From positions 1 through 14,442 of the forward strand of contig JAEOTX010000175.1 in the NCBI GenBank assembly GCA_016839605.1: 14,442 bases of DNA, written 5' to 3'. Both the position numbers and the translations under genes were made by a program. Source of the DNA: Candidatus Thorarchaeota archaeon. Its GTDB lineage: Archaea > Asgardarchaeota > Thorarchaeia > Thorarchaeales > Thorarchaeaceae. This document shows, piece after piece, positions 1 to 14,442 of the stretch. Position 1 is the first letter of the stretch. Each line of letters starts with the position of its first letter. Under the pieces are notes generated by a model that was not told the DNA's origin, did no database searches, and saw only the letters and a program-made list of their open reading frames with translations.

Positions 1-2
1 TT

Positions 3-281
3 CTGTTCCTTGTCATTTGGGCTGTCTATGTCATTTCAAGATTGCTCATTGCTTTGAATCTATCATTCTATTTCCTGTCCATTGTCTTCGCGCTTTCAAT
101 CGTCTTTCTATTGCCAAGATTGATGGACGACACCAAGAGAATCTTGCTAATCATTGGACTAGTTCTTATTTACATCGAACGAGGATTGACTCTCTTTGAT
201 CCAATCACAGAGTCACTCATTCTCGTAGCAGGTCTGTGGTTGGTGTTCATCTGGTACTTGATAATGAAGCGCGCTGTGTAG
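3..281 (+). CDS. C-terminal part of a multi-pass membrane protein, 5'-truncated by the window edge
   Basis: The frame is open from base 3 (LFLVIWAVYVISRLLIALNL...) to TAG at 279-281 and contains several hydrophobic helices. The TTG at 42 in the ORF track is probably internal. Confidence 0.75.
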   Translation: MFLVIWAVYVISRLLIALNLSFYFLSIVFALSIVFLLPRLMDDTKRILLIIGLVLIYIERGLTLFDPITESLILVAGLWLVFIWYLIMKRAV

Positions 282-337
282 AGCAACAATACTTGCTAAG
301 AGACCGCAACTCGGTCTCGCCCCTTTTCTTTTTGGTT
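282..337. terminator. Putative terminator region between convergent genes: two hairpins plus a T-rich tract
   Basis: AGCAA-6nt-TTGCT (282-297), then a perfect GAGACCG-CAACT-CGGTCTC (300-318), followed by CCCCTTTTCTTTTTGGTT. Confidence 0.5.
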
Positions 338-859
338 TTAGAAAGATGAATGACACTGCTCTTGGATGGGGCATTTCGGACATTTTATTCGCACCATGTA
401 GAAGTAATTACCCACCAGCACAACTACAAAGCCGATTAACGCGAATAGAGCGAACATGGAGAAATTCAGAAAGAACGAGATGCCGATCAAGACAATAGGT
501 AGAAACCATATTATGGCATAAACGAAGGCCCAACCCTTTTGACCTACATGCAGGTGCAAATGCGATTTACTCCATTCATCCACAGTCAGCAGCTTCTCAA
601 CAGTTTCCCCTGTGTCAGTAGTTTCCTTTACTTTGAAATAACAGTATTTACACGTCGTGAATGGCATAACTAAGAAGTAGAACACAATTGAGAATGCTAG
701 ATACCCCACAGCGGCCCAAGTATTGAGATAATGTATCCCAGCGGTTCCAAGAGATATTAGAACTAGAATAATCAAGACCGGTACTGGTTTGTAGAAGGGA
801 CACTTTGGAAATATTCCCAAGAAGAATATCTTTGCATTCCTTTCCTCTGCCAAATTCAT
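338..859 (-). CDS. Uncharacterised 4-TM membrane protein with two CxxC motifs (173 aa)
   Basis: Two hydrophobic helix pairs, each followed by CxxC (TTCKYCYF; IKCPKCPIQEQC). ATG start. Confidence 0.8.
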   Translation of the reverse strand: MNLAEERNAKIFFLGIFPKCPFYKPVPVLIILVLISLGTAGIHYLNTWAAVGYLAFSIVFYFLVMPFTTCKYCYFKVKETTDTGETVEKLLTVDEWSKSHLHLHVGQKGWAFVYAIIWFLPIVLIGISFFLNFSMFALFALIGFVVVLVGNYFYMVRIKCPKCPIQEQCHSSF

Positions 860-914
860 TCACGACCAGATTTAAGATGACAGGATTCTCTATCTCAAAA
901 AGGTTCTGAAATTC

Positions 915-1904
915 ATGAGAGCTATTTTATGCACAAAATACGGACCCCCGGACGTCCTGCAACTCGGAGAGGTAGACAAACCAATCCCTAAGGACAATGA
1001 TCTATTGATCAAAATTCACGCAACCACTGTAATAGCAGGGGACTGTGAGATGCGAGGTTTCAACTACCCTCAATTTGGCTTCGGAATGAAGCTCCTCATG
1101 CGGGTTGGATTTGGTCTCAGAGGACCCAGGAAGAAGATACTAGGCCAACAACTAGCTGGTGTTGTGGAGGAAATAGGAAAAGACCTCACGCGGTTCAAAC
1201 CTGGCGATCAAGTTTTTGCATGCATGGGGCTTGGTTTCGGATCTTACGCTGAGTACAAGAGCATGTCTGAAAAAGGACTGGTCGCGATAAAACCAGCCAA
1301 CATGAGCTTTGAGGAAGCTTCAACCATTCCTGTTGGGGGAAGTGAGGCACTGCATTTTATGAAAGAAGCAAACATCCAGAGTGGTCAGGAAGTATTGATC
1401 AATGGAGCAGGTGGTTCAATAGGAACAGTCGCAATTCAACTTGCTAAATCTAAAGGGGCTGAAGTGACTGCAGTGGACAGTGCAGGGAAATTTGACATGC
1501 TGCGTTCCCTTGGCAGTGATCATGTCATAGATTACAAGATAGAATCTTTTGCAGAAAGAGATGAAACTTATGATGTCATTTTCGACGTTGTAGGTGTAAC
1601 TAAGTTTTCAGATTGTATGAGTTCATTAAATTCGAACGGAATCTATCTTCAAGGAAATGGATCGGTATCACGAGGTGACAAATCGGCTGCAAGCAAAAGC
1701 GGCAAGAGAGCGGTAGATGGACCCGCAACCTACAGCTCAGCACGTCTAATTGAGCTTCGAGAGCTTATTGAGGCGGGAACAATAAAGACTGTCATAGATA
1801 GAACCCTTCCGTTAGAACAGATGACCGAAGCCCACAGGATTGTTGAACAGGGAGGCAAATTAGGAAACATAGTTGTAACTATGGATCATAATGACAATAC
1901 TTAA
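915..1904 (+). CDS. NAD(P)-dependent alcohol dehydrogenase / quinone-oxidoreductase-like MDR protein, copy 1
   Basis: MRAI..YGPPDVL N-terminus, AGVVEEIGK..FKPGDQVF, YAEY, nucleotide-binding VLINGAGGSIG, YDVIFDVVG, C-terminal EAHR..GNIVV. No structural-zinc Cys cluster. Confidence 0.93.
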   Translation: MRAILCTKYGPPDVLQLGEVDKPIPKDNDLLIKIHATTVIAGDCEMRGFNYPQFGFGMKLLMRVGFGLRGPRKKILGQQLAGVVEEIGKDLTRFKPGDQVFACMGLGFGSYAEYKSMSEKGLVAIKPANMSFEEASTIPVGGSEALHFMKEANIQSGQEVLINGAGGSIGTVAIQLAKSKGAEVTAVDSAGKFDMLRSLGSDHVIDYKIESFAERDETYDVIFDVVGVTKFSDCMSSLNSNGIYLQGNGSVSRGDKSAASKSGKRAVDGPATYSSARLIELRELIEAGTIKTVIDRTLPLEQMTEAHRIVEQGGKLGNIVVTMDHNDNT

Positions 1905-1947
1905 CGAACCTGCACCCAACTAATGTGCCGTGTAATCTTGAGGGAAG

Positions 1948-2925
1948 ATGCTCATGAGAGCAATAGTATGGACAAAATATGGACCCCCAGAGGTTCTTCA
2001 GCTCAAAGAGGTATCAAAACCAACTCCGAAGCCTAATGAGCTTTTGATCAAGAATCATGCGATAACAGTAATAGCGGGGGATTGTGAAATGCGAGGCTTC
2101 AATTTCTCCTATCCTTTCCAAAAGAAGCTCCTCGTGCGAGCGTGGATCGGTCTCAGAAGACCCAGGAAGAAAATTCTGGGACAAGAACTGGCGGGCGTTG
2201 TTGAAGAAATCGGAAAGGACGTGACATTGTTTAAGGAAGGAGACCAAGTCTTTGCAGCTACCGGATCTGGAATGGCTGCTTATGCGGAGTACACATGTGT
2301 TTCTGAAAAGGGGCTTGTGGCAATAAAACCAGACAATATGACCTATGAAGAAGCCTCAACCATTCCAATTGGAGGACTAGAGGCATTGCATTTCATGAGA
2401 AAAGCAAACCTACAAAGTGGTCAGAAGATCTTGATCAATGGCGCAGGCGGCAGTATAGGAATTGTCGCAATCCAGCTAGCCAAGTACTGGGAGGCTGAAG
2501 TGACTGCAGTGGATATTGCGAGGAAGTTTGACATGATGCGTTCCCTTGGGGCAGACTATACTATCGATTACACTCAAGAGAATTTCACCGAAAGTGGTAA
2601 GATGTATGATGTCATCTTTGACATTGTGGGTAAAGCTCCGTTTTCAAGTTGCACGAGTTCACTGAGTGATAATGGAATCTACCTATTGGGAAACGGATGG
2701 CTGTCACGGAGTGATAAGAAAACTGCAGAAAGAAGCAACAAGAGAGCAATAGGCTACACTTCAGACTATCAAAGTAAGCATCTAATCTACCTCAAGGAGT
2801 TGATTGAGGCAGGAACGATAAGAACGTTCATTGAAAGAACATACCCATTGGAGGAGATGGCTGAAGCGCATAGGTATGTTGAAACAGGCCAGAAGATTGG
2901 AAATGTCGTCATAACCGTTGAGTAG
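1948..2925 (+). CDS. NAD(P)-dependent alcohol dehydrogenase / quinone-oxidoreductase-like MDR protein, copy 2 (tandem paralog)
   Basis: Same motifs as 915-1904 and colinear with it. By alignment to copy 1 the start may be ATG 1954. GAGGG lies upstream at 1940-1944. Confidence 0.93.
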   Translation: MLMRAIVWTKYGPPEVLQLKEVSKPTPKPNELLIKNHAITVIAGDCEMRGFNFSYPFQKKLLVRAWIGLRRPRKKILGQELAGVVEEIGKDVTLFKEGDQVFAATGSGMAAYAEYTCVSEKGLVAIKPDNMTYEEASTIPIGGLEALHFMRKANLQSGQKILINGAGGSIGIVAIQLAKYWEAEVTAVDIARKFDMMRSLGADYTIDYTQENFTESGKMYDVIFDIVGKAPFSSCTSSLSDNGIYLLGNGWLSRSDKKTAERSNKRAIGYTSDYQSKHLIYLKELIEAGTIRTFIERTYPLEEMAEAHRYVETGQKIGNVVITVE

Positions 2926-2926
2926 A

Positions 2927-3313
2927 CTACTCTTCTGGTTTAGTCCACTTCCATGCATACCAAACGATCAGTGCACAGAACACAACATACCCAATTCCCA
3001 TTATGTTTTCATACAAGGGTCTTGGCATGATGAATCCGATGCCATCAATAACGATGAAGACTATGGCTATGATGATGTTTGCCCAACGATTCGCTTTGTA
3101 GGGCAACTCCAAGGACAGGAAAACCATGAAGATTGGTGCTAGCATCATTATGGCAAAAACAGCCAACATTTCCTCAGTAAGTGGCACATCTAGGGTTCCC
3201 GCTATGATATCCTCTAGCATTCCAGGCTCCAAAAACCGTATGACATCACCCTGAAGGCTAGTTAGCATGCGAGCTATCCATAGTACTGAGAGTTTCTTCT
3301 TGATATCTTCCAC
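2927..3313 (-). CDS. DUF6326-like small 4-TM membrane protein
   Basis: LSxLW...M....GDV N-terminal pattern, M..PI.MVFL.L.LP, NRW.NI and terminal W.AW.W. GTG start with a GGTGA RBS 7 nt upstream. Clear paralog of 11440-11823. Family name is from recall, not from a search. Confidence 0.8.
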   Translation of the reverse strand: MEDIKKKLSVLWIARMLTSLQGDVIRFLEPGMLEDIIAGTLDVPLTEEMLAVFAIMMLAPIFMVFLSLELPYKANRWANIIIAIVFIVIDGIGFIMPRPLYENIMGIGYVVFCALIVWYAWKWTKPEE

Positions 3314-3349
3314 AGTGGGCTCACCTACTCGTGCTTTTCAGATAGAGGC

Positions 3350-3357
3350 TATATATA
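3350..3357. promoter_or_regulatory. TATA-like box in the divergent intergenic region
   Basis: TATATATA at 3350-3357, about 37 nt upstream of the GTG start at 3313. Confidence 0.4.
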
Positions 3358-3462
3358 GGGGTTATGTGCGGTCTCTTGTAGAATATGAGTCTTGACAAGA
3401 ATACCCCCACGTCAGAAGATTGGGGATGTGGTCATAATCGTTGAGTAAAGAGGAGAAATGAC

Positions 3463-4545
3463 ATGGATATCGTTCTGTTATTCATCATTGGTATACCAGG
3501 CTTCTTTCTACTTCTGCTTATTGGCTTGTTGCTGTATAAACAATATTTGAGATATTCGACAAGAATAGAAACACCAAATGGAATAAGCTCATTGGAAGAG
3601 ATTACGCTTGGAGATTTGAAGCAGTGGATCCTCATCAGAGGTATGGATCAAAACAACCCAGTCCTAATGTTCTTACATGGTGGGCCTGGCGAACCAGCAG
3701 TGGGTATGTCAAGTTCCCGAAGATTAGATGCTGAATTAATTAAACATTTCACAGTAGTGCATTGGGACCAACGAGGAGGAGGGAAGTCATATAATACCAG
3801 TATCCCAGTTGATTCAATGACACTAGACAGACTAGTTGAAGATTGTAATGAGTTAATTGACCATTTACGAAATAGGTTTGACACACCTCGAGTCTTCATT
3901 GTCGCGCATTCATCAGGAACGTTGATCGGAATTAAAACTGCTCATAAATATCCAGGAAAAATACATGCCTATGTCGGAGTAGCGCAAATTATCAACGACT
4001 GTGAGCATGAGAGAATGAACTATGATTTTGTAGTTGAAGAAGCTGAACGATCTGGTAATGTAAAACATCAAATTGCGATAAAAGCAATTGGACCTCCACC
4101 TTATGAAACCCCCAAGAAATTATTCGAGAAAGCCAAGTATATTGTTCGATATGGAGGAATGATGGTAGATTCTTCCTTTAGGAAAATGATAGGTATTATA
4201 CTACCCTATTTGACATCACCTGAATATACATTGTCAGAAGGAATTAGAACGATATTGGGGAGGGGACGTAATTTCACTACGAACGCTTTGTGGAACGAAA
4301 TAATAGTTGTCAATTTTACAAAAGAGATAGAATCGATAAGAGTCCCCATTTACTTCTTTGAGGGCAAATATGATATGATTACTCCCACAGTTGTTGTTGA
4401 GGACTTCTACAAGAGCCTAGATGCTGAAAAGGGAAAGACACTTGTCATTTTTGAAAACTCGGGACACTGGCCAATGTTAGAAGAAAAGGAGAAGTACGAG
4501 GACATATTGGTAAACGTAGTTTTGAAAGAAAGTCAGAGTAAATAA
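3463..4545 (+). CDS. Membrane-anchored alpha/beta hydrolase (proline iminopeptidase-like family)
   Basis: N-terminal TM helix, LHGGPG, WDQRGGGKS, nucleophile elbow AHSSG, acid in GKYDMITP, His in SGHWP. GAGGAG RBS. Confidence 0.9.
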   Translation: MDIVLLFIIGIPGFFLLLLIGLLLYKQYLRYSTRIETPNGISSLEEITLGDLKQWILIRGMDQNNPVLMFLHGGPGEPAVGMSSSRRLDAELIKHFTVVHWDQRGGGKSYNTSIPVDSMTLDRLVEDCNELIDHLRNRFDTPRVFIVAHSSGTLIGIKTAHKYPGKIHAYVGVAQIINDCEHERMNYDFVVEEAERSGNVKHQIAIKAIGPPPYETPKKLFEKAKYIVRYGGMMVDSSFRKMIGIILPYLTSPEYTLSEGIRTILGRGRNFTTNALWNEIIVVNFTKEIESIRVPIYFFEGKYDMITPTVVVEDFYKSLDAEKGKTLVIFENSGHWPMLEEKEKYEDILVNVVLKESQSK

Positions 4546-4574
4546 TTGTGATCTCCGATACATCATCCGGAGGT

Positions 4575-4593
4575 CTATCAAGAATCTTGATAG
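4575..4593. promoter_or_regulatory. Perfect 19-bp palindrome, candidate operator
   Basis: CTATCAAGA-A-TCTTGATAG. A 1-nt centre suits a dsDNA binding site better than an RNA hairpin. Confidence 0.4.
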
Positions 4594-4610
4594 GTTCTGA
4601 TAATTTGAAT

Positions 4611-4731
4611 ATTCAACCTAATGAATTTTTAATAAGGAAGACTTGACTCTTCGTAAGCTTGATAGTACATTGAAAATAGGGGCATAATTATGGAAACAAG
4701 TGAGTCTACTGAATCAAGCGATCCGCTTTTC
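4611..4731 (+). repeat. Direct repeat 1, left copy: diverged duplicate of the promoter and 5' end of the 798-aa gene
   Basis: Ungapped alignment to 5926-6046, 96/121 identical by hand count. Weaker similarity extends back to 4598/5913. Confidence 0.9.
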
Positions 4732-4743
4732 ATGGACAAGTGA
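4690..4743 (+). pseudogene. 17-codon remnant of the tannase/PKD gene (METSESTESSDPLFMDK*)
   Basis: Matches IVTSDSTESSDPFF at the N-terminus of 5999-8395, then ends FMDK-stop. TTCATGGACAAG recurs in frame at 8084-8095. Confidence 0.75.
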
Positions 4744-4926
4744 GCCTTGGTTTTATCTTTCTAACTCTTGGCTACTCTTCCTTAGGGATACTACAGTTGG
4801 TGGCTAAAATACCAGAAAGCATCCAATTAAGAAACTCGCTCTATGCTTTCGGAAGCAGAGTTATAAGAAGACCCAGAAACCTATCATAAAATAATCCAGT
4901 CTACTTCTTTAGAGGAGCCCGTTAGA

Positions 4927-5829
4927 TTGGCAGTAGAACTAATCTCCAAGAAATATCGCGAACTATACGCTTTCGCAATTGTAGTCGGACTCTTTCTCTT
5001 GATAGGGCTTTTCTACATCAATGCATGGGATCTATCCGCCCTCATTTCCACTGACTACATGGTCTTTCTCTTTTCTATGTCAGGTGTAACAATGAAGGTG
5101 CTTAGTGGAATTGGGATAATGCTGACCTATGCTTCTTTGTGTAGGTTTGCTTTGAGTATATTTTCAGATGGAATGAAAGGAAATCCATCTTTTGCTAGAA
5201 GAATAAAATTAGCGCTCCTGATACCGGTCGTAGTTCTTGTTGCATATGGAATATCCAAGATCGTAGGAGTGTCCATTTCAGGTGGGGGTACTATTGATTT
5301 GCTAATCACAATCTATGGTATCTGGTCTTTGATGCTATCTCTCTATGTATTTCCTGCTATCCAAGGAAGATATCAGCCTGAATACAAGAAGTCTAGGAGA
5401 GACGAAATTCAGAAACGATTTGGCGATGCAAAATTCTCGCTCTGGAGAGGTTATCAGACCCGAGTGCACAAGGAGTATGGTAAGGTATATGCAAAAGAGT
5501 TTGAAAGGTATGGAGAGAGATTGGACTACCTTCGAGCTCAACTCAGTGGAGTCATGCTTCTTCCATTAGGTATAGCATTGATCGTACTTCCTCCAATTCT
5601 TTTACCTCTGATTGTGCTTTGGCTGCGTTCTTTCACCTTACGCAGGAAGCCGTTGAGCCCATTTGAGAGGATATTCCTAGCTATAATGGCAATAGGAATA
5701 ATGCTGTTGAGTACATTAATATTCTTGATATTAGACGTAGCAGTAACACAGATACTCCTTGATACCGTCTATGGTCTGGGAATTCTCACTAGTATCATTG
5801 TCCTCGGATATATTGTGATATCTTCCTGA
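4927..5829 (+). CDS. Uncharacterised polytopic membrane protein (300 aa) with a basic soluble loop
   Basis: About 7-8 hydrophobic segments with a charged loop (YQPEYKKSRRDEIQKRF...). TTG start, GAGGAG at 4912-4917, TTATAAG at 4861-4867. Confidence 0.8.
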   Translation: MAVELISKKYRELYAFAIVVGLFLLIGLFYINAWDLSALISTDYMVFLFSMSGVTMKVLSGIGIMLTYASLCRFALSIFSDGMKGNPSFARRIKLALLIPVVVLVAYGISKIVGVSISGGGTIDLLITIYGIWSLMLSLYVFPAIQGRYQPEYKKSRRDEIQKRFGDAKFSLWRGYQTRVHKEYGKVYAKEFERYGERLDYLRAQLSGVMLLPLGIALIVLPPILLPLIVLWLRSFTLRRKPLSPFERIFLAIMAIGIMLLSTLIFLILDVAVTQILLDTVYGLGILTSIIVLGYIVISS

Positions 5830-5925
5830 TTGCTAGCTATGCCTACACCTAAGGTCTCTTGAGAATGGACATGTCCTAGGAAAGGTTGTCATTACAGTGG
5901 AACATGATTGATTGATGATTTGGCC

Positions 5926-6046
5926 ATTCAACCTTATGACTTTATAATCGGGAAGACTTGACTCTTTCTTAGCTTCATGATGGAGAGAAATCAGGTGTGT
6001 GATTATAGTAACAAGTGACTCTACTGAATCAAGCGATCCGTTTTTC
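5926..6046 (+). repeat. Direct repeat 1, right copy: working promoter, RBS and 5' end of the 798-aa gene
   Basis: Aligns to 4611-4731. Contains TTTATAAT (5941-5948) and AGGTG (5993-5997). Confidence 0.9.
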
Positions 6047-8395
6047 GCCGAACCATATGTAGATGTCGATGAATGGCGGGACGAACCCGTACGCCATCGG
6101 TATGTCCATGGCGGTTTCAAAGGTACTGATGCCCGGTTCTCGATCCACTTCCCACCCAAGGAGCAATACGATGGCCGGTTCTTCCAGTACATCCAACCAA
6201 TATCGGGAGACGAGTATACTGCACAGACACCGGGGGCTTATACATCAAGCTACTCGATAGGCTTTGCTATCGATAGCGGCGGCTATCTTGTGATATCAAA
6301 CCTGGGGAGGATGGACATGTTCACTGGCGATGATCCCACTATCCCGGGGTATCGGACCAGTGCTGCAGTGGCGAAGTATTCGCGAGTGTTGGCCTCTGAA
6401 ATGTATGGCGACCACCGTCCCTATGGTTATGCTTGGGGCGGAAGTGGTGGGGCATATAAGACCATCAGCTGCATAGAGAACACAGAGGGCGTCTGGGATG
6501 GTGTTGTGCCATTTGTACACGCGACACCAATCAGCATACCCTACAATTTCTCAGTACAGGCTCATGCGATGCGTGTGCTGGAAGATAAGATTCCCGCCAT
6601 CGTCGATGCTGTGGAGCCTGGCGGTAGCGGAGATATGTATGCTGACCTAAATGATGAGGAACGAGCAGCGCTCATGGAAGTGACTAAGATGGGATTTCCG
6701 CCAAGCGCTTGGTTCCATTACAGGATGATTGCTTTCGGCTACACAGGGGTCTTAACCACCCTATTTGACCAAATCATCAAGACTGACCCAACCTATGTTG
6801 AAGACTTTTGGAAAGTGCCAGGTTACCTTGGCGCTGACCCGCCTGAATCACTCCTACGCCGTCGGATAAACCATGAAACAACCATCAGCAAACTGATGAT
6901 GCCTAGTGAATTGAGGGAAATGGGCATTCCAGTAGCGTATTCAGCAGATGCTGCGAGTGACATAGAACCCCCGGCAGCGTTCATAATGGAGAATCTGCCT
7001 GAGGGTGACCTACAGGGAGCTTCAGTATTCCTGAGAAGCGGTGATGCTGAGGGCTGTGTGCTTTACATTGCTGGAGCTTTCGATAATATGGTCATGATTG
7101 CCTTCGGTCAGGATAACTTTCGACGGATGGTTGATATTAAGGTCGGTGATAAAGTAGAGATTGACAACTCTGTGTATCTCGCTTTTCAAACCTATCATCG
7201 TCACCAGAATCCACCACCTGAATACTATGTCTTTGATCAGTTTCGCGACGCCGATGGCAACCCATTGTATCCACAGCGACCCGAGATGTTCAAAGCTGAA
7301 ACGGGCGCGGGCTCAATTCAAACAGGTCGGTTTACTGGCAAGATGATCGTAGTACAGAATTTGATGGACGAAATCGCTTATGCTTGGCAGGCTGACTGGT
7401 ATCGCTCGAAGGTGAAAGACGCTTTGGGTGAGCAGTTCGAGGATAACTACCGTCTCTGGTTTGTCGACAATGCATTGCACACTCCACCAGTAGTCACGCC
7501 ACTTGACTCCCCGCCTGTCGTAACTACTCATGTCATCAACTACGGTGGCGTCTTGCAGCAAGCGTTACGTGATTTGAGCGCGTGGGTTGAAAGAAGCGAA
7601 GCGCCTCCTGCTAGCACACCATACAAAGTTGCTGAGGGCCAAGTGGAAGTTCCTCATAAGGCTTCAGATCGCAAGGGAGTGCAACCAGTAATCACAGTCA
7701 CTGCAAATGGGAGAGAACGAGCAGAGGTCAAAGTCGGGAAGAAGGTGAAATTCTCAGCGGTCATCGATGCACCGCCAGATGCTGGTACAATAGTCGGTGT
7801 GGAATGGGATTTCGAGGGTAATGGCGATTATCCGGTAGTCCAGAAGCTAAAGGACCCTAAGAAGAGCAGTGTGAAAGTGAAGACAGATTACACTTTCTCT
7901 GGGAGTGGTACATACTTCCCAGCGATTCGAGCAACATTGCATCGGAACGGTGATCCTGAAACTCCCTATGCAAGAGTCCAGAACATTGGTCGTGTGAGGG
8001 TGGTTGTGGAAGGCAAGAAGAAGGCGGAGGATGGCAAGGAAATAATCTTTGAGATGAAGAAACTGCCATCCGATTTCGGAGAGTTCATGGACAAGCTGGT
8101 GGATAAGATTGTACAACGAACCACTGTTGAGCAGGGTGTAGAAATCTCCACCATTGAAATAGGACCAAGAACTGGTCGTTCAACAAAGTTCCAACTTGAT
8201 CCCTCCACTCCGATCAATACTATCTATACATTAAGTTTCGAAGATATGGAGACAGGTATCGGAGTCTTCTTGAACCTTGATGTGGAGGTTTCGGGAGCCT
8301 ACAGATTAGCGAAGAAGACTATCCAGAAGGCGATTGCGAAACGTGTTGCTGAAAATGCGATAGAATTAATCACTGAAATCTTGGAGGGGCCCTGA
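5999..8395 (+). CDS. Tannase/feruloyl-esterase-like alpha/beta hydrolase with a PKD-like domain and an extra C-terminal domain (798 aa)
   Basis: Nucleophile elbow YAWGGSGGAYKT, candidate acid in QNLMDE and His in DNALH, PKD-type WDFEGNGDY..YTFS.SGTY near the end, then a ~128-aa extension after RVRVVV. Exact start uncertain (GTG 5999 or ATA 6005). Confidence 0.75.
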   Translation: MIIVTSDSTESSDPFFAEPYVDVDEWRDEPVRHRYVHGGFKGTDARFSIHFPPKEQYDGRFFQYIQPISGDEYTAQTPGAYTSSYSIGFAIDSGGYLVISNLGRMDMFTGDDPTIPGYRTSAAVAKYSRVLASEMYGDHRPYGYAWGGSGGAYKTISCIENTEGVWDGVVPFVHATPISIPYNFSVQAHAMRVLEDKIPAIVDAVEPGGSGDMYADLNDEERAALMEVTKMGFPPSAWFHYRMIAFGYTGVLTTLFDQIIKTDPTYVEDFWKVPGYLGADPPESLLRRRINHETTISKLMMPSELREMGIPVAYSADAASDIEPPAAFIMENLPEGDLQGASVFLRSGDAEGCVLYIAGAFDNMVMIAFGQDNFRRMVDIKVGDKVEIDNSVYLAFQTYHRHQNPPPEYYVFDQFRDADGNPLYPQRPEMFKAETGAGSIQTGRFTGKMIVVQNLMDEIAYAWQADWYRSKVKDALGEQFEDNYRLWFVDNALHTPPVVTPLDSPPVVTTHVINYGGVLQQALRDLSAWVERSEAPPASTPYKVAEGQVEVPHKASDRKGVQPVITVTANGRERAEVKVGKKVKFSAVIDAPPDAGTIVGVEWDFEGNGDYPVVQKLKDPKKSSVKVKTDYTFSGSGTYFPAIRATLHRNGDPETPYARVQNIGRVRVVVEGKKKAEDGKEIIFEMKKLPSDFGEFMDKLVDKIVQRTTVEQGVEISTIEIGPRTGRSTKFQLDPSTPINTIYTLSFEDMETGIGVFLNLDVEVSGAYRLAKKTIQKAIAKRVAENAIELITEILEGP

Positions 8396-8443
8396 ACCAC
8401 TAATCTATTGCCCAAAAGACAAGAAATCATCATCAATCATCGT
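8370..8443 (+). repeat. Direct repeat 2, left copy: true 3' end of the 798-aa gene plus a duplicate carboxylesterase 3' end
   Basis: 69/74 identical to 9512-9585; the last 42 bp (8402-8443) are identical. The minus strand of 8405-8443 reads TMIDDDFLSFGQ*. Confidence 0.95.
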
Positions 8444-9367
8444 TCACTCTTGGCAGTTCGTCTCATGAGAGGTATCCATCTTGTCGTTGATCTCGTTCAC
8501 GGCCTCCTCGAGATCATCGGCTGTCCGCATTGAGGTGGCTGTCGGGACGCTCGTAGTGACGAAGTGTTGCGCGTACGGGAAGCACGCTACCTCGAACGGC
8601 GCCGGGTCCAGTGCGCCAGCGCCGAAGGTGTTGGTGCACAGCGAGATATCATCGAGAGGGAGTTTCAGCGCCTGCGCCATCTCCTTCGGATCGAACACCA
8701 GACTGAACGGCTTGGTGCATTGCTGCAGCTCACCGCCGTAGTCGACTGAGAGATTGCCCTCGACCCACAGGCGCTGATTGAGTTCAGTTAGCACACCATT
8801 CTTCATGTCGGCGACTAAGACGAGGCTGTTGTCAGACTGCGCGCTCGCAACATCAATGATGATCTCTCCGAGATAAGATGTCGTGACTACCGAATGCGAC
8901 GTACTTGGACCGATGAAGCCCTGGCTCGGGTCGTAGCTATGCGTGTTGCTCTCATACTCAATGATGACCCATGAGAGAAGGCCCGTTTCGCAGTTCTCAG
9001 CAATCAGATAATATTCCACGCGGCTCCCCCAAAACACGCTCGTGTGTACGTTGAAGGCGCCAACGATCGCGCACAGTCGCTTGGGAGTATCGCTGAACAT
9101 CCCCGAAGGGAACAAGCTGTAGTTCGGCGGCAACAACCGCTCGACCGTTTCAGTATCGGTGACCTCAAAGGCAAGGAACACACTGTACGGTTCAACGATG
9201 AAGCTCATGTACGGATTGGAGCGCGCCCCTCTTTTGACGATGTACCGCTGGAGTCTGAGCGGCAGCTTGCGGAGAAAGCCACTACCCTGGGTCGTGGACG
9301 CAACCTTGGCAGGCACGACCATCTTCTCGGTAGTCTTGATATAACGTCGAAGATCCTTGACTTTCAT
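8444..9367 (-). CDS. GC-rich hypothetical protein (307 aa), possibly acetoacetate-decarboxylase-like fold
   Basis: Long ORF with a GTGAGGAG RBS before the ATG. The VERLLPPNYSL segment followed by beta-rich stretches recalls ADC/DUF2071-type proteins (weak). GC about 57-62% in two 60-nt spot counts. Confidence 0.75.
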   Translation of the reverse strand: MKVKDLRRYIKTTEKMVVPAKVASTTQGSGFLRKLPLRLQRYIVKRGARSNPYMSFIVEPYSVFLAFEVTDTETVERLLPPNYSLFPSGMFSDTPKRLCAIVGAFNVHTSVFWGSRVEYYLIAENCETGLLSWVIIEYESNTHSYDPSQGFIGPSTSHSVVTTSYLGEIIIDVASAQSDNSLVLVADMKNGVLTELNQRLWVEGNLSVDYGGELQQCTKPFSLVFDPKEMAQALKLPLDDISLCTNTFGAGALDPAPFEVACFPYAQHFVTTSVPTATSMRTADDLEEAVNEINDKMDTSHETNCQE

Positions 9368-9467
9368 GACATCTCCTCACATTAACGTTTCATGATACTT
9401 CTGTTTCTCTTTCAGCACATCAGAACTATTGACTTCCATGAATCCACACTCTATACCTTTCTCGCGG

Positions 9468-9509
9468 CATATCAAACTACCCACTACCTTCATATCAAAC
9501 TACCCACTA
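9468..9509. repeat. Tandem perfect 19-bp repeat (period 23)
   Basis: CATATCAAACTACCCACTA at 9468-9486 and 9491-9509, separated by CCTT. Confidence 0.95.
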
Positions 9510-9511
9510 AC

Positions 9512-9585
9512 TCACTGAAATCTTGGAGAGGACCTAAATCACCAATCTATTGCCCAAAAGACAAGAAATCATCATCAATCATCGT
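9512..9585 (+). repeat. Direct repeat 2, right copy: orphan 3' end of the 798-aa gene plus the true carboxylesterase 3' end
   Basis: Plus strand reads TEILERT* (versus TEILEGP* at 8372-8395); 69/74 identical to 8370-8443. Confidence 0.95.
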
Positions 9586-11271
9586 CAGCACTAATCCTCG
9601 CTCAGGCTCCTCAAGCTCAGTATTCACGAGATTGACTACATCTTTTGTGGCTATCTTTTCCTTCAAGTAGGATATTCGAAGATCATCGAGGCCTGCATCT
9701 AGTACGATAACCTTATCGACTCCTTCAGTGTTATCCCAGACAGGCCAATGAGGCAAGTCATCATGGTTAGGATTTCCTGTTCTCGCAAAATTCGCCAGAT
9801 AGCTCATGCATAGATCAGTCAGTTTCTCACGGCCAGGTTTGTTGCGTTTGTTGTGTGTTTTTCCTGTCAGCAGTGCTATGTCACCTCCACCCATTCCCAA
9901 AAAGAAAGGAATCTCAGCTGCATGATGTGCTCCCAGTTCTCGTCCCTTCTTCCCTGGAAGAACGCTCTCACCATGTTCATCTACACTTCCCCAATCGAAC
10001 CTATACACATAGACAGGTGCATCACTGCCAGAGGTCATCTTTATGGCCAATTCATCAACACCATTTGCACGCCATAGCATTGAGAAGTATCTCCAGACAA
10101 GATCATATTCTCGGGTGTTCAATGGCGGATTCTTTCTGAACCATCCAAAGAGCTTCATTTCATCCTTTGTGCAACCAATGATTACTGGAACTTCATTGGC
10201 CCACTCCTCGGATGAAAAGATGTCATAGCCCTCCTTTGGAATCACGGTTCCATCAGCAAAAATAGTCCGCCATGCTGCCATTCCAAAATCCCTGGTTGGG
10301 ATGTTCTTCATGATTGTGAAAGCAGATTTCGATCGAAGATATTCGTCAATCTCATCATCTTGCATCTTGCTGATGACCTGCTTAGCCTCTTCTACATCCC
10401 CAGCTCTTCGGTCCTTCACCAAGAGGGCCGCGAGAAGATTGTCGCTCTGGCTTTTCGCCTCCTCAGGACTCCAGATAAATGATAGACCACTCTCTACAAC
10501 TGCGCGGCGAAAGAGCCCCTTTGCACGGTGAGAAGCTAGGAGTGAAAGTACATTGAAGGCCCCTCCAGATTCCCCAGCTACTGTTACGTTGTTTGGATCA
10601 CCGCCAAAAGCTCCGATGCTGTCCCGCACCCACTCCAAAGCCTTTACTAAGTCAAGAGTCCCATAATTCCCGCTCTGGTCTTCCGGAGAACCAGTGCCTG
10701 TTACTGCTGGATGGATAAACCAGCCCATTGCACCTAGGCGGTAGTTGACTGAAACGTACAACATGTTTGATTTCTCAACCACAGCATTCCCATTGTAGGA
10801 TGATGTGGCGGATGACCCAATGGAATTCCCTCCTCCATGTATATACATGTAAACCGGTAACTCTGTTTCTGTACTCTTGGGGCGCCAGATATTGAGGTAG
10901 AGACAGTCTTCCGACCCACCTGGACCAAGAAACATCATTATTTGTGCTGCTGAACTCCCAAACTTCTTTGCCTTACGTATGCCGAGCCATGGAATAGGAT
11001 CAAGTGGTGCTTTCCACCGTAGTGGTCCTTCGGGGGGAGCGGCATACGGAATTCCTTTCCAACACCAAGTGCCTTTGTCAGAGAAACCCTCTACTATGCC
11101 ATATTTGGTTTGAACAACTGAATCATTCTTCCACATTCCGATTTCATAGAGGTGTTCTGAGGGTTCCGGCTCGAAAAGTCGTTTTGTGCTTTGAGATACA
11201 ATTCTCTTGACAGAAAGTAGTATCTTTATAATCGGGGAGAATAGCTTTCCTAATTGCATGAGTCGTGACAC
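9547..11271 (-). CDS. Type-B carboxylesterase (COesterase family, p-nitrobenzyl esterase-like)
   Basis: WKGIPYAAPP.G.LRWKAP, SEDCLYLNIW, YIHGGG, NYRLG, FGGDPNNVTVAGESGG nucleophile, TKDE acid, GAHHAAEIPF His, NFARTGNPN. GTG start. Confidence 0.95.
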   Translation of the reverse strand: MSRLMQLGKLFSPIIKILLSVKRIVSQSTKRLFEPEPSEHLYEIGMWKNDSVVQTKYGIVEGFSDKGTWCWKGIPYAAPPEGPLRWKAPLDPIPWLGIRKAKKFGSSAAQIMMFLGPGGSEDCLYLNIWRPKSTETELPVYMYIHGGGNSIGSSATSSYNGNAVVEKSNMLYVSVNYRLGAMGWFIHPAVTGTGSPEDQSGNYGTLDLVKALEWVRDSIGAFGGDPNNVTVAGESGGAFNVLSLLASHRAKGLFRRAVVESGLSFIWSPEEAKSQSDNLLAALLVKDRRAGDVEEAKQVISKMQDDEIDEYLRSKSAFTIMKNIPTRDFGMAAWRTIFADGTVIPKEGYDIFSSEEWANEVPVIIGCTKDEMKLFGWFRKNPPLNTREYDLVWRYFSMLWRANGVDELAIKMTSGSDAPVYVYRFDWGSVDEHGESVLPGKKGRELGAHHAAEIPFFLGMGGGDIALLTGKTHNKRNKPGREKLTDLCMSYLANFARTGNPNHDDLPHWPVWDNTEGVDKVIVLDAGLDDLRISYLKEKIATKDVVNLVNTELEEPERGLVLTMIDDDFLSFGQ

Positions 11272-11439
11272 TGTTTCACACCAGAATGGGTTATTCTATA
11301 GTCAGAATCAAAACAGATTCTCTCAGAAATATCTGTTCTTCTTCTGTACTTGATGATTGCAGAAGCATTGGAGCATTGATAGACTCTTTGGCAGTTGCTT
11401 TATTTCAGTGTGTCATAAAAGCCAGACTGTGACAGAATC

Positions 11440-11823
11440 ATGGAAGACGTTCAGATTATTCTATCAGCGTTATGGGTTTCTCTGATGTTGACCTATCTCT
11501 TGGGAGACGTTATTCGAATCTTTGGCGGTGACTTCGTAGCAGGAGAAATGTCAGGTCAAAAAGCAACTCAAGCGATGTGGATGGGAGCAGCATTATTCAT
11601 GCTAATACCAATTGTTATGGTGTTCTTGGTCCTAGTTCTACCAAATCCAATTAATGGCTGGCTAAACATCATCTCAGCGGTGTTCCTTTTCCTATTCAAC
11701 CTCGCAGGGGTGCGTTCATACCCAGGTCTTTACGACAGGTTTCTGATAGTTGTTGGTCTTGTGTTCAATGTAGTGACTGTTTGGTTTGCATGGAATTGGA
11801 TCTTTGTAGTTAGCCCCACCTGA
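11440..11823 (+). CDS. DUF6326-like small 4-TM membrane protein (second paralog)
   Basis: LSALWVSLMLTYLLGDVIR, MLIPIVMVFLVLVLP, NGWLNII, VWFAWNW. Aligns end to end with 2927-3313. Confidence 0.82.
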   Translation: MEDVQIILSALWVSLMLTYLLGDVIRIFGGDFVAGEMSGQKATQAMWMGAALFMLIPIVMVFLVLVLPNPINGWLNIISAVFLFLFNLAGVRSYPGLYDRFLIVVGLVFNVVTVWFAWNWIFVVSPT

Positions 11824-11872
11824 CAGAGTATGTCACACATCTTCAGTGGCTGATGCAAGTGAAGATAGGAAG

Positions 11873-12205
11873 TCAGAATATCTTGGTAAGGTAATACTCC
11901 TTGACATCATTCGGATACGCGTCCGAAGAACCAAGAATTTCGTACCCCTGACTCTTCAAGAACTCCAGATTCTGGAATGAGAAACAAGCAACCTGTCCTG
12001 CTATGCATCTCCTTTCCTTAGCAAGAGTTTCAGCATACATCAATAGATCCTTTCCATATCCCAAGCCACGATGTGCCTCATCGACCCAGAATTCGGCTAT
12101 GTTCAATATCCCAAGTGTTGTATATCCACTTATTCCTCCAATCACTTCTCCATCGTCACTTTTTATCACCGAACAATAGTCGGTATGCGGGTGTTCCTTC
12201 AGAAA
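11873..12205 (-). CDS. Second GNAT acetyltransferase domain: C-terminal part of a frameshifted two-domain GNAT gene
   Basis: GEVIGGI and WVDEAHRGLGYGKDLL acetyl-CoA motif. The frame is open upstream of GTG 12169 back to the A9 run (FLKEHPHTDYCSVIK). The first strand and helix of this domain are encoded at the end of the 12199-12771 ORF. Confidence 0.8.
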   Translation of the reverse strand, partial: FLKEHPHTDYCSVIKSDDGEVIGGISGYTTLGILNIAEFWVDEAHRGLGYGKDLLMYAETLAKERRCIAGQVACFSFQNLEFLKSQGYEILGSSDAYPNDVKEYYLTKIF

Positions 12206-12771
12206 TTTTTTTTTGCATGCTTGTCAAAGTTCCTACCAAGCCCAGCACGAACCGTTTTAATCTCTTCTTCTGAGGGGTCTGATGTGATTGCAAACCGGTC
12301 TGGGCCTGCCTTTGGAGTTATCCTATCATCTAAAGAGTCGAGGCGGGTCATCAAGACATGTTCTTTAATCCCACTATGATAGCCATCATAGGTCACAATG
12401 AGGTCGTAACCAACAGCCTGATAGAACTCAGGTGCTTGCCATGAGAATGTGTAGACATGGGATGAGATGCACCCTATCTCCTTTGCCAATTTCTGCGCCT
12501 CTATGACGAGGTCTCTTCCATATCCTAGTCCTCGATGCTTTTCATCGACCCAGAGTACCTCAAGATATTGAGTCCAGTAGAGCGTACTCGTGAGGATGCC
12601 ACCAATGACTTCACCCTCTTTATTCTTCAAGATCAGATTGTGCCAGGGTTGCGGGCTGTCGAACTCCCTATTGGTCTTCTCCATGTTGTAAGACTCCAGT
12701 CCTTGCTGAAACTTCTTCACCTCTTCATCAGTCGGGTCGCTTACAACTGCATATCGATTTGATTTACTCAT
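12199..12771 (-). CDS. GNAT N-acetyltransferase: first domain plus the start of the second, stopping just after an A9 run
   Basis: LWVDEKHRGLGYGRDLV and TFSWQAPEFYQAVGY. Internal repeat RYAVVSDPTDEEVK / RFAITSDPSEEEIK. Strong GAGGAGGT RBS. Confidence 0.88.
   Translation of the reverse strand: MSKSNRYAVVSDPTDEEVKKFQQGLESYNMEKTNREFDSPQPWHNLILKNKEGEVIGGILTSTLYWTQYLEVLWVDEKHRGLGYGRDLVIEAQKLAKEIGCISSHVYTFSWQAPEFYQAVGYDLIVTYDGYHSGIKEHVLMTRLDSLDDRITPKAGPDRFAITSDPSEEEIKTVRAGLGRNFDKHAKKNF
12205..12214 (-). other. A9 homopolymer / slippery heptamer A AAA AAT joining the two GNAT ORFs in the -1 frame
   Basis: Minus strand reads CAT GCA AAA AAA AAT TTC TGA; the -1 frame continues TTT CTG AAG GAA CAC to the stop at 11873. 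Confidence 0.8.
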
Positions 12772-12965
12772 TTCAAGACCTCCTCACGCAATAAAGAAGC
12801 CAACTCCTCTTCACTTAATATCTTTCTAGCTGCGCCATGCAGGATGTCACTTGTCAGTATCGAGATTGATTGAATCTTTCTTGGTATTGTAAGCCAATCC
12901 TTAAATATAGTTAAGTTGAAGATAGATGAGTGGATTAGAATTATTTTACTTAGGAGGACTCAGCA

Positions 12966-13571
12966 ATTTCAGACGTATTCAAGACAGTTGAAGAAAGCTA
13001 TGATAAGATGGGAGAGCAGTACCATAGATTCAGAGATAATGGAAAGTTCAACCAGCAACTGAGGGAGTTCACCGAACTACTGCCGCCTTCAGGTCAAGTA
13101 CTTGATGCAGGCTGTGGTGTTGGAAAACCAACGTCAGAATTTCTGGCACAGAAGGGATTTGACATAACAGGAGTCGACATTTCCAAGAAGATGGTTGACT
13201 TAGCAAAGGAGAATGTTCCAACGGCGATGTTCTATCAGAGGAACATACTCACATTGGACTTCCCGGATGATTCGTTTGACGGCATCATATGTGTGTACAC
13301 GTTATGGCATATCCCAAGAATGAACCACCCAACAATAATCCAGAACTTCCATCGAATGCTAAAGAATGGTGGAATACTAGTTCTCAATACAGGAGTATAC
13401 GAATCAGAAGGAATTAGTGAGTTCTTTGGAGAGCCAATGTTGTGGAGCACCAACGATCCGAAGAAGACCTTAGCAGTCGTGAAGAATCTTGGTTTTGACA
13501 TTATTCATGAAGGAGTACTGAAACTAGGTGGAGAACGGCAATACTGGATATTCGCAAAGAAAGTGGCTTGA
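12966..13571 (+). CDS. Class I SAM-dependent methyltransferase; first ATG at 13008, likely true start ATT at 12966
   Basis: VLDAGCGVG motif I, GVDIS, SFDGII, LKNGGILVL. The in-frame upstream extension SDVFKTVEESYDKM follows an AGGAGG at 12952-12957. Confidence 0.9.
   Translation: MSDVFKTVEESYDKMGEQYHRFRDNGKFNQQLREFTELLPPSGQVLDAGCGVGKPTSEFLAQKGFDITGVDISKKMVDLAKENVPTAMFYQRNILTLDFPDDSFDGIICVYTLWHIPRMNHPTIIQNFHRMLKNGGILVLNTGVYESEGISEFFGEPMLWSTNDPKKTLAVVKNLGFDIIHEGVLKLGGERQYWIFAKKVA
13518..13571 (+). repeat. Direct repeat 3, left copy: working 3' end of the methyltransferase
   Basis: Encodes LKLGGERQYWIFAKKVA*; 43/54 nt identical to 14354-14407. Confidence 0.9.
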
Positions 13572-13580
13572 TCTAGCACA

Positions 13581-14270
13581 CTAGATTATATCTCGGAATT
13601 TATTCGTTGTGCGTCTGGATCCCAAAGCTGCAAGCCAATTGAAAAGGATACAGAAAATCTTTGGCGGGTACCCAACTTTTTTCAACTCGTATTTAACCAG
13701 GTCATCAAAAGATGAAATTGGCTCATTGCGGGTTACAATCCATTTCTCGAGTAGAATCAAATCATTACTTCCATCCCAATTAATTGATGGAATTTCGTTG
13801 AATGAAATGACATTCTCCTTAATGAGTCCTGAATACAGAGATTCATCAAATAGTGCTTCACAAGAAACCCATTCATTGTCAAGATAACATTCGCACCAAG
13901 CATGTCCAATTGGATCTGGAATGCGGTTGAATAAGAACTTGGGTACAAAGTGTCTGAGGATTTCTTTGTCTATTTGGGCATATTGCATTCTTGCGGGTAT
14001 GCCTACAGCTCGTAGGAAGGCTGAATGAAGATTGATTTTGTTGCAGTAGTCTACAGTGCCTTCCTCAATCGTTGTTGATGCCTTCTTGAAGATGTTAAGT
14101 GTTGAATTGAATAGAATTTCGTCTCTAACCCAATAGAATATCTTCAGAGCAGATTCTTTCTTATTTACGGAGTCATTGACTATTTCTTGTGCTTTCCTCT
14201 TCAGTGACTCATTATGACAATCGCAATATTCTGTTGAAACCAAGTATCTATCCACTGACTGGTTCATCAA
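13581..14270 (-). CDS. Transglutaminase-like superfamily protein (putative cysteine protease)
   Basis: IFYWVRDEI, catalytic Cys in DYCNKINLHSAFLRAVGIPAR, His in GHAWCECYL, then EWVSCEA. Start TTG 14270 or ATG 14267. Confidence 0.88.
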   Translation of the reverse strand: MMNQSVDRYLVSTEYCDCHNESLKRKAQEIVNDSVNKKESALKIFYWVRDEILFNSTLNIFKKASTTIEEGTVDYCNKINLHSAFLRAVGIPARMQYAQIDKEILRHFVPKFLFNRIPDPIGHAWCECYLDNEWVSCEALFDESLYSGLIKENVISFNEIPSINWDGSNDLILLEKWIVTRNEPISSFDDLVKYELKKVGYPPKIFCILFNWLAALGSRRTTNKFRDII

Positions 14271-14353
14271 ATCACTTTCTTTGAAAAAGCAATGACATCA
14301 AATAGTCATACTAATCTCCTCTTTAACCTGCTCATTAAACGGGTGAGATGACT

Positions 14354-14407
14354 CTGAAATTAGGTAAAGAAAGGCAATGGTGGATATTTGCTAAAAAGGT
14401 GGCTTAA
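14354..14407 (+). pseudogene. Direct repeat 3, right copy: orphan 3'-end remnant of the methyltransferase (LKLGKERQWWIFAKKVA*)
   Basis: 15/17 aa identical to the methyltransferase C-terminus with the stop in register. Seven of the 11 nucleotide differences are silent, including TGA/TAA. Confidence 0.88.
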
Positions 14408-14442
14408 TCCACAAAGCAGTTCATTCCGCTCACCTTCCTAAA

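Follow-up and report, generated by a model that had tools for sequence, protein, structure and literature searches.

Results and Discussion

A 14,442-nt stretch of Candidatus Thorarchaeota archaeon DNA (JAEOTX010000175.1:1-14442, GCA_016839605.1; hereafter the window) carries four one-gene cassettes, each lying between direct repeats built from the end of a neighbouring gene. We propose that these are the scars of additive gene insertion by general break or replication repair, with no recombinase involved, a reading to which we give an even chance of being correct; gene gain at this locus probably proceeds by general break repair with no dedicated gene-capture machine. What we observe is insertion polymorphism, local duplicates, a lack of mobility genes and site motifs, fossil alleles, mosaicism and one microhomology joint. 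The window comes from a metagenome-assembled genome (G000) in 259 contigs, ~80% complete and with 4.6% contamination.

Four cassettes bracketed by duplicated gene ends

Three of the direct-repeat pairs, R1 to R3, had been noted in a preliminary description of the sequence. All three cassettes were recovered here and their repeats are composed as described there, from a 5′ end at R1, two 3′ ends at R2 and one 3′ end at R3; the 121 nt at 79% identity given for R1 are the core of a longer duplicate. That account overlooked a fourth cassette, encoding a DUF6326 protein between the R0 copies, and a further orphan gene end, from a third type of alcohol dehydrogenase (ADH) gene (Table 1). The duplicates R0, R1, R2 and R3 measure ~40, 134, 74 and 56 nt and thus have no fixed length. 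Across the four cassettes bracket identity is 78–93% at lengths of 35–134 nt, and the longest exact runs in R0, R1 and R3 are ~10–21 nt. At each bracket one copy of the gene end is working and the other is orphaned beyond the cargo.

Table 1. Features of the window at and around the four cassettes
Feature	Coordinates	Strand	Basis or remark
ADH2, zinc-type alcohol dehydrogenase/quinone oxidoreductase	1948..2925	+	Pfam ADH_N/ADH_zinc_N
R0 working copy, last 13 codons of ADH2	~2885-2925	+	repeat search; alignment with L103
Cargo 0, 128-aa DUF6326 membrane protein	2927..3313	-	Pfam PF19851, E 2e-11
R0 orphan, cast-off ADH2 tail (RQKIGDVVIIVE, then stop)	3408..3450	+	repeat search; L103 alignment
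Alpha/beta hydrolase, 360 aa	3463..4545	+	Pfam
R1 orphan, displaced promoter and first 14 codons of 798-aa gene	4598..4731	+	repeat search
Cargo 1, mem300, 300-aa membrane protein	4927..5829	+	sequence comparison
Orphan tail of third-type ADH gene (GHVLGKVVITVEHD, then stop)	5865..5907	+	repeat search
R1 working copy, promoter and start (GTG 5999) of 798-aa gene	5913..6046	+	repeat search
798-aa conserved protein	5999..8395	+	no known family
R2 left, working 798-aa gene tail, spacer, orphan carboxylesterase tail	8370..8443	+	repeat search
Cargo 2, gc307, 307-aa GC-rich protein	8444..9367	-	sequence comparison
gc307 upstream region, ~21–23-nt tandem units in variable number	9368..9511	-	comparison among Thorarchaeota
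R2 right, orphan 798-aa gene tail (ERT, then stop), spacer, working carboxylesterase tail	9512..9585	+	repeat search
Carboxylesterase (COesterase family), 574 aa	9547..11271	-	Pfam
SAM-dependent methyltransferase, 187 aa	13008..13571	+	Pfam; last 18 codons are the R3 working copy (13518-13573)
Cargo 3, 229-aa transglutaminase-core protein	13581..14270	-	Pfam PF01841, E 2.4e-12
R3 orphan, methyltransferase tail	14354..14409	+	in frame, stop at the same place

At R0, nucleotides 2885-2924 are duplicated at 3408-3447 with 85% identity, and the orphan tail directly precedes the hydrolase start, as the real ADH tail does in G005 and L103. The R1 copies (134 nt ungapped, 78% identity, spacing 1315) hold the promoter and start of the 798-aa gene, and the orphan now reads as a 17-codon mini-ORF with its ATG at 4690. 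R2 (74 nt, 93%, spacing 1142) joins the 3′ ends of two convergent genes, 8 codons from the 798-aa gene and 13 from the carboxylesterase gene, across a 9-nt spacer. The carboxylesterase half has 0/39 differences between the copies compared with 5/35 in the other half, and a block of 43 nt is identical between them. The R3 copies (56 nt, 80%) are spaced 836 nt apart and the contig ends 33 nt past the orphan.

Such duplicates are not confined to the window. Across G000, repeat pairs no more than 6 kb apart lie on the same strand in 75 cases and on opposite strands in 1, on 31 contigs, and a strict scan with the last 54 nt of each ORF returned 19 same-strand matches and 0 opposite-strand ones; this same-strand excess rejects chance matching for the repeat pairs. 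Contigs C84, C20 and C244 carry arrays, C84 with nine stacked rps19 tails. On C24 a tRNA 3′ end is present in three copies, showing classical serial integration. Orphan fragments are likewise found in L054, a complete chromosome.

Empty sites in relatives and fossil alleles at the locus

The preliminary description took the cassettes to be insertions and proposed that empty-site alleles be sought in relatives. We found such alleles for every cassette among relatives and metagenome contigs, and the cassettes are therefore, as judged from these comparisons, real insertions. In L103 and G005 ADH2 runs straight into the hydrolase gene and cargo 0 is missing, whilst in L092 the 798-aa gene directly follows the hydrolase. 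The 798-aa gene is directly convergent with the carboxylesterase gene, with no gc307 between, in G015, G005, G020 and L080, and G015 has the 74-nt R2 segment in exactly one copy. Cargo 3 is missing downstream of the methyltransferase gene in G005. The hydrolase gene is itself resident in some relatives and, by synteny, lacking from L078 and L086. The locus is also variable in content: a different insert at the hotspot in G002 has no bracket, the R1 site of L103 has a bracket with different cargo, and the same-hotspot inserts in G002, G005 and L103 include a lipase, an ABC transporter, a glycyl-radical enzyme, DUF4256 and DUF1801. The separate insertion events suggested earlier are supported. 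Tandem duplication followed by decay was also considered and rejected, as relatives carry single copies without cargo and in none of them did we find the second full-length paralog at these positions that the preliminary description had associated with such a history.

The duplicates arose locally at the recipient site: both the R1 and the R2 copy pairs share lineage-specific states that relatives lack. Moreover, the brackets are not borne by the cargo, since gc307 (G005, AB_25) and mem300 (G056, G051) stand unbracketed elsewhere. The orphans in turn preserve older alleles. At R1, identity to the single copy of L103 and L086 is 0.76–0.77 for the orphan and 0.64–0.69 for the working copy, which is therefore the more divergent allele. 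At R3, the copies differ at 11/54 nt with only 2 residues changed (P = 0.00015), and the orphan holds ancestral states where the working copy has 5 derived synonymous changes, which is suggestive of a replaced allele at the working end. The right-hand R2 orphan tail, ERT followed by a stop, is the working allele in L103, and in the left R2 copy of L103 the five variable sites combine states from both G000 copies, so that this copy is a hybrid. In sliding windows the working tails of ADH2 and the methyltransferase gene show no excess divergence from relatives compared with the gene bodies.

Origin of the cargo genes

No Pfam family matches gc307, and a likeness to acetoacetate decarboxylase is an atlas lead only. 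The gene is ~90% identical at the nucleotide level to a Chloroflexota copy, across domains, and in bacteria (L016, L023) it is a canonical integron gene cassette, a mobile ORF without a promoter that bears attC. The integron integrase profile TIGR02249 scores above cut-off in the bacterial genomes holding L032 and L053 and has no match in the genome of AB_25. The Thorarchaeota copies have lost attC, and 144 nt of upstream sequence accompany the gene. Relative to a larger unit common to G005, AB_25 and bin27, the gc307 unit is cut at 9511/9512, and the G000 piece is a sub-fragment of this unit, which other Thorarchaeota share. The joints were analysed for microhomology at R2, the one cassette with donor context: one joint has 11 nt of microhomology (ACGATGATTGA) and the other, which falls within the larger unit, ≤1 nt. 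The native context of gc307 has no homology to the R2 target, and R2 has no homologous anchor; it looks like a plain 74-nt target duplication with two illegitimate joints. Two proposals of the preliminary description find no support in these data. Integration by homology to both neighbouring ends does not fit R2, with its lack of target homology and its microhomology joint, and discrete ~1-kb cassettes cycling as circles are at odds with the sub-fragment, with unbracketed gc307 and mem300 elsewhere and with the unbracketed G002 insert.

The history of mem300, which likewise has no Pfam match, is different. It is 87–91% identical in nucleotides to G056 and G051, which belong to other genera, and only 37–40% identical in amino acids within its own genus, and is an inter-genus import. 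The third-type ADH orphan tail abuts the right-hand R1 copy; in L078 and L086 an ADH gene lies immediately upstream of the 798-aa gene. This tail is a fossil of the earlier neighbourhood of cargo 1. Compared with G015, the 5′ ~1 kb of the 798-aa gene is ~87% identical and the 3′ ~1.3 kb 95–100%, with a step near 7040-7070, and hence the gene is a mosaic whose 5′ part has a history unlike that of its 3′ part. This step is ~1 kb away from the R1 cassette, and of the two starts the working one is the divergent allele. The picture at R1 resembles homologous exchange on one side only, from a diverged donor. The involvement of related-strain DNA, as suggested earlier, is borne out by the fossil alleles, the mosaic gene and the inter-genus import.

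Mobility machinery and site signatures

Pfam and repeat searches agree with the preliminary description in that the window contains no integrase or transposase domain and no terminal inverted repeats at cargo edges. Nor did we find a motif common to the four brackets, again as described before for three. The window repeats fold into hairpins no better than shuffles (z +0.2 to +0.85), and no attC was found at the window cassette boundaries, canonical attC being present only at the bacterial gc307 loci. Searches of G000, an assembly only 80% complete from which a trans-acting enzyme could be missing, gave no match to PF00589, PF00239, HNH, Ku or RVT_1, and PF00589 was found in only 4/16 searched genomes of the genus. 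LAGLIDADG occurs in G000 only within two very long ORFs (1144 and 543 aa). Nuclease domains were found neither in the four cargos (Pfam, NCBIfam) nor in the same-site inserts of G002, G005 and L103. For none of the cassettes was a donor arrangement recovered.

A proposed repair-based route and its rivals

We propose the following route, in which the source of the breaks, the order of events and the repair pathway acting are what we infer. A break would arise near the end of a resident gene, and DNA of a related lineage or of foreign origin would serve to mend it. Homologous exchange within the resident gene, or simple fill-in, would settle one side, and the other would be closed by an illegitimate joint with little or no homology; given that Ku was not found, this putative joining step would have to be microhomology-mediated. 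Where the illegitimate joint falls inside sequence also provided by the incoming or refilled DNA, the gene start or end would be doubled, one copy working and the other stranded beyond the new gene as a fossil. Selection would then retain only insertions in which neither neighbour is damaged, and only repeats short and diverged enough not to recombine the insert out, which would explain why the brackets are gene termini of 35–134 nt. Later homologous exchange with relatives may rewrite the working copy whilst the orphan keeps the old allele, and a stranded promoter-plus-start copy could then drive the captured gene. As a counterpoint, no single sub-mechanism fits all four events.

An unlikely alternative, though one with a close anatomical precedent, is displacement by homing nucleases as in WHO and mORF elements. 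A site-specific endonuclease, either specified by the unit itself or supplied in trans, would have cut each gene end, repair from an element-bearing allele would have installed a cleavage-resistant end together with the element and pushed the old end aside, and the nuclease genes would since have decayed or been replaced, leaving hitch-hiking cargo. The anatomy is that of the WHO/FBA1 clusters, down to carried fossils of previous host sites; at R1 and R3 the working ends resemble replaced alleles, chimerism is seen in the 798-aa gene, and the stacked rps19 tails suggest that one site was targeted repeatedly. These stacks are hard to derive from random breaks and hint at a site-specific cutter. 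However, 0/4 cargos is a nuclease, the same-hotspot inserts encode other functions, G000 gave no HNH match and LAGLIDADG only inside the two long ORFs, four targets within 14 kb would require four lost nucleases, and the ADH2 and methyltransferase working tails are no more diverged than their gene bodies. The model of the preliminary description, in which ~1-kb circles of cargo and gene end enter and leave by a Campbell-type single crossover using host homologous recombination, we hold to be rather improbable. Single-crossover topology fits every locus, the hybrid left R2 of L103 is expected if copies exchange, the arrays on C84, C20 and C244 have the appearance of serial integration, and short homologies can suffice for recombination in some archaea. 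However, the model cannot explain the first insertion, because the circle must already join the recipient gene end to foreign cargo, which needs a prior illegitimate event. Moreover, cargo edges differ from those of a conserved unit, gc307 and mem300 occur without brackets and the G002 insert without repeats, and repeats of this length and identity are poor recombination substrates.

Insertion by an unrecognised trans-acting site-specific recombinase or integrase that duplicates long target segments, its gene lying elsewhere in the genome or absent from the incomplete assembly, appears very improbable. The identical R2 block resembles an att core, serial integration at a tRNA is seen on C24 and the genome is incomplete; against this, the brackets have no common motif or hairpins, the duplicates vary widely in length, R0, R1 and R3 lack an identical core, the same cargo occurs elsewhere without brackets, and G000 yielded neither tyrosine nor serine recombinases, which are rare in the genus. 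Scarcely credible, finally, and largely refuted, is the reading that the brackets are strain-chimeric assembly joins or tandem duplicates decayed to their ends. The fragmented, partly contaminated assembly, the contig end just after the R3 orphan and the true tandem paralogy of ADH1 and ADH2 would favour it. However, the independent contig L103 reproduces the junction of the 798-aa gene tail with gc307 at 96% identity, a de Bruijn assembler would not be misled by exact runs as short as the ~10–21 nt of R0, R1 and R3, orphan fragments occur in a complete chromosome (L054) as well, and relatives are single-copy.

Comparison with known systems

The repair-based route resembles homology-facilitated illegitimate recombination (de Vries & Wackernagel 2002, Prudhomme et al. 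2002, Jackson et al. 2009, as cited in PMC5361080), or "displacement", as in the arrays at rhs/cdi and Vibrio cholerae T6SS effector-immunity loci (Kirchberger et al. 2017, PMC5361080). As in those arrays, homology would hold the incoming DNA at one end while the other end would be joined illegitimately, the displaced part of the old gene persists as an orphan, no integrase is required, and successive events build up arrays. However, the rhs/cdi and T6SS arrays displace a variable toxin tip along with its immunity gene, and what comes in has a functional tie to the gene, whereas here the gene end is merely duplicated, the cargo is unrelated (membrane proteins, enzymes) and both 5′ and 3′ ends are used. 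The host here belongs to an uncultured Asgard lineage in which natural transformation is not known.

A working gene, the inserted gene or genes and then a cast-off duplicate of the gene end is also the layout of the WHO and mORF elements. The mORF elements belong to fungal mitochondria. In the WHO elements of Torulaspora and Lachancea yeasts, which sit at FBA1 (Coughlan et al. 2020, PMC7282813), the working end is replaced by another allele, as seems so here at R1 and may be so at R3, and, as here, fossils of earlier host sites travel with the insert and the host gene is chimeric. Unlike WHO elements, the four units and the same sites in relatives lack the defining endonuclease gene, and the fragments are 35–134 nt rather than ~400 nt, at four different targets side by side.

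Gene-end integrative elements with a replacement fragment include e14 and phage 21 at icd, SXT at prfC and tRNA-targeting islands. They share with this locus a gene-end direct repeat with one working and one orphan copy and an intact target gene. However, these elements have integrase genes, are much larger and bring an att sequence of their own to every site, whereas gc307 and mem300 carry no att copy elsewhere and no integrase was found. In contrast to transposons and IS elements, the cassettes have no transposase and no inverted repeats at cargo edges, and their duplicates vary in length. Integrons, including archaeal integrons, are enriched in Asgard genomes (Ghaly et al. 2022, bioRxiv 10.1101/2022.02.06.479319). 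As in integrons, single-gene units accumulate at one spot, a candidate upstream promoter copy can drive captured genes (L103), and gc307 is a genuine integron cassette in bacteria. In integrons the cassette boundaries are formed by attC sites, imperfect hairpins whose cores are RYYYAAC and GTTRRRY. Here there is no IntI, attI or attC, and the brackets are pieces of neighbouring genes without hairpin or core sites. The term "integron-like hotspot" used in the preliminary description is apt as an analogy for what results, but it does not carry over to the mechanism.

Uptake of foreign, often bacterial genes by Asgard archaea bears on the bacterial genes of the archaeal ancestor of eukaryotes. 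This locus offers dated, base-resolved examples of gene gain with empty sites and traceable sources, namely an integron cassette shared with Chloroflexota and an inter-genus import, in genomes mostly without integrases. If the scars mark general repair-based capture, orphan gene termini would be a countable signature of gene gain in uncultured lineages and would also explain "hotspots without mobile elements". It is possible, though doubtful, that Thorarchaeota gain single genes mainly in this recombinase-free manner genome-wide, with breaks at termini capturing gene-sized pieces from other genera and from bacterial integrons, the latter without their attC, duplication of the terminus leaving neighbours unharmed, and stranded promoter-plus-start copies expressing the gene. 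If so, this would be a diffuse, machinery-free counterpart of the integron in the archaeal lineage closest to eukaryotes. Orphan termini and the mini-ORFs that they form can, moreover, mislead gene callers and annotation.

Four cargo genes lie between direct repeats of neighbouring gene ends

Each of four genes in the window sits between two direct copies of the end of an adjacent gene, one copy working and the other orphaned. The preliminary description had reported three such brackets; their positions and spacings are as claimed and their identities are near the claimed values. Their composition was also borne out by the sequence: R1 (around mem300) comprises the promoter and first 14 codons of a gene for a 798-aa protein, R2 (around gc307) the tails of that gene and of the convergent carboxylesterase gene, joined by a 9-nt spacer, and R3 (around tg229) the last 18 codons of a methyltransferase gene. 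A fourth bracket, R0, had been missed, in which the ADH2 tail is repeated at 85% identity. The orphan tail is followed directly by the hydrolase start, like the real ADH tail in the relative G005 and in metagenome contig L103, and therefore the DUF6326 gene between the R0 copies (c128) constitutes a fourth cassette of the same kind. Also missed was a 14-codon tail (…GHVLGKVVITVEHD*) of a third ADH type, orphaned and abutting the working R1 copy. The brackets are ~40 (R0), ~134 (R1), ~74 (R2) and ~56 nt (R3) long, with base-sharp edges, and the longest exact runs within R0, R1 and R3 are only about 10–21 nt. No motif is common to the repeats across the four brackets, and their lengths differ; the preliminary description had likewise seen no motif shared by its three repeats.

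Features of the window discussed in the text
Feature	Position	Strand
ADH1	915–1904	+
ADH2	1948–2925	+
R0, working copy (ADH2 tail)	2885–2924	
DUF6326 protein (c128)	2927–3313	-
R0, orphan copy	3408–3447	
Alpha/beta hydrolase	3463–4545	+
R1, orphan copy	4598–4731	
300-aa membrane protein (mem300)	4927–5829	+
Orphan tail of third ADH type	5865–5907	
R1, working copy	5913–6046	
798-aa protein, no known family	5999–8395	+
307-aa GC-rich protein (gc307)	8444–9367	-
Carboxylesterase	9547–11271	-
DUF6326 (second paralog)	11440–11823	+
Two GNAT ORFs	11873–12771	-
Methyltransferase	13008–13571	+
Transglutaminase-core protein (tg229)	13581–14270	-

ADH1 and ADH2 are tandem paralogs with ~71% nt identity. 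The sole inverted repeat of the window (2944–2985 versus 11759–11800) joins the two DUF6326 paralogs, which lie in opposite orientation. The GNAT gene may be split or frameshifted, as its ORFs (11873–12169 and 12199–12771; 98 and 190 aa) are equivalent to a single 298-aa ORF in the relative G002 (L012 18084–18980). The window makes up all of contig C112 in the assembly G000, which amounts to 3.08 Mb on 259 contigs and is 80% complete and 4.6% contaminated. All the genomes are metagenome-assembled genomes (MAGs), and the negative results on recombination machinery come from incomplete genomes and mean not found in those searched.

The cassettes are insertions at re-used sites

An empty allele was found for every cassette, identifying them as insertions. 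ADH runs straight into the hydrolase gene in G005 and L103 (no c128), the hydrolase gene straight into the 798-aa gene in L092 (no mem300), and the 798-aa gene is directly convergent with the carboxylesterase gene in G015, G005, G020 and contig L080 (no gc307), whilst tg229 is absent after the methyltransferase gene in G005. The 74-nt R2 segment is single copy in G015, and both window copies match it. Moreover, the whole interval from ADH to the 798-aa gene is empty in L078 and L086, in agreement with the orphan ADH tail abutting the working R1 copy. The preliminary description had allowed that relatives might instead carry two full-length paralogs at these positions, through ordinary duplication and decay; no such relative was found, and that objection thus falls. 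A reading as assembly artefact is largely refuted by the shortness of the exact runs, by the independent contig L103, in which the 798-aa gene tail meets gc307 in the same way (96% identity), and by orphan pieces in a complete Thorarchaeota chromosome (L054, CP070761.1). There, at 5565–6114 next to the carboxylesterase gene, a ~190-nt orphan piece of the 798-aa gene accompanies gc307 reduced to its first 38 codons (100% aa identity); these are what decay has left of this neighbourhood in a distant lineage.

The sites are insertion hotspots that are re-used. In G002 the 798-aa and carboxylesterase genes are separated by a GDSL lipase and an ABC transporter, and in both G005 and G002 genes for a glycyl-radical enzyme and its activase precede the 798-aa gene. 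At the R1 site, L103 holds DUF4256 and DUF1801 genes between 32-nt repeats of its own, each a copy of the start of the R1 segment. No bracket was found around the G002 insert at the R2 hotspot, and therefore duplication is a frequent but non-obligatory outcome of insertion here.

Brackets form at the recipient site and orphans are fossil alleles

Comparison of the cassettes across genomes shows that the brackets arise at the recipient site. We found no flanking repeats around gc307 in G005, AB_25 and bin27, nor around mem300 in G056 and G051. Both copies of R1 and both of R2 share lineage-specific states absent from relatives, including a ~35-nt promoter-region deletion in both R1 copies. The gc307 units of G005, AB_25 and bin27 have further sequence in common beyond the edge at 9512, so the G000 piece is a sub-fragment cut from a larger unit. 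The native 3′ flank of gc307, ACGATGATTGA, is identical to the first 11 nt of the carboxylesterase-tail repeat. With this overlap at one edge and the unit cut at the other, the R2 joints comprise one 11-nt microhomology and one of at most 1 nt. Taken together, the original observation is confirmed and extended. Its interpretation, that integrase-less single-gene cassettes are captured in an integron-like manner through short homology, is partly supported: the empty sites show real insertions, but the gc307 edges are not those of a whole unit, and gc307 and mem300 are unbracketed elsewhere.

The orphans are fossils of older alleles, the working copies probably having been re-written by homologous exchange with diverged relatives at insertion or later. 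Between the R3 orphan and its working counterpart, 11 of 54 nt differ, but only two residues are changed and the stop codon is in place; simulation rejects simple neutral decay of in-situ duplicates for R3 (P = 0.00015). The distance of the orphan to the working tail (11 differences) is on a par with that to the orthologous tails of G009 and G005 (8–9). Polarised by direct reading of the sequences with these two outgroups, the working copy has five derived changes, all synonymous; the orphan retains the ancestral state at those sites and its own changes are mostly non-synonymous. Comparison of R0 with L103 points the same way. At R2 the orphan 798-aa tail (…ERT*) is the working allele in L103, and the working tail of G000 matches G015. 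Identity to the single R1 copy in L086 and L103 is 0.76–0.77 for the orphan and 0.64–0.69 for the working copy. That the orphan was imported fits the polarised data less well than an old allele beside a re-written working copy. Moreover, relative to G015, the 798-aa gene is ~87% identical over its 5′ ~1 kb, on the mem300 side, and 95–100% identical over its 3′ ~1.3 kb, with a step near 7040–7070. The carboxylesterase gene is also patchy, and in both genes blocks of 95–100% adjoin blocks of 71–87%. These fine-scale mosaics indicate that species of the genus often exchange short tracts by homologous recombination.

Origins of the cargo genes

gc307 is present in 42 species, with 84–88% aa identity in Chloroflexota, Bathyarchaeia and Thermodesulfobacteriota. 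Its nt identity to a contig of a Chloroflexota MAG is ~90%, pointing to a recent cross-domain transfer. In bacteria it is a canonical integron gene cassette: in L016 and L023 an attC (GTCTAAC … inverted repeat … GTTAGCC) follows ~75 nt after its stop codon, and L032 and L053 are attC arrays whose genomes encode integron integrases (IntI) above the TIGR02249 cut-off. The Thorarchaeota copies carry no attC and have only ~8–11 nt in common with bacterial copies after the stop codon; the attC has been lost from them. No PDB sequence match to gc307 was found, and its one functional pointer is an atlas lead, to an acetoacetate-decarboxylase-like family. In Thorarchaeota, ~21–23-nt tandem units (AGT[TG]GGTAGTTTGATAT-like) lie upstream of gc307 (9368–9511 in the window), in a copy number that varies between genomes (L015 ~5933–5977; L014 ~5879–5899).

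mem300 is 87–91% identical at the nt level to copies in two other genera, versus a best match of 37–40% aa within the genus of G000, and is therefore a recent inter-genus import. For both gc307 and mem300, homology covers the ORF with 43–144 nt upstream and 3–11 nt downstream. As homology ends so close to the stop codon, we considered a cDNA-type insertion; it was dropped since G000 has no reverse transcriptase match and no T-run follows the mem300 stop codon. None of the cargos bears mobility-gene marks.

Similar repeats and arrays elsewhere in the genome

Such repeats exceed chance and extend beyond the window. We counted 75 same-strand repeat pairs on 31 contigs of G000, compared with a single opposite-strand pair (30–300 nt, ≥75% identity, 0.3–6 kb apart); a first pass had given 113 and 2. 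A more stringent search took the final 54 nt of 2729 ORFs and required at least 39 matching positions within ±6 kb, yielding 19 same-strand and 0 opposite-strand matches. The upstream edge is sharp in 6 of the 19, two of these lying in the window. The count is a minimum, as it leaves out 5′ orphans and those shorter than the probe. At no fewer than 12 further loci, one copy belongs to a working gene terminus, the second is intergenic and 1–3 genes separate the two. Non-Thorarchaeota loci proved unusable as a density control, since they turned out to be integron arrays.

Arrays occur on four contigs. That on C84 consists of nine rps19-type tails. C20 (L060 ~3079–14806) has at least nine direct repeats of ~65 nt, 0.4–2 kb apart, and the contig end falls inside the last copy. 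On the reverse strand these repeats read AAGGAGA-ATG plus ~17 codons (M[CWR]QL[AV]GLSRARAAHISHN…), opening ORFs of only 2–45 codons; the array thus looks like a stack of orphaned gene-head-like segments. C244 (L062) carries three direct repeats of ~100–120 nt (3921–4040, 4695–4815, 5993–6092), 88–93% identical and spaced 0.8–1.3 kb. On C24 (L063) there are three tRNA 3′ ends with T-arm, acceptor stem and CCA (197–242, 1094–1132, 3494–3539). Repeated tRNA 3′ ends of this kind are the classic mark of successive integrations at a tRNA gene. No complete tRNA was called on C24, ARAGORN called none on the array contigs, and no integrase was found in G000, the genome bearing this array.

Machinery and mechanism

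Single-strand, attC-like folds of the repeats were no better than shuffled controls. Rfam gave no match in the window and one sub-threshold match on another contig. Tyrosine and serine recombinases (PF00589, PF00239), HNH, Ku and RVT_1 were not found in G000, which is 80% complete; LAGLIDADG occurs only inside two very long ORFs, and none of the ten TnpB-type matches is in the window. Among relatives (G001–G024), PF00589 was found in 4 of 16 genus genomes and 9 of 24 family genomes searched. No strong Xer-like match was recovered in the family genomes searched, compared with presence in most other Asgard families searched; this prompts the question how chromosome dimers are resolved in these archaea.

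The most economical reading of these loci is additive insertion during repair. A break near a gene terminus would be mended with related or foreign DNA, one side being resolved by homology or fill-in and the other joined illegitimately; we propose that this illegitimate joining duplicates the terminus and strands the old copy. R1 fits well as a one-sided homologous exchange: the imported DNA would begin upstream of mem300, include the fossil ADH tail and a divergent promoter and start, and extend over the first ~1 kb of the 798-aa gene, with the illegitimate joint at 4731/4732. R2 is consistent with duplication of a 74-nt target and two illegitimate joints, and R0 and R3 with a local duplication after which the working copy was re-written. 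That brackets are short, diverged gene termini would reflect survivorship, as an event is retained only when both neighbours are spared, and a repeat pair persists only when it does not lead to loss of the insert by recombination. No donor arrangement was recovered for any cassette, and that expected for mem300 (ADH-type gene, mem300, ADH tail, 798-aa gene) was not seen in any of the 60 family genomes searched.

A homing endonuclease is the chief rival reading, above all for the long arrays. The outcome at the window loci matches that of the WHO elements of yeasts, including fossils of earlier host sites (PMC7282813), and of fungal mitochondrial mORFs. However, an endonuclease defines those systems, whereas it is missing at all four sites and in relatives, and no nuclease is supported at the window locus. 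The outcome also matches homology-facilitated illegitimate recombination (HFIR) and the displacement arrays of rhs/cdi and Vibrio T6SS, where the displaced part is a variable toxin tip (PMC5361080). The loci are neither integrase-borne elements nor transposons and, having no IntI or attC, not an integron, although one cargo, gc307, is known elsewhere as an integron cassette and Asgard genomes show an enrichment of integrons (bioRxiv 10.1101/2022.02.06.479319). A limited full-text literature search found no description of this pattern in Asgard archaea.

Under repair-based insertion, a stranded gene head may serve the cargo, with expression suggested by the arrangement of the sequences. In L103 (3215–3320 and 4657–4688) the orphaned promoter of the 798-aa gene is fused directly to the start codon (ATG) of the captured DUF4256 gene, and the 798-aa gene survives only as its last 157 codons (4854–5324). 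In G000, mem300 lies ~200 nt downstream of the orphan R1 head on the same strand.

Follow-up and report, generated by a model that had tools for sequence, protein, structure and literature searches.

How did a gene of apparently bacterial origin come to lie between the tails of two convergent genes in an Asgard archaeon, with a copy of both gene ends on either side of it? The locus belongs to a window of 14,442 nucleotides, the whole stretch of DNA analysed here (contig JAEOTX010000175.1 of a Candidatus Thorarchaeota genome). We propose that it is probably what one illegitimate, host-mediated insertion left behind, an event of the "insertion with long target duplication" type.

A gene between two copies of one gene junction

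An earlier note on this DNA had described direct repeats at 8370-8443 and 9512-9585, each composed of the ends of two convergent genes. Both the coordinates and this anatomy were borne out, with 69 of 74 positions identical between the copies (flank-versus-flank BLAST, E 6e-27). In a genome-wide search, the 74-bp repeat occurred in two copies only within the 3.08-Mb source assembly. The features of the locus are:

5999-8395, + strand: 798-aa gene, left neighbour; ORF whose final 26 nt lie inside the left repeat copy
8370-8443: left repeat copy, made up of the functional 798-aa gene end, the gap and an esterase relic
8370-8395, + strand: functional 798-aa gene end in the left copy, last 8 codons and TGA (26 nt)
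8396-8404: gap in the left copy, 9 bp
8405-8443: esterase relic in the left copy, stop and 12 codons
8433-8443: junction microhomology of 11 bp, TCAATCATCGT on the + strand; these bases double as the cargo unit's native 3' flank and as esterase codons T-M-I-D
8444-9367, - strand: cargo ORF, 307 aa (P0001), predicted acetoacetate-decarboxylase-like fold, bacterial type, no Pfam family
9368-9511, - strand: cargo upstream region, homologous to other Thor-type units, travelled with the cargo
9512-9585: right repeat copy, made up of a decaying 798-aa gene relic, the gap and the functional esterase end
9512-9537: 798-aa gene relic in the right copy, stop now TAA
9547-9585: functional esterase end in the right copy
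9547-11271, - strand: carboxylesterase (PF00135, Pfam E 1.3e-88), right neighbour

The insert between the repeats measures 1,068 bp and consists of the 307-aa ORF and its own 144-bp upstream region. Its stop codon (8444-8446, - strand) directly abuts the left repeat, and a stop is kept at both 798-aa gene ends (TGA on the left, TAA in the right relic), as the note had read them. A GGAGG-like motif precedes the ATG in the upstream region, which also holds a pair of 23-bp tandem repeats (9468-9489 and 9491-9512); the insert stops at their edge, and neither the 23-bp motif nor the unit flanks had further copies in the source genome. The carboxylesterase lies upstream of the cargo in the same orientation. 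No Rfam family matched in the window. The 798-aa gene matched no Pfam or NCBIfam family. Its orthologues share 93% of amino acids in G015, the relative with the closest copy (91.5% at the nucleotide level), and 79% in G005, G002 and G011.

In three congeners the site is empty (G015:C72, G005:C17 and G020:C20). There, the 798-aa gene and the esterase stand tail to tail, and the segment is present once and can be aligned with either of the two window copies; this is exactly the clean gene pair that collapsing the repeats had been said to restore. In addition, a contig from another study (SMTZ1_10023912, here L067) aligned to window positions 8773-11807 at 94.6% identity, without gaps and with the same right junction. 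Because of these empty sites, and because the right junction recurs in an independent, 5%-diverged contig, we regard the insertion as real and inherited. Window and contig have co-diverged in cargo (dS 0.18) and esterase (dS 0.14), and the right side (9312-9573) was spanned by unitigs of three runs. Support for the left junction (8443/8444) comes from the assembly alone: an exact 35-mer across it was absent from the metagenome contig collection, which may omit records near the source genome, and Logan unitigs (k=31, four runs) break at a 42-bp core that is identical in both repeat copies, so do not phase across it.

Origin and predicted fold of the cargo

The cargo had been called a GC-rich foreign gene on spot counts of 57-62%. 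The GC contrast is real but smaller than these counts: the ORF has 55.6% GC, against 46.4% for the genome, 46.8% for the esterase, 49.3% for the 798-aa gene and 38.3% for a 360-aa hydrolase at 3463-4545. GC3 is 71.8% in the cargo and 44-50% in its neighbours. Only 2 of 41 relatives carry the gene. Best-hit taxonomy, a check that the note had proposed, agreed with a foreign source in that the closest relatives outside Thor were bacterial, and in the tree the Thor cargo copies (window, L003 and L004) formed one clade (100/99) adjoining Chloroflexota. Synonymous divergence from the Chloroflexota copies is 0.29-0.34, compared to 0.69-0.72 for the esterase between congeners. High GC3, the patchy distribution and a dS to Chloroflexota below that of the congener esterases together lead us to regard the cargo as foreign and of bacterial origin.

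We then compared the unit with its other copies. The window unit is homologous to units on C200, in G005 (L004), in Thor AB_25 (L003) and in Thor bin27 (L043). Homology of the window copy to these Thor units is limited to the stretch from 9511/9512 through 8433; the other Thor-type units extend on both sides into flanks common among themselves. In non-Thor genomes, nucleotide homology stops a few bases beyond the cargo ORF. The Thor cargo copies differ from each other by a dS of ~0.2, versus ~0.7 for host genes between the source genome (G000) and G005. Taken at face value, these homologies demonstrate that the unit was circulating among Thor-type archaea already before the insertion, after a recent transfer from bacteria. 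Thor-type genomes have the unit in five or more different settings; in two of these it is convergent to an S33 hydrolase gene, and in two it adjoins this esterase. In G005 the same unit has entered at the S33 hydrolase gene's end; relative to the empty site in G015, the overlap there is only ~10 bp. Direct repeats surround just 3 of the 36 other cargo copies (L007, 140 bp; L014, 32 bp; L020, 27 bp) and are therefore not a property of the cargo gene.

An alignment-based structural model of the cargo reached a pLDDT of 93.5 (36 for a single-sequence AlphaFold prediction). Foldseek matched the model to 3c8w (E 1e-6), and the comparison with the acetoacetate decarboxylase (ADC) fold gave a VIA Z of 15.0 with an rmsd of 4.0 Å over 204 residues, while the next unrelated fold reached Z 5.6. 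As modelled, the cargo is a double-barrel ADC-fold protein and not a recombinase. Residues 31-279 have this fold in common with the ADC-like superfamily (PF06314; 3c8w, 3bgt, 4zbo, 4jmc and 5upb; Z 13.3-15.0), and the language-model look-alike clusters of the cargo carry PF06314; an additional N-terminal three-helix segment sets the cargo apart. Sequence-profile searches of Pfam, NCBIfam and the PDB returned no match for the cargo, and with E allowed up to 0.1 the PF06314 Pfam model matched neither the cargo nor any of 38 members of the family. Six columns are invariant in the 38-sequence alignment (F56, G114, R116, E118, N205 and F225). Since no Lys is among them, Schiff-base chemistry is doubtful. 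The cargo represents an uncharacterised ADC-fold family, and it has passed between the bacterial and archaeal domains recently enough to leave synonymous sites unsaturated.

Divergence of the repeats and the junctions

The five mismatches between the repeat copies (8387, 8390, 8394, 8397 and 8401) all fall within the left 32 bp and the right 42 bp are identical, a pattern correctly noticed before. Outgroups place private derived changes at 8397 and 8401 in the left copy; in the right copy they lie at 9529 and 9536, and probably also at 9532. Two of these, 9529 and 9536, are polymorphic and still G in the unitigs of three sequencing runs. The relic sequence in L067 carries yet other changes relative to the window. 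This pattern looks like the drift of a non-functional relic. Under uniform drift, the chance that all five mismatches fall into 32 of 74 bp is (32/74)^5 = 0.015, which is nominally unlikely; something further may be needed, for instance gene conversion or a relaxed constraint on the tail of the 798-aa gene. The identity of the right 42 bp could reflect either chance or a short gene-conversion tract.

At the left junction, the alignment showed the identical 11 nt after the cargo stop in C200, L003 and L004, followed in these by a different, mutually homologous flank. The other insert junction shares at most 1 bp. Over the 11 nt, the functional esterase end is itself derived: it reads VLTMIDD in the window and L067, compared to VLAMIND in the G015/G005 allele, VLAML in L043 and VLASL in G020. 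The perfect 11-bp microhomology may therefore stem from later conversion and not be the cause of the junction.

A probable insertion with long target duplication

In the reading that we favour, a 1,068-bp copy of the single-gene unit (the ADC-fold gene plus 144 bp upstream) was set into the 9-bp junction where the 798-aa gene and the esterase meet tail to tail. The target was duplicated over 74 bp, or over 63 bp when the 11 shared bases are assigned to the insert, and as these bases were copied, both neighbours retain complete 3' ends. Template switching during replication or repair is the most likely mechanism: synthesis would have departed from the target after 74 bp, copied the cargo locus and then re-entered the target 74 bp back. 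Alternatively, a staggered break may have been filled in with capture of a fragment. An element-encoded recombinase would have played no part. At so tight a junction, only a duplication of both gene ends spares both genes, so that this was probably the sole type of event to survive; the duplication probably spans both stops through survival of only such events. The non-functional relics drifted later.

For insertion with long target duplication, Furuta et al. 2010 cite Nobusato et al. 2000 (Gene 259:99). The published cases compared here are restriction-modification (RM) genes in bacteria (Furuta, Abe and Kobayashi 2010, PMC2853133); the authors suggest that DNA breakage by the RM enzymes themselves is involved, and no archaeal case passed their screen. 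The window insert resembles these cases in its size (1,068 bp, below 20 kb), in direct repeats longer than 30 bp (74 bp) and in an empty-site sequence from related genomes that aligns with both repeats. Likewise, neither an integrase nor a transposase is linked to the insert, which is one ADC-fold ORF, and the repeats are not multi-copy in the genome and cover the translation stops of the neighbours. Repeat length varies from case to case in both systems. The window cargo differs in having neither an RM domain nor a nuclease, and its host is an Asgard archaeon. The scar thus belongs with these cases in kind, but lies outside the RM-linked subclass. A further difference is that the donor copy was identified here, which makes the microhomology at the junctions (11 bp and at most 1 bp) readable.

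Templated insertions and template switching mediated by microhomology (FoSTeS/MMBIR; class 2 templated sequence insertion polymorphisms) have been described in eukaryotes (PMC5110952). They share with the window the insertion of a copy from a distant locus, microhomology at the junction and duplication of the target where synthesis re-enters behind its point of departure. The archaeal case is read from the sequence scar alone.

Alternative explanations

A local rearrangement, in place of an insertion from elsewhere, seems unlikely. It would start from a G005-like ancestor with the order hydrolase, cargo, rSAM activase, PFL, 798-aa gene and esterase. A tandem duplication reaching from the 3' flank of the cargo as far as the end of the esterase would have been joined via the 11-bp microhomology, and deletion of most of the second copy would have left the cargo upstream region, the 74 bp and the esterase, the first cargo copy being lost later. 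Tandem duplications typically have microhomology at their junctions. The G005 cargo is located only ~5 kb to the left of the same 798-aa gene, and the activase and PFL genes found there in G015 and G005 are missing from the window. Moreover, in bin27 (L043) the cargo upstream flank adjoins a relic of the 798-aa gene 3' end and the esterase, as expected of a deletion from a G005-like order; this arrangement could hint at a history of local rearrangement or at targeting. However, at least three steps are required, and G015 has the cargo at neither site, with a gap of just 43 bp between hydrolase and activase. The dS of the Thor cargo copies is far below that of the host genes, so the cargo was not vertically inherited from a common G005-like ancestor.

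We consider it quite improbable that the unit is a site-specific or nuclease-driven mobile cassette that depends in trans on an integrase or homing endonuclease whose gene lies elsewhere. The five or more Thor-type contexts of the unit would fit such mobility, as would repeated gene-tail arrays on C84, C102 and C24 of the same genome. Nevertheless, the unit ends are ragged: the upstream boundary differs among the window, L004 and L003/L043, and downstream the unit extends 11 bp in the window versus ~53 bp elsewhere. The duplications are of unequal length (~10 bp in G005, 74 bp in the window), and there is no common target motif. Terminal inverted repeats or attC-like ends were found at neither unit end, and no recombinase, integrase, transposase or nuclease was detected among the window ORFs.

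These features also separate the unit from known mobile elements. Integron gene cassettes (IntI/attC, including archaeal integrons) are similar as single-gene, promoter-poor units of bacteria and archaea alike, but the window holds no attC-like imperfect inverted repeat, integrase or cassette array, and its flanking repeats are copies of the target and not of the element. Homing endonuclease genes that bring a replacement 3' gene end (fungal mitochondrial mORFs) likewise leave a displaced, decaying copy of the gene end beyond the insert while the functional end is kept. The cargo, in contrast, is predicted to have an ADC fold and has no LAGLIDADG, GIY-YIG or HNH match, and the ends of both neighbours are duplicated as one target-derived block. 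IS elements and DNA transposons differ by their terminal inverted repeats and transposase, and by the duplication, which is not fixed here; the earlier remark that 74 bp is far longer than an IS-type duplication holds. A tyrosine- or serine-recombinase element (attL/attR) would show one att core at all of its insertions; here, unit boundaries and flanks differ among the window, C200, G005, L003 and L043, and an integrase gene is missing.

Harder still to credit is a 1,142-bp circle, composed of the cargo unit and one 74-bp segment of another allele, that would have entered through one homologous crossover within the 74 bp and would be able to re-excise. With their identical core of 42 bp, the 74-bp direct repeats could allow excision and renewed integration by homologous recombination, and the k=31 graph unitigs agree equally with the integrated form and with an empty site accompanied by a circle. 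A single crossover, as the earlier note had deduced from the mismatch pattern, predicts allele differences on either side of the exchange point; instead, the right part is identical and each copy has derived changes of its own relative to the outgroups, two of those in the right copy being polymorphic. This deduction is thus not upheld. No crossover inside the repeat could have put the donor-like 11 nt where they are, at the rightmost edge of the right copy, and L067 indicates stable inheritance of the integrated form. Since the circle needs both illegitimate junctions beforehand, it explains nothing extra.

It is very improbable indeed that two strains or two loci with the 42-bp core were threaded into a single contig, as the source genome (a MAG of 3.08 Mb, 80% complete, with 4.6% contamination and 259 contigs), the second cargo copy at the end of contig C200 and the uneven unitig depth in run X2 (18x on the 798 side, 50-63x on the cargo-start/esterase side) might suggest: the right junction recurs in an independent assembly and in the unitigs of three runs, ordinary 100-150-nt reads phase the 42-bp core, and the 11 bp common to the left junction and the C200-type locus are below any assembler k-mer, so that reads joining the esterase relic to the cargo stop must exist.

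Recurrence of the scar

With donor-type unit, empty site, both junctions and a diverged descendant at hand, the probable long-target-duplication insertion is an unusually complete natural record of horizontal gene fixation in an Asgard archaeon. A scar of this kind needs no restriction enzyme or element-encoded nuclease. At least two further cases in the same genome suggest that it may be the signature of a common host pathway through which gene-dense archaeal genomes gain genes. It is conceivable, as a tentative extension, that long and variable target duplication is a general recombinase-free route by which foreign genes enter tight junctions in Thor-type and perhaps other archaea, driven by host replication or repair, for instance by template switching. 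If so, bacterial genes would be taken up without damage, since the duplication restores the ends of both neighbours, and datable scars would be left; the resulting repeats might permit later excision and spread.

On G000:C248 of the source genome, a 163-aa ORF lies between 100-bp repeats, and the corresponding sites are empty in G005:C89 and G011:C55. The window itself contains a second repeat pair of 134 bp (4598-4731 and 5913-6046). Both of its copies carry a 35-bp deletion that is absent from all relatives, and the pair therefore arose by duplication within the lineage. We rejected the idea that the 134-bp and 74-bp pairs are the two ends of one allele replacement of the 798-aa gene, given this in-lineage origin of the 134-bp pair and because, with 78% versus 93% identity, it is much older.

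Anatomy of the repeat pair and the insert

A repeat search of the window (contig C112 of genome G000, a marine-sediment MAG of a Thor-type Asgard archaeon that is 80% complete, with 259 contigs and 3.08 Mb) returned a direct repeat pair of 74 nt, 93% identical at a spacing of 1,142 bp. Comparison of the whole G000 assembly gave no further copies of this pair. Sequence and ORFs define the following parts:

8370-8443, left copy: last 8 codons and TGA of a 798-aa ORF (+), a 9-bp gap, then an orphan esterase stop and 12 codons
8444-9367 (-), cargo ORF of 307 aa: its stop abuts the left copy
9512-9585, right copy: orphan end of the 798-aa gene (stop now TAA), the gap, then the true carboxylesterase end (-)

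The gene right of the cargo matches PF00135 (E 1e-88), and 144 bp of the insert lie upstream of the cargo ORF. The copies differ at five positions (8387, 8390, 8394, 8397 and 8401) and agree throughout their last 42 nt. The re-read coordinates, mismatches and anatomy bear out an earlier note, which had described a 74-bp duplication over the stops of two convergent genes. The insert ends carry no terminal inverted repeats, family searches found no recombinase or nuclease domain in any window ORF, and no Rfam family was present in the window.

Empty sites and inheritance

Orthologues of the 798-aa protein were found in 7 of the 40 relatives searched, five of them in the same genus. In three related genomes (contigs G015:C72, G005:C17 and G020:C20) the 798-aa gene and the esterase gene stand tail to tail, and a single stretch of 70-74 bp aligns to both window copies. 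The 798-aa gene of G015:C72 shares 91.5% nucleotide identity with that of the window. A 32-mer across the right junction has an exact match in contig SMTZ1_10023912, which stems from a different study and aligns ungapped to window 8773-11807 at 94.6% identity. Since cargo and esterase are equally diverged between the two (dS 0.18 and 0.14), the insertion is older than this 5% split and has been inherited since. Window 9312-9573 is also spanned by unitigs from three sequencing runs. The left junction is known from the assembly alone, and it cannot be a k-mer chimera because it has only 11 bp in common with the other cargo locus. An insertion between convergent genes, as previously proposed, is supported by single-copy empty sites in three genomes and by an independent contig with the right junction.

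The source unit and its junctions

Across phyla, nucleotide homology of cargo copies covers the ORF and extends about 10-17 bp beyond it upstream and 7 bp downstream. Thor-type genomes share a longer unit, with ~125-190 bp upstream, where two 23-bp tandem repeats lie, and ~53 bp downstream; it is found in these contexts:

G005: between an S33 hydrolase gene and a radical-SAM activase/PFL pair
Contig C200 of G000, the bin of the window: beside a diverged hydrolase gene, the contig ending within the cargo
Thor AB_25: between an acyl-CoA synthetase-like gene and pgk
Thorarchaeota bin27 chromosome (L043, CP070761.1), 3535-4114: truncated unit beside a 798 3' relic and the esterase, in the order first 38 cargo codons, cargo upstream flank, last ~215 bp of the 798 homologue, esterase

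On the bin27 chromosome the remainder of the cargo and of the 798 homologue is absent, and glycine-cleavage P-protein genes come next.

Unit ends are ragged between copies. Between the window copy and the Thor units, the match runs only from 9511/9512, where the tandem repeat has its outer edge, to 8433. Its final 11 nt, ACGATGATTGA when read in the sense of the cargo, double as the esterase codons T-M-I-D; one junction therefore lies within 11 bp of common sequence, and the other has at most 1 bp in common. In G005 (L055 ~15300-16600), judged against the empty site of G015 (L054 11940-12090), the unit entered the S33 hydrolase gene in its last codons and duplicated only ~10 bp, which recur on the far side of the insert. 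This hydrolase gene acquired a new C-terminal tail from the insertion.

How the insertion arose

A copy of a pre-existing unit entered a known empty site, where 74 bp of the target were duplicated; one junction has microhomology, and the element encodes no machinery for its insertion. We infer that a host process made the insertion. A double template switch would be expected to leave such a scar: synthesis would have run through the end of the 798-aa gene and 39 nt of the esterase end, switched to the cargo locus at the common 11 nt, copied 1,068 nt there, and re-entered the target 74 nt back from where it had left. The same product would arise if a staggered break captured a fragment and was filled in. 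Survivorship probably explains why the duplication extends over both stops, because the convergent genes are only 9 bp apart and an insertion of any other kind would cut one of them short.

At its right end the functional esterase has 11 nt that equal the native flank of the cargo and, compared with G015, G005, bin27 and G020, are derived. The window esterase reads Thr-Met-Ile-Asp versus Ala-Met-Ile/Leu-Asn/Asp in relatives, with the Ala codon changed at two bases. This derived stretch suggests that gene conversion carried a short tract from the left copy into the right copy. Alternatively, the bases were already present in the esterase of this lineage and the match guided the junction. An esterase end that read ACGATGATTGA before the insertion would point to an 11-bp microhomology already in place, and one that read GCTATGATTAA to gene conversion by the left copy at a later time.

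The earlier note had explained the mismatches by a single crossover between two alleles, with a circle. The bases at the five variable positions are G, C, G, T, C in G015 and G, A, G, T, C in G005. By these bases the left copy is derived at two gap positions, 8397 and 8401, and the right copy at 9529 and 9536, perhaps also at 9532; 9529 and 9536 are still G in the unitigs of three runs, and SMTZ1_10023912 has other changes in its right-copy relic (the orphan gene end). As judged from these alignments, the mismatches reflect drift in both copies and not a single crossover that joined two alleles. The reading by crossover and circle is not supported, since both copies hold private derived changes and one crossover would not make the right part identical. 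The 42-bp identity of the right part is only mildly surprising.

Against window 6014-11807, G015 (L054) and G005 (L055) have nearly the same esterase allele and very different 798-aa genes (91.5% versus 77.6% identity to the window). Between window and G015, dS is 0.31 for the 798-aa gene and 0.69 for the esterase. Allelic exchange among these species therefore also has a boundary at the tail-to-tail junction.

Comparison with known insertions

Furuta et al. 2010 (PMC2853133) treat "insertion with long target duplication", citing Nobusato et al. 2000 for it, by these criteria: unique repeats >30 bp, an empty site in a relative, an insert <20 kb and no mobility genes. Their repeats often cover start or stop codons, their cases are bacterial restriction-modification (RM) genes whose own DNA breakage was suggested to be involved, and no archaeal case survived their screen. 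The window scar has the same operational features, but it lies in an Asgard archaeon and carries an enzyme gene; such scars can evidently form without an RM nuclease. We consider it a clear archaeal, non-RM case of a known kind of insertion, and its record of donor, target and descendant is unusually informative. The defining features of an integron cassette, an IS, an att-flanked integrative element and a homing-endonuclease cassette were each tested and were absent.

Origin and fold of the cargo

Cargo GC is 55.6% (GC3 71.8%) versus 46.4% for the genome; relative to its flanks it is equal in Actinomycetota and 10-19 GC points higher in archaea. Only G000 and G005 carry the cargo among 41 related genomes. 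The three Thor copies (window, L003 from Thor AB_25 and L004 from G005) form one clade (100/99) with Chloroflexota as nearest neighbours. The dS between the window cargo and Chloroflexota copies (0.29-0.34) is less than half of that of the adjacent esterase between congeneric archaea (0.69-0.72), which indicates that the cargo crossed domains recently. The suspected foreign origin is thus upheld by GC, distribution, tree and low dS.

The cargo is no mobility gene, and its protein has no Pfam, NCBIfam or PDB sequence match. Databases hold >690 relatives, mostly 79-88% identical, in Thor-type archaea, Bathyarchaeia, Chloroflexota, Thermodesulfobacteriota, Actinomycetota/Coriobacteriia, Bacillota and one spirochaete. 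An AlphaFold model from a 38-sequence alignment (pLDDT 93.5) has the acetoacetate decarboxylase (ADC) fold by Foldseek (E 1e-6) and by VIA (Z 15.0, rmsd 4.0 Å over 204 residues; next unrelated fold Z 5.6), and a language-model atlas points to this fold too. Since no lysine is invariant in the 38-sequence alignment, its chemistry may differ from that of true ADCs. In Actinomycetota a GDSL lipase/acylhydrolase gene follows the ADC-fold gene, often overlapping it (loci L021-L039; for example L038 4888-5517 and L029 4912-5523). In Thor-type genomes the ADC-fold gene adjoins an S33 hydrolase or carboxylesterase gene. These neighbours may reflect a functional tie with ester or lipid metabolism. The spirochaete locus L037 has two ADC-fold paralogues in tandem. 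Direct repeats also flank the copies in L007 (Anaerolineae; 140 bp, 92% identical, ~460-600 bp either side) and L014 (Bathyarchaeota; 32 bp, 97% identical).

Recurrence and further repeats

Comparison of G000 with itself gave 43 pairs of direct repeats, 35-400 bp long and 0.3-6 kb apart. They include about nine single pairs and arrays of gene tails or other repeats on C84 (1229-15968), C20 (3079-14806), C102 (14914-16056), C24 and C244, with 3 to 9 copies of 40-100 bp spaced 1-5 kb. On C84 the repeated sequence is a gene tail that ends in ...SSAYVPLK*, on C20 it is a GC-rich, partly palindromic motif, and the C102 repeat is multi-copy in relatives. The one single pair checked was a second verified insertion with long target duplication: at G000:C248:17576-18676 (L068 1577-2677), a 163-aa ORF lies between 100-bp repeats, 93% identical. 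It is also present in G015:C29, and G005:C89 and G011:C55 have clean single-copy empty sites.

The window holds further repeats:

4598-4731 and 5913-6046: 134-nt direct repeat, 78% identical, bracketing a 300-aa ORF (4927-5829)
2885-2924 and 3408-3447 (weakly 5865-5904): 40-nt tail of the second ADH gene, 85% identical, recurring beyond a DUF6326 ORF
2927-3313 (-): this DUF6326 ORF, 128 aa

The 134-nt repeat duplicates codons 1-16 of the 798-aa gene together with 86 bp of DNA upstream of them. A 35-bp deletion that five relatives lack is common to the two copies, so the pair is an older duplication within this lineage. The second ADH gene and the DUF6326 ORF are extra in the window, since in G005 the ADH gene directly abuts the hydrolase gene. 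A DUF6326 paralogue lies inverted 8 kb away (11440-11823, +), and the two share a 42-nt inverted repeat, 81% identical (2944-2985 and 11759-11800). The adjacent ORFs 11873-12169 and 12199-12771 (-) both match GNAT acetyltransferase domains, which fits a split two-domain GNAT.
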